IMG/VR virus record: IMGVR_UViG_3300032272_000003 | Location: 83,680 to 147,679 of that record | Reading direction: 5' to 3' (one strand) | Length of the DNA: 64,000 nt | From: a virus | Shown here: positions 1-64,000 of the stretch, one piece after another | Position numbering within the stretch: the stretch's first letter is position 1 | Layout: each line of letters opens with the position of its first letter | The notes under the pieces: model-generated | Databases searched by the model: none | Seen by the model: the letters and a program-made list of their open reading frames with translations, nothing else | Told to the model about the DNA's origin: nothing | Made by a program: the position numbers and the translations under genes

Positions 1-1067
1 GATTCTTCGCTGAAAGCCGTATACGTAAGGCCCAAAAACAAGGCTTAATAGGTGAGTCTGGTCTTAGACAACAATTACAGGCTGGTGCCGGAGGTGGTGG
101 TAAGTTCGCTGGTGCCCAGGCAGAAGAATTAAGTGAGAGCACTATTAAATTCAACAATACTGCTGCTGAGTTATTAGAACAGATCGCAGGTCTATTAGAA
201 GATGGCCTGGGTATATCAAGACGTATTGCCGATGAGGTGGAAGAACAGGTCACTACTAAGGGGCCTGGTATATTCAGTAAGATTAAAGGATTCTTCTCTC
301 TTGGCCTGGGTGGTATGATGGCAACTATGTTCGCTGGTGGTAAAAAAACCATATTCGGATTCATTAAGAAGCTATTCAACCCCGCCGCTTTAGGTACAGC
401 CCTACGTGCAGTATCAATACCAGCAATGGCCGGTGCCGTGGCATTCTTTGTTGGTAACTTTGTCGGTAAGAATGTAGTCAAGCCAGTATTCGATATGGTT
501 GATAAGTTCTTCGGTAACACACTGAGCGATGCTATCGCTTCGGGCATCATTAAGATGGGTGTAGTGTTAGAGAAGATACCAGGATTCACTAGGCTGTTTG
601 GTACCAACTTCACTGAACAGGCTGCAATGGTCGAACGTAATAAGGAAGCTGCCAGAACAGCTCTTGCAGAGGAAGCACGTATTCGTGATATCCATGCTGC
701 TAAAATGTCTCGCTTGGCCGAAGAAGAACAAATGCGTGAGACAGAGATGTGGCAGAACAAAGTTGATAACGTTAAACATTTCGGTAAGGAGATCGCTGAT
801 AACACTAATAAACTATTCACTGACCCTGTTGGTTATGCTCAAGCGAATATACCTGGAGCAATTACTGCTGTGAAGAAAGCACCATCACAGGCAGAACAGG
901 CGGCAATTATAGCCAACAATTTACTTGCCACTAAGATAGACAAAATGACAGGTCAACAAGTAGCAGCACTTAGAAAGATCGCTGGTGAGCTTGCCGGTGC
1001 CGTGGGTAACATCACCACACCAGGAGTCAATGACGACCCTGGTACTAGAGGATTAATAGGAGGTTAG
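1..1067 (+). CDS. Tape measure / baseplate hub-associated protein, C-terminal part (5' truncated by window)
   Basis: Frame open from position 3 (FFAESRIRKAQ...); Gly/Ala-rich amphipathic helical sequence; lies directly upstream of baseplate genes. Confidence 0.55.
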   Translation, partial: FFAESRIRKAQKQGLIGESGLRQQLQAGAGGGGKFAGAQAEELSESTIKFNNTAAELLEQIAGLLEDGLGISRRIADEVEEQVTTKGPGIFSKIKGFFSLGLGGMMATMFAGGKKTIFGFIKKLFNPAALGTALRAVSIPAMAGAVAFFVGNFVGKNVVKPVFDMVDKFFGNTLSDAIASGIIKMGVVLEKIPGFTRLFGTNFTEQAAMVERNKEAARTALAEEARIRDIHAAKMSRLAEEEQMRETEMWQNKVDNVKHFGKEIADNTNKLFTDPVGYAQANIPGAITAVKKAPSQAEQAAIIANNLLATKIDKMTGQQVAALRKIAGELAGAVGNITTPGVNDDPGTRGLIGG

Positions 1068-1069
1068 TA

Positions 1070-1780
1070 ATGGCTTTACATTTAGACAAATTGGACGCTT
1101 CAAGACTCATTCGAATATACCAGACGGAAGGTGGTATGTATGCGGTTGCCCATTTACCCGAGACATTCGGTATAGCCTCCGGTGCAGAAGTCACAGAACC
1201 ATTTGCAAGCTTTACCAGTGACGGTAATGCAGCATCACTCATGAGACTACTGGGTGTGAGTAATAAGGTCGGACTGGCCACAACCAAAGTATTCGTAGGC
1301 CCGGATCATCCAGCCATCTCAGTCGATCTCAAGTTCGAAGCATACTATGATGCCTTTGCTGAGGTGATCATACCAGTATTCAATCTATTAGCCATGTCTG
1401 CTGCCACAGTAGGTAACGCTGAGGATTCAGGTATCAAGGCATTAGCCGAAACAGTCGGCCTGATTAAGAAGGGAGCTGCCGGTGCGGCCCAGGTTGCCGG
1501 TGCGGCCATTGGTCAGGCACAATTAGCAAATCAGATAGCAGAGTCAATCAGTAGCTTCAAGATTCAATACCTCAAGGCTCCAAGTCCTGTACATGTAAAG
1601 TTCGGTAAGGTTCTCAAAATACCAGAAGCATTCATCACCAGTGTTGATCCTCACTTCTCAAACATACTGGATGCCAATGGGTACCCTATAGAAGCGACAG
1701 TGAGTGTTACGTTTGAGATGATCAAGCCACCAACCCGTGCCGATTTCTATGACATGGTTTTTAATGCGAGTAGCGACTAA
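1070..1780 (+). CDS. Baseplate / tail tube initiator-like protein
   Basis: Between tape measure and gp53-like gene; C-terminal PVHVKFG...FITSVDPHFS...GYPIEATVSVTF resembles tube-initiator (gp48/CIS-tube-like) domains. Confidence 0.55.
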   Translation: MALHLDKLDASRLIRIYQTEGGMYAVAHLPETFGIASGAEVTEPFASFTSDGNAASLMRLLGVSNKVGLATTKVFVGPDHPAISVDLKFEAYYDAFAEVIIPVFNLLAMSAATVGNAEDSGIKALAETVGLIKKGAAGAAQVAGAAIGQAQLANQIAESISSFKIQYLKAPSPVHVKFGKVLKIPEAFITSVDPHFSNILDANGYPIEATVSVTFEMIKPPTRADFYDMVFNASSD

Positions 1781-2142
1781 TGGCGATAACCGATAGAAAG
1801 AGCCTATACAGGCATGTCCTGGTAGATGGTAATAAAGAGATTGATCCACTTGACAGTGTAATACCTGATATGGAATTCTCTGATGACCGCTCACGTTCAA
1901 TTGTAATCAGTGAAGACTTACTGGGTAGACTCGATTTAATATCCTTCTACCTATATGACACGTCTGACTTCTGGTGGTTGATTGCCCAACATAACGATCT
2001 CCTGAACCCTATGGAAGATATGTATATTGGTCAGGTACTCATGATACCGTCACAGATCGATTTCTATAACATCTACAATGCCAATGCTATTACCGACGAT
2101 GTAGAGAAGGTATTCAGTAAGCGTGAGCTGGAGCTTGAATAA
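1780..2142 (+). CDS. Baseplate wedge protein, T4 gp53-like (LysM-type)
   Basis: RLDLISFYLY...WWLIAQHNDLLNPMEDMYIGQVLMIP motif. Confidence 0.8.
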   Translation: MAITDRKSLYRHVLVDGNKEIDPLDSVIPDMEFSDDRSRSIVISEDLLGRLDLISFYLYDTSDFWWLIAQHNDLLNPMEDMYIGQVLMIPSQIDFYNIYNANAITDDVEKVFSKRELELE

Positions 2143-3362
2143 TGGCTGAGACTAGTATCTTCGAATACAATTTAGATAACAAACAGGTCATACGACTGTC
2201 TGCTGATGTAACCGATCCATTGTCAGTCCTAAGCATCTCCACGGTTGTCCTAGAAGAACAGCTTGGTTTAGGGTCTCCTATGCTATCAATCAACATGGTC
2301 GATGGCCTGGGTGATGTATTGGGTAAGTTCTTATTCGATCCCACAATGGTTTTTACACTATCATATGGCCTCACTGAAGACACTCTCCAGAATGCCACAT
2401 TCAAATTCGCCTCAAGCAAGTATGAGAATGCAAGTTCTGGGTCAAGCACAAATATATTAACGACCGTGAACTTCATAGGAAGCCACTGGGAAGGTTTTCT
2501 CAAGGATACCCATAGTAGGTCATGGACACAGAAGCGTTACTCCGCAGTGGCGAGCACGATAGCTGCTGAGATAGGATACACGGCTGATGTAGAAGAGACC
2601 AAAGACTTCCATAACGTTATACAACCTGACTGGACCAATTATCAATTGTTAAAGTGGATGGCAGAGAATGCTGTTAATACTAAAGACATCGGTGGGTACT
2701 TTGTGGGCCTTACCCTGGACAAGCGACTCATCTTCCGCCCTGTTGATCATTTAGCAGAGGTGGTACCAGCAGCGACCTACGTATTGAACGATTCCGATAA
2801 GAAACAATCCGATGATGAGTTGGATTACTTCAGAGCATTCCTTGTGAAGAACGATTATGTGTCGTCAGTAGCCAAGGCAGCATCCGGTGTTAAGTATATG
2901 TACTTCGATTTTGCCACTGGACAGTTTATTAATGGCGAGAGTAAGGTATCTACCTCCAAGCAGAGACAATTAAGTGATGTATTTTACATTGCCGATGAGC
3001 ATGAGAACGCTCCAAATAGATATTATGGTGGTCGTAATACTAATACTCCATCATTATCAGAGAATAATGTATTAAATTCGGCTAATTCAATTAATAGGGC
3101 AACCATTTCTATCGAGGGTAACACCTTTTTACATGCCGGTGACGTATTAAATATGATTATTCCATCTAATTTAGCACATATTGATAATGTAATTGAGGAA
3201 TATTACTCTGGCTACTGGTTAATTGAAAGAATTGCTCATGTATTTAATATGAATAATGGTAAAGTCGTGTCGAATATTACATTAATTCGCCCTGGTATCA
3301 ACTCACCTCTTATATCTGGCTATGTCAAGTCTACCAAAGGCAAGAAGATCACCGAATTATAA
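2142..3362 (+). CDS. Baseplate hub protein (gp27 / late-control-D / VgrG-N-like)
   Basis: 406 aa; RSW...S.VA..IA, IQP.WT..QLL.WMA, I.IEGN..L.AGD, YSGYWLIERIAH motifs; synteny. Confidence 0.75.
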   Translation: MAETSIFEYNLDNKQVIRLSADVTDPLSVLSISTVVLEEQLGLGSPMLSINMVDGLGDVLGKFLFDPTMVFTLSYGLTEDTLQNATFKFASSKYENASSGSSTNILTTVNFIGSHWEGFLKDTHSRSWTQKRYSAVASTIAAEIGYTADVEETKDFHNVIQPDWTNYQLLKWMAENAVNTKDIGGYFVGLTLDKRLIFRPVDHLAEVVPAATYVLNDSDKKQSDDELDYFRAFLVKNDYVSSVAKAASGVKYMYFDFATGQFINGESKVSTSKQRQLSDVFYIADEHENAPNRYYGGRNTNTPSLSENNVLNSANSINRATISIEGNTFLHAGDVLNMIIPSNLAHIDNVIEEYYSGYWLIERIAHVFNMNNGKVVSNITLIRPGINSPLISGYVKSTKGKKITEL

Positions 3363-3551
3363 TACCCACAGTGCTAGATGGAGTGCTGTGGCTTCCTCGG
3401 TCCTAAACCTTTTACGAATCCTCTCATATGCATTACTTGACTGACTGATAGCAGCCAACTGTACTTCTGGTTCAGGGTCATCCATATGACCAATGAAAGA
3501 CCAATGCTCTTCTATCAGCCCCAAACGATATTTGATATAGACCTGGCCCAT
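3357..3551 (-). CDS. Family A small paralog (truncated; DDPEPEVQLAAI repeat; ends LHLALWVL)
   Basis: Shared repeat and C-terminus; TGATG overlap with upstream gene. Confidence 0.7.
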   Translation of the reverse strand: MGQVYIKYRLGLIEEHWSFIGHMDDPEPEVQLAAISQSSNAYERIRKRFRTEEATALHLALWVL

Positions 3552-3787
3552 CACATCACCCACAATGCCATGTGTAAGTTTCTGGCTTCATCGGTTGGCT
3601 TCTTGATACATCTATACGCCCACCTGGACGTTTTAATAGCCGCCAACTGTATTGTCTCAGATGGATTTTCGATGTACATGATGTCAGTCCCTATAATGGA
3701 TATGTGATCCACTTTGTCATCTTCAGACAAACTCATTATCCACCGTGTTTTACTAGCACTATATGTAATATAATCCTCGGTAATCAT
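3551..3787 (-). CDS. Family A small paralog (ends LHMALWVM)
   Basis: IENPSETIQLAAI repeat; near-duplicate of 4059-4307. Confidence 0.8.
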   Translation of the reverse strand: MITEDYITYSASKTRWIMSLSEDDKVDHISIIGTDIMYIENPSETIQLAAIKTSRWAYRCIKKPTDEARNLHMALWVM

Positions 3788-4059
3788 AAGCACCACATCG
3801 CTTTATGTAGATTGGTCACTTCTTGTGAAGGATTCTTAATGTGGTCATAACAATCAGGATGATGAGCAACAGCATATAGCTGTACTTCCTCTAAGGGATT
3901 ATCAATAAGCCCGAAGAGGTGTATGTGATTCCTAACAATATATGACTGAGCATGTAGCGTCGGGTTGGGTATCATACCGATACTATAGGCCGACGTGGCA
4001 ATCAGAGTTAATTGCTGTGTTGTGCTTAGATTTGAATAATCATGTTCAGAATCGACCAT
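3784..4059 (-). CDS. Family A small paralog (ends LHKAMWCL)
   Basis: Three IxNP repeats. Confidence 0.8.
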   Translation of the reverse strand: MVDSEHDYSNLSTTQQLTLIATSAYSIGMIPNPTLHAQSYIVRNHIHLFGLIDNPLEEVQLYAVAHHPDCYDHIKNPSQEVTNLHKAMWCL

Positions 4060-4307
4060 CACATCACCCACAGTGCCATGTGTAAGACTTTGGCTTCATC
4101 AGTAGGATTATCAATACAGTCATAGGCCCACCTGGTCGTTTTAATAGCCGCCAACTGTACAGCCTCTGATGGATTATTAATATACATGATGTCAGACCCC
4201 TTACCGCTTATAGAATTTACAGCTAATAGTTGGTCTTCTTCACTCATAGCATTGTACATAGCAAATTGGTCACGCGCCCATTCTTCATAGTCAGTATCCA
4301 CTTCCAT
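4059..4307 (-). CDS. Family A small paralog (ends LHMALWVM)
   Basis: INNPSEAVQLAAI repeat. Confidence 0.8.
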   Translation of the reverse strand: MEVDTDYEEWARDQFAMYNAMSEEDQLLAVNSISGKGSDIMYINNPSEAVQLAAIKTTRWAYDCIDNPTDEAKVLHMALWVM

Positions 4308-4331
4308 ATTCTTATGCCTTTGTAATTTGTA

Positions 4332-4694
4332 TTATAAAGCCCACAAGGCTTTATCTAATATTACCACCTCACAACAAGGATTGTCAATACACTGGATGGC
4401 TAATGGACTGGCTATCACCGCCATGACCTGTAACTCATTGGGTGGGTTATCGATATAAAAGATAGAACATGGATGGGCCTTAACTGCAATCTCCATAGCC
4501 CAAATAGGTGGATTAGGGACATGCATGATAGCATATCCATTGTTCCTGAGAATCTGTACATTATCATCGCGTTTCATCCTCAAAATCATATGATTTTGTA
4601 TGGCATTGTGTATAGGAATAAAATCACATGTAAGATTACTCAGCCACTTGGCATCCTTACCGGCTAACAGATGCTTACGTACCTGACCTATCAT
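4332..4694 (-). CDS. Family A small paralog (ends LDKALWAL)
   Basis: Three xNP repeats; ATGA overlap. Confidence 0.8.
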   Translation of the reverse strand: MIGQVRKHLLAGKDAKWLSNLTCDFIPIHNAIQNHMILRMKRDDNVQILRNNGYAIMHVPNPPIWAMEIAVKAHPCSIFYIDNPPNELQVMAVIASPLAIQCIDNPCCEVVILDKALWAL

Positions 4695-5077
4695 AGCTTG
4701 TACAACGCTGTGTGTAGTGTGATTGCTTCTTCACATGGGTTCTTTATATAATGCAAGGCAATATCCATCTCAGTGACGGCTATCATCTGGGCAGCTTCAC
4801 ATGGGTTCTTTATAAGTGCAATACATAAGGGATTACCACGGACAGCCACAGTCTGCTCATGCTCTGTAGGATCGTCAAGATACATGATATAGTACCCATT
4901 AAACTTCAGAGCCACCGCAACCTCGTATGGATCGCCTACTGATACTTTAGGATTGTATTTGGCCTCCCAAGCTGCCCGATGCTCCCTAGACAACCGGCTG
5001 TCATTCGTAGAGCCTTTGGGCCTGCCCCTCTTTTGTTTAATATTATTAAACATCTTTATATCATTTTGATCGATCAT
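4691..5077 (-). CDS. Family A paralog with N-terminal AT-hook-like KRGRPKG (ends LHTALYKL)
   Basis: KRGRPK motif plus IKNPCE repeats. Confidence 0.8.
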   Translation of the reverse strand: MIDQNDIKMFNNIKQKRGRPKGSTNDSRLSREHRAAWEAKYNPKVSVGDPYEVAVALKFNGYYIMYLDDPTEHEQTVAVRGNPLCIALIKNPCEAAQMIAVTEMDIALHYIKNPCEEAITLHTALYKL

Positions 5078-5451
5078 AACTGATACAAAGCGTTGTATAA
5101 AAGGGTCGCTTCCTTGGTAGGCTTCTCAATATACCCATAGGCCGACTCACATTCTTCAATAGCCACCAGTTGGACTTTTTCACAAGGATCGGTCATGTAT
5201 TGGATGGCAGAGCCATTGGCATGGACAGCAACCAACATATCCCCTATGTGAGGTTTGACCAGGAACAGGTACATGAACCCGTTCTTATAGAGCCTTGTTC
5301 GTATTTCTTCATCGTGGTTCACGTCAGTATCCTCTAATGTAACAACACCATCGATCAGGTCAGCACTATACTTGACTCCTAACTTGGATGCGAACACAAT
5401 AGCCGCACTCTTTAATAGCATGATATCAAGCTCTTCATAAAAAGCTATCAT
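5074..5451 (-). CDS. Family A small paralog (ends LYNALYQL)
   Basis: TDPCEKVQLVAI repeat. Confidence 0.8.
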   Translation of the reverse strand: MIAFYEELDIMLLKSAAIVFASKLGVKYSADLIDGVVTLEDTDVNHDEEIRTRLYKNGFMYLFLVKPHIGDMLVAVHANGSAIQYMTDPCEKVQLVAIEECESAYGYIEKPTKEATLLYNALYQL

Positions 5452-5457
5452 TACTCA

Positions 5458-5541
5458 TTACCCACCCATCAGATCATCGTACATCATATATGCGATGAGA
5501 CCCATACTGATTGTTATACTAATCCATGATACTATAATCAT
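5458..5541 (-). CDS. 27-aa hydrophobic peptide MIIVSWISITISMGLIAYMMYDDLMGG
   Basis: Translated by hand; GGAGAAAGGA SD-like sequence upstream; fills the gap between families B and A. Confidence 0.55.
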   Translation of the reverse strand: MIIVSWISITISMGLIAYMMYDDLMGG

Positions 5542-5559
5542 TTTCCTTTCTCCAGTTAA

Positions 5560-5970
5560 TCATAGTATATTGGCTTTGTATTGTAATGTCAACTCTGGGT
5601 CAGAGTGAGTCCATACAACCTCTTCAATAAGATGACCGCCATCAGCATGGCAACATAATAACACACAGTAGATGACATCACCGCCTGCCTCTGTATACTC
5701 GTCAACATACCCCTCATCAATCCTTAAATGGAACAACATCTCCATGGCCAGTTGTTTATGATCCATGTCAGAGAAAAAGACCTCATCCAAATATACACTG
5801 AAAAGCTCTTCACCAGTGACAGTACGGTAATTCATATGAATATAATCGAGTGACTTCTCGTTCCATAAGCCAAAGAATGTATCAATCTTCTCAACCATAG
5901 GTATTAGATCATCGACAGTCATATCCGATACCCGCCTATGGACGGCGACTCTCTTCTGTTGATGCTTCAT
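5560..5970 (-). CDS. Family B paralog (ends VWTHSDPELTLQYKANIL)
   Basis: Conserved 18-aa C-terminus. Confidence 0.8.
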   Translation of the reverse strand: MKHQQKRVAVHRRVSDMTVDDLIPMVEKIDTFFGLWNEKSLDYIHMNYRTVTGEELFSVYLDEVFFSDMDHKQLAMEMLFHLRIDEGYVDEYTEAGGDVIYCVLLCCHADGGHLIEEVVWTHSDPELTLQYKANIL

Positions 5971-6344
5971 AGGATATTGGCCTTATATATTAACTCCATC
6001 TCAGGGTCAGGGTGAGTCCATACAACTTCGTCCTGTACCGCACACTCATAGATGCTGTTTGGGATTTTATTAGACATCCTTAAATATATTTTGTATATGG
6101 TACCGACATTCTTCTCGTCAACAATAAGCTCATCTAAAATTAATATTGATAAATGATGTATCGATTTTCTTATGTCTGGGTCATCCTTGGCGAAAAAGTG
6201 TGTACAGAACTTATCCTCATTATTAATTGATACTGTCTTTACCTGAACATTAAATAGGTTGGAACTGTGCTTGTTATAATAATCCCTTACTTTCTGAGCG
6301 ATAGGGTAAAAGTCTTCATATGAATATGATGATATATCACTCAT
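5967..6344 (-). CDS. Family B paralog (ends VWTHPDPEMELIYKANIL)
   Basis: Conserved C-terminus; coupled. Confidence 0.8.
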   Translation of the reverse strand: MSDISSYSYEDFYPIAQKVRDYYNKHSSNLFNVQVKTVSINNEDKFCTHFFAKDDPDIRKSIHHLSILILDELIVDEKNVGTIYKIYLRMSNKIPNSIYECAVQDEVVWTHPDPEMELIYKANIL

Positions 6345-6679
6345 AATATACTGGCCTTATAGTTAATCTCTACACCGGGGTCAGGATGAGTCCATATAGG
6401 TATATATGTACCTTCCGTTCCGCCTATTAACAATTGATAAATGTTATATGGTCTTATATCGATTTCGACCCTGGCGATCTCTTCTAATACACGTCTAATA
6501 TGGACAGTCATACTTTCCTCAAATCTATCAAAGAAGCAGATGTCGATAAAGTCACCATTCTCTAGGTAGGCATTAATAAAGACATATCCAATATCATCGG
6601 GCATCGCATCGGAGAGTTCATATATCCTTTCCATGATAGGTTTGAACTCAGCCGGGGTATACTCGGATATCCTTTTCAC
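6341..6679 (-). CDS. Family B paralog (ends IWTHPDPGVEINYKASIL)
   Basis: Conserved C-terminus; GTGA overlap. Confidence 0.8.
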   Translation of the reverse strand: MKRISEYTPAEFKPIMERIYELSDAMPDDIGYVFINAYLENGDFIDICFFDRFEESMTVHIRRVLEEIARVEIDIRPYNIYQLLIGGTEGTYIPIWTHPDPGVEINYKASIL

Positions 6680-6933
6680 CCCACATGCTCCCTGGTTGCC
6701 AGGACGGCTTTGATCTTATCCATGTATTCCTTCACCGGGCGACGTGGTACTTCAACATCGTTCTCCCAGTCAGAGCCAATATACTCATGGCACAGTTCAC
6801 AGCACCGTGGCCCACGGTAATGGCCTATAGCTGAGTGAACAGCCCTTGCACTCTTAAGCACATTCAGCAATCGTGGTGTGGATAGCTTATTCAATTGTTC
6901 TGCTGTTAGGTAGTTGAGATTACTTTTACTCAT
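6676..6933 (-). CDS. Hypothetical protein with CCxxC motif (not a member of the array families)
   Basis: Coupled ORF; KLSTPRLL...CCELC...LATREHV. Confidence 0.75.
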   Translation of the reverse strand: MSKSNLNYLTAEQLNKLSTPRLLNVLKSARAVHSAIGHYRGPRCCELCHEYIGSDWENDVEVPRRPVKEYMDKIKAVLATREHVG

Positions 6934-7328
6934 AATTTGTTTGCCTTATAGGTTAGCTTGACCTCTGGATCAGGATGGGTCCATACGTTACAATGTAGTA
7001 CTGTTTTCTCAGAAACAGCATCTACAGTATCTATAGTATCTGGATAATAGTAACATTCCATGGACAGTTTATAAATCATATCACCACTATATTCATCAAT
7101 CTCATTTAACATAATACTAGCCAAGTACTCAATTGTAGTATCATCAATATATTCATGATGGAAATAGTATAGTTGACACCTAACACCATCCACGGTATGA
7201 ACAATCACACGTCTACCATTTGTGTTACCTCTTTCCACCCACGCTTTGTGGCAATCAATCATTTGAGCCGCAATAGGTATAAACTCTTTGTGAGTCAGTT
7301 CTGATAATCGCTTGTATTCAGATGTCAT
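6930..7328 (-). CDS. Family B paralog (ends VWTHPDPEVKLTYKANKL)
   Basis: Conserved C-terminus; GGGAG SD upstream of ATG at 7328. Confidence 0.8.
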   Translation of the reverse strand: MTSEYKRLSELTHKEFIPIAAQMIDCHKAWVERGNTNGRRVIVHTVDGVRCQLYYFHHEYIDDTTIEYLASIMLNEIDEYSGDMIYKLSMECYYYPDTIDTVDAVSEKTVLHCNVWTHPDPEVKLTYKANKL

Positions 7329-7333
7329 AAATA
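7326..7333 (+). promoter_or_regulatory. T4-type late promoter CATAAATA
   Basis: 5 nt upstream of the gp5 ATG (7339). Confidence 0.7.
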
Positions 7334-7338
7334 CTCCC

Positions 7339-8154
7339 ATGGATGAAATGACATTTAACGGTAACTATAGAGCCATTGTAACAGATAACAACGATCCTTT
7401 GCAAGCAGGAAGGGTTAGGGTTCGGGTTATGCCCATGTTTAAGGATGTTGACGCTGACGCTCTGCCCTGGGCGGTACTGGCTGATGCCTTTATGGGATCG
7501 CCTAATGCCGGGTCAGTTAATATACCTGAGATAGGTGCCAACCTATTTGTATTCTTTGAGGCCGGTGACCACCGGTACCCAGTATACTTTGCCACTGCTC
7601 CATCCATACAGAACGGTACACCCGATCTGCCTACCCTCACCAGGGAAGCAGACGATTCAGTTACCGATATCAATACCAATGCTAAGAAAGGTGTAGGGAC
7701 AGCCTCGGGTAGCTCCTGGGATGAGCCTGGTAGCGCCTATGCAGCCGTGTACCCAGAGAATAAGATTTGGAAGACCACCGATGGCCTATTGATAGAATTG
7801 GACGATACAGACGGTCAGCTTCGCTTCCACATATACCATCCAGCCGGTACCCGTATGGAGATCGATAAGGATGGCAACGAGGTTAACCACACACAGGGTA
7901 ATCGATTTACTGTTGTCGTCGGTGATGATAAAGTTTATATCACAGGGAATGGCGACATTACAGTAGATGGGGACATGGGTATTAAGGTGGGTGGTGATAC
8001 CAAGATAGATGTTACCGGTAATGCTGATATTATTGCTGCTGGGGATGCCTCAGTAGAGAGTGTTAACTCAACTGTTAAGGGGTCAGCGAGTGTTACTATA
8101 GATGGTGGCCCTGCTGTCACTATCACTGGTGGATTAATTAGTCTTAATCCTTAA
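7339..8154 (+). CDS. Baseplate central spike, T4 gp5/VgrG-like (OB fold plus beta-helix, no lysozyme domain)
   Basis: YRAIVTDNNDPLQAGRVRVRV...LPWA, P.IG...VFFE.GD..YP; C-terminal VxGD repeats. Confidence 0.9.
   Translation: MDEMTFNGNYRAIVTDNNDPLQAGRVRVRVMPMFKDVDADALPWAVLADAFMGSPNAGSVNIPEIGANLFVFFEAGDHRYPVYFATAPSIQNGTPDLPTLTREADDSVTDINTNAKKGVGTASGSSWDEPGSAYAAVYPENKIWKTTDGLLIELDDTDGQLRFHIYHPAGTRMEIDKDGNEVNHTQGNRFTVVVGDDKVYITGNGDITVDGDMGIKVGGDTKIDVTGNADIIAAGDASVESVNSTVKGSASVTIDGGPAVTITGGLISLNP
7375..7404 (-). promoter_or_regulatory. Candidate sigma70 promoter TTGCAA-18-(TG)TACAAT driving array 1
   Basis: Read from the - strand inside the gp5 5' end; has an extended -10. Confidence 0.5.
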
Positions 8155-8492
8155 AGCAATACCATTGCTTTGTATTCAAGTATCTGTGGATGGCTCTCAT
8201 CGTACCATACTGTCTTATAATCATCTGTTTGGTGGTCATCAAACCCTATAGCAACTGCAACTGATATTGTCTTGTCAGACCATAATCTATCAAACCCAGA
8301 TTTTAACGATTCATTATTATGACAGTACCCATACCCATACCATACATGATCGATGGTATCGAACCGGACAGCAATATAAAGCTCCAATGGGTAAGTGTTT
8401 ATAACACTCTTGAGGTGCTTCCTGACACTCTCAATAGCAGCATTCTTCTTTCTGAGATTATGGATGACTTCCCAATATGCTTTATTATTCAT
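8151..8492 (-). CDS. Family C paralog (ends VWYDESHPQILEYKAMVLL)
   Basis: Conserved W..H..YKA..L tail. Confidence 0.8.
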   Translation of the reverse strand: MNNKAYWEVIHNLRKKNAAIESVRKHLKSVINTYPLELYIAVRFDTIDHVWYGYGYCHNNESLKSGFDRLWSDKTISVAVAIGFDDHQTDDYKTVWYDESHPQILEYKAMVLL

Positions 8493-8495
8493 ATC

Positions 8496-8816
8496 TTAGA
8501 ATACCTCGTTTGCAATAAACCCTAAAGTGTCTGGATGATCATCATTAAACCAGATATGCTTGATTACCCTATAATCATTAATGTCAATATATTCAATCGA
8601 CACCCCTAATGTGTTGCAACAAATCTTCTGTTCCAGTAATTTAGTATTACCCATGTCATTAAGAGGATTAATTGTGTAGGGTATATTGTATAAATGTACC
8701 CAACGCCCGAACGAAAATCCAAAAACACGTAAATGTCTATTCCTGTGTGGTGATATACCACGGACACTCTCGACCATCTTCTCATTAATTTCAATTGACA
8801 TTCGTTTATAATTCAT
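8496..8816 (-). CDS. Family C paralog (ends IWFNDDHPDTLGFIANEVF)
   Basis: Conserved tail. Confidence 0.8.
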   Translation of the reverse strand: MNYKRMSIEINEKMVESVRGISPHRNRHLRVFGFSFGRWVHLYNIPYTINPLNDMGNTKLLEQKICCNTLGVSIEYIDINDYRVIKHIWFNDDHPDTLGFIANEVF

Positions 8817-8866
8817 TTAGACCTTTTAATCCTTAAACAAATCTCCCAATACCGTTCCCTACTCAT
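8813..8866 (-). CDS. 17-aa bridging mini-ORF MSRERYWEICLRIKRSK
   Basis: ATGA overlaps on both sides; resembles the N-terminus of 8151-8492. Confidence 0.55.
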   Translation of the reverse strand: MSRERYWEICLRIKRSK

Positions 8867-9222
8867 AATTGATCTGCCTTATACTGTAAATACTCTGGAT
8901 CATCTAGGTTCTCCCATACAACCTTACGGTGCATAAACATCTTTTCATCTACATACTGAATGGCAATAGCAATCGAAAAACCCATCAAATATGTATATAG
9001 CTCAATTAAGTTAACGGTACCATATTCTGGTGACGGTACCAAGGTACTACGTAGCCACCCATATTGTGTGGTGTACGTATAAAGCCTAAATGAATTGACT
9101 GAATTGACTGAATTGACTGATTTAAATTGTGTACGGGGGTTATGGGTTAGTATACCCATACTCATACTCACCAGGTCATCAACATTACCAACCCGCTTAA
9201 CGATATCATTCATCATCGTCAT
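8863..9222 (-). CDS. Family C paralog (ends VWENLDDPEYLQYKADQL)
   Basis: Conserved tail; internal SVN repeat. Confidence 0.8.
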   Translation of the reverse strand: MTMMNDIVKRVGNVDDLVSMSMGILTHNPRTQFKSVNSVNSVNSFRLYTYTTQYGWLRSTLVPSPEYGTVNLIELYTYLMGFSIAIAIQYVDEKMFMHRKVVWENLDDPEYLQYKADQL

Positions 9223-9608
9223 AACACTGTATCCGCTATGAACTCAGGGTAGTACGAGCTATCCTTATTAATCCACACCTCATGAGCTACCCCATGCTTA
9301 CTACCATTGGTAGAGGTGACGATCATGATCGATACTATATCATGATGTATTAGATGACACCCAACATACCATTCAACCCTCGTCGCCCATTCCCTACGTT
9401 GCTCTAATGTACTCTTATAGCTCACATCAGAAGCATATCTGAACGATTCAATCCTATTCCATCGTGATAGATTATCAACATCCGATGGGGCATACCATCC
9501 AACAACCCATGCATCATACGCCTGATAAGCTCCCATGTTCTCAGAGAGTCCCCATAGCTTGGATGATACTGTATTGGCTATCTGGTTGGCTAACATACTA
9601 TTCATCAT
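9219..9608 (-). CDS. Family C paralog (ends VWINKDSSYYPEFIADTVL)
   Basis: Conserved tail. Confidence 0.8.
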   Translation of the reverse strand: MMNSMLANQIANTVSSKLWGLSENMGAYQAYDAWVVGWYAPSDVDNLSRWNRIESFRYASDVSYKSTLEQRREWATRVEWYVGCHLIHHDIVSIMIVTSTNGSKHGVAHEVWINKDSSYYPEFIADTVL

Positions 9609-9847
9609 AACACATACAACGCTTTATGTAACATTATCGCTTCTTCTGTTGGGTTCTTAATATACCGGATCATCATATTACTCACTGCTACCAATCTTAA
9701 TTGATAATCATTAGGGATACATGTGATCTTCCTGACAGTATGAACGGCATTCTCCATGCATTTGATCCTCCAGATTGGATACGAACTATACTTCTGTTCC
9801 AATTGAGATAGTATACCATCGAGATGATGTTTATCGAGAGGACTCAT
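9605..9847 (-). CDS. Family A' paralog (ends IKNPTEEAIMLHKALYVL)
   Basis: IPxxxQLRxV plus family A tail. Confidence 0.8.
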   Translation of the reverse strand: MSPLDKHHLDGILSQLEQKYSSYPIWRIKCMENAVHTVRKITCIPNDYQLRLVAVSNMMIRYIKNPTEEAIMLHKALYVL

Positions 9848-10086
9848 AGCTCATACAACGCTTTATGTAACAACGTTGCCTCCGGGCATGGGTTATTAAG
9901 GTATTGGTGTAGATTGTGACACGCCACCAATCTTAATTGATAATACATAGGAATATCAATTATTCTCTTAACAGTTCTAACGGCATTATGCCTGTAATAA
10001 ACCCCTACCAGTGGATGAGATGATTTATACATCGTTTCCAATTGGTATAGGACAGTATCAAGATGATGTTTATCGATGGGTGTCAT
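9844..10086 (-). CDS. Family A' paralog (ends LHKALYEL)
   Basis: Close paralog of 9605-9847. Confidence 0.8.
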   Translation of the reverse strand: MTPIDKHHLDTVLYQLETMYKSSHPLVGVYYRHNAVRTVKRIIDIPMYYQLRLVACHNLHQYLNNPCPEATLLHKALYEL

Positions 10087-10343
10087 AATCGCCACAACGC
10101 TTTATGAGTCAGTTTGGCTTCCTCGGTAGGATTATTAATGTAACTAATCATGTAGGAACCTATGGCCACCGTTCTTAATTGTAAATCTTCGGGGATATTA
10201 CATTTACCGGAAAGACACTTCACTAAATCTGATATCATCCGATACGGGTACCTCTCATTGGGGGTCATAGTATTAAGCTTGATATCTATGCTGTCGAGTA
10301 TCCTACGTAGGTTATGTTCTTCGATGGGTGTTATAGGTTTCAT
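10083..10343 (-). CDS. Family A' paralog (ends THKALWRL)
   Basis: Conserved tail. Confidence 0.8.
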   Translation of the reverse strand: MKPITPIEEHNLRRILDSIDIKLNTMTPNERYPYRMISDLVKCLSGKCNIPEDLQLRTVAIGSYMISYINNPTEEAKLTHKALWRL

Positions 10344-10591
10344 AGCTCATACAATGCATTTTGAATCAGCACTGCCTCTTCGCATGGTTCATCTATATAC
10401 CGGATCATATATACAGCACATTCTACAAGTCTAACCTGTATGTCATCGGGGATACCACCACCATAGATTAACAACACGATGCTCCGTATCGACATCCTAT
10501 GGGATATCTTGACAACCTCACGTTCAGCACTATCATGCTTATTCAATAGATACTCGATTTCCTTAAGCTTCTCGGTAAGCTCCTGACTCAT
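10340..10591 (-). CDS. Family A' paralog (ends IQNALYEL)
   Basis: Conserved tail. Confidence 0.8.
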   Translation of the reverse strand: MSQELTEKLKEIEYLLNKHDSAEREVVKISHRMSIRSIVLLIYGGGIPDDIQVRLVECAVYMIRYIDEPCEEAVLIQNALYEL

Positions 10592-10842
10592 AACCCGTGT
10601 ATGGCCTTATGGAGGAATGTGACATCTTTAGTAGGCTGTATCAGGTGTGCCCAGGATGTAGAGGCTAGTTCGACGGCCCTGATCTGTAAATCCACTGGTA
10701 GGGGTTTATTACAATCCTCAAGTTTATACCGCAGATTTACACGGGAAAAGAACGTTTTCATGCCTCTGTTGTTGTCGGTAAGGAGTGCCCTCTCAAGCCG
10801 ACGACATGCTCTCTTTACTTTGCTCGCTTCTCTATTAGCCAT
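10588..10842 (-). CDS. Family A' paralog (ends LHKAIHGL)
   Basis: Conserved tail. Confidence 0.8.
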   Translation of the reverse strand: MANREASKVKRACRRLERALLTDNNRGMKTFFSRVNLRYKLEDCNKPLPVDLQIRAVELASTSWAHLIQPTKDVTFLHKAIHGL

Positions 10843-10845
10843 TAT

Positions 10846-11106
10846 CTATGACTCCCATAGTGCTTTGTGCATCAAAGTAGCCGCTGGTGTTGGATCAGTA
10901 ATATGTCCATACAGGTACGGGCTACACCTTATCATTTGTAATTGAACCTCTTCAGGGATAACCTCTATCCCTCTAACGATTGTAATGATCTGAATCTGAA
11001 TCTGAATCTGAAAAGCTGTTTGAAACGATTCTACCTTATCTTCATCACATGTGTCAATCAACATTTGCATGCTGGTCATCAAATCCATGAAATCGTTTTT
11101 CTTCAC
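10846..11106 (-). CDS. Family A' paralog (ends MHKALWES)
   Basis: Conserved tail; QI repeat. Confidence 0.8.
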   Translation of the reverse strand: MKKNDFMDLMTSMQMLIDTCDEDKVESFQTAFQIQIQIQIITIVRGIEVIPEEVQLQMIRCSPYLYGHITDPTPAATLMHKALWES

Positions 11107-11510
11107 CCCTTAAGGTTCTCCATCTTATATTCTGTATAGTGGCTATGGCCAGTGTTCTCCCATAGGATAGCACTGTCTGTCTGGGCGACCGGATGATTCA
11201 CGTCCAGGCCGGTGGCGTCCAGGAGGGTGATCTTAACAGCAACAGCACATGACCCATTGAATATCCCCTGTAGCAATGCACAAGTAATATCATGGTAAAT
11301 ATAATCCTCATAAGAGTCGGCATCGATTTTCACCCACCCCAGGCCATGGTGGTATGCCTCTATCAGGAACCCTATCTGTTCTGGGCATTTATAATCCCGT
11401 CTAAGGAATATCGTAACGGCATCGGTGATGTCCTTGCACAACTGTACCTGGGAATCCAACACTTCCTGAATCTTCATCTGTTCGTCAATCTGTTTCTGTT
11501 CTTCTGTCAT
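11103..11510 (-). CDS. Family C paralog (ILWENTGHSHYTEYKMENLKG)
   Basis: GW, AVK and tail motifs. Confidence 0.8.
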   Translation of the reverse strand: MTEEQKQIDEQMKIQEVLDSQVQLCKDITDAVTIFLRRDYKCPEQIGFLIEAYHHGLGWVKIDADSYEDYIYHDITCALLQGIFNGSCAVAVKITLLDATGLDVNHPVAQTDSAILWENTGHSHYTEYKMENLKG

Positions 11511-11836
11511 AGGTTCTCTCCTGCTATGTATTGGTAATAATCTGGATGGGCTTCATCAACCCATATAACCTCACTAACCTCACTCACTTTACTGTTGGTC
11601 GGGTGTTGGTACCAGTACCACCCGATCTTAAAGCCCACAGGGCTTTTCGTATTACTTAGTTGTAAAATCCTATCTCTCAGGATAGGATGGTAAATATTAC
11701 ACTGTGACCTCTCTATGAGCATGGTACTCCGCCATTTACAATCAGAATAGTACATCACCTCAAAGATAGAGGAACGCTTTTCACCAATCGATTTAATGAT
11801 ATCACTGGCTATACCTACGGCAACATGATGTTTCAT
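11507..11836 (-). CDS. Family C paralog (VIWVDEAHPDYYQYIAGENL)
   Basis: Conserved tail. Confidence 0.8.
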   Translation of the reverse strand: MKHHVAVGIASDIIKSIGEKRSSIFEVMYYSDCKWRSTMLIERSQCNIYHPILRDRILQLSNTKSPVGFKIGWYWYQHPTNSKVSEVSEVIWVDEAHPDYYQYIAGENL

Positions 11837-12171
11837 AGCTTCTCTCCTGCTACATATTCAAGATATTGAGGATGGTCCACATCCTCCCATAATATTACCT
11901 CAGATAATAATGTACCAGTCATACGATTAATATTACCAAACCCCCCACCATGTATTTGTAACTTAAAGCATAATGGGTTCTTTAATGCGAATGCTGTCTT
12001 GATCCTAGTCTTTAATATATCTTCATAAATAACCGCTGTTGGACCCTTAAATTTAGAACAACTCTCCCATCCCCAGTATAGGTCATAATGCATAAGTACA
12101 CATGTCCCTTCAGAAGCCACAGCAATTGCTATTATCTTATCTCTTAATTTAACAATACCTGCATTATTCAT
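11833..12171 (-). CDS. Family C paralog (ILWEDVDHPQYLEYVAGEKL)
   Basis: Conserved tail. Confidence 0.8.
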   Translation of the reverse strand: MNNAGIVKLRDKIIAIAVASEGTCVLMHYDLYWGWESCSKFKGPTAVIYEDILKTRIKTAFALKNPLCFKLQIHGGGFGNINRMTGTLLSEVILWEDVDHPQYLEYVAGEKL

Positions 12172-12539
12172 AACCTCTCCCTCGCTACGTATTCGATAAA
12201 ATCTGGATTATATGTATCCTCCCATATAATAACCCCATCTAAATCTAATAAAGGATGTTTGTGTGCTGGTCTGTGTATTGATCTGGAGGGATAACGCATT
12301 TGTATTTGTAACTTGAATATTATAGGAGAGTGCGTGACAAATGATGTCTGTATCCTACCCCTTACCATATCATGATAGGTTCTCACTCTCTTCTCCCCGG
12401 TAGTAAAAAATATACAACAGTCCGCCCATTCAAGACGTTTAGAGTCATAAAACGTGATCACACATCTATGATCATCGTCAAAACTACCAGACATCAGTAT
12501 TATCTCATTCGTTAATTCATTAATACCTGCATTATTCAT
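12168..12539 (-). CDS. Family C paralog (IIWEDTYNPDFIEYVARERL)
   Basis: Conserved tail; MNNAGI start shared with neighbour. Confidence 0.8.
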   Translation of the reverse strand: MNNAGINELTNEIILMSGSFDDDHRCVITFYDSKRLEWADCCIFFTTGEKRVRTYHDMVRGRIQTSFVTHSPIIFKLQIQMRYPSRSIHRPAHKHPLLDLDGVIIWEDTYNPDFIEYVARERL

Positions 12540-12928
12540 AACATCATCCCAGCAATAAAGCCCAGGTAGTCTGTATGATCTGTATCAGCCCACACCATTA
12601 TCAATCCTTCTTTGGGCGGATGCTCATTATAATTACCCCGACCCCAATCCCAACTACCTGACCCCATCCAGACCATATGATCCCAATCAGATATTATCGC
12701 TATACCTATAAGGCTTGGGTAGGGTAGATACCACGTTAACGTATTCCTGATATTGTTTCTCTCTATTGTGCCAACCCCAGCATCAAACTCAATATTAGGA
12801 ATAAAATGATCCTTAAAACAATACACCAGTCGATAGAAACTATTATTAGTATCGAAGGCATCCCGTTGGGTGGTCTTGGTCTTCTTAATAATCATATCCG
12901 TGACCTCTCCCACGTCTCTACTGATCAT
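12536..12928 (-). CDS. Family C paralog (VWADTDHTDYLGFIAGMML)
   Basis: Conserved tail. Confidence 0.8.
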   Translation of the reverse strand: MISRDVGEVTDMIIKKTKTTQRDAFDTNNSFYRLVYCFKDHFIPNIEFDAGVGTIERNNIRNTLTWYLPYPSLIGIAIISDWDHMVWMGSGSWDWGRGNYNEHPPKEGLIMVWADTDHTDYLGFIAGMML

Positions 12929-13251
12929 AACATATCGTCCGATTTATATTCGAGGTAATATTCATGCTCTTTATTCTCCCATATTAACACATTAGGGTCA
13001 ACTAACACATCACCAGTGAACATTTTGTCATCAAATACGAGCTTAAGGGCAACAACGTTGTCATTAAAGGCGTCATTAATCTTACGACGAATCATTCGAT
13101 AGTCGCCCAACATGGGTATGCACTTGAAGTATCTGTTCCAGCCCCTCTCAGGGATGTATCCGAATAAAGCCATACTATAATACTGCTCACCCATGTTTCG
13201 TGCCACCTTGGTAATGTTACCAGAGAGGGTATTACTCGTATTATCAGTCAT
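12925..13251 (-). CDS. Family C paralog (IWENKEHEYYLEYKSDDML)
   Basis: Conserved tail. Confidence 0.8.
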   Translation of the reverse strand: MTDNTSNTLSGNITKVARNMGEQYYSMALFGYIPERGWNRYFKCIPMLGDYRMIRRKINDAFNDNVVALKLVFDDKMFTGDVLVDPNVLIWENKEHEYYLEYKSDDML

Positions 13252-13586
13252 AACATATCGTCCGCTTTGTATTCCAGGTATCTACTGTGCTCTTCATCCT
13301 CCCATAATAACATACTAGGGTCAGGGGCATCAATCATTCCAACAGCCCATTGTTGAGAGAATATTAGCTTAACAGCTACTATACTATGAATGTTTCCATA
13401 ATAACCAATGTATCTTTTAAATTGACCATATCTATCCTTAGCATGTCGGGATGCGAAGGTCATATAATATGACCACCCTTCACTATCATGATAGACCCAT
13501 AACCCGCACGAGATATACCATGTCGAGTATTCCAGGGAATTGTTTACGATCATACTTGCCAACTTCGATATGGTATCGGCATTCAT
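13248..13586 (-). CDS. Family C paralog (LWEDEEHSRYLEYKADDML)
   Basis: Conserved tail. Confidence 0.8.
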   Translation of the reverse strand: MNADTISKLASMIVNNSLEYSTWYISCGLWVYHDSEGWSYYMTFASRHAKDRYGQFKRYIGYYGNIHSIVAVKLIFSQQWAVGMIDAPDPSMLLWEDEEHSRYLEYKADDML

Positions 13587-13924
13587 AACATCACATCAGC
13601 AACAAATACATCATAATCCTTATGTTCTTTATTCTGCCATAGGATAATCTTTGATCTTGGTGCAGCAAATGGGGCAATGGCAATGGCAATTATATCCTCA
13701 TCCACACCCACCCCAAATACCTTCAGACTCTCACTGATCCTGAGTACCTGACAACGGGTTGCATCCATATCGAACCCTACTAACCATGACCCCATGGCGG
13801 AGTTAATACTGGCAGCATGATAGGCATACATACTGTAGTACCGGTAATAAGTAGTACCGTTACCCCTCTTATGGAGATGCTTAGCGGCTTCTGCTATCTT
13901 CTCAGCCAGGACATCTACATTCAC
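13583..13924 (-). CDS. Family C paralog (LWQNKEHKDYDVFVADVML)
   Basis: Conserved tail. Confidence 0.8.
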   Translation of the reverse strand: MNVDVLAEKIAEAAKHLHKRGNGTTYYRYYSMYAYHAASINSAMGSWLVGFDMDATRCQVLRISESLKVFGVGVDEDIIAIAIAPFAAPRSKIILWQNKEHKDYDVFVADVML

Positions 13925-14277
13925 AACATCACCTCAGCTATAAATACATCGTAATCGATATGCTCTTTATTCTCCCACATGATAATCTTATCATTGCCCT
14001 TGTCACTCATACTTACAAGGGCAATAGCAATTACCTTATCATCATCAATGTAATCAGCGATATTACGTTGTATATGGAATACCTGGCTCTGACTGGCTAC
14101 AATAAGAAGTCCTCCACCGAACCAACCACTATTGGCTAGGTTGAAGTATCCAGCTTTATATACCACTACCCGAAACTTCCAGTGCTGACCACCAGACTGC
14201 CGGTAAATTGCCTTCGCAGTATCGGAGATTTTCATGGCCAGGCCATGTACATTAACACCTTTTACGAAATAGTTCAT
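13921..14277 (-). CDS. Family C paralog (MWENKEHIDYDVFIAEVML)
   Basis: Conserved tail. Confidence 0.8.
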   Translation of the reverse strand: MNYFVKGVNVHGLAMKISDTAKAIYRQSGGQHWKFRVVVYKAGYFNLANSGWFGGGLLIVASQSQVFHIQRNIADYIDDDKVIAIALVSMSDKGNDKIIMWENKEHIDYDVFIAEVML

Positions 14278-14633
14278 AGGCTCTCGCTCGCAATATAATC
14301 AAGGTACTCAGGATGATCCTCGTTCTTCCATATGATTTGTTCATATATTTGGCCATTGTAATTGAAAGCAATCGCTTTAACAGCAACACACTTCCAATCT
14401 TCAATCCAAATACGTAAAGCACTTCTTAAGTCAAGCCTATCTGTGGTCATTGCAAAATCATTGCTAATGATGCTAATACCAAATCCAGAATACCATATTT
14501 CATTACTATATGGTGACACCCTGACACCAACTACACTATTTAATTCACATAGTTGTTCGTAACTATTTAATTCACATAGTTGTTCGTAAAGAGTATTCTC
14601 AATACTCTCGATTGTTCTATTATCACTACTCAT
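14274..14633 (-). CDS. Family C paralog (IWKNEDHPEYLDYIASESL)
   Basis: Conserved tail; 27-bp internal tandem duplication. Confidence 0.8.
   Translation of the reverse strand: MSSDNRTIESIENTLYEQLCELNSYEQLCELNSVVGVRVSPYSNEIWYSGFGISIISNDFAMTTDRLDLRSALRIWIEDWKCVAVKAIAFNYNGQIYEQIIWKNEDHPEYLDYIASESL
14535..14588. repeat. Perfect 27-bp tandem duplication (YEQLCELNS x2)
   Basis: actatttaattcacatagttgttcgta twice. Confidence 0.95.
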
Positions 14634-14671
14634 AACATCTTATCCACCTTTTCTTGTATATGAGAATCCAT
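14630..14671 (-). CDS. 13-aa leader mini-ORF MDSHIQEKVDKML
   Basis: ATG 6 nt after the -10 box; TGA overlaps the ATG of the first array gene. Confidence 0.5.
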   Translation of the reverse strand: MDSHIQEKVDKML

Positions 14672-14677
14672 GGCAAT

Positions 14678-14707
14678 ATATTAACCTAATAAATAAGGGT
14701 ATGTCAA
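14678..14707 (-). promoter_or_regulatory. Candidate sigma70 early promoter TTGACA-18-TAATAT driving array 2
   Basis: Perfect -35 inside the first codons of gp25. Confidence 0.6.
14688..14695 (+). promoter_or_regulatory. T4-type late promoter AATAAATA
   Basis: 5 nt upstream of the gp25 ATG. Confidence 0.7.
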
Positions 14708-15090
14708 GACAAACTAAATACAGTGATATCGAATTCCAAATGAAACGCGATGTCGGTGGTGAGATTATCATCGTCCATGGTGAAGATGCTATTGGACAAT
14801 CGATCAAGAACATCCTCTCTACCTACCCAGGCGAGAGAATCATGAATCCCGAGTTCGGTAGTAGGATGAGAGACTTCCTATTCGAGCCTATGAACATCAT
14901 CACAGTTGAACGTATGGAGCTGGAGATCAGACGTGCACTCACTCAGTGGGAAGATCGTGTCAATATCATCCAGATCAAGGTCAAAGATGACCTGGACAAC
15001 AACTACTACGACATCACAGTGATGTACAAGATCAAGACTACTGGCCATACCGCTTTCTTCTCAGGGAAAGTCAGACCAGCAAGCGACTAA
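14701..15090 (+). CDS. Baseplate wedge protein gp25-like (GPW_gp25)
   Basis: AIGQSIKNILSTYPGERIMNPEFGS...LFEP...WEDRV. Confidence 0.95.
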   Translation: MSRQTKYSDIEFQMKRDVGGEIIIVHGEDAIGQSIKNILSTYPGERIMNPEFGSRMRDFLFEPMNIITVERMELEIRRALTQWEDRVNIIQIKVKDDLDNNYYDITVMYKIKTTGHTAFFSGKVRPASD

Positions 15091-15110
15091 ATACGTTGAC
15101 GGAGTAAAAC

Positions 15111-17657
15111 ATGGCGAATTTCGATTACACAAATTATAATTACCAAGAATTAATTGCTGAAGTGCAGCGAGTATTAGCTGCTGCCTCTGACAATCCTGCT
15201 GTATGGCAGGATTCATATCATTCAAGCACAGCCCAGGTGATCATCCAGGTCATTGCTGCTATGACTGATAACCTTCATTATATGCTGGAGAGACGTAGCC
15301 AAGAGAACTTCCTACCTACCGCTCGTTTAGCATCATCAGTAGGAGCAATTGCTAACCTATTGGGATACCGCCCAAGACTCACAGTGTCATCTTCAGGTAC
15401 GGTACAGCTTATCCTGGACGTAGCTGCTATTGAGCAGATTGTTATCCCTAAGTACGCCTCGGTGACGCTCGGTGATAAGAACTTTGTTACATCTGACCAG
15501 TCATTGATATTGGTTGGAGAGACTGTTGTTGATCTTGAAGTGTTCGAGGGTACTGTTGAATTCGTTGAGGTCGATACCACTACCGGTATTATCACCACCA
15601 ATGATACTGACAAGGATGTGTTCTATGATTTGACTTCTAACTTCCTCCTTATTAAAGATTACAGTGATATCGAGAATGACAGCTTCCTTATTTCAAGTGA
15701 TGCTGCTCAAGACTTCTACGATGTTACCAAGGCTGACCCTAGTGCCGTAACAGTGGTACCACCTATCGGTGCCCTATCATTTGCTCAGGCCACTGACGAG
15801 GTGTTTGACATCCGTTTATCTAATGATGGGCTACGTGTCCACTTTGGTGATGATGAGTTCGGTGAACGCCCACAGGGTACCCTAACAGTTAAATGGGTCA
15901 AGTCTTCTGGCCAGAGTGTAACGGTGCCATCTACCGGTGAATCATTCACTATGCCTGATTATCCTACCCTGGAAGATACAGCTCTACCTACACCTAACTC
16001 TTACACATATACAATCCTTAACACGACTGCTATTGATGGTGCCCTGGCCCCTGAGACTGTGGATCAGATTAAGACCCATGCTCCTGACTTCGCCCGTACC
16101 GGTAACCGTGCTGTAACCAAGCATGACTTCTCATACTGGACTAAGCAATCTGCTGTTGGTGGTATCATCGACGCTGCTGCTTATGGTGAAGAAGAAACAG
16201 GCATCACAGTATTCAATGCCAATAACGTCAATGTGGTTTACCTACAGACTGACGGTACCGAACTGTCTATCGCCGAGAAGCAAGAACTGAAAGACTTCCT
16301 CGACATCTACAAGACTATCACTACCCTGGTTATCATTAACCCTGCTGTGAACGTTCCCCTGGATATCGATGTTACAGTCGTACAGAACCCTAACCTATCA
16401 TTGGCCAGCTCACAGGTAGAAGACCTGGTACGTTCTGCCCTTGATGAGTTCTTCGAGATTCAGGAAGGCTCTATAGCTAAATCAGCATATCACTCAGAGA
16501 TCGTTGAACATCTCCAGAACTATACTGCTGTTGACCAAACTGGTATATCTAAGAACATCGCTCGTAACGTGACTGTTACTGTTAAGGCTCTGAACATTCT
16601 TGACCTGGATGGCTACGGTGACCAGGCGGCGGACTTCGTTACAGTTGTCGTCCCTGCCAACCCAACCGGTATAGCAGTGGATGCTACAGTGTATGATTTT
16701 GATTGTCTTTTTGATGGCACCACTAATATTAACGTAAATGCCCTTGGTTCACAGCTCACTACCTTTGCTGATGTGTTGACACAAATCAATACCCAGATAT
16801 CAGGATATGGTGTTGCTCGTATTAAGAGCGACAAGATCATTATTCAAAGTAATACATTAGGCACCGCATCTGATGTGGACATAACCGATAACAATTGGTG
16901 GTCTGCTATGGGCGGAACACTAGATGCATCAAGTTCTGGTGGTACCAATGCGATTGACACCGTTATCCCTATCCCAGTTTTAGCACAGCCCACTGTACCG
17001 GTAGATTTCATCTACCCTACCTCAGTGTTGCTTGTTGATGAGAACGGAGCCGCTGTTGCTTCTCCGGGCCTCCAGCGTGTTATATATGGTGATGGTATCA
17101 CTGGTGCCGATAGCACCGGTATATCAGGCACTACACCTTACTCAGTAGACATCACTGTCGATGGCGGTGGTGTTCAAACTGTCACCGCACCAGCCAATGA
17201 CCTATTAACATATGCTGCTGTGGTAAATGAAATCAATTCCCAGACTACCGGCCTACACTGTGAGCTATTAAATGGTCAATTTATCATCTACAGTCTCGTT
17301 AATGGTGCCGGTACAAGCATATTAATTGATGATAGTGGCTACGGTGATAAATTATTCACTGATTTAGATGCATTTACGAGTATTGAAGCGGCTGTCCCTG
17401 GATTAAATACCGCTGCCGACACACCATTAACCGCTGATGTTGGTTATATAGGTGTTGGTACGATTAATTATAAGACTGGTGAGATGGATATGCTCAAGTA
17501 TTTGGATAATGGTCGCTATTATGTGAAGTATTCACAGGATGCTGATCAGAATTTCGCTGCCTCAGCACGCCAAGTACTGTTATTTGATAACCAGGTGCTC
17601 ACTAATGACCCACTTGCACCACAAATACTATCGACTGTGACCGTCGTAACGGCTTAA
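15111..17657 (+). CDS. Baseplate wedge protein gp6-like with extra C-terminal domains
   Basis: ENFLPTAR...A.LLGYRP, HFGD..FG..P, E....IK..AP......RAVT..DF. Confidence 0.9.
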   Translation: MANFDYTNYNYQELIAEVQRVLAAASDNPAVWQDSYHSSTAQVIIQVIAAMTDNLHYMLERRSQENFLPTARLASSVGAIANLLGYRPRLTVSSSGTVQLILDVAAIEQIVIPKYASVTLGDKNFVTSDQSLILVGETVVDLEVFEGTVEFVEVDTTTGIITTNDTDKDVFYDLTSNFLLIKDYSDIENDSFLISSDAAQDFYDVTKADPSAVTVVPPIGALSFAQATDEVFDIRLSNDGLRVHFGDDEFGERPQGTLTVKWVKSSGQSVTVPSTGESFTMPDYPTLEDTALPTPNSYTYTILNTTAIDGALAPETVDQIKTHAPDFARTGNRAVTKHDFSYWTKQSAVGGIIDAAAYGEEETGITVFNANNVNVVYLQTDGTELSIAEKQELKDFLDIYKTITTLVIINPAVNVPLDIDVTVVQNPNLSLASSQVEDLVRSALDEFFEIQEGSIAKSAYHSEIVEHLQNYTAVDQTGISKNIARNVTVTVKALNILDLDGYGDQAADFVTVVVPANPTGIAVDATVYDFDCLFDGTTNINVNALGSQLTTFADVLTQINTQISGYGVARIKSDKIIIQSNTLGTASDVDITDNNWWSAMGGTLDASSSGGTNAIDTVIPIPVLAQPTVPVDFIYPTSVLLVDENGAAVASPGLQRVIYGDGITGADSTGISGTTPYSVDITVDGGGVQTVTAPANDLLTYAAVVNEINSQTTGLHCELLNGQFIIYSLVNGAGTSILIDDSGYGDKLFTDLDAFTSIEAAVPGLNTAADTPLTADVGYIGVGTINYKTGEMDMLKYLDNGRYYVKYSQDADQNFAASARQVLLFDNQVLTNDPLAPQILSTVTVVTA

Positions 17658-17668
17658 TGGAGTATTAA

Positions 17669-19021
17669 ATGCCAGCATTAGATTTAGGAACAGCATTAAC
17701 CACATCATATTCCACAGTTAGTGGTAGTGTGTTTAATGTCGGCTTAATAAAAGAACGTGTTAATCGTTATTTCCCATCTAATATTCGTGAAAAGGAAAAT
17801 GTAGAAGAATTCCAAGAGGGTATTGGTAATATTCTGGCAGGCTTCAGAAACTCAATTGAGAATATGAAGTCATTTGTTGATCCTACCAAGATCACCACAG
17901 ACTTTCTTGATAAACTCGGGGCACAGTTCGACCTCGAATTCCCTAAAGGTGTTACTGAGGAAAAACGTAGGCTTCAAATAAGGGATGCAATCTTTGCATA
18001 TCGTACCGCTGGTACTGAACGTGCTCTTATTCGTTTATTCCGCTTAATAGGTTGGGATGTCAATATCGATTACTGCTGGACCCTTAGCCCATTGGGTGCC
18101 TCTGAGATACAAATTTACTATGACGGGTCAGTGATATACACCGAGCCATCAAACTTTACATATAACAACACCGGTATTACCCCGGTACTGCCCGGTGGAA
18201 TCATCTTTGGTAATGAGTTCATCAATCCTGGTGACGGTAAGGTATACCTGAATGCATATGATGACTTTGGTAACACCTACAACGATCTGTCTATCTATGG
18301 GGAGACTTATGGTAATGGTGACACCGGCATCATGGTTAAGCTACCTTACATCCGTCTGACTATCAATGAGACTGACTATGGTGACATCACCCAGGAATAC
18401 ATTGATCCAATAACAGGCATACCATATGCTTATACCGAGAGTGAAGAGTTCAGCATCATCGAAGAGACTATTCGATTCTTCTTAGATGAAGGTCGTCCTG
18501 CTAACGTGGCTGTCCTTGACTTGGTGACGTTCTCATTCAAGGAAGACCACATACTCTTCGGTGCTAAGGATACGTTAACTGAAATCACTCCTGAATACTC
18601 TGGGGCCTATGATGGTACCTGGGCATATGGTATGCCCATAGACCCATACGAATTTGATGAGAACTATGACCTATTCTTATATGGAGATGTGTCACTATTA
18701 GCATCACCACCTGCGGCTGTCACAGATGACTTTGAATACGTCTCGGGTGTCTCTGGTATCCAGCAATGGGTTCCTACAAGGGATACATGTGATATCTACT
18801 TAGAACTGCCTACCGAGGCTATCGTTGAGGTTCAATGGTCTGATTCACCGCGTACCGTAATTGCTGCCGGTGGTGGAGATTGGTACACACATACTATTGT
18901 TAATGGTATTGCTGCCGGTGGAGCATGGGTTGGTAGTCAATCGACTGTTAGAGCGTTAAGGCTAAATATCACTACACCATCAGCATCAACTAACATATTA
19001 CTGAGGATTACAAATCTATGA
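17669..19021 (+). CDS. Baseplate wedge gp7 / P2 gpI-like protein
   Basis: DP......FLDKLG...RR..IRDA..AYR..GT..AL..LFRL motif; synteny. Confidence 0.75.
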   Translation: MPALDLGTALTTSYSTVSGSVFNVGLIKERVNRYFPSNIREKENVEEFQEGIGNILAGFRNSIENMKSFVDPTKITTDFLDKLGAQFDLEFPKGVTEEKRRLQIRDAIFAYRTAGTERALIRLFRLIGWDVNIDYCWTLSPLGASEIQIYYDGSVIYTEPSNFTYNNTGITPVLPGGIIFGNEFINPGDGKVYLNAYDDFGNTYNDLSIYGETYGNGDTGIMVKLPYIRLTINETDYGDITQEYIDPITGIPYAYTESEEFSIIEETIRFFLDEGRPANVAVLDLVTFSFKEDHILFGAKDTLTEITPEYSGAYDGTWAYGMPIDPYEFDENYDLFLYGDVSLLASPPAAVTDDFEYVSGVSGIQQWVPTRDTCDIYLELPTEAIVEVQWSDSPRTVIAAGGGDWYTHTIVNGIAAGGAWVGSQSTVRALRLNITTPSASTNILLRITNL

Positions 19022-19815
19022 TTTTAAAAGACGGCATAAGCAAGCCAAAGGGTAAATTGGTGATGGAACGTGTATGTGCTATCACTGGTAAGCATATCGA
19101 TTTCACTCCTGTTTGCAACGTAGTCGTATTGGGTGCTAAGTTCACTCTCCTACGTGGTATTGGTGGTGACACCAGTACAGCATATCATATAAGAAGAATC
19201 AAGCTGGGTCGTGACTTTGTTAACGCTTGGTTACCTTCTAGTGGTGATCTGACTACTGATGTTGGTGACCCTACCAAACGTAAGATCGACGGCTTCGGTA
19301 CCGACCTTATTACTGAACTGTTACCTGATGCCGCTGCTATTGCCGCCCTAGCCGATGGTAAGATATGGATAAGGATCGTTTCATCTGATGAACGTCGTAA
19401 GGTTATTGCTATTGATGGTGGTACTCAGTCATTAACAATCGATTTCAAGTTCGATACTGACCTCGTTAATGAGCAATTTGAATTTGAGATAGGCTACAGC
19501 AATGGTGACCCAGAAGCTCCACTGGATACCTTTGATACCACAAATATGAATGTTGTTTTTGATGATGCTGCTGAGAGCTATGCACCGTTTACTAATAACT
19601 TCGATCTTGTTGATCCGAAGGTAGACTTCCAATTCACAGTAATCGGACAGGACGTTATCGATTACCAACTACCGACAGTGGTATCCAATATCAACTTCAG
19701 TAGTGCAGCACTACACACCGGCAATGGAGAAGTGTTCTCATACTTGAGATTCCCTAAGATAGGTATCTCACCACTGATTAACATCAACTTCATCTGGACG
19801 ATCTATTATGACTAA
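19018..19815 (+). CDS. Baseplate protein (gp8-like position / fibre attachment)
   Basis: NVVV.G...FS.AAL.TG.G.VFSY..FP.I......I.F.WTI C-terminus; synteny. Confidence 0.6.
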   Translation: MILKDGISKPKGKLVMERVCAITGKHIDFTPVCNVVVLGAKFTLLRGIGGDTSTAYHIRRIKLGRDFVNAWLPSSGDLTTDVGDPTKRKIDGFGTDLITELLPDAAAIAALADGKIWIRIVSSDERRKVIAIDGGTQSLTIDFKFDTDLVNEQFEFEIGYSNGDPEAPLDTFDTTNMNVVFDDAAESYAPFTNNFDLVDPKVDFQFTVIGQDVIDYQLPTVVSNINFSSAALHTGNGEVFSYLRFPKIGISPLININFIWTIYYD

Positions 19816-20152
19816 GTGCTGTTCTAAATGTAGACAGTATAAGAGTATAGACTGTTATGGTAATAATAAAACCCGAAAGGATAATTTAAACCCCCAATGT
19901 AAGATTGCTGCTAGAGAAGCCAAAAGACGATCTACTAAATTAATAGCAACACCATCATGGATTGAGTTGAAAATGATAGAGGATTTATATGAAGAATGTA
20001 GACTATTATCAATTGAAACAGGCACACAACATCATGTGGATCATATCATTCCTCTAAATAGTAATAAGGTGTGTGGGTTACACTGCCTAGACAATCTTCA
20101 GATTCTATCAGCAAAAGAGAATCACACAAAATCGAATAAAGTAGAAGGATAA
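19808..20152 (+). CDS. HNH homing endonuclease-like protein
   Basis: HHVDHIIPL....VCGLH...NLQIL...EN..KSNK; N-terminal Cys cluster. Confidence 0.9.
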   Translation: MTKCCSKCRQYKSIDCYGNNKTRKDNLNPQCKIAAREAKRRSTKLIATPSWIELKMIEDLYEECRLLSIETGTQHHVDHIIPLNSNKVCGLHCLDNLQILSAKENHTKSNKVEG

Positions 20153-20156
20153 TACA

Positions 20157-21548
20157 TTGACATTTCCAGCTAAAACTATAGTACAAAGTATACAGATCAA
20201 TGAGCCTGTATCACCATCAACTGCTAATCGTCCTAACGATGATTTAGAGACGAACATTGACAATCTGAGATCGTACCTCCAGGCAAGCCCGGGAACTCAC
20301 TTCGAGTTCGATCAGGACGCCTATGTTCCCGGTACCCGTAACTTCGATTACAGTGCTGGTAATGTAAAGGTTAAGGGTGGAGTGAATGTGGTTGCCGCTG
20401 GACAGCTTATTCTGACAGCCAATAACACCAACTATATTCAGTATGATATCGACACTGTTGGTATCATCTTCAATACAACAGGATTCTCTACCCGTGGTAT
20501 CCCTTTATGGGAGGTTGTACTCGATGGTGCTGGTAACATCACAGCGGTTAATGACTACCGTGCATTCACTGTATCTAGCGTCACTGATGCTATTCTTGTT
20601 GATTATGATAATAGTGTTAGTTTATTAACAGCCACCACAGTCCAGGCAGCAATTGATGAAGTGGTCGCTACTCTAACTTCTGGTACCGTGAATGATTCTA
20701 CAAATCTTAATGGCCAGGTCGCTTCGTATTACCTGGATTTGGCGAACCACAGTGGTGTTATCAGTGATGGTCAGCATGGTAGTAGAACAGGTGGAACAAC
20801 ACATGCTCTTGCTGTTGCCGCAACATCTCATGGTTTTATGAGTTCCGGTGACAAATCAAAACTGGACGGTATTGTGGCCGGTGCAGAACCAAACGAATTC
20901 TCATTCAAGACTATTATTGTTGCAACTCAAACAGATGTTGTTGCAGATACCACAACCGATACACTGACAATGGTTGCTGGGGTTGGTATAGAAATACTCA
21001 CATCTGGCGACACCATCACATACAACAGTAACGGTTTGGTCAGTATTACTTCCAATGACAGTACCCCGGATTATCTTCTTAATAAATTGGTTGCTGGTAT
21101 AGGTATCACCCTAACAGAGCAAAATGATGGTGGGGACGAATCTATATTGATAGACAGCCAGGATATTGTCATTCTTGATACTCCAGAAGAGATTACTGGA
21201 CTGACACACGATTCGACATGGCGTACTGTCAACAACACAACGCTTAACACCGCACAAGCAAAATCAGCTCTTATTAAAGTAATTGTGAGGGGTAGCAAAG
21301 TAGGAACACCCTCAGCTACTGTAGCCCTATATATGAGAGACCCAGATACTGCCCTAGCAATAGGTGACCAAACAGTTGTTGCAGAATGCACAGTAAATGG
21401 TGATGGTGTTAACACCTTTTACGATATAGATGTAAACACGCATTGGGTAAATTTGGATGCCGTTTATGATTTTGACTACAATGGCCAAGTGACTGGTACT
21501 CCAGACACATCAGATATAAAACTTTTTCTGATAGGCTATAAGAAATAA
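20157..21548 (+). CDS. Tail fibre protein 1
   Basis: TTG start; N-terminal ANRP adaptor shared with 21967; GFMS..DK.KLDGI fibre motif. Confidence 0.75.
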   Translation: MTFPAKTIVQSIQINEPVSPSTANRPNDDLETNIDNLRSYLQASPGTHFEFDQDAYVPGTRNFDYSAGNVKVKGGVNVVAAGQLILTANNTNYIQYDIDTVGIIFNTTGFSTRGIPLWEVVLDGAGNITAVNDYRAFTVSSVTDAILVDYDNSVSLLTATTVQAAIDEVVATLTSGTVNDSTNLNGQVASYYLDLANHSGVISDGQHGSRTGGTTHALAVAATSHGFMSSGDKSKLDGIVAGAEPNEFSFKTIIVATQTDVVADTTTDTLTMVAGVGIEILTSGDTITYNSNGLVSITSNDSTPDYLLNKLVAGIGITLTEQNDGGDESILIDSQDIVILDTPEEITGLTHDSTWRTVNNTTLNTAQAKSALIKVIVRGSKVGTPSATVALYMRDPDTALAIGDQTVVAECTVNGDGVNTFYDIDVNTHWVNLDAVYDFDYNGQVTGTPDTSDIKLFLIGYKK

Positions 21549-21570
21549 GAAATAGGCACAATTCTGAGTA

Positions 21571-21578
21571 GATAAATA
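21571..21578 (+). promoter_or_regulatory. Late promoter GATAAATA
   Basis: Intergenic; followed by AGAGGAG SD. Confidence 0.6.
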
Positions 21579-21606
21579 GAGATATCATTTAAAGAGGAGA
21601 TTAATA

Positions 21607-21960
21607 ATGAAATTAGGCGATTTGATTAATAGTTTAGAGAGCTTACGAGTTCTTTCAGTAAAAGCAGTACCAGCAGCAACAGCATTTACGCTTGGCCGTG
21701 TAATCAAAGCTGCGGGTGAACATGAAAAGACTTTCAACGAAGCACGTCAGAAGATGTTTGATCTGTATGGTGTTCCTGTTGAAGGCACAGAACAGGTACG
21801 TATCAGTGATGAACACATGGGTACTTTCAAGCAAGAGATGGAAGACCTACTTGCTGTAGAGATTGATCTGGGGGATGCTCATATAAACATCTCTGGTCTT
21901 GGTAGCGTCGAGATCGAAGCACGTCATCTGATGAACCTGGAATGGTTAATTAAGGGATAA
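21607..21960 (+). CDS. Tail-associated small protein (DUF1617-like)
   Basis: Helical 117 aa between fibre genes; strong SD. Confidence 0.55.
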   Translation: MKLGDLINSLESLRVLSVKAVPAATAFTLGRVIKAAGEHEKTFNEARQKMFDLYGVPVEGTEQVRISDEHMGTFKQEMEDLLAVEIDLGDAHINISGLGSVEIEARHLMNLEWLIKG

Positions 21961-21966
21961 TAATAA

Positions 21967-23349
21967 ATGACAACACCAACCGACTTAAAAGTACCTCTAA
22001 CCCCTATCACCATAGGGGAAGCTGGTATACCTATCGTCGCTAACAGACAACCTGCTGAATTGGAGGCTAATATTGATAACATTATTGCCTACCTTGATGG
22101 TAACTCTGTGAGTGCATTTGACTGGGATGAGGTAGCCACAACTGGCATCTCATTTGCTTATAAGTCTGGTAGGTTCCGTAAAGGACATTCATCTGTACTT
22201 ATTATTACAGGTACCACGGATTTGACTGGTGGAGATGTCCTTCATTATATTTTTGTAGACCAAACCACAGATGCAATTATTAACAATACTACTGGATTTC
22301 CTATCGGTAGTATTCCTCTATATGAGATCAGCGTATCCGGGGGTGTTATATCCGTAGTCACAGACGTTAGGGCATACTTTAATACATACCAGGCATCAAC
22401 CCTACCGGTTGATGATTCTGGCTTATCTTTTGTTGCTGATAATGTTCAAACAGCAATCGATGAAATAGATACAGTTATTGTCGCTAATACTGGAGACATT
22501 TCCAATCTTCAGACAAATAAATTGGATATAGCCGGACATACTATTAGCAGAGTAATGGTCACCGATGGTTCTGGTAACATAACAACATCAGCAATAACAA
22601 CAACAAAGCTCGATTATTTGGGTGATGTAACAAGTCTTATCCAGGCCCAATTGAATAGTAAAGAACCGACTATTACTGGTGCTGCCACGACTATTACTGG
22701 TGCCGACCTAACAGCAAATAGAGTAGTAATATCAAGTGGTGTTGGTAAAATATCAATAAGCACAGTAACCACAACAGAACTTGGATGGCTCACTGGTGTA
22801 TCAAGCAATATTCAAACACAATTGAATGGTAAATCTTCTGTTAGTCATAATCACGATAGTACATATCTCAGACTATCAGGAGGATCACAAAGCGTCTCAG
22901 CGACAACAATTTTTACATCTGATAATTTATACGTCGGTACTGATGGTGGTGGTGATTCTGATATGTATTTCTATGCTGATTTTAGCAACACTTGGCGAAC
23001 CCTTCGTTGGGATAATAGTTCTAATGAATTTCAAGTAGAAGACAGTGGCAGCAATATGAGAACATTAATACACTCTGGTAATATTGATACGTATGTTAGT
23101 ATTCCAGCTGTTGGGTCTGTTGGGTCTTACGCTCTATTAATGAACTTCGAAGTTGGTGACTATACTGTCTCTGCTGGTTCAACAATGGCCGGTTCACGAT
23201 TAAGATACTGGGGTGCTTCTGCTGATGATTTTGGTACTGTTGATAGTAATGGATATGGTACTACACCATCAGGAACATGGAGAGTCATGGGTAGGGTTAG
23301 AACATATGGTAACCGGTTTGGTTCTACTTTATTTTTGAGGATTAGTTAA
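21967..23349 (+). CDS. Tail fibre protein 2
   Basis: Paralogous N-terminus; L.GV.S.IQ.QLN.K repeats; GTWRVMG...LFLRIS tip. Confidence 0.85.
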   Translation: MTTPTDLKVPLTPITIGEAGIPIVANRQPAELEANIDNIIAYLDGNSVSAFDWDEVATTGISFAYKSGRFRKGHSSVLIITGTTDLTGGDVLHYIFVDQTTDAIINNTTGFPIGSIPLYEISVSGGVISVVTDVRAYFNTYQASTLPVDDSGLSFVADNVQTAIDEIDTVIVANTGDISNLQTNKLDIAGHTISRVMVTDGSGNITTSAITTTKLDYLGDVTSLIQAQLNSKEPTITGAATTITGADLTANRVVISSGVGKISISTVTTTELGWLTGVSSNIQTQLNGKSSVSHNHDSTYLRLSGGSQSVSATTIFTSDNLYVGTDGGGDSDMYFYADFSNTWRTLRWDNSSNEFQVEDSGSNMRTLIHSGNIDTYVSIPAVGSVGSYALLMNFEVGDYTVSAGSTMAGSRLRYWGASADDFGTVDSNGYGTTPSGTWRVMGRVRTYGNRFGSTLFLRIS

Positions 23350-23732
23350 TGAATACTAGAAATGCAGTACATAACGATGACGGCACAATAGATTGTGAAA
23401 TCGAACATCCAAATCACGGATGGATACCGTTCACAGCTTCGGCTGATGATGTGGAACAACTAGGTAAAGATATATATGCTGCTCTCAGTGTTTCTCAAGG
23501 TGTATCACCGTATGTACCACCTACCCCGGCAGTGAAAATGGCCCGAACCCTTTTAATGGTTCGTGATAGAAGAGATTCATTATTAGCAGCATGTGATTGG
23601 ACCCATGGTTCAGATTCACCATTATCAGTTGATCAAAAGGCACTATGGGCTACGTATAGACAAGAGCTTAGGGATTTCCCAGCCACTATAACAGACCCAG
23701 ATGTTGTTGTATGGCCAACACCACCAACATAA
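23349..23732 (+). CDS. Tail fibre assembly chaperone
   Basis: GWIPFTAS; R..RD.LL..CDW...W.TYRQ.LRD.P...WP.PP. Confidence 0.9.
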   Translation: MNTRNAVHNDDGTIDCEIEHPNHGWIPFTASADDVEQLGKDIYAALSVSQGVSPYVPPTPAVKMARTLLMVRDRRDSLLAACDWTHGSDSPLSVDQKALWATYRQELRDFPATITDPDVVVWPTPPT

Positions 23733-23760
23733 AGTTTAGACCCTGTTATGGTCGATATAT

Positions 23761-23768
23761 CATAAATA
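23761..23768 (+). promoter_or_regulatory. Late promoter CATAAATA
   Basis: Intergenic, upstream of 23816. Confidence 0.6.
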
Positions 23769-23815
23769 CAAGCATAACGAGTTTAGATCAAAACTATATC
23801 AAAGGAGATTAATAG

Positions 23816-24220
23816 ATGAGTTTTTCAGTATATTTAGAAGCAGCCCTTTTGAATCACACATTCAAGAATGCAGCTTTCACACAACCAACCAACCTTTACG
23901 TTGCATTGATGACAGCGGCTCCTGCCGATGACGCCACTGGTTCTACTATCACAGAACCTTCAGGTAACGGTTATGCTCGGGTAAATCATAATGTATGGGC
24001 AGTTGCTACCGTTGGCACCGATACTTCTGCTAAGAACACAGGTGCGATCACGTTCCCTACTGCCACCGGCCTATGGGGCACCATTTCACATTTTGCTATT
24101 TGTGATGCTGCTACCGTTGGTAATATGCTCGCATACGGTACTCTTACCACTGCTAAGCAAGTAACAACAGACGATACCCCTTCATTCGCAAGTGAAGCTA
24201 TCGTTATTACCTTGGAATAA
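23816..24220 (+). CDS. Virion structural / fibre subunit protein
   Basis: S.YLE..LLNH...LYVAL....P....E.SG.GYARV...ITFP.AT..WGT..HFAI.DA.T.GN.L family motif; strong SD; terminator follows. Confidence 0.8.
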   Translation: MSFSVYLEAALLNHTFKNAAFTQPTNLYVALMTAAPADDATGSTITEPSGNGYARVNHNVWAVATVGTDTSAKNTGAITFPTATGLWGTISHFAICDAATVGNMLAYGTLTTAKQVTTDDTPSFASEAIVITLE

Positions 24221-24247
24221 TACTAATACGATTCCACGGCGTTTTTG

Positions 24248-24276
24248 GAAAGGCCCGGTATGGGCCTTTCATTTAT
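24248..24276 (+). terminator. Intrinsic terminator-like hairpin
   Basis: GAAAGGCCC-ggtat-GGGCCTTTC then atttat. Confidence 0.7.
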
Positions 24277-24305
24277 ACGACGCTATAATTGACTGATTGG
24301 TTATT

Positions 24306-24313
24306 GATAAATA
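24306..24313 (+). promoter_or_regulatory. Late promoter GATAAATA
   Basis: Upstream of 24335 with GGAG SD. Confidence 0.6.
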
Positions 24314-24334
24314 CAAATAAGCATGGAGATATAA

Positions 24335-25822
24335 ATGGCTTTAATTTTTGCAGATCGTGTTAAAGAAACGACAACTACAACTGGCACCGGTTCATACACC
24401 CTTGATGGCTCTGTAATCGGACACCAAACATTTTTTGAAGGTATTGGCGACGCCAATACCTGTTACTACTCAATCACCAATGGTGTTGATTGGGAAGTTG
24501 GTATTGGTACCGTGAGTGCCGGTGCCCTGGCGAGAACTACAATTCACGCATCGAGTAATGGCGATGCTGCTGTAAACTGGAGCAGTGGTGTTAAAAATAT
24601 TTTCTGTACTGTATCAGCATTCGCAATTACTGCTGCTGGTCCTGCTTCTGCTGTTGGTACAATAGTAACAGGCCCATCAGCCCCTACAGGCGATGGAATA
24701 TGGCTTGAATGTGACGGCTCTGTCGTAGCACAGTCTTCTTATGCTGCGTTGTTTGCTGCAATAGGTCATGACTTTGTTATGTATGATAGCACATTCGTGT
24801 CTACAGTGACGGCATATAATGCATTTGGAAGATTCGCTTATGCTGGATCGAATTACCTTGCCACAGATTATGATGGTGGAGTAGGTTTATATTATTCTTC
24901 AGACTTAGTGACGTGGACTGCATCAACTGGTCATGTCGGTGCCCCAACTAACGACATCGTGGTTGATTCTGTATCTGGTAATGTTGTTATATCTGGTGCT
25001 GATGGTTTAGCATACTACTCTATCAACGATGGTGTGACATTTACTGCATCTGACTTACCAAATAGTGGGCCGCTAAATCTGGCCACGGGTGGAGGCACTA
25101 CCGTAGCGTACACTCAGGGTGGTAGTGGATTTTACTACTCAACAAATGGCGGTGTAAATTGGACAGTTAGTTCGGGTGGCCCTGTGAGTGGATTGACTGG
25201 TGTCGATTATGACGCTGTTAATGGCGTATTCATAGCTTATGCCGGTGCCGGTGCTGGTGGTGGTACTATCTATAAATCAGCAGACGGTATCACATGGTCT
25301 TCTGTAGTCGTAACTTCTGTCGGTGCTCCTGATATTTACAACCTGCTCGACCAAAACGTTGTATGTGATGATACCGGTATCTGTATAGTTAAGGCTGAAC
25401 AGGGTATGGCACTCTACGTCAGTGATGATGGTTTCACTACATGGAGTATAGTTACTACTCATGGTTTTGGTTATGAACATTCTGCTGGAATCGAGTATAG
25501 GCTAAATTTTGATTCAGTTAATAAGCTGTTTGTATATCACCAACCAGTTAATGATGTGGCTGTACAAGTTACCACAAATCGTAGGTTCTTGACTTCAACT
25601 GACGGTATTACTTGGGTAGATGTGGAGCTTTATTTACCTCGTGTAGAGCCAAAACTTATGGGTCCAAAAGCCATTAATGGTGACGTGTTATATACCGTAT
25701 TAACTGGTGCCGGTGCTAAAGAGATTCATAAACTAAACCCAGCCTACACTAGGGCAACCCAGTTCTTTCTACCAAGCAAAGCGAGAGTGGGCGGCAAGGC
25801 ATTTATCAAAGCTATAGCATAA
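24335..25822 (+). CDS. Tail fibre / receptor-binding protein with collar and Asp-box (BNR) beta-propeller
   Basis: ADRVKETTTTTGTG start; WLECDGS...Y.ALFAAIG collar; repeated S.DG.TW Asp-boxes. Confidence 0.85.
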   Translation: MALIFADRVKETTTTTGTGSYTLDGSVIGHQTFFEGIGDANTCYYSITNGVDWEVGIGTVSAGALARTTIHASSNGDAAVNWSSGVKNIFCTVSAFAITAAGPASAVGTIVTGPSAPTGDGIWLECDGSVVAQSSYAALFAAIGHDFVMYDSTFVSTVTAYNAFGRFAYAGSNYLATDYDGGVGLYYSSDLVTWTASTGHVGAPTNDIVVDSVSGNVVISGADGLAYYSINDGVTFTASDLPNSGPLNLATGGGTTVAYTQGGSGFYYSTNGGVNWTVSSGGPVSGLTGVDYDAVNGVFIAYAGAGAGGGTIYKSADGITWSSVVVTSVGAPDIYNLLDQNVVCDDTGICIVKAEQGMALYVSDDGFTTWSIVTTHGFGYEHSAGIEYRLNFDSVNKLFVYHQPVNDVAVQVTTNRRFLTSTDGITWVDVELYLPRVEPKLMGPKAINGDVLYTVLTGAGAKEIHKLNPAYTRATQFFLPSKARVGGKAFIKAIA

Positions 25823-25844
25823 TAGCTGATATAGTATAGTAAAT

Positions 25845-25879
25845 AAGGCAACATCATATCAATGGTGTTGCCTTTTTTG
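25845..25879 (+). terminator. Intrinsic terminator
   Basis: AAGGCAACATCAT / ATGGTGTTGCCTT stem followed by T run. Confidence 0.8.
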
Positions 25880-25906
25880 TGCCCCAAATTTATGATCCCA
25901 AAAATC

Positions 25907-25914
25907 CATAAATA
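25907..25914 (+). promoter_or_regulatory. Late promoter CATAAATA
   Basis: Upstream of 25981. Confidence 0.55.
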
Positions 25915-25980
25915 CTAATGTTATATGTATTTGGATTATATAATGTTTATGAATATTAAAATCACTAGGAATTTATCAGA

Positions 25981-28900
25981 ATGGCGGCATTAGACTTAGG
26001 AACAGCAACATCAACAGCAGTTGCTTCTACTACTGGAGCACTAACAACATCACTTGCTTTCGGTGGTACAACAACTGCTGCTGCTTCTACTACCGCTTCT
26101 TTTGGTATTGCATTCGCCTTTGACGGTACAATAACTGCAACCGCATCGGTCGCAACTGCTCCAATGGTCAATGTCATCTATTTCGATGGACAGATCGACG
26201 CAGTATCAGCAGCTGAGCGTACAGTTGAGAGTGGTGGTAGTGGCATAGATACCAATACCAGATTGATGATGCATATGGATTCTGGAACCCCAACAGATTC
26301 ATCGCAATATGGGGTTACTTGTGTTGGTGCTTATCCAAGCGCAACACAAACGAAATTTGGAGCAAACTCATACTTCTATGACGGTAACGGACAAAACACA
26401 ACATGTGGCAACTTAACAGAACTGAATATAGCTTCTGAACATACTATCGATTTCTGGGTATATAGAGACGTTGCTGATAACGGCCCTCTGATTTCAAATT
26501 GGGATACTACAACAACCAGCTACAAAGCATTTCGTGTCTTGACTGGTGTCGATGGATCAATGGTCTATGAGATTTATGATACTGATAATGTTAGTCGTCA
26601 GATTGTTACAGCAAGCGTTATACCACTCGCAACATGGGTGCACGTGGCTTGTGTATTCACTGCCGGAGCACTGACTCTTTATGTTGATGGCGTTTCAGTT
26701 GGCACAATTGCTGCACCAAATCCGATGCGAGTTCCAACATCATTCCAGACTAGAATAGCGAACTCTAGTACAAATGGGTTAAGTGCTACCGGTGGCAACA
26801 ATCGTTTTCGTGGATTCATTGATGAGATGCGTGTTAGTGATACGGCTCGCTGGACTACAAACTTCACCCCACCAACAGTAGCATATGAGGCCGGTACATC
26901 TGAACAAGTAGCTGGAGCCTTAATATCAGTAGATAAGCCTATCGCCGGTCAAATTGATGTTGAATCATCAAGTACATCAAATATTGGATTACCGATTGAT
27001 TTTGGTGGTCAGATAGATACTACTTCATCTATAAATGCTGATTTGTTGGCTGATAAAGAAATGGCCGGTCAGATCGATGCGGTATCATCCAGTGCATCAT
27101 CTGATGGATTATTAGTAGATAGGCTTCTTAGTGGTCAGATCGATGCTACAGTATCACTTGATGATGGTTTGGTACTTCTCTCATCAATTAGTGGTCAGAT
27201 CAATGCAAGTGCTGTTATTGTTGGGGCGGTTCTTGGGATAGAATCAACACAAAAATCAGCAATATCCACAATTCCTCTAAGCTCTTCCTCATTAGGCGGT
27301 GATGAGGTTTCTGGGTCTATCGAACTTGATCTATCTGGCACGTCTGCAATTTCAGTAGCCCCAACAAGCTCATCTCCATTGAGTGGGGTCGAAGATCAAC
27401 TATCAATTGAACTCGTTCTGGATGGAGTATCATCAATTTCGTCAGCACCAATGGGGGCATCCCCATTGAGTGGTGACGAAGACGATTTGGAGATTGTGTT
27501 TGATCTATATGGGGCAACACCCGCAGCAATATCATCAATTCCTCTAAGCTCTTCTCCATTAGGTGGTGAAGAAGACGAGGGTATCGCCCTTGGGGTTCCT
27601 GTACAATTAAGCGGTCAATCTGATTCTACCTCTACTATATCATCAAATCTAGGTGTATTGATCAATATCGATACTGATATTATAGAAGCGTATTCTTATG
27701 AAGAAAATGTAAGTCTTGATATTGGTAAAGAATTCCAACCAACCACTGTGGTTGTAACATCAACAGTAGATGTAACCCCACTATTAGCTGATAAAGAAAT
27801 AGGTGGACAAATCGATGTATTATCAACAGTAGATGCCGGTTTTGGTATTGATATTGGTGTTGATGGTCAGATTGATGCTGTATCTTCTGTTGATGTTTCA
27901 CTTGATGTAATTAAAGACCTGTCGCTACTCACACCTATCAATGCAGTTACCACTGTTAGCGTTACTGGTGAACTGCTTGTTGATAAACTATTGGGTGGTG
28001 ATATTGATGTTGCATCAACAATGTCATCACCATTAGATGGTATTAAAGTCATCTATGGTAATGTTGATGCGGTTTCAACCACAACCGGTGATGTAACTAA
28101 TTTTAAATTTTTAGAAGGTACCATTAACGCCACAAGTACCGTTGAAGATACCGATTTCTCTTACAGTATCCCATTAGGTGGGGTATGTAATGCTAACTGT
28201 ACACCAACAGCAGAACTTGGCATAGCCCAACACCTTGAAGCATACTCAAGCCCATTTGCACCAGATTGCGAAGCCACCGTAACAGCAACCATAACGAATA
28301 TTAAGTATGTTGGGGCTACCTCAACTTCATCATCAAACATCGTCGGTGCTTTGGCAAATATCAAAGAACTTACCGGTGATTGTAACGCCGTGTCGTCTGG
28401 TGCTATCGATTCTGATTTGTTCTTCAATAAAGATTTGGTCGGCGATACTACAGCAACATCATCCAGCACCGGTAATACCGAGGTAAGTAAACTGTTGTCT
28501 GGTACATGCCTGACAACATCCTCATCGTCTGGAGTATCTGTTGATGTTGGTAATGATATTGAACTGATAGGCCACTCATCAACTGTATCCGTCTTAACTA
28601 CTACCAATGGTACTATCACAAACGATAGACCTATCCTGGGTAATGTGGTTGGTGCAGTAACAGCTCAAGGTACCATGAGTTCTGACGACCAACTGACCGG
28701 TGTCATTAATGTAGTATCTTCCGGTAGTGCTGAAATGATTAATAAGAGCCTCGAAGGTTCACTATCTGCTACAAGTACGGTGATTGTCGCCGCAGAGATG
28801 GCCATTGATAAACTGTTTACCTCTGATGTCGATGTAGTATCTTCCGGTAGTGCTGAAATGAACGATAACTTAGGCGTCTCATTGTATGCGGAAGAGATCA

Positions 28901-29349
28901 CTGCGGTCTCTACTGTTGACCTGGCTTCTATGTCAAGAGGCTATGCCCTGGATGGTACCATCACTGGTGAGGGTACCATCACTGATGCTGTCCTCGGCAC
29001 CCTGGTCGAATTCGGCTCTACAGTAACAGTCACATCATCTGTGAACACCCCAGATGTCAATGTATATACAACAGTCGCATTTGATTCTACTGTTACAGTG
29101 ACTTCAGCCGTAGTTGGTGCTGATCTTGATGTCCAGAAGACACTTGAGGCTACAGTGGAAGCTACCAGCACAACAACTGGTACCGTACTTAACACTGTGG
29201 AACTCTCAGGAGAGATCACCACTACATCGACCTCTCATGGCTTCTTCTTCAGTGATGTTGACCTGACCAACTGGCAAACTGCTGGTCCTGTGTGGAGACT
29301 CAAGGAAGATCATCGTACATTGATTATTAAGCCTGACAGACAGTTCTAA
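25981..29349 (+). CDS. Large repetitive virion fibre protein with LamG/concanavalin-like domain
   Basis: TIDFWVY...WVHVACV...LYVDG...F.G.IDEMRVS.TARWT.NFTPPT; long Ser/Thr-rich GQIDAVS repeats. Confidence 0.85.
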   Translation: MAALDLGTATSTAVASTTGALTTSLAFGGTTTAAASTTASFGIAFAFDGTITATASVATAPMVNVIYFDGQIDAVSAAERTVESGGSGIDTNTRLMMHMDSGTPTDSSQYGVTCVGAYPSATQTKFGANSYFYDGNGQNTTCGNLTELNIASEHTIDFWVYRDVADNGPLISNWDTTTTSYKAFRVLTGVDGSMVYEIYDTDNVSRQIVTASVIPLATWVHVACVFTAGALTLYVDGVSVGTIAAPNPMRVPTSFQTRIANSSTNGLSATGGNNRFRGFIDEMRVSDTARWTTNFTPPTVAYEAGTSEQVAGALISVDKPIAGQIDVESSSTSNIGLPIDFGGQIDTTSSINADLLADKEMAGQIDAVSSSASSDGLLVDRLLSGQIDATVSLDDGLVLLSSISGQINASAVIVGAVLGIESTQKSAISTIPLSSSSLGGDEVSGSIELDLSGTSAISVAPTSSSPLSGVEDQLSIELVLDGVSSISSAPMGASPLSGDEDDLEIVFDLYGATPAAISSIPLSSSPLGGEEDEGIALGVPVQLSGQSDSTSTISSNLGVLINIDTDIIEAYSYEENVSLDIGKEFQPTTVVVTSTVDVTPLLADKEIGGQIDVLSTVDAGFGIDIGVDGQIDAVSSVDVSLDVIKDLSLLTPINAVTTVSVTGELLVDKLLGGDIDVASTMSSPLDGIKVIYGNVDAVSTTTGDVTNFKFLEGTINATSTVEDTDFSYSIPLGGVCNANCTPTAELGIAQHLEAYSSPFAPDCEATVTATITNIKYVGATSTSSSNIVGALANIKELTGDCNAVSSGAIDSDLFFNKDLVGDTTATSSSTGNTEVSKLLSGTCLTTSSSSGVSVDVGNDIELIGHSSTVSVLTTTNGTITNDRPILGNVVGAVTAQGTMSSDDQLTGVINVVSSGSAEMINKSLEGSLSATSTVIVAAEMAIDKLFTSDVDVVSSGSAEMNDNLGVSLYAEEITAVSTVDLASMSRGYALDGTITGEGTITDAVLGTLVEFGSTVTVTSSVNTPDVNVYTTVAFDSTVTVTSAVVGADLDVQKTLEATVEATSTTTGTVLNTVELSGEITTTSTSHGFFFSDVDLTNWQTAGPVWRLKEDHRTLIIKPDRQF

Positions 29350-29373
29350 TAAATACAGTAATAAGGAATATAA

Positions 29374-29661
29374 ATGGCCCGTAAACGTAAAAAGATTTTT
29401 GCTAAAAACCCAGATTCTCAATTGGATTACAACATCCAGTGGGAAGAGTGGCTTGAAGGCGATACTATTTTAAGTAGTTCATGGGACGTACCTGCTGGCT
29501 TGAATCAACTTGCCAGTAATTATACGGTCGAAGGATTAGCCACGGTATGGCTTTCTGATGGAATCGTCGGAATAGAATACGAAGTAGTGAATACAATCGT
29601 AACATTAGCAGGAAGAATGGACCAACGTTCAATCTTTATAAAAGTGGTGAACCTTAAATGA
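29374..29661 (+). CDS. Small virion / fibre-associated protein
   Basis: K.PD..LDY...W..WL.GDTI.SS.W...TVWLS.G..G..Y.V.N.I.T..GR motif; AATAAATA at 29348-29355. Confidence 0.75.
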   Translation: MARKRKKIFAKNPDSQLDYNIQWEEWLEGDTILSSSWDVPAGLNQLASNYTVEGLATVWLSDGIVGIEYEVVNTIVTLAGRMDQRSIFIKVVNLK

Positions 29662-29930
29662 TTATAGATATAGCGGTATTACAATTTGCACTGACAGCTT
29701 TCTTAGGGCTGCTATCAATCGTTGGAGGATTGGTAGTTAATAGGATGTGGAAGAAGATGGATGATTTAGATAAAGCAGATCAAGACACCAATGATAAGAT
29801 ATTCAAATTAGGGGTATCAATCCCTACCAAGTATGTCAGCAAAGAAGAGCTGTACAAACTTGTGGATCGTTTATTCGATGAGTTGAAGTCTATCAATGGG
29901 AAACTTGATTCTAAAAAAGACAAAGACTAA
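29658..29930 (+). CDS. Single-TM membrane protein, holin/antiholin-like
   Basis: N-terminal TM plus coiled coil; directly before endolysin. Confidence 0.55.
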   Translation: MIIDIAVLQFALTAFLGLLSIVGGLVVNRMWKKMDDLDKADQDTNDKIFKLGVSIPTKYVSKEELYKLVDRLFDELKSINGKLDSKKDKD

Positions 29931-29942
29931 AAGGAGAATAAC

Positions 29943-30479
29943 ATGGCGGTATTTTTATCTACCGGTCATAACCCTAAAGCAGTAGGAGCCTGTAATGGCG
30001 ATTTTTGTGAGTACCCCGAAGCTGTTGTGTGGGTGGATCGTATATCGGAGATGCTTAAAGACTATGGCATCGAAGTAGTCAAGGTACCAACCGGTACACT
30101 TGGATCAAAGGTGAGATTTATTAATGCTCACTGTCAGAGGGGTGACATCGCCCTCGAAGTACACTTTAACAGTAACGTAAAGGCCCGTGGGTCTGAAACA
30201 CTTTATTATCCGAAGTCAGTCAGGGGTATGGAATTCGCATCCCTATTACAGGCGTTCCTGGCCGGAACCTTTCAACCTGACCGTGGTATTAAAGAAGGAT
30301 ACCATCACGGCGCTGGTTCAACTGGTCGTAAGTTACTATATTTTCTTGCTAAAACCAACCCAGTATCTCTTATCATAGAGCCTGAGTTCGTTTATAATAA
30401 GGACAAAATCATTGCAAAGCGTGAGCAAGGATGCCGTGCTATTGCCGCTGCTTGTAAGACTTACTTAATGGATAACTAA
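29943..30479 (+). CDS. Endolysin, N-acetylmuramoyl-L-alanine amidase (Amidase_3)
   Basis: GH...E, EVHFNS, G.ETLY, IIEPEF zinc-amidase motifs. Confidence 0.9.
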   Translation: MAVFLSTGHNPKAVGACNGDFCEYPEAVVWVDRISEMLKDYGIEVVKVPTGTLGSKVRFINAHCQRGDIALEVHFNSNVKARGSETLYYPKSVRGMEFASLLQAFLAGTFQPDRGIKEGYHHGAGSTGRKLLYFLAKTNPVSLIIEPEFVYNKDKIIAKREQGCRAIAAACKTYLMDN

Positions 30480-30482
30480 GAG

Positions 30483-30851
30483 ATGGAAGAGACTACAGTA
30501 GAGGCAACGGTAGGAATAGGTGAGATGATCGCTCCCTATGTGACCGATCCGTTCGTCATGATTATACTCGGTGCAATAGCTGCTTTACTACAGCGTGTCG
30601 TCGATAAGAATACTGACGGAGAGAAGGTATCACTATGGGGCTATATTAAGAAGAACCCCTATCGCCTTGCCATCTCTGTAGTCGGCCTCCTGGTTGGGTA
30701 CTCTGTACTCCTTCAATTGGGTGAGCTTACAATCATCAACGCCCTGGGTGTTGGTTATTTCTCCCATAATGTAGTAGAGTCATTCGCTGGTAAAGTGAAC
30801 TCAGGCAAGCTACAGGAGAAGGCGAAAGAAAAAGAGGAAGCCGATGACTGA
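30483..30851 (+). CDS. Holin-like protein (2-3 TM segments, charged C-terminus)
   Basis: Hydrophobic segments; position in lysis cassette. Confidence 0.65.
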   Translation: MEETTVEATVGIGEMIAPYVTDPFVMIILGAIAALLQRVVDKNTDGEKVSLWGYIKKNPYRLAISVVGLLVGYSVLLQLGELTIINALGVGYFSHNVVESFAGKVNSGKLQEKAKEKEEADD

Positions 30852-31167
30852 TTTTTATGACCTATGCGATGCACTTCTTGAGACCGTGCAGCCTAATATC
30901 CTTATTGAGAAAGCTCAAAGTGAATTTGAGACTCTCAAAAAGAATAAGAAACCTCTCACGGACGATGAACGTAAAGAGTGTATGGATTGCAAAGCTGTTT
31001 GGCACCATGGACCGAATGGTGAACCAAGTCCTGCTGTCTGGAAGTCTGTTAACCCTGATAGTGGGAAGACGACGTTCGTAACAAATACTCATCGAGCTTA
31101 CAACACGGCATCCACAATGAAGGGTGCTATTAACAAATACCATAACTTTATAAAGGGGACAGCGTAA
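30844..31167 (+). CDS. Hypothetical protein within lysis cassette
   Basis: Coupled ORF with phage-like codon usage. Confidence 0.7.
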   Translation: MTDFYDLCDALLETVQPNILIEKAQSEFETLKKNKKPLTDDERKECMDCKAVWHHGPNGEPSPAVWKSVNPDSGKTTFVTNTHRAYNTASTMKGAINKYHNFIKGTA

Positions 31168-31577
31168 TGATTGGTGCAGGATTGGCCCTTAATCTATTAG
31201 GGAACAAGAAAGCCCTTATGGGTATAGCATTAGCTATTGCTATTTCCGTCGTAGGCGGGTATATTTGGTACCTGAAGAGCGACATTACATCTCTCGAAGA
31301 AGACAAGGTTGAGTTGATTCAAGAGATTGGTGGGTTGATGGTCACTATCGAGAACTTCGAATATGCCATTGCCAACCAGAACAAGAATGTCCTCGAACTG
31401 AAGAGAAAGGCTATTGATGCTGATGTGAGACTCAAGAAGGCGGTTAAGGCTGCGTCAGTACTCCGTCAGAACCATAAGAAAGAGATCAGTAGCCTGAGCA
31501 CACAAAAGGTTCCACAGCAATGTGAAAGGGCTGTAGATTGGTTGCAAGAGAAAGCTGAGGATGAATTGAAATGGTAA
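31167..31577 (+). CDS. Inner-membrane spanin (Rz-like)
   Basis: N-terminal TM, periplasmic coiled coil, C-terminal Cys. Confidence 0.8.
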   Translation: MIGAGLALNLLGNKKALMGIALAIAISVVGGYIWYLKSDITSLEEDKVELIQEIGGLMVTIENFEYAIANQNKNVLELKRKAIDADVRLKKAVKAASVLRQNHKKEISSLSTQKVPQQCERAVDWLQEKAEDELKW

Positions 31578-31816
31578 ATAAGCTCCCTACTATTAACAGT
31601 ATTGTGAAAGTCCCGGTTACCGGTGGGTTCCACCATGCCAGGATACAGTCAGTGAGATTCTGCCCATCTGGTGATATCTATGCGACTGCTAAGATCGAAC
31701 GGTCATTCATCAAAGGTGTCATCGTTACACCTGATGATAATAAAGTGATCATTGTCCCTATACATAAGGTTGACATATCACTTGAAGGGTATAGGAATCA
31801 TTATGATTACTCTTAA
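31571..31816 (+). CDS. Hypothetical beta-rich protein between the spanin genes
   Basis: Fills the Rz-Rz1 gap with overlaps. Confidence 0.55.
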   Translation: MVNKLPTINSIVKVPVTGGFHHARIQSVRFCPSGDIYATAKIERSFIKGVIVTPDDNKVIIVPIHKVDISLEGYRNHYDYS

Positions 31817-32117
31817 GATTAAGAACATTGCCCTGGCTGCTGTCCTGGTATTCGTATTGGGTGCCTGTGGTACCGCCCCACCTAAGATTGAGGTACGTGA
31901 AGTCCTTATCCCTGTGGCTGCTCAGTGTCCTGCACCACCTGCTGAGGCTTTTGAACGTCCTTGGTTACCTATCCATGATCTGACTGATGTTTCTACCAAT
32001 GATGAAGTCGTTAAGGCTTATGCATTGTCTGTAAAAGAACTTCAGACTTGGGGATTGACTCTCGAAGAGTATTTGAGGGGTTATATTCCTGATGAAACAG
32101 TTACAAATCCTGAATAA
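31803..32117 (+). CDS. Outer-membrane spanin lipoprotein (Rz1-like)
   Basis: Signal peptide with LGAC lipobox; Pro-rich CPAPP. Confidence 0.85.
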   Translation: MITLKIKNIALAAVLVFVLGACGTAPPKIEVREVLIPVAAQCPAPPAEAFERPWLPIHDLTDVSTNDEVVKAYALSVKELQTWGLTLEEYLRGYIPDETVTNPE

Positions 32118-32123
32118 CGATTA

Positions 32124-32160
32124 AGAATGAGCCGATTATATCCTGTATTCGGCTCATTCT
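32124..32160. terminator. 12-bp inverted repeat, probable terminator after the lysis cassette
   Basis: AGAATGAGCCGA...TCGGCTCATTCT. Confidence 0.7.
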
Positions 32161-32310
32161 CACAAATAACGATTGTAATCTCCCTAATAATAATAATAAT
32201 ATATGAATATTACGAATTTGTCAATATTCCCCCTAGGGGTCATGTATTTTGACCACTTTTAGAACTACTTAGTTCCCTCTAATTTACACTCATTTTTAGT
32301 TTATTATGTA

Positions 32311-32339
32311 TTGTCTATTTTAGTGTATTGTGTTACGCT
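32311..32339 (+). promoter_or_regulatory. Candidate sigma70 promoter TTGTCT-17-(TG)TACGCT
   Basis: AT-rich upstream region; ATG 32346 lies 6 nt downstream of the -10. Confidence 0.5.
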
Positions 32340-32345
32340 ATTATC

Positions 32346-32723
32346 ATGACAAATAAATTTGACTATAGAGAACTTATGATATTCAAGAACAATGTGCTAC
32401 AGAGTAGCAACGAGGGTATGTTCAATATAATTGATGACATTATAGCGGCTGTCGATAACGATGCCTTTGACGCATATGCGATGCTACACACCCCGGAACT
32501 AACAGAAATACAGTGGTATGTGGTATTCTTTTGTCTAAGACACCACTACGCTATAAACGTCAACAAATGCAAGACCCAGTTTAATGGGCATAAACCCATG
32601 AAAGTAGTGATAGAGTACAAACCCTGGCAACCACACCTACAGGCTGCTGGGAGAATGTCTTTATACTTAGAGGCGATGGCAGAATCCAAGAAAATGGTAG
32701 ATGATGTGTATGCTGCCCTATAG
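32346..32723 (+). CDS. Hypothetical protein
   Basis: ORF; ATG start chosen at 32346. Confidence 0.7.
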   Translation: MTNKFDYRELMIFKNNVLQSSNEGMFNIIDDIIAAVDNDAFDAYAMLHTPELTEIQWYVVFFCLRHHYAINVNKCKTQFNGHKPMKVVIEYKPWQPHLQAAGRMSLYLEAMAESKKMVDDVYAAL

Positions 32724-33042
32724 ACTCACACCTGAGAACACGCCACGATTACAATTGTCCCTGTGTGTCTGGGATGGTAACGGGTGCTTCTATAAATCAA
32801 TCGTCAGGCCACATAACGTTCAGGGGTACCACTTTCTGAAAACGTTGGAGGATGGTGTATACATGGGAAGGTCATTAAACGAAGCCGCACCGATACTTTA
32901 TCAAATTATCAAATACCAGAACCAGATGGTGAGAGTTCCTAATATGACCATGGATCAAGACGCTATGATTCACTATATGTTTGAATCGGGTATGGATGTT
33001 CCTGATCTTGATGAGTACATAACGGTACTGTGGGCATTATGA
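32701..33042 (+). CDS. Family D paralog (LEDGVY)
   Basis: Shared L.xEDGxY motif. Confidence 0.75.
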   Translation: MMCMLPYRLTPENTPRLQLSLCVWDGNGCFYKSIVRPHNVQGYHFLKTLEDGVYMGRSLNEAAPILYQIIKYQNQMVRVPNMTMDQDAMIHYMFESGMDVPDLDEYITVLWAL

Positions 33043-33413
33043 AGGTTTATAAACTCACTGAAGAGAAATTCGTTTCATTGAAACTGGAACGGCTTTATGA
33101 TACAGAGTGGTGTGGTATAAAAAGTTATTACGACATTGGTAACACGGTATTTAATGATAATAAACCCATCACCTATTTCCCATACTTAATGGCTATCGAG
33201 GATGGGTGTTACTTCTTCACCCACCGAAGGAATCAAATGGCCATCTACCTGTTGAAGCATAGAGGTGAGCTGATAGTTATAGATGATACCGATGAGGGGG
33301 AGATGGAGATATCAATGACGTATGACATGGACGAAGCAATAATCCATGATGCGCTGTTAGATAGTTCGATAGAGGACATGGTTGGTTATCTGAGGCTGAT
33401 ACTTTCATTATGA
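33039..33413 (+). CDS. Family D paralog (IEDGCY)
   Basis: Shared motif; ATGA overlap. Confidence 0.75.
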   Translation: MKVYKLTEEKFVSLKLERLYDTEWCGIKSYYDIGNTVFNDNKPITYFPYLMAIEDGCYFFTHRRNQMAIYLLKHRGELIVIDDTDEGEMEISMTYDMDEAIIHDALLDSSIEDMVGYLRLILSL

Positions 33414-33736
33414 GTAACCTCGAACACATCACGAAGAAGAACTTCAAGGCCACTATGGTCCATATGACCTGGTTCAAAGTTGCTCCTTCCCAAAACCATT
33501 ACATACGTAGATGGGGTGTGAATTCCACTATAAGACTTCAAACATACCAGTCACTAACACAATTGGATGATGGAGTGTACATGGCTCTTGATAGGATGTT
33601 GATACTTTACAATGGTGAGATGTTCTGGATGAACCGTGTTAATAATATGCACCAGGTAATTCATGATACCTTTATGGGTAAGTTTGATGATAACCTTACT
33701 CTTTACAATCGACTTAAAATTTTAATAGGAATGTAA
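33410..33736 (+). CDS. Family D paralog (LDDGVY)
   Basis: Shared motif; ATGA overlap. Confidence 0.75.
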   Translation: MSNLEHITKKNFKATMVHMTWFKVAPSQNHYIRRWGVNSTIRLQTYQSLTQLDDGVYMALDRMLILYNGEMFWMNRVNNMHQVIHDTFMGKFDDNLTLYNRLKILIGM

Positions 33737-33737
33737 A

Positions 33738-34193
33738 ATGACAACACCATACATATACAAGGTGATGCAAGTAAATGTACTTCGTGGTGATACGATGGAA
33801 TTGACTATCGATCTGGGGTTTGAACAGTATTTGGGTGTTACCATGAGTATCAACGGCGTTATGGTGCCCAACAGCATCGATGAGACAGAGATTACTGCTG
33901 GCGAACCTGTCAGAAAGGCTGTGCAATTGTTTATGAGACGCCACCATGAGAACAATGGTCATTGGTGGATACGTTCAGAAGAAGCAGCCAAACTAGGGGA
34001 GACTATAGTAGTTGGTGGTGACATATACCCAACATTCGAGGATGCATGTAATTGTTATTACGGTAATAGTGTCAAAGGCTTCATACATAATACAGGGCTA
34101 CACTTAACCTACCATGGTAATGGCGATAAGGTAACAAATCTGAAAGAGATCAAACAAAATGCGGAGGTGTATCTTGTCCACGAAAATCTATAA
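33738..34193 (+). CDS. Thermonuclease (SNase)-like protein, degenerate
   Basis: YIYK...V.VLRGDT....IDLGF resembles phage SNase Y.Y...V..VVDGDT...IDLGF. Confidence 0.55.
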   Translation: MTTPYIYKVMQVNVLRGDTMELTIDLGFEQYLGVTMSINGVMVPNSIDETEITAGEPVRKAVQLFMRRHHENNGHWWIRSEEAAKLGETIVVGGDIYPTFEDACNCYYGNSVKGFIHNTGLHLTYHGNGDKVTNLKEIKQNAEVYLVHENL

Positions 34194-34298
34194 TGGTTTA
34201 AATTCAAATCCAATGACATTATCCAGGCCATGAAGGACTTAAGACTCATCCAGACTATAAGGCTATTAAGGCATACATGGGCATGACCACAACGTAGA

Positions 34299-35909
34299 TT
34301 AGAATACAAACGGCAGGGCGTCCAAGTCTTCACTGTCATCTTCGGTGGCCAGGGCCACGGCACCCATGTTGTTCATCTTCTCATCACAGTCATCATCGTA
34401 CCGAGCCATCTCACTTAAACAGAGCGTGGTCAGTACGGCACCCATGGCCAGATCGTCCTTCTTACCAGACTCGGCGGCGAACGATGCACCTTTCTTAACG
34501 AAGAACTTCAGTTCACTCAGTAATGCACGGCTATGAATAGTCATAGCATGAGACTCAACCAAATCTTTCAACCTAGAACAGCCCTTCAGCTTGGTAGGGT
34601 TGGTCATCAATATACCCTTTTTCTTTCTCTGGGATACGAACTCAGCATCATCAAGGATCGGGTGATCAGAATTCTGCAATAGATGGATGACACCCATACC
34701 GATTGGGTTGGATTCGATTGTGTAGTAAATCTGTCGGCACTTCATCTTGTCAAGCAGTATCAGGACTTTGATGATCTTCTTGGCGAAGTCGGTAAGGTTC
34801 ATGTTATTGTCACGGAACTCACCCACCTGCTCGAATGTCTTCTTGTCGAATATCTGGATAACCGAGTAGTCACCACCGGCACCGATACCCTCTGCCACGT
34901 CAATACCCAGCACAAGCTCTCTACGAGCCACCACACCATAGAAGTCGATGTCGTCAATGACCTTGACCGGTTCGATCCATGGAAGCCTCTCAAGGCATGA
35001 GGATTGTATCAAGGTACCTTTATCAGATACGAAGGCACACTCAAACTCCTGGGCATACTTGGTAGCGGTCATCTTCTGGAGCATCTTCTTTTTGAATGCC
35101 TCAGTTCTGCCTGGTACCTCACCACTGAACACCTGGATAGGAGCAAAACCATTATCACCTCGCTCGGCACCGAACCATAGCTCAGCGAACAATCCTTCGG
35201 ATGTATTAGGGGTGGATGTGATGATTACTTTCTTACCATCTAGTTCACCACCAGATAATGATGGCAGGATAGAGGTCCAGAACTCTTCAGCGATACGTGG
35301 TTCAACGAACGCAAACTCATCCAGGTACAGACCTCCTGTGAGCGTGAACCCACGGAAGGTATCGTCTGTGGTCGTTGCAGATATTACTGTTGAGTGGTTA
35401 TCGAACTCAACCTGATGCTTATTGTACTCGATTACCGCTGGCTTGATCCATGATGGTAGGAATTCATAAGCATATTTGAATCGTTTAATAAGATCGATGG
35501 CATTCTTACCCTTATGTGCTGCCATACCGATTACCTTGTCTTGGAAGAAACACGTCATCCATAGATAGAAGGCAACGATTAGAGTTGACTTGCCAGACTG
35601 CCTGGGCTGAAGAAGGATTGAATAGTCATTGGCCACCAGGCTCTTGATGATTTTCTTCTGGTATTTACGGAGTTTGAATAGGGCAGAGCCTTTGTCAGTT
35701 TGGATGTAAACGAAGTTCTCTATGAAGTAAATAGGATTCTTAAAGCACTTGACGTACTCAACCTCCTGCCAATCTTCAAGGACATCACTCTCATGGGGCT
35801 TCTTAATAGATGCTCTCTTGGTTATGTTGCCTTTTGAGTCAGTACCCCTCGCCTCAATAAGGCGCGGTTTGTTCTTAGTTCTCACACGTTTGGTTGGTTC
35901 ATCTGCCAT
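34299..35909 (-). CDS. terL: Terminase large subunit (T4 gp17-like)
   Basis: PRQSGKS Walker A, LYLDEFAFV Walker B, QEFEC, GIDVAEG, DDLAM; probable start MADEP at 35909 (frame open to TTG 36044). Confidence 0.97.
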   Translation of the reverse strand: MADEPTKRVRTKNKPRLIEARGTDSKGNITKRASIKKPHESDVLEDWQEVEYVKCFKNPIYFIENFVYIQTDKGSALFKLRKYQKKIIKSLVANDYSILLQPRQSGKSTLIVAFYLWMTCFFQDKVIGMAAHKGKNAIDLIKRFKYAYEFLPSWIKPAVIEYNKHQVEFDNHSTVISATTTDDTFRGFTLTGGLYLDEFAFVEPRIAEEFWTSILPSLSGGELDGKKVIITSTPNTSEGLFAELWFGAERGDNGFAPIQVFSGEVPGRTEAFKKKMLQKMTATKYAQEFECAFVSDKGTLIQSSCLERLPWIEPVKVIDDIDFYGVVARRELVLGIDVAEGIGAGGDYSVIQIFDKKTFEQVGEFRDNNMNLTDFAKKIIKVLILLDKMKCRQIYYTIESNPIGMGVIHLLQNSDHPILDDAEFVSQRKKKGILMTNPTKLKGCSRLKDLVESHAMTIHSRALLSELKFFVKKGASFAAESGKKDDLAMGAVLTTLCLSEMARYDDDCDEKMNNMGAVALATEDDSEDLDALPFVF

Positions 35910-35942
35910 GGATTTTTTACCTATCATTTCATAAATACTATT

Positions 35943-36020
35943 GAAGCGGGTGTATATAATGTCGCCTACGTTAGAAGTGTTTTTCATCCTCCTTTTTGAT
36001 ACTTCACACCCGCTCCTTTT
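35943..36020 (+). ncRNA. Candidate late small RNA (three-way junction, anti-SD loop), antisense to terminase leader
   Basis: CATAAATA at 35930-35937; P1 AGCGGGTGT/ACACCCGCT, P2 TAATGT/ACGTTA, P3 GAAGTGT/ATACTTC; G-U pairs favour + strand. Confidence 0.4.
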
Positions 36021-36049
36021 ACTACTTCCTTTTACATACCTCAAACTTG

Positions 36050-36057
36050 TATTTATA
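36050..36057 (-). promoter_or_regulatory. Late promoter TATAAATA for terminase
   Basis: Perfect T4 late consensus just downstream of a terminator. Confidence 0.75.
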
Positions 36058-36063
36058 CATAAT

Positions 36064-36089
36064 AAAAAGCCCCGTATTACCGAGGCTTA
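36064..36089 (-). terminator. Intrinsic terminator
   Basis: AAGCCTCG-gtaata-CGGGGCTT then T run on - strand. Confidence 0.75.
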
Positions 36090-36113
36090 AAGTTCTTCTT
36101 ATTGTCGTTTTTG

Positions 36114-36752
36114 TTATTCGGATTTCAGAACCTTAATATAGTCTGAAAAAAGAGCCTCATGGACAGTTTTACATACTTTATCAAGCTCTGGCATAACATC
36201 TATGATACTAATGGGGATGAAATGCTCACGAAGTAGTACCTTCTGTGAATAAATGAAGAGAAGGTTGTTTACGTTCTTGGCACCTGCTAACTCATCTAAA
36301 TTTTCTTCGATAAGATCAGCTATCGAACGACGTTTACGAACACCACTGACTGTGATACCTTCCTTATCATCGCCTGACTCGTTCACTGCTTTCTTACGTT
36401 TGGTTGGGGATTTCTTAGCACCCTTACCCTTTGCAGTTGGTCTGGTGGCTGTTACATCGATTGGTTGGATAATCTCAATCTCAAGATCGTTAACAGGAGT
36501 GAACAGACGTTCATTCTCTACTATAATCTCCAGACGAGAGTTATATTCACCAGGGCCGATCATCTCTTTGAGTACAGGAAGGTTGAAAACTGCTTCTGCA
36601 TTGACGACAAGTGTTTCGAATGTCAACTGGACACCCTCTTTCTCGATTACATACCGAGCCTTGATGTTTTTGGTTTCAATACCCTTAACATCAACACCAA
36701 ATTCAATTGTGTTGACTTCTCTGTTGTCTAAAATTAGTCTTTCCGCTGCCAT
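36114..36752 (-). CDS. Hypothetical late protein (beta-sandwich N-terminus, basic linker)
   Basis: ORF in late - strand operon. Confidence 0.75.
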   Translation of the reverse strand: MAAERLILDNREVNTIEFGVDVKGIETKNIKARYVIEKEGVQLTFETLVVNAEAVFNLPVLKEMIGPGEYNSRLEIIVENERLFTPVNDLEIEIIQPIDVTATRPTAKGKGAKKSPTKRKKAVNESGDDKEGITVSGVRKRRSIADLIEENLDELAGAKNVNNLLFIYSQKVLLREHFIPISIIDVMPELDKVCKTVHEALFSDYIKVLKSE

Positions 36753-37108
36753 ACTCTCACCGTTATTGATTTCAATATCTGCCTGATATGATGATACTTG
36801 ACAGATATGCCGCTTGTTACTGTATTTATACCCTTCGTAACTTTAATGATTAGGCGTCCAATCTTGTCCTTAGCATCGTAGCTTCTCTTCCAGGTTCTAC
36901 CCCTATAAGTGACGATGATGTCGAATGTCTTCTGATCCTTTGCAGGGGCAGGACCAGCACCACCACCGGTACCAAATGATATCTTGATTGGGCCTAGAGA
37001 GAAGTAACCAATAATCATACCAGAACTAACAAACGAGTTGGCGTATCCCTTACCTATTACTCTACCTCGGGTGACTATACCCTTTGCTATTCGTGGTAGT
37101 GCAGCCAT
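36734..37108 (-). CDS. Hypothetical basic late protein
   Basis: Coupled ORF. Confidence 0.7.
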   Translation of the reverse strand: MAALPRIAKGIVTRGRVIGKGYANSFVSSGMIIGYFSLGPIKISFGTGGGAGPAPAKDQKTFDIIVTYRGRTWKRSYDAKDKIGRLIIKVTKGINTVTSGISVKYHHIRQILKSITVRVWQRKD

Positions 37109-37638
37109 TACTGAGGCACACGCTCGAAGATGTCAATGATTGACCTAACACCAGAATCATCATATAGATCGAATATCTTGAATGGAGTGGTACCATCATC
37201 TTCATATATGGTCAGGGTCTTATTAATGGGGTTGACAAAGGTACGGTTACGGTCGTACTTTAGAATCTCGGTAACGATAGCCAGGGTTTCGCTGTTTAAT
37301 GCCTGTTCAAACCCAGTGGTACCGGCAGTCAAATGGTCCAGTTGATCTTCTTCCCACGTCTCAAAGGCAATATCCTCGACATACGATTCATTGAAGGCAA
37401 CATGGTATTGTTGGTTCTGTGGAATACCGGCTCCAGCAGTAACAATGAACCCATAGTTAGTTCTGTTGTCATAAGTAGTGAATATATACTTGTAAATACC
37501 ATCACCAACCTCTATCATATCATCAGTGACAATGACGGAATCTGTGGTGGCACTGATTTCCCAAATCTTGATGGTAGGGGATAATCCGGGTGTGGGTACT
37601 CCTGTCCTCGTTATATATGCTGTTATGATTTTGGGCAT
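37108..37638 (-). CDS. Putative virion structural protein
   Basis: GLSPTI...M.EVG.G.YKY.F, LTIY.DDG.TP...F.L.D; AAGGAG SD and late promoter. Confidence 0.7.
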   Translation of the reverse strand: MPKIITAYITRTGVPTPGLSPTIKIWEISATTDSVIVTDDMIEVGDGIYKYIFTTYDNRTNYGFIVTAGAGIPQNQQYHVAFNESYVEDIAFETWEEDQLDHLTAGTTGFEQALNSETLAIVTEILKYDRNRTFVNPINKTLTIYEDDGTTPFKIFDLYDDSGVRSIIDIFERVPQ

Positions 37639-37659
37639 GGGTGGTTCTCCTTGTGATAG

Positions 37660-37678
37660 TATTTATGAGTGATAAATA
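37660..37678. promoter_or_regulatory. Back-to-back late promoters (CATAAATA on -, GATAAATA on +)
   Basis: tatttatg at 37660-37667 and gataaata at 37671-37678 between divergent genes. Confidence 0.7.
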
Positions 37679-37716
37679 TACAGACAAAGTTCAATTAAAA
37701 AGGTAAACGTTATAAT

Positions 37717-40257
37717 ATGTCAATTGTAAATACGAAGAAGTCCTATGATGGTGACATGTCGGACGTAACTAAGGAACCAACCGGGTTCCCAAATCGCACG
37801 GATTCAGTAATATCATTCGATGAACTAACAAGAATTTTTACAATTGAACCTGTTGATGTATCATTCGACATATACACGAAGGGTAATCAATATACCATAA
37901 CAGGTACTTCCCAAGTCACTATCGATGATATAGAAGGTGATTATTTTATATATTTTGATGAGTTAGGAGAATTACAATTTGTAGCTGGATTTGATCCAAG
38001 AGTAATATCAGATTGGGTTTATACATCAGTTATACACTGGGATGCAACCAATAAAAAAGCTATAATATTTGGAGAAGAGCGCCATGGTTTGACTATGGAT
38101 GGAGCAACCCATAGCTATCTACACACCGTTAAAGGATCACAATATATTTCCGGGTTTGCACTCGATAATATTCTACCAGGCGAAGCCGGGGATTTAGATA
38201 TTCATGCCCAAATTAGTGTCAATAACGGGCAGTTTAGGGATGAAGATATCCTCCATAATATCATCGATGATGCTCCCCAAAATTTGAGCCTACCAGCAAC
38301 TATTCCAGTTATTTACCGAGACGGCGTTGATGGATATTGGAGAATGAAAACTGCTGATTCATTCCCCATGATTTATTCAGGAACTGCTGGATATGTTGGT
38401 GCCAGTGGGAGATTACCATTCAATGAATTTACCGGCACCACATGGCAATTGACCGAAATTGGTAATGGGAAATTTGTTGTAATGCATATTTTAGCAACCA
38501 ATGATACCAGATGGCCAATAATGGCTATACAGGGGCAAAGTGAATATATAACATCATCTGAGGCTAAGGATGGAGTTGCTTCCGAATTACTAAATTTAGC
38601 CGGACTACCATTTCAAGAATTTGTTGCCCTTGGTTCTATTATTTTTACGTCCTCAAACAACATGACAAATACACCACAAGCCGCAGTCATTGCTACAGAT
38701 GACGGTCAGCCATATTTCGACTGGAGAGAAATTACTTCGTTCGCTGGTGGAGGTGTTGTACAGGATCATGGTTCTTTATCTGGTTTATTAGACGATGATC
38801 ATCCACATTACCACACTGATGCTAGAGGTGATGCCAAGTATTCACAATTAGGTCACAATCATGTTGTCTCAGAAGTGTTGATAGGGGATTACGTTGGTGG
38901 TGGTACTCCATCTATCGATGTTGGCACATTAGGGAACGGTTATATAGATTCTGTTGGACTTATTGGTAATAATGGTTTTGGATTGGTAACACAGAATGGC
39001 GCGTTAACTATTGATATAGCCGCAGGTGCAATCAATATTAGAGCCACCGATGATGTCACATTACCGTTAGAGTATCTTGGATTTGCCGCAGTCACGAATT
39101 TGGACGTGTCTGTCTTTATCAATGGGCCAGCTTTAGTATATCTTGACTACACCAATGGTGCATCTATTCAAGTATCAGCTACCCATCCAGACCCATCCGA
39201 AGTGAGACAAGATATCATTTTGTTGGCTGAAGTTCATTTGGGTGCCACTTCCATCAATGACATACATGACATAAGACAATTTGTAGGCAATCATGTGCAA
39301 GAGAATACCATATTACATAAGAACATTTTTGGCACATTAGTTGATGGACAGATCAGCAGTGAAACTGGTGTTAGAAATTTGGTAGTGGAATTTGGAGGAT
39401 TCTATCGTTGGGGCAATAATATTCAACAACAACAAACATTCGATTCATCGGGTACTGATACTTTCGTATATTGGTATAGAGATGGAGTGGGTGGGTGGAC
39501 TACTCTCACTTCTGAAACACAGCTCAACAATACCCAATATGATGATGGTACTGGAACATTAAGCAATTTGAATAATAACAGATATAGGAAGGACTGGATT
39601 TTTAGGAGTCTGTCTGGACAGGTTAATGTGTTACTGGGACAAGTCCAGCATACATTATTATCTTCGGCAATCGATGAGCCAGTCCCAACATTACCAGATG
39701 GGTTAGGTGAGTCTGTACATATATACCTACTATCCACTTATATTATTCAAGAAGGGACAAGTATAGGAATATTCACTGATCTTGCGAATAGGTTCAAAGG
39801 GGGTGGTGCTGGGTCAACAACAGATCATGGAACCTTATCTGGATTGTCTGATGATGACCACCTACAATATCACGACGATACGAGAGGGGATGCAAGGTAT
39901 TTCACCAAAGCAACCTATCAACACGCAGCGTCAGAAGGACAATCATCAACAACAAATACAGTATTCCAACAAAAACTAAGAATGACTACTGGTACATTAC
40001 CTTCGGGTGATTATAAGATAAGTTGGAATACAGTTGTAACTAGTACGGTTGGGGATACCGCAGAAATGCAAGTCCAAATAGATGATACTATTACAATAAA
40101 CTTAAGTTCTACATCTGAGACCGATGCTTCATCGATGTCTGGTTTTTATATTGCTACTGGGGTATCAGGTGTTCTCGATATCGACATAGATTACAGGGCA
40201 GTATCCGGCACAGCATACATAGAATATGCGAGATTGGAAATTACACGGGTGAACTGA
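37717..40257 (+). CDS. Large virion fibre-like protein with two DHG.LSGL.DDDH repeats
   Basis: 846 aa; His/Asp repeats typical of phage fibres; late promoter. Confidence 0.7.
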   Translation: MSIVNTKKSYDGDMSDVTKEPTGFPNRTDSVISFDELTRIFTIEPVDVSFDIYTKGNQYTITGTSQVTIDDIEGDYFIYFDELGELQFVAGFDPRVISDWVYTSVIHWDATNKKAIIFGEERHGLTMDGATHSYLHTVKGSQYISGFALDNILPGEAGDLDIHAQISVNNGQFRDEDILHNIIDDAPQNLSLPATIPVIYRDGVDGYWRMKTADSFPMIYSGTAGYVGASGRLPFNEFTGTTWQLTEIGNGKFVVMHILATNDTRWPIMAIQGQSEYITSSEAKDGVASELLNLAGLPFQEFVALGSIIFTSSNNMTNTPQAAVIATDDGQPYFDWREITSFAGGGVVQDHGSLSGLLDDDHPHYHTDARGDAKYSQLGHNHVVSEVLIGDYVGGGTPSIDVGTLGNGYIDSVGLIGNNGFGLVTQNGALTIDIAAGAINIRATDDVTLPLEYLGFAAVTNLDVSVFINGPALVYLDYTNGASIQVSATHPDPSEVRQDIILLAEVHLGATSINDIHDIRQFVGNHVQENTILHKNIFGTLVDGQISSETGVRNLVVEFGGFYRWGNNIQQQQTFDSSGTDTFVYWYRDGVGGWTTLTSETQLNNTQYDDGTGTLSNLNNNRYRKDWIFRSLSGQVNVLLGQVQHTLLSSAIDEPVPTLPDGLGESVHIYLLSTYIIQEGTSIGIFTDLANRFKGGGAGSTTDHGTLSGLSDDDHLQYHDDTRGDARYFTKATYQHAASEGQSSTTNTVFQQKLRMTTGTLPSGDYKISWNTVVTSTVGDTAEMQVQIDDTITINLSSTSETDASSMSGFYIATGVSGVLDIDIDYRAVSGTAYIEYARLEITRVN

Positions 40258-40329
40258 TAAGTTATCAGTATGGATACCAGAATTCATCTTTATGTGGTTG
40301 TTCGGGACTTCGACTGTCTAATAAATATT

Positions 40330-40701
40330 TTATAACATAATATCAATTAGTATGGTTTCTAAATCGAAGTCTTCATCACCGATCTCCCACTTATATAATA
40401 CAGATTCTCCTTTAAAATTACCACGACTGATGAAAAAGTCAGTACAGTGTATAGTGAAGATAATACCATCATGATCAACAATCACCCATTCGAATTCATC
40501 ATACTCACCCTCAATGTTCATATCAGTCTCTTTGATCATATTCCACAGTACAACACGACGTAGGACTCTTAAGTATTTAAGCTCAACAGGTACCATTGGT
40601 GATGATGACACGTATTGCCCCGGTACACATCTCCATTTGGTCTTAATGAGGTTATCATACCGTGCAGGTAAGTCTTTTAGATTGTATTTTTGATATCTCA
40701 T
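40330..40701 (-). CDS. Family E paralog (EGEY)
   Basis: Shares EGEY...F.I and D.E..L...L end with neighbour. Confidence 0.75.
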   Translation of the reverse strand: MRYQKYNLKDLPARYDNLIKTKWRCVPGQYVSSSPMVPVELKYLRVLRRVVLWNMIKETDMNIEGEYDEFEWVIVDHDGIIFTIHCTDFFISRGNFKGESVLYKWEIGDEDFDLETILIDIML

Positions 40702-41042
40702 AGGCTGACACTCATCAGGAAGGCTTCAATATCTACATTATTAGGTATTCCAGCCCGATCATGCTTATCATACCATCGCCATAGGTATTCTTTATCATTA
40801 TAATGGAGTGCCAGGGCTGGTATTGAAAAACACATATCACCCTGCTTGATTAAAATATATGTCTCATCGTGGTATTCACCCTCAACCATATGATATGCTA
40901 CCACATTATGACGATTCATCGGGAATGATTTTATAGATTTGAAACGACCATAGTGGTGTAATCCAAAGAAGCCATAACCAGCCATTTTGAATTCTTGAAC
41001 ATGAAATAACAGCTCAGATGCTGGGAATTTGAGAAACTTCAT
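40698..41042 (-). CDS. Family E paralog (EGEY)
   Basis: As above; probable start MKFLKF. Confidence 0.75.
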   Translation of the reverse strand: MKFLKFPASELLFHVQEFKMAGYGFFGLHHYGRFKSIKSFPMNRHNVVAYHMVEGEYHDETYILIKQGDMCFSIPALALHYNDKEYLWRWYDKHDRAGIPNNVDIEAFLMSVSL

Positions 41043-41169
41043 CCAGCGACACCAAGAAACAGGGCTATCACGAACCATCCCTTTACCAACCCCACAACAC
41101 ATATGGCTAATGTGGCTACAAGTGCCACGATAAAAGGGCGTCCACTTTAATCTTCAAGACCTTCTTCAT
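41039..41169 (-). pseudogene. Small membrane-protein gene broken by a 1-nt frameshift
   Basis: SD AGGAG plus MKKVLKIKVDAL; -1 frame FIVALVATLAICVVGLVKGWFVIALFLGVAG ends in ATGA overlap. Confidence 0.45.
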
Positions 41170-41182
41170 GATATCACTCCTG

Positions 41183-41190
41183 TATAAATA
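41183..41190 (+). promoter_or_regulatory. Late promoter TATAAATA
   Basis: Perfect consensus 5 nt before ATG 41196. Confidence 0.8.
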
Positions 41191-41195
41191 GATGT

Positions 41196-41224
41196 ATGGT
41201 ACACTACTATAATGCTCAAGTCAA
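41196..41224 (-). promoter_or_regulatory. Candidate sigma70 promoter TTGACT-17-TACCAT
   Basis: The -10 overlaps the gp15 start codon. Confidence 0.5.
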
Positions 41225-41951
41225 ACGGTACATCTCTCAGTTCCTTAGAATCTTCTCAGGTCTACAAGTTCAAACGGGTGTAGATAGAGATTCATCAGGT
41301 GACAACGACTATATCGATGTCCCGGTACATTATGGCTCAATGGACAGGGTGATTGCCAACGTGCTTCATAAGGAGGGTACCTTCGTACCTAATAAAGTCC
41401 CTGTCATCTCTGGGTATCTAACAAGCATTGAACTGAACCCAGAGGCAAAGAAGGCAAAAACACACCAAGAACACATCGCCAGGCTGGAGACCGGTAATAC
41501 CAAGCCATCAATCACTACTAGATTGATGGGTGTGCCATATAAAGCACAGATACAACTCAGTATCTTTGCATCGAACACTGATCAGATGCTTCAGATGCTC
41601 GAACAGATTTTACTGATGTTCAATCCTTATCTGAACATTCAGAAGTCAGACAATATCGATGACTGGTCATACCTAACATCTGTCGAACTGATTTCAATGA
41701 ACAATGAAGAGAACTACCCTGCCGATGTGAACGAACGTTTGCTCGTATGGTCGTTGGACTTCACATTTGACTGCTGGCTCAACTTCCCAGCCAAAGAACA
41801 AGAATCTATCATCGAGAATGTGTCGCTTCGAGTGCATGACGATACAATCCAAATCATTGGACTCGAAACTGCTGAAATCTCATCGCTGCCTAGCATGGCG
41901 AGTGGTGTGGCAATCAGTACAAGCGGCAGTGCCGATATGGATGTGACATAA
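41196..41951 (+). CDS. Tail sheath stabiliser / tail terminator, T4 gp15-like
   Basis: YY..Q..RYI.QF..IFS...VPV.YG, P.I, VPY....QL.I.....DQ..Q..EQIL..FNP. Confidence 0.9.
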   Translation: MVHYYNAQVKRYISQFLRIFSGLQVQTGVDRDSSGDNDYIDVPVHYGSMDRVIANVLHKEGTFVPNKVPVISGYLTSIELNPEAKKAKTHQEHIARLETGNTKPSITTRLMGVPYKAQIQLSIFASNTDQMLQMLEQILLMFNPYLNIQKSDNIDDWSYLTSVELISMNNEENYPADVNERLLVWSLDFTFDCWLNFPAKEQESIIENVSLRVHDDTIQIIGLETAEISSLPSMASGVAISTSGSADMDVT

Positions 41952-41952
41952 C

Positions 41953-42465
41953 ATGCCCCAAGTATCAGATATCAATAGAGCGTTATTACCCAAGAAGGTT
42001 GACTCCTTCTATGTGTCATTCTTTGGCTTACCAGAGAACACCGCCAACATCCTGGGCAGACAGGTCAAATCACTTGAGCGTCCTACCCTGACGTTCCCAC
42101 CTGCTGCGATGTACAACAAGGGTAAGAGACAACAAGTAGTCGGTAACCTTGAGTTCGCCGACTTATCAATCGTCTTTGAAGACGATAACAATTCTTTAGT
42201 GATACAAGCACTATATTATCAACTGTATCGTCAAGCGGGTCGTTTGCCAGGCCAACCAACCGGCAACGATGCCAAGTTTGAGATCGGATTGAAAGCCTAC
42301 GGTGCCGGTGACAATGCAATCATAGAAGAGTTCACCATGAAAGCGTGTTGGATCGCCAATATCACACACTCAGAGAACATCTATGCAGACAGCACAGCAA
42401 ACCTTATCACTGTCACCATAGCATTCGATGATGTTGAGTACAAATTTATAGAGGAATGTCCGTGA
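41953..42465 (+). CDS. Tail tube gp19-like protein (tube or tube-related paralog)
   Basis: F.V.F...QVKS..RP.LTF...G..EF..L.I.F.DD...EEF.M..CWI....S.......I.VTI.FD. Confidence 0.75.
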   Translation: MPQVSDINRALLPKKVDSFYVSFFGLPENTANILGRQVKSLERPTLTFPPAAMYNKGKRQQVVGNLEFADLSIVFEDDNNSLVIQALYYQLYRQAGRLPGQPTGNDAKFEIGLKAYGAGDNAIIEEFTMKACWIANITHSENIYADSTANLITVTIAFDDVEYKFIEECP

Positions 42466-42929
42466 GAATAGATGAGTTATTTTTGGTTGAAGCATCAATC
42501 GGTCGAGTGATGAAGCATGTACAGGATTCAGAATCCTTTGCTATCATGACATCGTGGAGAGTTGAGAACGACATACAAAAGAACATCTCGGATTTCAAAC
42601 GTCTTCAGTCAATGATTCGTGCCGAAGGGTTGGGATACATTCACTTGGATGGCCATGGCCAGGAAGAAGATGAGACCGGTCGTGTGGTTGATGTGAAGGA
42701 ACCATCACTACTGATACCTAACATCTCATTGGCATCTGCGGAACGTCTCATGAAGACATTCAACCAGTTTGGTATCGTATATCGTGGTTCAGAGACTAAT
42801 GAAAAGGTTAGCCTGATTGAACAGGGCGGCAAGCAAACCAAGCTCGGTAGCTTCCATCCTAATAAGGTTGCTCAATTCTTCAGTAAGATCAAAGGCCGTC
42901 CGTTCGTATTCGAATCTCAGGACTGGTAA
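42456..42929 (+). CDS. Hypothetical late protein with N-terminal RIDELFLVEA motif
   Basis: FAIMTSWR...GLGYI.L.G...E.SLLIP. Confidence 0.75.
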   Translation: MSVRIDELFLVEASIGRVMKHVQDSESFAIMTSWRVENDIQKNISDFKRLQSMIRAEGLGYIHLDGHGQEEDETGRVVDVKEPSLLIPNISLASAERLMKTFNQFGIVYRGSETNEKVSLIEQGGKQTKLGSFHPNKVAQFFSKIKGRPFVFESQDW

Positions 42930-42930
42930 C

Positions 42931-43281
42931 CTAAATGTAGCCGGGAGTCTCATTAACAATAATAGCAGCTATCTTCTCATACTGTTCGAGCGTGATCTTC
43001 GCACTATTCACTCGAAGATCACGATCTATTCTTCCCTTTAGGTACTGACGCCTTATATGCTTTCTGGCGGCTTCTAAATCATCGGTATTACCAAGACGAA
43101 TCGTGTCAATATTCCAACTGCCCATACCTACACGATAGCCGTCCTTCTTTCTGAACTTCATCCCGGTATCAGTGATAACCTGGGTCTTTGTAACCCGTTC
43201 AACCTTTAGTATACGTACACCACCCCCATTGAACTCGAAAATAACCTCATCACCTACTTTAACACCAACCAAACTACTCAT
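42931..43281 (-). CDS. Hypothetical protein (small beta-barrel N-terminus)
   Basis: KVGDEV...KVERVTKTQV...KFR..DG. Confidence 0.75.
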   Translation of the reverse strand: MSSLVGVKVGDEVIFEFNGGGVRILKVERVTKTQVITDTGMKFRKKDGYRVGMGSWNIDTIRLGNTDDLEAARKHIRRQYLKGRIDRDLRVNSAKITLEQYEKIAAIIVNETPGYI

Positions 43282-43290
43282 ATCAATCTC

Positions 43291-43662
43291 CTACATCGTT
43301 ACCGCAAGGAATGCGGATTTCCAACTACCCAGCTCTTTGAATGACTTTAGTAGCTCTGACTGGAATGCTACGATGTCATCAGCCTCGGCACCATACTTGT
43401 CATTCTTGAATGAGATTGTGTAAAGTCCTGTGTTATCCTTGAAGAAGTAGTTCACGACGCTGAACTCAAACTCACTATACACGTCATTGTCTGATATCAG
43501 TATGTCGCCTGGCCGGAGTTCATCACAATAATGTACTTCAGGACTATTCATAATATCTAACACAATACTATTACCTACCATATTTCTTATGAGATATCCA
43601 TATATCGTTACCACTGATTCAGTATCAACACGATGGAGGTTGATGTCCTTAGTATCCATCAT
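43291..43662 (-). CDS. Hypothetical protein
   Basis: ORF in - strand run. Confidence 0.7.
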   Translation of the reverse strand: MMDTKDINLHRVDTESVVTIYGYLIRNMVGNSIVLDIMNSPEVHYCDELRPGDILISDNDVYSEFEFSVVNYFFKDNTGLYTISFKNDKYGAEADDIVAFQSELLKSFKELGSWKSAFLAVTM

Positions 43663-44104
43663 GTTCCCACTGTTTTGTAGTCATATACTTGTTTGCCTTT
43701 TGAATGAAGATGTAGATTTGATCTGATGTCTCTGGCTGGTCAATCAGTCGCTCAATATAGTCCCAGAGTGGTATATGATTCCAATTGGTCATGTAGTCTT
43801 CGAAGAACGTGTTTCGTTCATTATCATCCTTGAAAGTCATTTTGAATGCAGTCTTGCCCTTTTTGAAATAGAAGCTGTTACCAGCAGTATCAACAACACA
43901 TTCCATAGTAAAGAATAGCAATTTGTTTTCGGTTGGATCGAAGTCCTCCACCTTGTCATACTTACCATAGAAGTCTTTTAACTTCACCGGATCACCAGTC
44001 CACGTTTGCGGCTCACCATATTGATTCACATAGTGATACTCTGGGGCACTAATCTGCCATATCAAAGCATCCTTTTCAATTCTAGTTAGATTCCGTAAAT
44101 TCAT
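43649..44104 (-). CDS. Hypothetical protein
   Basis: AGGAG SD. Confidence 0.75.
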   Translation of the reverse strand: MNLRNLTRIEKDALIWQISAPEYHYVNQYGEPQTWTGDPVKLKDFYGKYDKVEDFDPTENKLLFFTMECVVDTAGNSFYFKKGKTAFKMTFKDDNERNTFFEDYMTNWNHIPLWDYIERLIDQPETSDQIYIFIQKANKYMTTKQWEHDGY

Positions 44105-44112
44105 AAATTCTC

Positions 44113-44505
44113 CTAAAGCATCATGGTTAATACAAATTCTTCAAAGGTAAGATCGATCTTACCACATTCCCAATCACGTAGTATTGCCATGCCATCATCA
44201 CCACATTGTGGTATTGTCAGACCAACATTATCACATTGTGGTATTGTCAGACCAACATTATCACATCTCTCAAATTCTATATAGAATAGTTGACCCACAT
44301 CATCAACAACAATACCTTTATTAAACAACAGTGATAGATATACTTTCCTTCTGGCTGCTCTCAGTTCCGTCAGAGTGACTAGTTCACCACCGAATATAAC
44401 AGAATACTCTCCTAAGCGTTGGTCTCCTAAGCATCGGTCATACCACAGAGTTTTTAAAACCTCCACCGGCAACTCATCATTTTTATTGATACGTCGGGAA
44501 ATCAT
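44113..44505 (-). CDS. Hypothetical protein with 30-bp tandem duplication
   Basis: ATGA overlap; CDNVGLTIPQ x2. Confidence 0.7.
   Translation of the reverse strand: MISRRINKNDELPVEVLKTLWYDRCLGDQRLGEYSVIFGGELVTLTELRAARRKVYLSLLFNKGIVVDDVGQLFYIEFERCDNVGLTIPQCDNVGLTIPQCGDDGMAILRDWECGKIDLTFEEFVLTMML
44202..44266. repeat. Perfect 30-bp tandem duplication
   Basis: cacattgtggtattgtcagaccaacattat twice. Confidence 0.95.
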
Positions 44506-44837
44506 AACTCTTTCGCTAGGTACCACGCCGCAAACGATATATCGTCATACATTTGCCACATGTAGATTTCTTCTTCATCAACACTAACCATCACCATTAC
44601 ATCGAGCACCACTATAGAGAGATCATCATCAACTACATACATTTCACTATAATCCATTGCGAAATACACTTCTCGTGCTTTACGATTCTTCATGGCCCGT
44701 ATGTCTACCGCATTTCCATCACTTTTATAATGTGGTGCAAGTGCAAGGTAGCTCTTACCTATAAGTAATGATTCACTCACTATCTTGAACCGTGGGTTCC
44801 TGATATAACCGGTATGGTATGAAAGCATTTTAATCAT
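44502..44837 (-). CDS. Hypothetical protein
   Basis: ATGA-coupled. Confidence 0.7.
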   Translation of the reverse strand: MIKMLSYHTGYIRNPRFKIVSESLLIGKSYLALAPHYKSDGNAVDIRAMKNRKAREVYFAMDYSEMYVVDDDLSIVVLDVMVMVSVDEEEIYMWQMYDDISFAAWYLAKEL

Positions 44838-45169
44838 ATGTTTAACGCCTTACTGATATCCTTTGGATTCATTTCACCCCAATCACCATCAAGCCAATCT
44901 CTGACCAACCGGTGAACCTGTTTATACTCTGGGTCTTTATAGTACATAACGAATAGAAACTCACCCTTCTCATCTAGTAGATAGAACTTCATCGACCCAT
45001 GGTAAACTCGTTTGATGTAACCCGTCATACAAAATCGTATGATCTCTCGCGTGAGTGGTACCTGGTGACTGAGGACAGGAAGCCATTCTTCCTCATCCCC
45101 GAGCCATATCACACGATACCCAGGAATAACACCTGTGAACTCATTTACTGGTAGAGCATCAACGTACAC
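44834..45169 (-). CDS. Hypothetical protein
   Basis: Coupled ORF. Confidence 0.7.
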   Translation of the reverse strand: MYVDALPVNEFTGVIPGYRVIWLGDEEEWLPVLSHQVPLTREIIRFCMTGYIKRVYHGSMKFYLLDEKGEFLFVMYYKDPEYKQVHRLVRDWLDGDWGEMNPKDISKALNI

Positions 45170-46083
45170 TACACACCAGCGAACATACGGATCAGGGTTG
45201 ACCGCATCAGGATAGGTTGATACCCAACCATAGGAGCATCCACTAAAGCATCCCTGATGGCGTCGTATGCAACGTCACGTATATCTCCGGGCAACTTACT
45301 CACGTTTTCATACGCGATAACGTACAGTTGCTCGTAATTGTCGGTGTCAACTAGATGCACAAGGGCTTCGAGAGCGGCACGATTAGGTTTGTTCTTCCAG
45401 ATAACGTTCCACTGCTCAGTAACCTCATCACTGGCTAGGTTGTCCATGACAGGTTTCAAGGCACCACTGCGAGATGCTTGGTCGATACTGTTAATGATCT
45501 TCCGCAAATCAGGATAGAAGGTTTCAACGTGGCCTTCAAGGATAGCCAGATCAGTGATCTCGATTTCCTCGGCTTCTATGATGGCAACTACCTTCTCGAA
45601 TACAGCATCCATGTCCAGGGCGTCGATCTTGGTATGTTGTAACCGGCTCTGGAGTGCTGGGATGATTTTGTGAGGGTGATTGGTGCTGAACATGAAGCGA
45701 CATGTGCTTGCTGTCTCTTCAATCAACGAGAGAAGGGCAGTTTGGGCATGTGAAGACAGTTTATCGGCTTCTTCGAACACAACCACACGCATATCACCGG
45801 ATGGATAGGTTCGAGCGAACATATCAATGACATCACGGATGAAGTCAACGTTGGTTTCTTTGCTGCTGGAACAGAACTTCACGTCGAACTTGTTCAACTT
45901 CAGTTCATGTATCAATACCTGGATGAGCGATGTCTTGCCGGTACCCTGGATACCTGATAATAAAAGGTTTGGTAGATTACCAGACGATACTATCTGTTCG
46001 ACGTACTCTCTGATATCGTTGTTTGGGAACACATACTGATCGACCGATATAGGCCGGTACTTCTCGACTAACAACTTATTCAT
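45169..46083 (-). CDS. Sliding clamp loader AAA+ subunit (T4 gp44 / RFC-small-like)
   Basis: EKYRP, LPNLLLSG..GTGKTS, EEAD, AQ.AL, I.ALQSR, DLRKIIN. Confidence 0.95.
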   Translation of the reverse strand: MNKLLVEKYRPISVDQYVFPNNDIREYVEQIVSSGNLPNLLLSGIQGTGKTSLIQVLIHELKLNKFDVKFCSSSKETNVDFIRDVIDMFARTYPSGDMRVVVFEEADKLSSHAQTALLSLIEETASTCRFMFSTNHPHKIIPALQSRLQHTKIDALDMDAVFEKVVAIIEAEEIEITDLAILEGHVETFYPDLRKIINSIDQASRSGALKPVMDNLASDEVTEQWNVIWKNKPNRAALEALVHLVDTDNYEQLYVIAYENVSKLPGDIRDVAYDAIRDALVDAPMVGYQPILMRSTLIRMFAGV

Positions 46084-46372
46084 TGTTCTCTCCTTCAATT
46101 CCTAGTGCCTTTCTGGCAGTTGCACCATTCATGGCGAGTTGACAATCATCCTTAATAATACACAACCGCATAAGGGGAGGCATATCAATGTCCTTGATGC
46201 TCTCAGCGATGCTGGTTTTGGCTTCGAACTCAGCAATGTCAACTAGATCACCATTCTTGTCCATCTGATATACAGTGAGACAAATCATTAATAGTGCTAT
46301 CACTCCAGTCGCCAAAATCTGCCACAAGGCAACACCACTATCTTTACCAATTATGTCGCTTATTATGCTCAT
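46076..46372 (-). CDS. Membrane-anchored hypothetical protein
   Basis: One TM segment; SD. Confidence 0.7.
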   Translation of the reverse strand: MSIISDIIGKDSGVALWQILATGVIALLMICLTVYQMDKNGDLVDIAEFEAKTSIAESIKDIDMPPLMRLCIIKDDCQLAMNGATARKALGIEGENNE

Positions 46373-46373
46373 A

Positions 46374-46694
46374 TCATTCTCCTGTTGTTTGTAACCACTT
46401 TTTACCTTTATCGGTAAGAGTTACCATGACGGTTACCATAGTAGCTCCCTCATACTTTTCAAATATAGGTGCGAAGACCCCTGGTCGGCAATCATAGGGG
46501 GATTCTGATGTGAAATTTATTTCAGTGAATGTCAGATGACCATCTTGCTCTGCAAAATGTAAATAATTCAGATAACATTCTGGTAGGTATGGAACTTGTA
46601 CTTCTTCTATTTCAACGATGAACATCACGATGGTTGTGCTCTCTTGAAGCAACACCATCTCCTGTAATACATCTTTTAAAGTCATGTTCATCAC
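46374..46694 (-). CDS. Hypothetical protein (winged-helix-like LTDKGK..L end)
   Basis: ORF. Confidence 0.65.
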   Translation of the reverse strand: MMNMTLKDVLQEMVLLQESTTIVMFIVEIEEVQVPYLPECYLNYLHFAEQDGHLTFTEINFTSESPYDCRPGVFAPIFEKYEGATMVTVMVTLTDKGKKWLQTTGE

Positions 46695-46849
46695 TATCTC
46701 CTAGTCCGCTTACGATACCACGCAATTATACCTTTTGTCAACTTGTTAAACCAATAAATCCCGACTGCAATCAAACCTAAGATCACAATCGGGATTCCAC
46801 ATAGCCCAATGATAATATAACTTTTTTGTGTTTCGCGGTTAGTCATCAC
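46694..46849 (-). CDS. Small membrane protein
   Basis: Hydrophobic stretch; GGAG SD; start approximate. Confidence 0.55.
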   Translation of the reverse strand: MMTNRETQKSYIIIGLCGIPIVILGLIAVGIYWFNKLTKGIIAWYRKRTRR

Positions 46850-46869
46850 ATTCTCCAATTCTAAGTGTG

Positions 46870-46898
46870 ATGATACCATTTTAATACATCAAATGCAA
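46870..46898 (-). promoter_or_regulatory. Sigma70 promoter TTGCAT-17-(TG)TATCAT
   Basis: Near-consensus with extended -10, upstream of the clamp-loader run. Confidence 0.6.
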
Positions 46899-46899
46899 C

Positions 46900-47175
46900 T
46901 CATAGATTCAGCATACCCATGGCCAGGGTCTCATAACTCACATACCACTCATCGAACTTGGTACTCAGTTCCTCTGGTGATAATCCACCCAACTGATCTT
47001 CATTGTGCTGTAGGAATAACAACCACAACACTTGACGCTGTACTATCATCTCAGCATCGAACGCTTCGGCAAGCACATCAGAAAACTTATTAGCGATTTG
47101 CCGTCTTACCTCTAGTTCGAGGTCAACAACCGGCATCTGAATCACACGAGCACTCATCACAGTTGCCACAGCCAT
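46900..47175 (-). CDS. Hypothetical protein
   Basis: ORF. Confidence 0.6.
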   Translation of the reverse strand: MAVATVMSARVIQMPVVDLELEVRRQIANKFSDVLAEAFDAEMIVQRQVLWLLFLQHNEDQLGGLSPEELSTKFDEWYVSYETLAMGMLNL

Positions 47176-47425
47176 CTGGTTCTGGTAGCTCGCCAGTAGC
47201 AGGATCAGAACCCTGTTCTACCATCGAACCCACAACCGTCATTACAATCGTTCGATAGACACAATGGTCTAATTGAACACCGTCTTTCCGGGCTTGGATG
47301 AAATACTTCTCTACAATTTCGGGGTTACTACATGTTCCACCAAGGAACATACCCATAAGCTTCTCGACGCCTTCTTCTGACATCTCAACTGGCAAGTCTG
47401 CCAGGTAATCTGGTTTATTAGTCAC
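47123..47425 (-). CDS. Hypothetical protein with Cys-rich C-terminus
   Basis: AAGGAG SD; GCGNCDECSC. Confidence 0.65.
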   Translation of the reverse strand: MTNKPDYLADLPVEMSEEGVEKLMGMFLGGTCSNPEIVEKYFIQARKDGVQLDHCVYRTIVMTVVGSMVEQGSDPATGELPEPDGCGNCDECSCDSDAGC

Positions 47426-47439
47426 ATTGATCTCCTTTG

Positions 47440-48180
47440 TTACTTAGCCGGTGTAGCCTTCTTACGGCGACGAGTGGTAGGTTTGTCGGCTGCTTTCGTC
47501 ATCGAAGCCTCATTTATGGCTTCTTGAATTTCATTGTATGGAACACGACGTACCGACGATGACGCTTCATCATATTCACCAATCGTCGGAAGACGAGCAA
47601 TCATTTGACCATCATTCAAATACAGGTCGTTACCATCGATGATACGTTCCTGTTCTTCTTCGGTCAGGAAGAATCGTGTTAGATCACTAAACATGTTGGT
47701 CATGTGAGTTTTCCACGCTACGGCACTTGAGAGATGTTCATGTCCCTTACCAAATGTGCCCCAGGATGCATTATGGAACATGGTCATACTGTTTCGGCGA
47801 ATAGCGATAACATCACCGGCCATTAGTATCATAGCACCCATAGAACTTGCGTCACCTTCATTGATGGTGACTACCGTTGCACGACATTCACGCATTGCCG
47901 TGATGATCTGAATACCTGTATCTACACGTCCGCCTGGGCAGTTGATATGCATCTTAACAACATCATACTCAGTAACGTTGCGAAGTGTAGTCAGTAGAAC
48001 GTTGTACCCCTTCGGCTCACCAATACCATCATTGAGATAAACGTCATACTGAGTTGATAGTGCCTTTGCATACATCTCATAAGGCTTAATAGGCTCGTCC
48101 CAGAAATAATCTTCGTCATACTGCTTCTTAGGACGTTGGGTGCGTTCTGGCCTGTTTGCTAAATCTTGACTCTCATTCAT
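47440..48180 (-). CDS. ClpP-like serine protease
   Basis: HINCPGG, ASSMGAMILMAG (catalytic Ser), SMTMFH (catalytic His), DLYL. Confidence 0.9.
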   Translation of the reverse strand: MNESQDLANRPERTQRPKKQYDEDYFWDEPIKPYEMYAKALSTQYDVYLNDGIGEPKGYNVLLTTLRNVTEYDVVKMHINCPGGRVDTGIQIITAMRECRATVVTINEGDASSMGAMILMAGDVIAIRRNSMTMFHNASWGTFGKGHEHLSSAVAWKTHMTNMFSDLTRFFLTEEEQERIIDGNDLYLNDGQMIARLPTIGEYDEASSSVRRVPYNEIQEAINEASMTKAADKPTTRRRKKATPAK

Positions 48181-48204
48181 ACACTATTTCCTTTTAGTTG
48201 TTGG

Positions 48205-48402
48205 TTAAAACAATTGGGAACATCCCGTATCATCATGACCGCCTCTTCTGTCACGTATGATATTAAAAATCAGTTCGTCTAGCGATTGACATACAAATTC
48301 CAATGCGCTCGATTCTGTTTTAAATCCTTTTACCATCTCACCTCCTATGGTGATTGACCACGATCCGTCGTCCTCTTTAATAGACCAGTAATTTGTTGAC
48401 AT
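48205..48402 (-). CDS. Hypothetical protein
   Basis: GAGGG SD. Confidence 0.65.
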   Translation of the reverse strand: MSTNYWSIKEDDGSWSITIGGEMVKGFKTESSALEFVCQSLDELIFNIIRDRRGGHDDTGCSQLF

Positions 48403-48411
48403 AGTTCCCTC

Positions 48412-49071
48412 TTAAATGTATGAGGGTAATGACAACGGCGGTGTGTTCAATTCGAGGAACACCCCCTTGTATCCTTTTGTTAGAAAGATATACTCACCCA
48501 GGTCTTGTTTCGACATCACTGGATTACCTGTCTGTGGTAAATCTTCGAACAGCCCTGCTCTCGATGCCGGTGTAAACGATGCACGGGCATTGACAGTGTG
48601 AGACGCTAGATCATTCGTCTCTTGGGTAATGTTACCTGCCGCTGATACCGTAGAGGCATCGGCTTCGAGCCGTGGTGATTCTGCTGGTGCTGGTGTAGGT
48701 AAAATCACTTCTTCAATACCATCATCCCAGTAATCAACAGGCTGTGATTGTATATTAGCTCGCCATCCGCCCATCAAGAAGATCAGATTCTCATGAGGGG
48801 CATATTCAGTCACTGGTGTGAAAGTATTTGCCATGGCAATACTACCATATATACCTTCTATCAGGTCTTGCATCGCTGCTTGACGATGAGTATCATCATC
48901 CATCCAGGCCACGATTGCATCATTCAATATACTGACGAACGGCTGATAGAACACCTCACCTAGTACAGAGACATCATACAGATACTCTTCCTTGTCGGTG
49001 ATGCTGGTGTACAATGCAGGGTCAAACACATTGATCCTGGTACTGAAAACGGAATTCACATGAACTCCCAT
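48412..49071 (-). CDS. Hypothetical protein downstream of PAAR
   Basis: GGAGG SD. Confidence 0.75.
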   Translation of the reverse strand: MGVHVNSVFSTRINVFDPALYTSITDKEEYLYDVSVLGEVFYQPFVSILNDAIVAWMDDDTHRQAAMQDLIEGIYGSIAMANTFTPVTEYAPHENLIFLMGGWRANIQSQPVDYWDDGIEEVILPTPAPAESPRLEADASTVSAAGNITQETNDLASHTVNARASFTPASRAGLFEDLPQTGNPVMSKQDLGEYIFLTKGYKGVFLELNTPPLSLPSYI

Positions 49072-49073
49072 GA

Positions 49074-49382
49074 TTAACCTCCTGCTACTGCGTTACCGGC
49101 TGATCCGACTGTTACCGCCGCACCGCCACAATTCACTCCATATCCACCCATACGATGGGTGGCCAGGCTATTAACAACGACACTACCACTACCAGTGATA
49201 AGTGTAATGATGTGTCCACACGTTGACACCGCAACATCACCGAACCTGGCTGTTGGTAGGCTGTTCGTAACCACATCACCCGAACCGACTATGATCGTGC
49301 CCATAAAATTAACTGGACCCACATGACACCCACACGGGGATGTACTGATCATAACGTCTCCTAATCTTGCTATTCCTGGCAT
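49074..49382 (-). CDS. PAAR-domain spike tip protein (gp5.4-like)
   Basis: ARLGD...G.I..GS..V..N..P.AR.GD....CGH. Confidence 0.9.
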   Translation of the reverse strand: MPGIARLGDVMISTSPCGCHVGPVNFMGTIIVGSGDVVTNSLPTARFGDVAVSTCGHIITLITGSGSVVVNSLATHRMGGYGVNCGGAAVTVGSAGNAVAGG

Positions 49383-49385
49383 TGC

Positions 49386-49673
49386 TTAATCCTTATCTAA
49401 AATCAATTTCACCATCTTCTCGCTGGTGGTAGTAATATTCATACCCTCAACCTCAACAGGCAACATATGATCACCAAGGCCAATCGCCACGATGTCACCA
49501 ACCTTACAGTATTCAACATCACTACCAACTGCCAACACTTCGAAGAAGTTGATAGCGTTCTGGTGGTTGTCCTTGACATAGATCAGACTGGACTCTTGTA
49601 CCTTGTTCAGGTCTGTCCGCTTGACAATGATATCGTCGTGTAGGGGTCGTAGATTCTTAATTTCGAGTAGCAT
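49386..49673 (-). CDS. Co-chaperonin GroES-like (gp31 analogue)
   Basis: LRPLHD.IIVKR...VLAVG..V...KVGD.V. Confidence 0.9.
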   Translation of the reverse strand: MLLEIKNLRPLHDDIIVKRTDLNKVQESSLIYVKDNHQNAINFFEVLAVGSDVEYCKVGDIVAIGLGDHMLPVEVEGMNITTTSEKMVKLILDKD

Positions 49674-49812
49674 ATTCTTTATCCTCCGGGTATAATTCTT
49701 TAATTACAGCCTTGGTATGACAACCGGCTGAACAGTACATCTCATCTTCGACATGAGGGTTCTGTGTGTACATCTTACCACAATACTCACATATCTTCAA
49801 CGGTTCATTCAT
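49657..49812 (-). CDS. 51-aa zinc-binding peptide (CxxC...YCSxGC)
   Basis: Translated by hand: MNEPLKICEYCGKMY...YCSAGC; fills the gap. Confidence 0.65.
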   Translation of the reverse strand: MNEPLKICEYCGKMYTQNPHVEDEMYCSAGCHTKAVIKELYPEDKEYATRN

Positions 49813-49813
49813 A

Positions 49814-50416
49814 TTAATCCTTTGGGTATGGTAGTCCAGTAACCTTTTGTTTTTTCTTCAAATTATAAGAGTATATATATTTACCAGGAGTTGTAACCTC
49901 TGTCAGCTCACCAGCATCATGTAATGCTCTTAACCGTTTAACAAATGGCTTATATTCGCCTTTATATTTTGTTCTCAATGCTCTTGAGTGATAGCTCCTT
50001 CCATCTGGTGTAATGAGAAGGGTATCTTTATTAGTTCTACCCAGGAAGCTCCAGTTGGATGCCTGATAAATGAATCCAACGTGACCATAATATGGATCAG
50101 CATAACTGATACACACACTATAGTCAAATCTATTCTTAAGATGCTTCAACATCTTTGATATAAACCAAGACTCAGTATTCTTAGGACAACTATCAAGGGT
50201 AACCAATCTACGAAGTTCAATAACATCCTTCTCATGCTCACCATATCGTTTCCATGCTGTGGTTGATAGCTCACCGAACAAAGCAGCACCAACCAAAACA
50301 TTATCATCGTATAATGCATAACACTGTGTTATTTTACATCCATTAATACTCCTACTATAGTGATTATCTTCTATAAACATTCGAACATCACTAACTGGTA
50401 CAGGGTCAACTCTCAT
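49814..50416 (-). CDS. Mom-like adenine-modifying GNAT protein
   Basis: FI..NHYS, ELRRL, NTESWFIS..LK.LK, ISYADP..GH.G.IYQASNW. Confidence 0.8.
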   Translation of the reverse strand: MRVDPVPVSDVRMFIEDNHYSRSINGCKITQCYALYDDNVLVGAALFGELSTTAWKRYGEHEKDVIELRRLVTLDSCPKNTESWFISKMLKHLKNRFDYSVCISYADPYYGHVGFIYQASNWSFLGRTNKDTLLITPDGRSYHSRALRTKYKGEYKPFVKRLRALHDAGELTEVTTPGKYIYSYNLKKKQKVTGLPYPKD

Positions 50417-50940
50417 TCTTTACTGAACTCCCTAAACGGTATATTGAACTTAATAGAATTCACATCATGCACTCTCATGAGGTACAGAATATATGATGCA
50501 CATGATGATCCTCGGCCTACACCCCATACTACACCAGTCTCATTGAACTTATCAATGACTCTTAGTAATGAGCATAGGAAGTCGATCTTGTCATTCTCAT
50601 TGTAGAACTCCATTTCCATATCAACACGCTTAACGTGTAAGTCCACCGGGGTATTATCTCGGGGAGTATCCAGTATCGTGAGAAGTCTTTCAATTTCTTC
50701 ACCCGATGCTTCTTGGACAGTTGGTATGATGGTAGGTTCAGTCAGGTCTGACGTGATGTTAACATCGTATAATGACTCAAACACATCAGCATCTCTACAG
50801 GACGGTACCCTGTAATGATCTGGGAGAGAACCATGTTCTAAAATGATTCTAGCAGCATCACCGACCGATATGACAGAGATGCCGTTGTTAAGTAATATTC
50901 TTGATTTGGTTGGTAACATAACTTTCATCCAAGATATCAA
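50413..50940 (-). CDS. Stand-alone DNA polymerase III alpha (DnaE)-like fragment
   Basis: R...E..F......FL......ID......VVWGVGRGSSCAS.ILYL..VH.V..IKF.I.F.EF. Confidence 0.85.
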   Translation of the reverse strand: MISWMKVMLPTKSRILLNNGISVISVGDAARIILEHGSLPDHYRVPSCRDADVFESLYDVNITSDLTEPTIIPTVQEASGEEIERLLTILDTPRDNTPVDLHVKRVDMEMEFYNENDKIDFLCSLLRVIDKFNETGVVWGVGRGSSCASYILYLMRVHDVNSIKFNIPFREFSKE

Positions 50941-51544
50941 ACTTGTGGGATTCGGTCAAGATCAATGATGATACTCTTCGTTTACCTGTGTCATAAACAC
51001 CCTTCTTGAAGTATTGAAGTTTAACACCAGGCTTGATGAATGTGAGTGTACAGAACCATAGGACACTGAGTATCAATTTGGAAACTATACTTACACCCTT
51101 GGTGTACATATATGTCAGGTGAGGGGCAAACTGAGAACCATATTTCAATAATTCATCGGGGGTAGTAGTACCATATTTCTTGGCTTTATAATCAGTCATC
51201 TTCTCAATGGCACGTTGGTCGTTAGCTACCATAACCTTATATACGTCGTTGGGGATGTATTTCTGTATATCACTATGAATGATATCGGTAGGGATTGTGA
51301 CAGTTTCAATGTGCTCACCGACGAACTCATATATAGTTCCACGACGAAGCAACCGAGCATTCTGGAAGATCAGTTCGGGATCGTCATCGAGCATGACATA
51401 ATCAGCTTCGATCATCACTTCGGCATCGACCTCTTCCATGGCCTCCTGTATGATGGTTCTGTAATTGTCCGTAAGCTTGCTGAAAGTGTGCTGCACTGCT
51501 AGTATCTTCTCTTGAATTTCATCGAACTGTTTGTCATTACTCAT
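50888..51544 (-). CDS. Hypothetical protein
   Basis: GAGG SD. Confidence 0.7.
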   Translation of the reverse strand: MSNDKQFDEIQEKILAVQHTFSKLTDNYRTIIQEAMEEVDAEVMIEADYVMLDDDPELIFQNARLLRRGTIYEFVGEHIETVTIPTDIIHSDIQKYIPNDVYKVMVANDQRAIEKMTDYKAKKYGTTTPDELLKYGSQFAPHLTYMYTKGVSIVSKLILSVLWFCTLTFIKPGVKLQYFKKGVYDTGKRRVSSLILTESHKFDILDESYVTNQIKNIT

Positions 51545-51554
51545 TATAAATCCT

Positions 51555-52025
51555 CTATATAATGTCTGAGAAGGTTAGATTCTTGATCTTACCGTAAATC
51601 TCAACACTGGAGATGAGTATAGCACGTTCATCAGAATAAGCAACTGGATAGGCATTCTTTGTGAATGGTAGTTGGAACAAGGATTCATCCTCATGACCAA
51701 CAACGGTTACCTTCTTCAACAGCCATGAATCTGGTTCCATATCTAAATTGAATGTCAGTACCTCGAACTCTCTACCACAAATATCGTCTGGGGTAATGGT
51801 GTCGAGACCGGCATCATAATCACCAATGACCATGAAGAAGTTTGCTGGTACACGAATATCGTGCCCGTCAATCCTCAGAATATAGGTCTCGGTGTGTAGG
51901 TTGTACCACGTATCGTACCGACGAAGGAAGAAATCTACCCGGTCGGGAAGATAGAGCCAAAATAAGTGGCTGTATGAGTTGGTAAGATCGTCTATCGGTT
52001 TGTAAACCTCATTGATCAATCGCAT
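51555..52025 (-). CDS. Hypothetical protein downstream of UvsW
   Basis: ORF; duplicated RBS. Confidence 0.75.
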   Translation of the reverse strand: MRLINEVYKPIDDLTNSYSHLFWLYLPDRVDFFLRRYDTWYNLHTETYILRIDGHDIRVPANFFMVIGDYDAGLDTITPDDICGREFEVLTFNLDMEPDSWLLKKVTVVGHEDESLFQLPFTKNAYPVAYSDERAILISSVEIYGKIKNLTFSDII

Positions 52026-52052
52026 ATAAGTTCCTCCGCATATAAGTTCCTC
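52021..52052. repeat. 16-bp tandem duplication of RBS plus start codon
   Basis: cgcatataagttcctc twice (- strand GAGGAACTTATATGCG). Confidence 0.95.
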
Positions 52053-52067
52053 TTTAATAGTTTGACC

Positions 52068-53483
52068 CTATTCTACCTCTAAAGTTCCGATGTAGTGATA
52101 TGGGTATTTCAATTCTTTGTATATCTTGATTCTCTCTTTGTGGTGTTTGCCACCAGAGTAACCAAACGACACTGTGTCGCCCTTGGAGTTAATCTTATAC
52201 AGGTCAGAGTAAATGTCAATCACTTCAACATAATTCCCTAAACCATCCAGGCGAAGACCACGACCAATAGATTGCACGATCCTCGTATAATTCTTACCAA
52301 CATCGATCAGTACCAGACTTGTGATCTCATCAATTGAAATCCCTGTACCGGCAGTCCCGAAGGATGCAATCAACATCATATTCGGGTTTGTCTTGAATTC
52401 GCTGTACAGCTCTTCTCGTCGCTTCTCTGGCGTTTCGTCAGATATGAAGGGTAGGCCAAGCTCTTCGGCCAACATCACCCCAAACTGCGGGTGACACAGC
52501 ACCAGACGTGGTTCTGGAGGCAGTGCACTGATAAATCCAGCAATGACCTCTAATCTCTTCAGATTCTTGCTCATGTAGTCAACTTCTACCTCCCATTCCT
52601 CGGCTGGTAGGTTGACAACGTGCTTGACAGGGATGAGGTTCACATCCAGGTGAGATACATGGCCTTTGTCCATCATCTGTTTAGGCTTCACCTTGATCAG
52701 GATTTCACCGCCCAGGTGACAGAGAATCTTCTCACGCTTCTGTTTGACCTTCGGTACGGTACCGGTGAACCCCAACCGGACGTAGGCATGGTTCAGGTTC
52801 TCACTCAGAGTCTCGAACATAGTATCACCCATGATGTGACATTCGTCATAAAGAACGACGCGGACATCTGGGGTGATGTGTTTACGATTACGAATGAGTG
52901 TCTGCCAGGTACACACGATGTGCTGCTTATCCCATTCCTTCTTCTTACCAGCAACCTTACCGGCATTCAGACCCATGGCGATGTAGGTGTCATATGTCTG
53001 GTTGACAAGCTTGTTACTCGGGACGATTGTGTAACTCTTATCATCGAAGGCAGTCAGTATGGCAGCACAAACAACAGTCTTACCACCACTGGTGCCGATC
53101 TCAATGATCCCGACCTTGTTATCGATACCGAGATTAACGGCCTCGACCTGGTAGTCACGTAGAATGATACCATGGACTGATAGGATATTCTCATCGATTG
53201 GTAATGTGACTGGCACGTCAGGGCGATGGTCGATCAACTCAACATCATATCCTAGCTCGACAAGCATAGGAATGGCATACTCCAACATGTGAATGAAGGT
53301 GGTACCGTCACCACGAATCTGACTCTCTTTACCATCCCAGGCACCAATCTTGAAAGCTGCGGTGTGTCTGGCACCATCCACGGCTCTCTTGGTCTTCTCG
53401 ATGATGAGGTCCATGTGTTCCGCCTCAACAGTATCCTCAATGAAACAGTTCACTTCATCTAAAACATGTATGGTTACATCCAT
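52068..53483 (-). CDS. uvsW: UvsW-like SF2 helicase
   Basis: WDG, LRDYQ.EA, TSGGKT, DECH, GFTGT, TGISI, QSIGRGLR. Confidence 0.92.
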   Translation of the reverse strand: MDVTIHVLDEVNCFIEDTVEAEHMDLIIEKTKRAVDGARHTAAFKIGAWDGKESQIRGDGTTFIHMLEYAIPMLVELGYDVELIDHRPDVPVTLPIDENILSVHGIILRDYQVEAVNLGIDNKVGIIEIGTSGGKTVVCAAILTAFDDKSYTIVPSNKLVNQTYDTYIAMGLNAGKVAGKKKEWDKQHIVCTWQTLIRNRKHITPDVRVVLYDECHIMGDTMFETLSENLNHAYVRLGFTGTVPKVKQKREKILCHLGGEILIKVKPKQMMDKGHVSHLDVNLIPVKHVVNLPAEEWEVEVDYMSKNLKRLEVIAGFISALPPEPRLVLCHPQFGVMLAEELGLPFISDETPEKRREELYSEFKTNPNMMLIASFGTAGTGISIDEITSLVLIDVGKNYTRIVQSIGRGLRLDGLGNYVEVIDIYSDLYKINSKGDTVSFGYSGGKHHKERIKIYKELKYPYHYIGTLEVE

Positions 53484-53914
53484 TATAAAATTGTTTCCTC
53501 TGCTCCACGGACTATGAGATCAGTGTAAGCCTTCAGATGCCATTTCATGTCATCTAAGGTGTTTAATGCTCCCCTGGTAAGTTCTATGACTACCTTCATG
53601 GTGTTAAGTTCCTTTCTCAGAGCGAGATAGGTAGGATCAGACAGGGCATAGTTGTGAGCCTCTGTATAGGTCATGTCCATGCTTTGGTTGTTTCTAAGTC
53701 GTTTGGTGGCGTTCTCCCGAGCCTCTTCAAGCTCATATTCGAACTCGTCTTCTGCCGCTTTGGCGAATGCCCTGTATTTCTCCCACTTAATCCTTAACTC
53801 AGAATACCGCTTGATAACATCCTTGATAAGTTTGTCATCGAGGCATAGCTCATCTTCAAGCTCGTTATAGTCATTGATGATATCTTCTTGTAACTCTTCA
53901 ATTGCTCTACTCAT
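53483..53914 (-). CDS. uvsY: UvsY-like recombination mediator
   Basis: Coiled coil with Y..SDP.Y...LD...W.LK; lies between UvsX and UvsW. Confidence 0.75.
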   Translation of the reverse strand: MSRAIEELQEDIINDYNELEDELCLDDKLIKDVIKRYSELRIKWEKYRAFAKAAEDEFEYELEEARENATKRLRNNQSMDMTYTEAHNYALSDPTYLALRKELNTMKVVIELTRGALNTLDDMKWHLKAYTDLIVRGAEETIL

Positions 53915-53945
53915 ATAAATACCTTTAAATTAAGGTGAGACTAAA

Positions 53946-54200
53946 ATGAAAATAACCGATCTATTTGAATCCGAGTATGATGTTGACTCTATATCCAGCA
54001 TTGAACTCGATGAGTTACATGAACTGGACTTTCCAGATGATCTACCTGTCTTAGTCATTCAAGACGGCCAGACCCTTTTTAAAGGTGCCTGGGTCGATGT
54101 TCTTGATGAACTGGAAGACGAATGGCTGGAAATCTCAGGTCGAATTGACATTGTGGACTCGTCTGGCTCCGTACTTCATTCAGTCACTATTTCCCGATAA
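53946..54200 (+). CDS. Acidic late protein, N-terminal MKITDLFE
   Basis: TATAAATA at 53914-53921; antisense insertion between uvsX and uvsY. Confidence 0.75.
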   Translation: MKITDLFESEYDVDSISSIELDELHELDFPDDLPVLVIQDGQTLFKGAWVDVLDELEDEWLEISGRIDIVDSSGSVLHSVTISR

Positions 54201-54203
54201 TTA

Positions 54204-55205
54204 CTATTCAGCCTCATAGTCAACGACTTCGATACCACCGAAGTCGAACAACTGTGTGGCTACTTCTGGGGTGAACCCCTTCGAACCCTGGAACTTGACT
54301 TCCTTGCCATCAGAATCGGTGAAAGAATACCATGCCCCTGCACGTTTTATCAGGCCATCATTGACGGCCACTTCTAACAAACCATCATAAGGATCGATCC
54401 CGCTATCATGTGGGACAATCATCTCATGCTTCAATCCTTTACCAGGCGAGAATCGAGACTTGGTTATCTCGGCTCTAATCTTGATACCATTGATAACACC
54501 ACCCTCACGATTCTTCAGGTGAGTCATAAGCAATGAAATAGATGGTAGGAACTGGATGCCCTTACCGCCATTACAAATCCATGCACCTTCACCGTTACGA
54601 ATGTCTTGGTTCTGATATGCATGGCATGTCATGATCAAGAAGTTATCCCGTTCACCAATCTTGTAGTTCATGTTGGTAACGAAGTTCTTCAACATCTTGG
54701 ACTTCAGACCCATATCGTTAGCAACCTCACCATCATCAAATGCGTTGGCTTCACGCTCTGTCTGTAGATTCGAAAGAGAATCGATGACATAGCAAATCTT
54801 ATCTTCCGGGTCGAATGTGGCGAATAGCTCAGACATGGTTTTTCTGATACCATCCTTACCGTCAATTACCCCGATATTGATCAAGGCGAACTTCTCAGGA
54901 TCGAGATCGACACCGATGCTCTTCAGATAATCCTCATGGATAGCATGTTCTGTATCAATATAGATCACCACGTATCCAGCATCCTGGGCTTCCTTAGCAG
55001 CGGCACATGCCAGATATGACTTCCCACTACCACTTGGACCCCAATATAAAACAGTCTTCTTGTTGGGTACACCTTTAACAAAGTCTCCAGTGATCATTTT
55101 GTTCAGGGCATAGTTGCCGCTCGATACCCACAGTGTGGGGTTTGATACCTCCATGGAGACGTTTCGTTTTCCTAATATCTTTCTTACATCATCTAATGTT
55201 GCCAT
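54204..55205 (-). CDS. uvsX: UvsX / RecA-like recombinase
   Basis: SG..ALN....G, GPSGSGKS, IDTE.A, VIDSL, GG.G, KSRF, GAWY. Confidence 0.93.
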   Translation of the reverse strand: MATLDDVRKILGKRNVSMEVSNPTLWVSSGNYALNKMITGDFVKGVPNKKTVLYWGPSGSGKSYLACAAAKEAQDAGYVVIYIDTEHAIHEDYLKSIGVDLDPEKFALINIGVIDGKDGIRKTMSELFATFDPEDKICYVIDSLSNLQTEREANAFDDGEVANDMGLKSKMLKNFVTNMNYKIGERDNFLIMTCHAYQNQDIRNGEGAWICNGGKGIQFLPSISLLMTHLKNREGGVINGIKIRAEITKSRFSPGKGLKHEMIVPHDSGIDPYDGLLEVAVNDGLIKRAGAWYSFTDSDGKEVKFQGSKGFTPEVATQLFDFGGIEVVDYEAE

Positions 55206-55512
55206 CTATTTTACCTCTTCAATATACGTGCGTTCGATTGGTGTCTGCACGTAGAGCTTGTCGCCATCCTCATCGGTGGCCCAAAAGTAGTAGTAACCTT
55301 TGTCACCTTCGCTAGTAACCTTACCATCTATGACTTTCCAGCTCTTCAGATGGGCATCTTCAGAGTACGTGACCAGGTAATCTTGTCCCGTGTACGTCTC
55401 TATGGTACGGCTCATACGATTTAGATTCTCTTCCGGTACCAACCAGTAGATACTTATCACCGCTGCAAGCAAAGCAACAGCCGCTAATTTCAATTTTGTT
55501 TTGAGTAACATG
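55206..55512 (-). CDS. Secreted / membrane-anchored hypothetical protein
   Basis: GGAGG SD before MLLKTK; signal-like N-terminus; start approximate. Confidence 0.65.
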
Positions 55513-55759
55513 TAACCTCCTAGAATATTAATCCGATCAGCACAAAGGCCGATACTATTACGACAACACAAGGCCAACAAAGTTTACATTGGCCGTCCAT
55601 ATATCCTAACACTTGACATAGTGACTTCGGTAACATATCAATTATCTCCCTGTTGTATTTGGTCAATGATGAACATTCCCAACAATACAAATGGTGCTGC
55701 AATCAAAAGTTCTGTCATTTCGTGCTCCTATAAATAAAGGAAAGTAAGGAGGATTTACA

Positions 55760-56245
55760 ATGTTAAACATAAACCATTTACGTTCGGTGATAAAACGAGT
55801 CCTAAAGGCGATGGGCGAATATACACCAGAAGGCGAATTACTCATTCTTGGCACCTTTGCCATGGAATCTAAACTGTCAGACCTCCATAGTGGAGGAAAG
55901 TTCGGTGACTTGAACTACAAATATGGTCTAATGGCCATGGATGCCAAGAAACTGGACTGGATTTTGACGGAGTGGCTACCATATAGCCGACAATATATTG
56001 ATAAGCTTGAGCTTGCTGTTGGGCTTTACCTGACCGATCTTGAGCCAAACGACATCAGACACCTGGCAGATGAACATATCGGCTTCATGGTTGCTCTGAC
56101 TCACTCCTGGTACCGTACTCATTATGAAGACGTGCCAGAAATGGACTACCTTGAAATAGCCAAGTGTTATAAGTCAGAATGGGACACCGAGTTTGGCACC
56201 CGTACTGTGGATGAGTTCGTATCTGTACTAAAGAGTGTCGTCTGA
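55760..56245 (+). CDS. Lysozyme / transglycosylase-like late protein
   Basis: LILGT.A.ES...GL..M...A..YK..W.T..G; TATAAATA at 55729-55736 and AGGAGG SD. Confidence 0.55.
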   Translation: MLNINHLRSVIKRVLKAMGEYTPEGELLILGTFAMESKLSDLHSGGKFGDLNYKYGLMAMDAKKLDWILTEWLPYSRQYIDKLELAVGLYLTDLEPNDIRHLADEHIGFMVALTHSWYRTHYEDVPEMDYLEIAKCYKSEWDTEFGTRTVDEFVSVLKSVV

Positions 56246-56279
56246 GTATAAATACAAGCATTAACTACGGAGATACAGA

Positions 56280-56579
56280 ATGCCTAGTCAACTAGCTAGA
56301 AACACAAAGTTTTACGATACTGCTGACGATAGCACAACAATACAGTTACCAGACACACATACTCTAATGGTGGAGGCCATTAGTGGTCCTGTTACCGTTG
56401 AGATCAGTATGAATACTCATATTGAACTCAGAGATACACCTGGTACATGTGATTGGTATGCTTGGCAAATTGTGCCTGCCGGTGCCGCCAATATATTGTT
56501 TTTAATCAGTGAATATGGTCCAAATGCAATCAGGATCGTTGGTGGTGGTAACACATTTAAAACATGGGTGAAAGGATAA
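56280..56579 (+). CDS. Small beta-rich late protein (paralog 1)
   Basis: TATAAATA at 56247-56254; LPDT.T..VEA, EYG.NA, K.WVKG. Confidence 0.8.
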   Translation: MPSQLARNTKFYDTADDSTTIQLPDTHTLMVEAISGPVTVEISMNTHIELRDTPGTCDWYAWQIVPAGAANILFLISEYGPNAIRIVGGGNTFKTWVKG

Positions 56580-56869
56580 TGAGTAATTTAGCAAACGGTA
56601 CCCGGTACTACGATGATGGTACATACACAAGTGAAGACCCCATTCATCTACCAGATACGACTACGATCTTGGTAGAAGCAGGAACAGCCGCCGTGGAGAT
56701 ATACCTTAGCATGAACACACCAGAAGAGATTGATGGTGTATTTGTGGAGAGTTGGTATCTTTACAAGACTGTCGCACTGGGCACATTCAATTTCGAAGCA
56801 ATCGAATATGGTGCTAATGCCATGAAGTTGAAGTTCACCGGTACCATGAAAGCATGGGTTAAAGGTTAA
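56579..56869 (+). CDS. Small beta-rich late protein (paralog 2)
   Basis: Clear paralog of previous gene. Confidence 0.8.
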   Translation: MSNLANGTRYYDDGTYTSEDPIHLPDTTTILVEAGTAAVEIYLSMNTPEEIDGVFVESWYLYKTVALGTFNFEAIEYGANAMKLKFTGTMKAWVKG

Positions 56870-57258
56870 TGGGTAATCCATTGGATGATGTCTTCAATAT
56901 GGATTCAGAAGACGATCCATTCAAGGACGACCATAAAGAGGTAGTGATTCCAGAAAACCCAGAGCTGGACGACATTGTTCGTCTGGCCCTTGATACTTAT
57001 AAGGAACAGATGGATGATGTACAACATCTTGAACCAAAGTTCAGAGCACGTAACCTGGAAGTATCACAACAGTTTTTGAAGCTTGCCCTGGATTCGCTTG
57101 TCAAGAAGAAAGAGATGGCCCAGGCCGACCGTAAAATCGATATCGATGAGAAGGTCAAGTTGGACAAAATCGCCACAAAGGGTGACGATACACCCGGCGA
57201 CGGAACTACACAGAAGACCAGGAAACAGCTAATGGAAGACTTAAACAGTGAAGGTTAG
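56869..57258 (+). CDS. Possible terminase small subunit (gp16-like)
   Basis: Helical AL..Y..Q...LEP..RAR..EV...FL..ALD pattern; late operon; weak resemblance only. Confidence 0.4.
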   Translation: MGNPLDDVFNMDSEDDPFKDDHKEVVIPENPELDDIVRLALDTYKEQMDDVQHLEPKFRARNLEVSQQFLKLALDSLVKKKEMAQADRKIDIDEKVKLDKIATKGDDTPGDGTTQKTRKQLMEDLNSEG

Positions 57259-57577
57259 TGATCTGATCAACTACGATAAGCAACTAATGGAAGCGTTCAT
57301 TGGTAGCCAGGCTGCTCAGAACTTTGTAAATCGTATGAAGTCACGAAGCTCTATTGTAGGGCGTAGAGGCCAAGTAATGATGGTTGCCAAGGAAAGAGAA
57401 TTGTTATCGATGGTTGCTAAGATCGAAGCAAAGGTACATGAACTCATTGACGAGTGGCAATCATCCGGTGAGGCAAATGTTAGTTCAGATACAGCGGAAC
57501 TGTTACACTCTCGGTCACGACTGATAGCGTTCATGCTACTAAATGACATGGTAGAGAAAATAGGTGGAAGAATATGA
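57248..57577 (+). CDS. Late protein, N-terminal MKVSDLI
   Basis: Coupled ORF. Confidence 0.7.
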   Translation: MKVSDLINYDKQLMEAFIGSQAAQNFVNRMKSRSSIVGRRGQVMMVAKERELLSMVAKIEAKVHELIDEWQSSGEANVSSDTAELLHSRSRLIAFMLLNDMVEKIGGRI

Positions 57578-57909
57578 TAATTGATGATTTATTTGAAGTG
57601 GCTGCTGTCGGTATGACATCGGTACAGTCCATTGGTAAGATTGAATACACCGCTGCACCTAACCAGATCAAACTGTTTAGACGCGACGAAGCTGACAAGC
57701 CATGTTGTGTCGCTTCTATAAAGAGAATCACCGGTAAAGGATGGCATGTTGTCCCAACCATGGCATGGGCACAATTCAAGATGCCACATTTCGGCCAAGT
57801 CTTTGGTGCTAATACATCCATCAAAGGGATGAAGACTCATAGTAACAAGATTGAAGACATCATGAAGTCATTCGGTATTCGTTACGACTCAATTCAACAA
57901 ATGGGGTAA
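57574..57909 (+). CDS. Late protein, N-terminal MIIDDLFE
   Basis: ATGA-coupled. Confidence 0.75.
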   Translation: MIIDDLFEVAAVGMTSVQSIGKIEYTAAPNQIKLFRRDEADKPCCVASIKRITGKGWHVVPTMAWAQFKMPHFGQVFGANTSIKGMKTHSNKIEDIMKSFGIRYDSIQQMG

Positions 57910-57918
57910 CCCTCCAGG

Positions 57919-57948
57919 CCACCCCACCCCACCCCATAGCCCCACCCT
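57919..57948 (-). other. G-quadruplex-forming tract
   Basis: GGGTGGGGCTATGGGGTGGGGTGGGGTGG between convergent stop codons. Confidence 0.7.
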
Positions 57949-58216
57949 ATAACCTTTCAGCCGCCTGATTGATATTTAAAGTCTCCAAATGCTTCTTGGC
58001 ATTCTCTTTATGCATAAACGTGTGAACGATCACCCATTCGTTCGGGCGTTCAAAATGTTTCTCTTTATATTTTTTAATATACCACACACGACCACATATC
58101 ATTGTGACTTGCCCCTCATCTATAGTTTCCACATTTCTACAATAATACATAAACTTACCAGGAAAGACTCTATGCTCGCCGTTACGACCACCAGTTCTTA
58201 TATAAAATCCGCTCAT
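57947..58216 (-). CDS. Hypothetical protein (paralog of frameshifted 59166-59446)
   Basis: G.V(W/Y)...W....F..K..A....(L/I)NI. Confidence 0.75.
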   Translation of the reverse strand: MSGFYIRTGGRNGEHRVFPGKFMYYCRNVETIDEGQVTMICGRVWYIKKYKEKHFERPNEWVIVHTFMHKENAKKHLETLNINQAAERL

Positions 58217-59169
58217 TACACAGGCTCACCCATATCAATAGGATCACGCATACCCAGGAATACGGGGTGACGTGGTTTCTCCTTGACACCATAGTCGAAG
58301 TACTTGTACTTGACAAGCTGACCGGTCAATGAATCACGGTTCTCCCACATATGAATCCTGGTGGCCTCATCAAAGCCGGTACCAATCTTGAAGTCGATAC
58401 CCGTCTCAACATCACGGCAGAGAAGGGCACCCAGAAGCTCATCAGCGACCTTGTTGTCCTTGTGGCTGCTCCGCACCGTATGACCAAGTGCATCCGTAGT
58501 AGCCTCGTTTAGATTCCGCATGAGTGGTTCAAAACCCTCGATCACAGCCTCAGAGTCAGAGAAGTTCTTCATCTTCAACAGAATACCCTCATTGGTGGTG
58601 CTACGACCGTTCTTATAAGGGCCGGTAGGATCACGCAACATGATACCTTCATAACCCTGCTCGATAAACTCGTTGGCCTTGGTGCGTAGCTCTTCAGCGT
58701 TGTGCACCATAACATGGGGTACGAAGTGTATATCCATGACGAAACCTGCCGCCTTTTCAACATTTTCAATATCAACATTCATCATAGCGGCTATCTGATC
58801 TTTAGCGAACTGTAGACGCTCATCGAAGGGACGGTCATCGCCATCCTTGAATACGTGATCAAATACATAGAATGATACTTGGTTCTGGGTGTCGTGTGAC
58901 ATCACAGCACTGTTAGTCTTCCGGTAGCAGTCTGGTGCACATGGGCTTCCCATAATCAACTCACCATCAAGACCTTCCAGAATATCACCGTACATCGCTT
59001 GTACCAGCTTATTAGGAATAGGTTTCAGGGTACGACTGACCAATTGACTTTCTCGTGCAATACATCGTATGCCGTCCAACTTTGGCGACACCAACTTCGG
59101 ATAATCTAGTTTGTCTAAATCTGCCGGTACCTTCCCACTCAACATGGGCTTCCACTTTTTATCGCTCAT
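58216..59169 (-). CDS. ATP-dependent DNA ligase
   Basis: PKLDGIR motif I, DGEL, FYVFD, EGIMLR, LLKMK, GTGF, PRHPVF. Confidence 0.97.
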   Translation of the reverse strand: MSDKKWKPMLSGKVPADLDKLDYPKLVSPKLDGIRCIARESQLVSRTLKPIPNKLVQAMYGDILEGLDGELIMGSPCAPDCYRKTNSAVMSHDTQNQVSFYVFDHVFKDGDDRPFDERLQFAKDQIAAMMNVDIENVEKAAGFVMDIHFVPHVMVHNAEELRTKANEFIEQGYEGIMLRDPTGPYKNGRSTTNEGILLKMKNFSDSEAVIEGFEPLMRNLNEATTDALGHTVRSSHKDNKVADELLGALLCRDVETGIDFKIGTGFDEATRIHMWENRDSLTGQLVKYKYFDYGVKEKPRHPVFLGMRDPIDMGEPV

Positions 59170-59446
59170 ATATTAATCACCTTCTTATAATCTTCGGCTT
59201 CCTTCTTGTTAGAGAAGTGCCCTAATGTCGTCCAAGCCAACACCCAGACTTGAACCTCAGCTATACTATTCCTATTGACAATCCTTTGGATCATTTGTTC
59301 AACTTCATAAACCTTACCAATTACTTTTTTAGCTTCTTTTCTCCATACGGGGGAGTATATCTCGTCCAGAAACCAAAGGTGCCAGTTATACGTACTCTAC
59401 CGAGCTGGTCGATTGATGGCGGTGGTGGCGGTGGTGTTAAACCCAC
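59166..59446 (-). CDS. Gene split by a -1 frameshift (41-aa 0-frame product, about 93-aa transframe product)
   Basis: AAGGAG SD plus GTG; CTA AAA AAG TAA; -1 frame continues to ATGA overlap with ligase. Confidence 0.6.
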
Positions 59447-59552
59447 TTTAATACTCCTTAATGGTAAATGTTGTTGTGAAAGAATTAGTGTCATAATTTT
59501 AATGCCTTCATATACACATCAGCATCCTTACGGCTATGAAACTCACCGAGAG

Positions 59553-59795
59553 TTACCCAGTCATAAAAGGGAGATTTAATCCTAATAGTTTTACCAACTG
59601 ATTCCTCCCAGTCACATCGTACCTCGTCAACATAATATGTCCACCCGAATAACTTGATCCTTTTCTTACCATCAATGTCAGTATATCGGCGGTATATATA
59701 TAAAGATCACTACGCTCGATACGAAGGTTCCCAACCTCACTAGCCATTGGGAATCGAATTTGTGGTGGAAATGCTGGGTCAAAGTACTCATCCAT
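59553..59795 (-). CDS. Hypothetical protein (probable start MDEYF)
   Basis: Downstream of a sigma70-type promoter. Confidence 0.55.
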   Translation of the reverse strand: MDEYFDPAFPPQIRFPMASEVGNLRIERSDLYIYTADILTLMVRKGSSYSGGHIMLTRYDVTGRNQLVKLLGLNLPFMTG

Positions 59796-59802
59796 ATCAC
59801 AC

Positions 59803-59831
59803 ATGCTATCATTTAAGATATCCGAAGTCAA
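59803..59831 (-). promoter_or_regulatory. Sigma70 promoter TTGACT-17-(TG)TAGCAT
   Basis: The -35 overlaps late promoter AATAAATA 59830-59837 on the + strand. Confidence 0.6.
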
Positions 59832-59842
59832 TAAATAGATGT

Positions 59843-60559
59843 ATGGCAACTTTCAAACAGAATCGTATTGGTCAATATGGCCCAAAGGACAGGGACTTAC
59901 AGAAGCGTATGTCCTTCGAGCGGCTATCGCTGACCGCCAAGAGTGCTTACTATTACCTCTATAAGGGTGTGAAGACCAACCCATCTCCAGATGTCACCGA
60001 CATTCAAGACCCTATCTTCCTTGAGAATCGTGACAGAGAATACGATTTAGAAGCTATCGAAGTTAACATCTGGTATGAAACACTCCCAGTATCAGCCTTC
60101 GACCTTAGCCGGATCGGGATCATCAATCCTGTCGGCAACACCCAAGAATTCAGAATGCATACCCTGACCATGGAGAGTGACGGACTGGGCCGTTATCCAC
60201 TCGCCGGGGATATCATCGAAGTACCATTCTTAGAACAAGATGATCGTAGGGCATTCTTTGAAGTGACCGACGTTGACCGTAAACAGGAGTTCGAGAACTT
60301 CATTATAATCCTCACCACGGTACCTGTGGAACATTCTCAGGAGACTTCTGATCTTCATGGTGAAGATGGATGGGATAGCAACGAAAGCGTTCTGGAAGAC
60401 CTTATGGACGATATTGATCAATACCAGAAGGATGAGTTTGAAGAGACCGGCCTGGACGATACCGGACTTGACGGCGTGGAACAAACACGTAATACTTATG
60501 ATCCAAGACCAGACATCGCTGAGGACTTCCTCGACGATCCTAATAAGAAGATATTCTAA
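59843..60559 (+). CDS. Neck protein T4 gp14-like
   Basis: LSRIG...F..H...GR.P..GDIIEVP....FFEVTDV; start MATFKQ lies 5 nt after AATAAATA. Confidence 0.8.
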   Translation: MATFKQNRIGQYGPKDRDLQKRMSFERLSLTAKSAYYYLYKGVKTNPSPDVTDIQDPIFLENRDREYDLEAIEVNIWYETLPVSAFDLSRIGIINPVGNTQEFRMHTLTMESDGLGRYPLAGDIIEVPFLEQDDRRAFFEVTDVDRKQEFENFIIILTTVPVEHSQETSDLHGEDGWDSNESVLEDLMDDIDQYQKDEFEETGLDDTGLDGVEQTRNTYDPRPDIAEDFLDDPNKKIF

Positions 60560-61008
60560 TGAAAGTTATTGATTTATTTGAAGGTTCAGGACTGACACTC
60601 ATGGGTGTTCGGTTCTCAAAGACTCCTGGCAGAACAGTAGCTAAGGCATCTGGCCATGGCGGTGGTATCTCTGGTGCCGAACGTAAGCGTAAGCGTGATT
60701 ATCCTGAAACCTATATCGATGATAGGGTTTACTTCTATGACCAGGTCACATTCAAACAAAAAGAACCTGGACTCGGTATTCACCAACAGGAAGCAACACT
60801 CACCAAAATCTACGATATGACTCGTGACCCGGATGGTCTTAAGAAGATAGCCAAGGCTCGGGCACTTGAAATGGAAGGTGTAGCGGCTCCCGCTCTCATG
60901 ATGAATATATTCGAACAGCTAGTGGTAGAGAAGCGGTATAATGGCTATACCAGTGGTGGTATCATAATCGTATTCCACGATGTCCGTGTCACCCCTATAG
61001 GTTCTTAG
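60559..61008 (+). CDS. Late protein, N-terminal MKVIDLFE
   Basis: Coupled to gp14-like gene. Confidence 0.75.
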   Translation: MKVIDLFEGSGLTLMGVRFSKTPGRTVAKASGHGGGISGAERKRKRDYPETYIDDRVYFYDQVTFKQKEPGLGIHQQEATLTKIYDMTRDPDGLKKIAKARALEMEGVAAPALMMNIFEQLVVEKRYNGYTSGGIIIVFHDVRVTPIGS

Positions 61009-61300
61009 AAGCAATCATCACATCTAACCACTGCTGAAACCCCTGCATACTATCGCCAGGGTTCTCTTCCTTATACCGGTCACGTAGAATCTCAATTAGA
61101 ATACCCTTCTCTTTGAGTCGCCGGGCGGTACTCTCAACATGTCGAATATGTGTTTCATGCTTGATCTCTATCTCTATACCAGCCAACACCAATTCTCGTT
61201 CGAGTCTCTTAATCGTTAACTTCTCAACACAAATCCATACTGACAGTGCACAACATGATAACAAGGTACCAATAATTATACTTACCCCTCCATCAAACAT
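60995..61300 (-). CDS. Membrane-anchored coiled-coil protein
   Basis: AGGAG SD; N-terminal TM. Confidence 0.7.
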   Translation of the reverse strand: MFDGGVSIIIGTLLSCCALSVWICVEKLTIKRLERELVLAGIEIEIKHETHIRHVESTARRLKEKGILIEILRDRYKEENPGDSMQGFQQWLDVMIASKNL

Positions 61301-61324
61301 ATTCGCTCCTGTATAAATACTAGC

Positions 61325-62056
61325 ATGACTGAAACAGACTTTTTTGATGAACTCCAGGCCAGACTAGGTGGAAACCTGATCGACGTAGAACTCACTTACC
61401 CTGATTTCAGGGTAGCGTTCAATCTTGCTACTCTCACCTACCGTACAAAGGGCAATGATAATCTGAAGAATACCTTCTATGCCATTTCGGTGGATAGTTC
61501 ATCTCAAACCTATACATTACCAACCGAGATCGACGAGATCATTGAAGTCGTCGATGCTGCTGAAGGTAACCTATTATCATCAGGTACCTCTGCTGATCCG
61601 TTCGCCCTGGCATTCATCCAGAGCACATTCAGTGGGCTAGGTATTGGTGGTGTATCACTCGTCAACCTAGAACTGTATCATCAACAGCTTGAAACTGTTG
61701 GTAACTACACTGTTAGTGACCAACCATTCATATTTGACCGTGTTAATCATCAGGTCACGTTCCTGAAACACATCGGCTCTGCTCAAAACTGGTTACTCGA
61801 AGTCTACAGCCGCATGACCGACGAAGAGTACCGTGATGTTCTGTGGATCAAAGAGTTTGCCCTGGCCGAAGCCAAGATCATGCTCGGACGTGCTTATCAG
61901 AAGTATGCTACTCTCACCACACCATCTGGTGAAACCAACCTCAATGGTGAACAGCTTATTGCTGACGGTAAAGAAGATAAAGATCGTCTCCTAGAAGACA
62001 TCAAGAACTTCACCGACACCGAAGACGCTATTGGTGGAATCATCTTCCTGGGCTAA
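61325..62056 (+). CDS. Neck protein T4 gp13-like
   Basis: RLG...IDVELT, WIKEFALAEAK.MLG....KY....P.G...LNG..L...G; TATAAATA at 61312-61319. Confidence 0.9.
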   Translation: MTETDFFDELQARLGGNLIDVELTYPDFRVAFNLATLTYRTKGNDNLKNTFYAISVDSSSQTYTLPTEIDEIIEVVDAAEGNLLSSGTSADPFALAFIQSTFSGLGIGGVSLVNLELYHQQLETVGNYTVSDQPFIFDRVNHQVTFLKHIGSAQNWLLEVYSRMTDEEYRDVLWIKEFALAEAKIMLGRAYQKYATLTTPSGETNLNGEQLIADGKEDKDRLLEDIKNFTDTEDAIGGIIFLG

Positions 62057-62511
62057 AGCCCCATAAGACACATGTTCAACGACATAGATGCCAGCTCTAA
62101 TAGCGGGGAATCTTCGTGGTTGTCCTCTAACAAGTGAAATAGATTCATTTCAAAGTCCCAGTCACACCCCCTAATGTCTGGATGATCGTCATCATCATTG
62201 GTGGCGTGCCAGAAGAACTTCTCGTAATTTAAAAAGTAATAATATCCATCATATTTTATAAAGTACCCACCATCCTGGCTCATATCGGTATCGATATTGA
62301 GCCAATACATAACATTCTCAACCAGATCGGCATCGGTAATCCTATCATGCATCTCATCACTGGTGTATCTTTCAAACTCACCGGCCTTGCTACGATACTC
62401 ACTCATCATAAAAACGACCCCATATGCTGGGACATCGATATACTTCTCGAACAGAGAACTGATCTCGAAGCTAGACATACTCGTCCACGCCAGTGAAGTC
62501 AACCTCACCAC
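62053..62511 (-). CDS. Hypothetical protein (DGGYFI, family D-like)
   Basis: ORF; real start probably MSSFEI. Confidence 0.65.
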   Translation of the reverse strand: MVRLTSLAWTSMSSFEISSLFEKYIDVPAYGVVFMMSEYRSKAGEFERYTSDEMHDRITDADLVENVMYWLNIDTDMSQDGGYFIKYDGYYYFLNYEKFFWHATNDDDDHPDIRGCDWDFEMNLFHLLEDNHEDSPLLELASMSLNMCLMGL

Positions 62512-62743
62512 TGGCTAATGACTCTGCAATGACAAGTGCTCTTGTCATCACCGGCCAGGCTGCTGTAGGTATATCACCAGTCGCATAAACGTTGATGGTG
62601 GCATGTTGATCATCACCAATACCCTTCTTCCTGGCCACATCTATGTTGAAGGATCGTGGACTACCGTTCACACCAATGAATGATACTATAATCCGGTACT
62701 CAACATAATCCTTATAGTCTTCTTTCTTTACTGCAATAGCCAT
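62471..62743 (-). CDS. Hypothetical protein
   Basis: AGGAGG SD. Confidence 0.75.
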   Translation of the reverse strand: MAIAVKKEDYKDYVEYRIIVSFIGVNGSPRSFNIDVARKKGIGDDQHATINVYATGDIPTAAWPVMTRALVIAESLASGEVDFTGVDEYV

Positions 62744-62751
62744 ACTGCCTC

Positions 62752-63105
62752 CTAAAAGTCAATCATTATTTTGGCTAACTTGGATTTGCCATGCCAGTCT
62801 TCTGCAACTTCCTTAGCCTCTTTGAGACCCATACCATATTCACCACGAATTGCTTTGATCAGTGGTACCTTCCAAGATTCACCACCAGGCACCTCGTACT
62901 GCTTAAAAACAGAATCGATCAAGCCAACTGTCATACCATGTACTAGTTTCTTACTGGCATCCATTTCAGTCATATTCTTAAGACACTCGATAATAGCGGA
63001 AAGACGATTAAGATCGAGGGATGTCACATCCTTAATAACAACTTCCTCATTAACGATGATATCGAACACATCATCGTCCTTCTCTACAAATCCAAATTTC
63101 TTCAC
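62752..63105 (-). CDS. Protein with ribosomal L7/L12 C-terminal-like domain
   Basis: KVPLIKAIRGEYGMGLKEAKEVAE. Confidence 0.8.
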   Translation of the reverse strand: MKKFGFVEKDDDVFDIIVNEEVVIKDVTSLDLNRLSAIIECLKNMTEMDASKKLVHGMTVGLIDSVFKQYEVPGGESWKVPLIKAIRGEYGMGLKEAKEVAEDWHGKSKLAKIMIDF

Positions 63106-63142
63106 ATTAATCTCCTAGTAATATGGTATTCTATAGACAATT

Positions 63143-63328
63143 CTATTCGATGTCAAGTTTCTGTTTGGCACACTCAAGTTCTTGTGGTGTCATCTGTATT
63201 TCAAGTGCTGCCAACTGCTCACGGATTTTAATCCCACGGTGTATGTGGCGTTGCAGCTGCTCGGCAACCACCAGACATTTATACGTCTGCACATACCGCA
63301 TAACCTTTTCTTGATCTACTTTATCCAT
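63143..63328 (-). CDS. Hypothetical protein
   Basis: Coupled ORF. Confidence 0.65.
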   Translation of the reverse strand: MDKVDQEKVMRYVQTYKCLVVAEQLQRHIHRGIKIREQLAALEIQMTPQELECAKQKLDIE

Positions 63329-63669
63329 TACAATTCCCTCGGTGGTTTGTTGCAGGGCTTACAAGGCGGCATCGGTGGTGCCTTTGGTCTTGGTGGAATT
63401 GCAAGGTGTTTCGCCCGTAGATATTTCAACAATCCACTCAACAAGCCTGGGTCATCGCTAGTAAGACACTGCCCACAAATATGTGTATACAATGCAATAA
63501 TATTAGTGCCACTTGAACCGGGATATCGGTTGACCTTATCATCAACATGGAATTGATACATCATTTCACGTCGGACTTCCATCTCACAACATTGACATTT
63601 GTGCCAAAATAACAAAGGCCAAATCTTCCTAACACCTGTTGCGGGTTTCATTGTTGGATCACGCTTCAT
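63328..63669 (-). CDS. Hypothetical Cys/Pro-rich protein
   Basis: CQCC...ICGQC; ATGA overlap. Confidence 0.65.
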   Translation of the reverse strand: MKRDPTMKPATGVRKIWPLLFWHKCQCCEMEVRREMMYQFHVDDKVNRYPGSSGTNIIALYTHICGQCLTSDDPGLLSGLLKYLRAKHLAIPPRPKAPPMPPCKPCNKPPREL

Positions 63670-64000
63670 ACGATTGCTCCTGATATAATGATGATGCTGC
63701 TTAATGACCAAGCGACTATCGCTGAGTATACACCAACTGATAGAATCATACCATACATTAACCACTTCTCGGCTCTGGAACCACCATCGCTGTGATGTTT
63801 ATGAACAAGTCCCACTGACGCCGCTACCATAGCAAATCCTGGTACCTTCGCTATTAACAATCCAATAATAGTACCACATGCCTCGACGATTGGTATCAGT
63901 AATGGGTTAATCTCCATGCCGCCTGTCGAGATGATATAGTTGGTCAGAAACACATCACCGATGCTAAGAAGCAACACAATGATGATCATCTTGTATATGA
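63666..64000 (-). CDS. Membrane protein, DUF5658-like (5' end may lie outside window)
   Basis: D..LT.Y....GG.E.NPL plus TM helices. Confidence 0.7.
   Translation of the reverse strand, partial: IYKMIIIVLLLSIGDVFLTNYIISTGGMEINPLLIPIVEACGTIIGLLIAKVPGFAMVAASVGLVHKHHSDGGSRAEKWLMYGMILSVGVYSAIVAWSLSSIIIISGAIV

What the first reader, a model, noticed from the sequence alone, without database searches (positions are those of the whole stretch)
35930..36057. Candidate late three-way-junction sRNA with an anti-Shine-Dalgarno loop, antisense to the terminase leader
Seen: convergent late boxes (+ CATAAATA 35930-35937, - TATAAATA 36057-36050) flank about 110 nt. The predicted + TSS (35943) falls at the 5' edge of stem P1 (AGCGGGTGT 35945-35953 / ACACCCGCT 36006-36014), which encloses P2 (TAATGT/ACGTTA) and P3 (GAAGTGT/ATACTTC); CCTTTT follows. 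The G-U pairs work only on the + strand. The P3 loop UUUUCAUCCUCCUUUUU is complementary to AGGAGG-AUG, and further UCCUUUU motifs follow. Inference: either a trans-acting RBS-blocking sRNA (notable alongside leaderless structural mRNAs), a cis-antisense limiter of terminase, a packaging-associated RNA, or on the - strand a GGA-rich CsrA/RsmA-binding leader.
Basis: partly seen in the sequence, partly recalled or inferred. Interest (0 to 1): 0.7.

Follow-up and report, generated by a model that had tools for sequence, protein, structure and literature searches.

The report
Terminase leader with facing late promoters
This stretch is the start of the DNA-packaging (terminase) messenger of an uncultured T4-like phage; it is unusually crowded with ribosome-binding-like motifs and faces a second late-promoter box that could make a small antisense RNA, but nothing yet shows that this RNA exists.

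Summary
ATAAATA is a real late-promoter core in this genome. The box at 36056 (minus strand) is a typical late promoter and sits right after a terminator, so the minus-strand RNA is certainly made: it is the terL messenger.

The plus-strand small RNA stays a candidate.
- **For it:** its box puts the start 2 nt before P1, it folds best of all 44 box-proximal RNAs, and P2/P3 form only on that strand.
- **Against it:** P1 gives most of the stability and pairs on both strands. About 130 loci per strand fold as well. The number of orphan intergenic boxes equals chance. There is no plus-strand terminator, Rfam match, second copy or close relative.

The "anti-SD loop" is the complement of the densest cluster of Shine-Dalgarno-like motifs in the 147.7-kb genome, which lies on the terL sense strand. 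My best reading (0.45) is a terL leader that acts in cis, as SD decoys or a STAB-SD-like stabiliser. A sar/RNA-OUT-like antisense RNA is a possible second layer (0.3).

A terL N-terminal extension is not excluded. Earlier scan notes describe the same architecture on other DNA, heading homing endonucleases, but I found no sequence link.

The parts
36067..36088 (-). Intrinsic terminator of the upstream minus-strand gene cluster (genes 37638..36114). It has 8 pairs followed by a U-run, and is good only on the minus strand.
   Evidence: On the plus strand the stem has a C-A mismatch and no U-run follows.
36050..36057 (-). Late promoter box TATAAATA of terL. The predicted start is at 36044 (box, then N5).
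   Evidence: Its flank score of 8.9 is above all 32 boxes placed before genes. The geometry comes from seven ATAAATA-N5-ATG genes.
35978..36044 (-). Purine-rich start of the terL messenger, holding four SD-like motifs: GAGGU at 36042-36038 followed by AUG-UAA; AAAAGGAAG at 36033-36025; AAAAGGAG at 36020-36013 followed by GUG-UGA, or by a 7-codon mini-ORF from GUG 36007; and AAAAAGGAGG at 35997-35988 abutting AUG 35987.
   Evidence: This is the densest cluster of SD-like 5-mers in the genome on either strand: 6 in 57 nt, next best 4. No gene-interior window matches it in SD-like count, and none reaches 77% purine.
35945..36014 (.). Long-range stem P1 with its enclosed interior. P1 is 9 bp on the plus strand and 12 bp (36016-36005 / 35954-35943) on the minus strand. 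The interior forms P2 and P3 on the plus strand only.
35982..35997 (+). 16-nt loop of P3. It is the complement of the AAAAAGGAGG-AUG motif on the terL strand.
35930..35937 (+). Orphan late-promoter-like box CATAAATA facing the terL promoter. The predicted start is at 35943, 2 nt before P1.
   Evidence: Its flank score of -0.2 is mid-range. The chance of such a box in this leader is 1.5%, but about 3 chance boxes in the wrong orientation are expected genome-wide and 4 are seen.
34299..35909 (-). terL (T4-type large terminase). ATG 35909 is the most accessible start and already lies upstream of where homology to relatives begins (about 34 codons further in). Other in-frame candidates are ATG 35927, ATG 35987 (the gene caller's choice) and TTG 36044.

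Best explanation
The stretch is the 5' end of the late terL messenger, read on the minus strand. Transcription starts about 6 nt after the TATAAATA box at 36057-36050, directly behind the terminator of the upstream genes.

The first ~60 nt are a purine-rich run of four Shine-Dalgarno-like motifs. None has a normally spaced start codon for a long ORF: one is followed by AUG-UAA, one by GUG-UGA or a 7-codon mini-ORF, and the strongest abuts AUG 35987 with zero spacing. A 12-bp stem (P1) ties the second motif to sequence 60 nt downstream and holds the strongest motif in a large loop.

I infer that these motifs hold ribosomes or 30S subunits on the leader without productive initiation. That would protect or tune a messenger whose real start is weak, in the manner of a STAB-SD 5' stabiliser or SD decoy. 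This fits a clade in which terL starts are generally weak.

The plus-strand 'anti-SD loop' is then the mirror image of the strongest motif. The facing box at 35930-35937 may add a second layer: a short antisense RNA and promoter interference.

Shown: promoter, terminator, motif cluster and predicted folds. Inferred: ribosome binding, the effect on stability or translation, and the true start codon.
For: - **The transcript must exist.** terL needs a promoter. The 36056 box follows a minus-strand terminator and has a flank score above all 32 boxes placed before genes.
- **ATAAATA is a true late core.** 29 copies lie wholly inside intergenic DNA against 6.2 expected. There are 12 in genes against 24.8±4.3 expected. 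It precedes structural genes such as the gp25-like, gp15-like and adaptor genes.
- **The SD-like cluster is unique in the genome** and lies on the sense strand. Its AAAAGGAG motif is the phage's own SD form.
- **Zero spacing is not used elsewhere.** GGAGG-to-start spacing peaks at 4-6 nt in this genome, and 35987 is the only zero-spacing case.
- **ATG 35909 is the most accessible start.** Opening cost is 5.5 kcal/mol against 12-15 for the other candidates. It already lies upstream of where homology to relatives begins.
- **The leader is exceptionally long.** It is about 135 nt, against 5-70 nt for every other late gene.
- **Relatives have weak terL starts.** L219 has a leaderless GTG, L220 a TTG in a TTGA overlap and L084 a GTG.
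- **STAB-SD is an established mechanism** (PMC12970973, read, citing Agaisse and Lereclus 1996).
Against: - There is no experimental or comparative support of any kind, because no relative shares the leader.
- On the minus strand only P1 is stable. The interior is ill defined (diversity 14) and its fold is no better than shuffles.
- The host is unknown, so its RNases are unknown.
- The 26 codons from ATG 35987 have gene-like codon usage (score 9.6; about 3:1 for coding). Part of the 'leader' may therefore be coding.
- The plus-strand features (box placement, well-defined fold) are left as coincidence or as a second layer.
Confidence: 0.45

Rival explanations
1. Cis-encoded late antisense RNA, like P22 sar or IS10 RNA-OUT. 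The box at 35930-35937 drives a plus-strand RNA from 35943. This RNA folds into P1-P2-P3 and shows the complement of the terL AAGGAGG-AUG in a 16-nt loop. Pairing with the first ~100 nt of the terL messenger, together with collision between the two facing promoters, holds terminase synthesis down.
For: - ATAAATA seems sufficient as a promoter and is selected against elsewhere.
- The predicted start lies 2 nt before P1.
- Of all 44 box-proximal 78-nt RNAs this one is the most structured (z -5.0; mRNA promoters sit around 0 to +2).
- P2/P3 and the well-defined ensemble are plus-specific.
- Earlier scan notes report facing late boxes around antisense-folding hairpins in other uncultured T4-like phages. 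These are leads only.
- Antisense RNAs are known in T4-type phages: CfrI of S-PM2 (PMC2984593).
Against: - No transcript data are available.
- The orphan intergenic box count (4) equals chance (about 3), and the flank score is only mid-range.
- There is no canonical plus-strand terminator.
- P1, the main source of stability, is not strand-specific.
- The element is single-copy and has no homologue.
- If terL starts at 35909, the overlap misses its start site.
Confidence: 0.3
2. N-terminal coding extension of TerL. The messenger is leaderless and is translated from UUG 36044 (581 aa), or translation starts at AUG 35987 (562 aa, the gene caller's choice). That start might be reached by termination-reinitiation from the 7-codon mini-ORF whose UGA overlaps it. 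The folds would then be incidental.
For: - TATAAATA-N5-TTG has the exact geometry of seven leaderless ATG genes, and the frame stays open into terL. I estimate the joint chance at about 0.4%.
- The relative L219 has ATAAATA-N5-GTG as its only possible terL start.
- Codons 35987-35910 score like genes.
Against: - Codons 36044-35988 score as non-coding (-6.2; 96% of stop-free shuffles score higher).
- No coding window in the genome approaches their SD-like density or purine content.
- No homologue carries such an extension, and an exhaustive search with the 54 residues from ATG 35987 found only a spurious repeat protein.
- AlphaFold2 gives pLDDT below 50 for residues 1-68, which is uninformative because the alignment has no coverage there.
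- From established knowledge, leaderless initiation at UUG is poor in E. coli.
- AUG 35987 has zero SD spacing.
Confidence: 0.2
3. Trans-acting anti-SD RNA. The plus-strand RNA carries three or four 16S-3'-end-like motifs: CCUCCUUU in the loop, and CUCCUUUU, UUCCUUUU and ACCUC in the tail. It masks strong SDs of other messengers late in infection and so favours leaderless late messengers.
For: - The motif cluster is unique in the genome.
- Contiguous matches of 9-11 nt to the loop lie at the SDs of a few other phage genes.
- Seven to nine late genes are leaderless.
- Scan notes report anti-RBS loops in other T4-like phages. These are leads only.
Against: - Most late structural genes use strong SDs themselves and would also be hit.
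- The cluster is explained more simply on the sense strand.
- All the objections to the existence of the plus-strand RNA apply here too.
Confidence: 0.05
4. Chance. An ordinary long leader happens to contain a 9-bp inverted repeat and a stray ATAAATA.
For: - About 34 such 9-bp repeats within 80 nt are expected in this genome by simple arithmetic (my estimate).
- The fold ranks only in the top 1.7% of windows.
- The orphan box count equals chance.
Against: - The SD-like cluster is the genome-wide extreme.
- The leader is the longest among late genes.
- The box, P1 and the cluster coincide within 110 nt.
Confidence: 0.15

Closest known systems
STAB-SD 5' stabiliser of Bacillus thuringiensis cry3Aa (Agaisse and Lereclus 1996; described in PMC12970973)
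   Same: An SD sequence fully complementary to the 16S 3' end sits near the 5' end of a ~130-nt leader. It is not used for initiation and is thought to hold a 30S subunit that shields the messenger.
   Different: Here there are four motifs instead of one, three of them followed by a start codon or a start-stop. The element is in a T4-like phage late messenger, the host is unknown and no stability data exist.
Phage P22 sar RNA and IS10 RNA-OUT/RNA-IN (from established knowledge; not re-read here)
   Same: A short structured RNA is made from a promoter inside the target's 5' region, facing the target promoter, and its loop is complementary to the target's ribosome-binding region.
   Different: No transcript has been shown and there is no clear terminator. 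The target's real start codon may lie outside the overlap. Both promoters are of the same (late) class.
T4 translation-initiation-region structures: gene e, I-TevI (RBS-masking hairpin with a nested late promoter) and genes 38 and 25 (hairpin that shortens SD-AUG spacing) (PMC3014915)
   Same: T4-type late messenger with RNA structure next to the start region.
   Different: The late promoter lies upstream of both arms of P1, so the stem is not bypassed in late transcripts. With P1 formed, the nearest SD is still at least 17 nt from AUG 35927 and 35909.
CfrI antisense RNA of cyanophage S-PM2 (PMC2984593)
   Same: An antisense RNA in a T4-type phage.
   Different: CfrI is ~225 nt, spans psbA and a homing endonuclease gene, and has been observed experimentally.
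Antisense cassettes heading homing-endonuclease genes in uncultured T4-like phages
   Same: Two facing late-promoter boxes around small hairpins at the 5' end of a gene, with a fold that is better on the strand opposite the gene.
   Different: Those cassettes are 75-85 nt, portable, multi-copy and head nucleases. This element has 112 nt between the boxes, is single-copy and heads terL. I found no sequence or model link.

Membership tests
T4-type late promoter (gp55-dependent, TATAAATA at -10) | The TATAAATA-like core is enriched just upstream of late (structural) genes. | tested here: met
   There are 44 ATAAATA copies, 32-34 of them within 75 nt upstream of same-strand genes, including baseplate, sheath-stabiliser and adaptor genes. 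The core is depleted two-fold in genes.
T4-type late promoter (gp55-dependent, TATAAATA at -10) | The phage encodes the late sigma gp55 and gp33. | not tested
   Only UvsX, the clamp loader and structural homologues were checked. The record is only 43% complete.
Cis-encoded antisense RNA control (sar / RNA-OUT type) | There is a promoter on the opposite strand inside the target's 5' region. | tested here: met
   CATAAATA at 35930-35937 faces the terL promoter. This is a sequence motif only, and its flank score is mid-range.
Cis-encoded antisense RNA control (sar / RNA-OUT type) | The RNA has a stable fold that exposes the complement of the target's RBS in a loop. | tested here: met
   Predicted fold.
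Cis-encoded antisense RNA control (sar / RNA-OUT type) | The RNA has a defined 3' end (terminator). | tested here: not met
   No plus-strand terminator-like site was found. Only CCUUUU follows P1, and the downstream hairpin has a mismatch and no U-run.
Cis-encoded antisense RNA control (sar / RNA-OUT type) | The antisense transcript has been detected. | not testable with these tools
STAB-SD-type 5' stabiliser | An SD-like sequence matching the 16S 3' end lies in the 5' UTR and has no usable start codon. | tested here: met
   AAAGGAGG at 35995-35988 has zero spacing to AUG, and zero spacing is unused elsewhere in the genome. The cluster is unique in the genome.
STAB-SD-type 5' stabiliser | The element stabilises the messenger through 30S binding, in a host with 5'-end-dependent decay. 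| not testable with these tools
   The host is unknown and there are no RNA data.
Rfam families, including phi29 pRNA and c4 antisense RNA | A match to the family's covariance model. | tested here: not met
   There are no matches at gathering scores in the window. The only matches at E up to 10 in 35800-36200 are chance-level hits centred on the terminator.
T4 gene e / I-TevI type RBS mask with a nested late promoter | The late promoter lies inside the 5' arm, so late transcripts lack the mask. | tested here: not met
   The box at 36057-36050 lies upstream of both P1 arms (36016-36005 and 35954-35943).
T4 gene 38 / 25 type split SD | A hairpin brings the SD to within 5-11 nt of the AUG. | tested here: not met
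   With P1 formed, the effective spacing to AUG 35927 or 35909 is at least 17 nt (sequence).
Homing-endonuclease antisense cassette (scan notes) | A portable, multi-copy ~80-nt cassette that heads nuclease genes. | tested here: not met
   The element is single-copy in the genome and absent from 86 related loci. It heads terL, and there is no shared sequence in the scan index.
CsrA/RsmA-binding leader | GGA motifs in loops that overlap the SD, in a host that has CsrA. | not testable with these tools
   Several GGA motifs are present, but the host is unknown.

The most novel reading that the evidence does not exclude
A late-expressed phage RNA mimics the 3' end of 16S rRNA. It carries three or four anti-SD motifs, one in a 16-nt loop and the rest in a single-stranded tail. 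It masks strong Shine-Dalgarno sites in trans, including terL's own leader, and so shifts translation late in infection towards leaderless messengers.
Probability: 0.05. Interest if true: 0.85.

Novelty: new variant of a known kind. Interest (0 to 1): 0.35.

Why it matters
Large terminase is needed in small, controlled amounts. This phage clade seems to keep its synthesis low in several ways: GTG or TTG starts, a leaderless start, and here a uniquely long leader packed with ribosome-binding decoys and faced by a second late promoter.

If the leader or its antisense partner is functional, it would be an example of post-transcriptional control of DNA packaging in T4-type phages, where known RNA controls concern lysis, nucleases and replication genes. 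The locus also gives a clean test case for whether a bare ATAAATA box is enough to fire late transcription.

Tried and rejected
- **Rfam.** Nothing at gathering scores in the whole window. A permissive scan of 35800-36200 gave only chance-level hits on the terminator.
- **Phage DNA database.** No match.
- **Close relatives.**
  - A search for N-terminal fragments found none.
  - An exhaustive search with the 54 residues from ATG 35987 gave only a spurious immunoglobulin-repeat protein.
- **Eight relatives' terL upstream regions.** No comparable leader.
- **Single-sequence covariance model.** No other copy in the genome or in 86 loci.
- **Pattern scans of viral contigs.** A scan for box-SD/ATG-box and a scan for facing boxes gave only unrelated, AT-rich chance hits.
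- **Facing boxes in L017.** These turned out to be the leader of a gene-32 homologue, not a relative of this element.
- **AlphaFold2 of the 581-aa ORF.** Residues 1-68 have pLDDT below 50. This is uninformative, because the alignment has no coverage there.
- **The 43-aa hydrophobic plus-strand ORF (35959-36090).** Its codon score is unremarkable (25th percentile of real genes), it has no SD and it runs across the minus-strand promoter and terminator. I judged it unlikely and did not search for homologues.
- **Synteny of the upstream 212-aa gene.** No similarity to the relatives' ClpP-like gene.

Full report
**Context**

The window is bases 83680-147679 of a 147.7-kb viral record estimated 43% complete. 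It is a T4-like phage. It has:
- a T4-type large terminase (Pfam Terminase_6N/6C);
- gp6-like and gp25-like baseplate wedge proteins;
- a gp15-like sheath stabiliser and a head-tail adaptor;
- UvsX, a clamp loader, a helicase and a ligase.

terL lies on the minus strand, at 34299 to about 35909-36044.

No close relative exists in any collection.
- The phage DNA database gave no match.
- The best viral-contig TerL is 37% identical.
- The best TerL among 5.8 billion proteins is 60% identical, and the next are 56% (over a partial alignment) and 53%.

**The observation**

The plus-strand minimum-energy fold is the three-way junction described: -23.4 kcal/mol, z -5.0.

Two qualifications apply.
- **The reverse complement folds almost as well.** It gives -22.9 kcal/mol, z -3.6. 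P1 grows to 12 bp on that strand using its own G-U pairs. P1 supplies most of the energy on both strands. The interior alone gives -7.2 on plus (z -2.3) and -3.8 on minus (z -0.3).
- **The stability is not exceptional for this genome.** Among all 80-nt windows the plus fold ranks 320 of 18,450, and about 130 loci per strand fold as well.

The plus fold is, however, very well defined. Ensemble diversity is 2.9 on plus against 14 on minus, and only 3.6% of similarly stable windows are as well defined.

**The late boxes**

ATAAATA occurs 44 times in the genome.
- 29 copies lie wholly inside the ~10% of the genome that is non-coding, against 6.2±2.4 expected.
- 12 copies lie in genes, against 24.8±4.3 expected from synonymous-codon shuffles; no shuffle gave as few.
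- About 33 sit within 75 nt upstream of a same-strand gene.
- Seven have the form ATAAATA-N5-ATG, where 0.7 would be expected. This fixes the transcription start 6 nt after the box and implies leaderless late messengers.

The terL box at 36056 has a flank score above all 32 boxes placed before genes. It follows a good minus-strand terminator at 36088-36067. The minus-strand RNA across the finding therefore certainly exists: it is the 5' end of the terL messenger.

The plus-strand box at 35931 has a mid-range flank score. The chance of such a box in this particular leader is 1.5%. Across all intergenic DNA, though, about three chance boxes in the wrong orientation are expected and four are seen.

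**Where terL starts**

Homologues begin at about residue 73-80 of the 581-aa TTG-to-stop frame. Every candidate start here therefore gives an N-terminal extension.

| Candidate start | Evidence |
|---|---|
| ATG 35909 | Most accessible (opening cost 5.5 kcal/mol), but has only a weak AGGU SD. |
| ATG 35987 (gene caller's choice) | Abuts AGGAGG with zero spacing, a geometry no other gene in the genome uses. The 26 codons after it have gene-like codon usage, about 3:1 for coding. |
| TTG 36044 | Sits exactly at box-N5 and is in frame with no stop. I put the chance of this at about 0.4%. |

Three relatives also have weak, non-AUG terL starts.
- L219 has ATAAATA-N5-GTG as its only possible start.
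- L220 uses a TTG in a TTGA overlap.
- L084 uses a GTG.

Against translation from 36044, its first 19 codons score as non-coding. No coding window in the genome comes near their SD-like density or purine content. AlphaFold2 leaves residues 1-68 unresolved, which says nothing either way. The start codon stays open.

**The strongest new fact**

The 57 nt from 36034 to 35978 on the minus strand hold six SD-like 5-mers. This is the highest count in the whole genome on either strand; the next best is four.

The motifs have the phage's own SD form, AAAAGGAG. Three of the four are followed at once by a start codon with an immediate or early stop, or with zero spacing.

On the sense strand such motifs have a known meaning. 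An SD in a 5' UTR that is not used for initiation can hold a 30S subunit and stabilise the messenger; this is STAB-SD of cry3Aa, which sits about 125 nt upstream of the start (PMC12970973). The terL leader here would be about 135 nt, the longest of any late gene in this genome.

**Plus-strand case**

Evidence for a plus-strand RNA:
- Of the 44 RNAs that would start 6 nt after a box, the one from 35931 is the most structured (z -5.0). True mRNA promoters give z of about 0 to +2.
- The start falls 2 nt before P1.
- P2/P3 are plus-specific (p about 0.03).

Evidence against:
- There is no plus-strand terminator.
- There is no second copy.
- There is no Rfam match.
- No transcript data could be obtained.

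Earlier notes of this scan describe facing late boxes around antisense-folding hairpins at the head of homing-endonuclease genes in other uncultured T4-like phages, and anti-RBS loops in others. The architecture is alike, but I found no sequence or model link. I treat these notes as leads only.

**Verdict**

- **Certain:** this is a terL late-messenger 5' region with a unique SD-like cluster and a long-range stem.
- **Most likely (0.45):** the cluster and stem act in cis on terL messenger stability or translation.
- **Plausible second layer or alternative (0.3):** a sar/RNA-OUT-like antisense RNA from the facing box.
- **Not excluded (0.2):** part or all of the stretch is a TerL N-terminal extension.
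- **Unlikely (0.05):** a trans-acting anti-SD RNA, because most late genes here depend on strong SDs.
- **No support:** a packaging RNA.

These readings overlap, so the figures need not add to 1.

Noticed in passing
window 7327-7341, 14689-14703, 41184-41198, 59831-59845, 61313-61327 (and two more upstream of the window): Seven late genes have ATAAATA-N5-ATG, which implies leaderless late messengers in a T4-like phage. They include the gp25-like, gp15-like and head-tail adaptor genes. The ORFs at 7312 and 59747 probably start at ATG 7339 and ATG 59843. About 0.7 such cases would be expected by chance.
   Followed up: partly
whole genome G000: The late core ATAAATA is depleted two-fold inside genes on both strands (12 seen, 24.8±4.3 expected). 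This suggests selection against stray late promoters.
   Followed up: yes
L219:101-116; L220:1196-1206; L084:1495-1503; L087:1467-1503: Relatives' terL starts are weak or unusual. One is a leaderless GTG exactly N5 after a late box, one is a TTG in a TTGA overlap and one is a GTG. Another relative has a late box with a 19-nt leader.
   Followed up: partly
L089:1000-1560 (genome 8500-9060, outside the window): A ~500-nt AT-rich region without ORFs holds TTTTGGTGCA three times and GGCAC/GCCA repeats. It is the most strongly folding part of the genome scan, has no tRNA or Rfam match and carries an orphan late box. It may be an origin or a regulatory region.
   Followed up: partly
window 13940-14030 (+): An orphan late box lies antisense inside the small-paralogue array and is followed by a structured RNA (z -3.7). 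This is the second most structured of the 44 box-proximal RNAs.
   Followed up: no
L017:6736-6818: In a 328-kb relative the leader of the gene-32 homologue has a perfect TTGACA-N17-TATAAT overlapping a late box, plus a facing late box 64 nt downstream. This recalls the sense and antisense transcription reported for T4 gene 32.
   Followed up: no
P0011 residues 267-404 (L219): This relative's TerL carries an intein-like insert of about 138 residues after the conserved QEF-C motif.
   Followed up: no
window 36114-37638 (-): The three genes upstream of terL (212, 124 and 176 aa) have no Pfam or PHROG match and no similarity to the ClpP-like gene that precedes terL in relatives. The small terminase is not identified.
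   Followed up: partly
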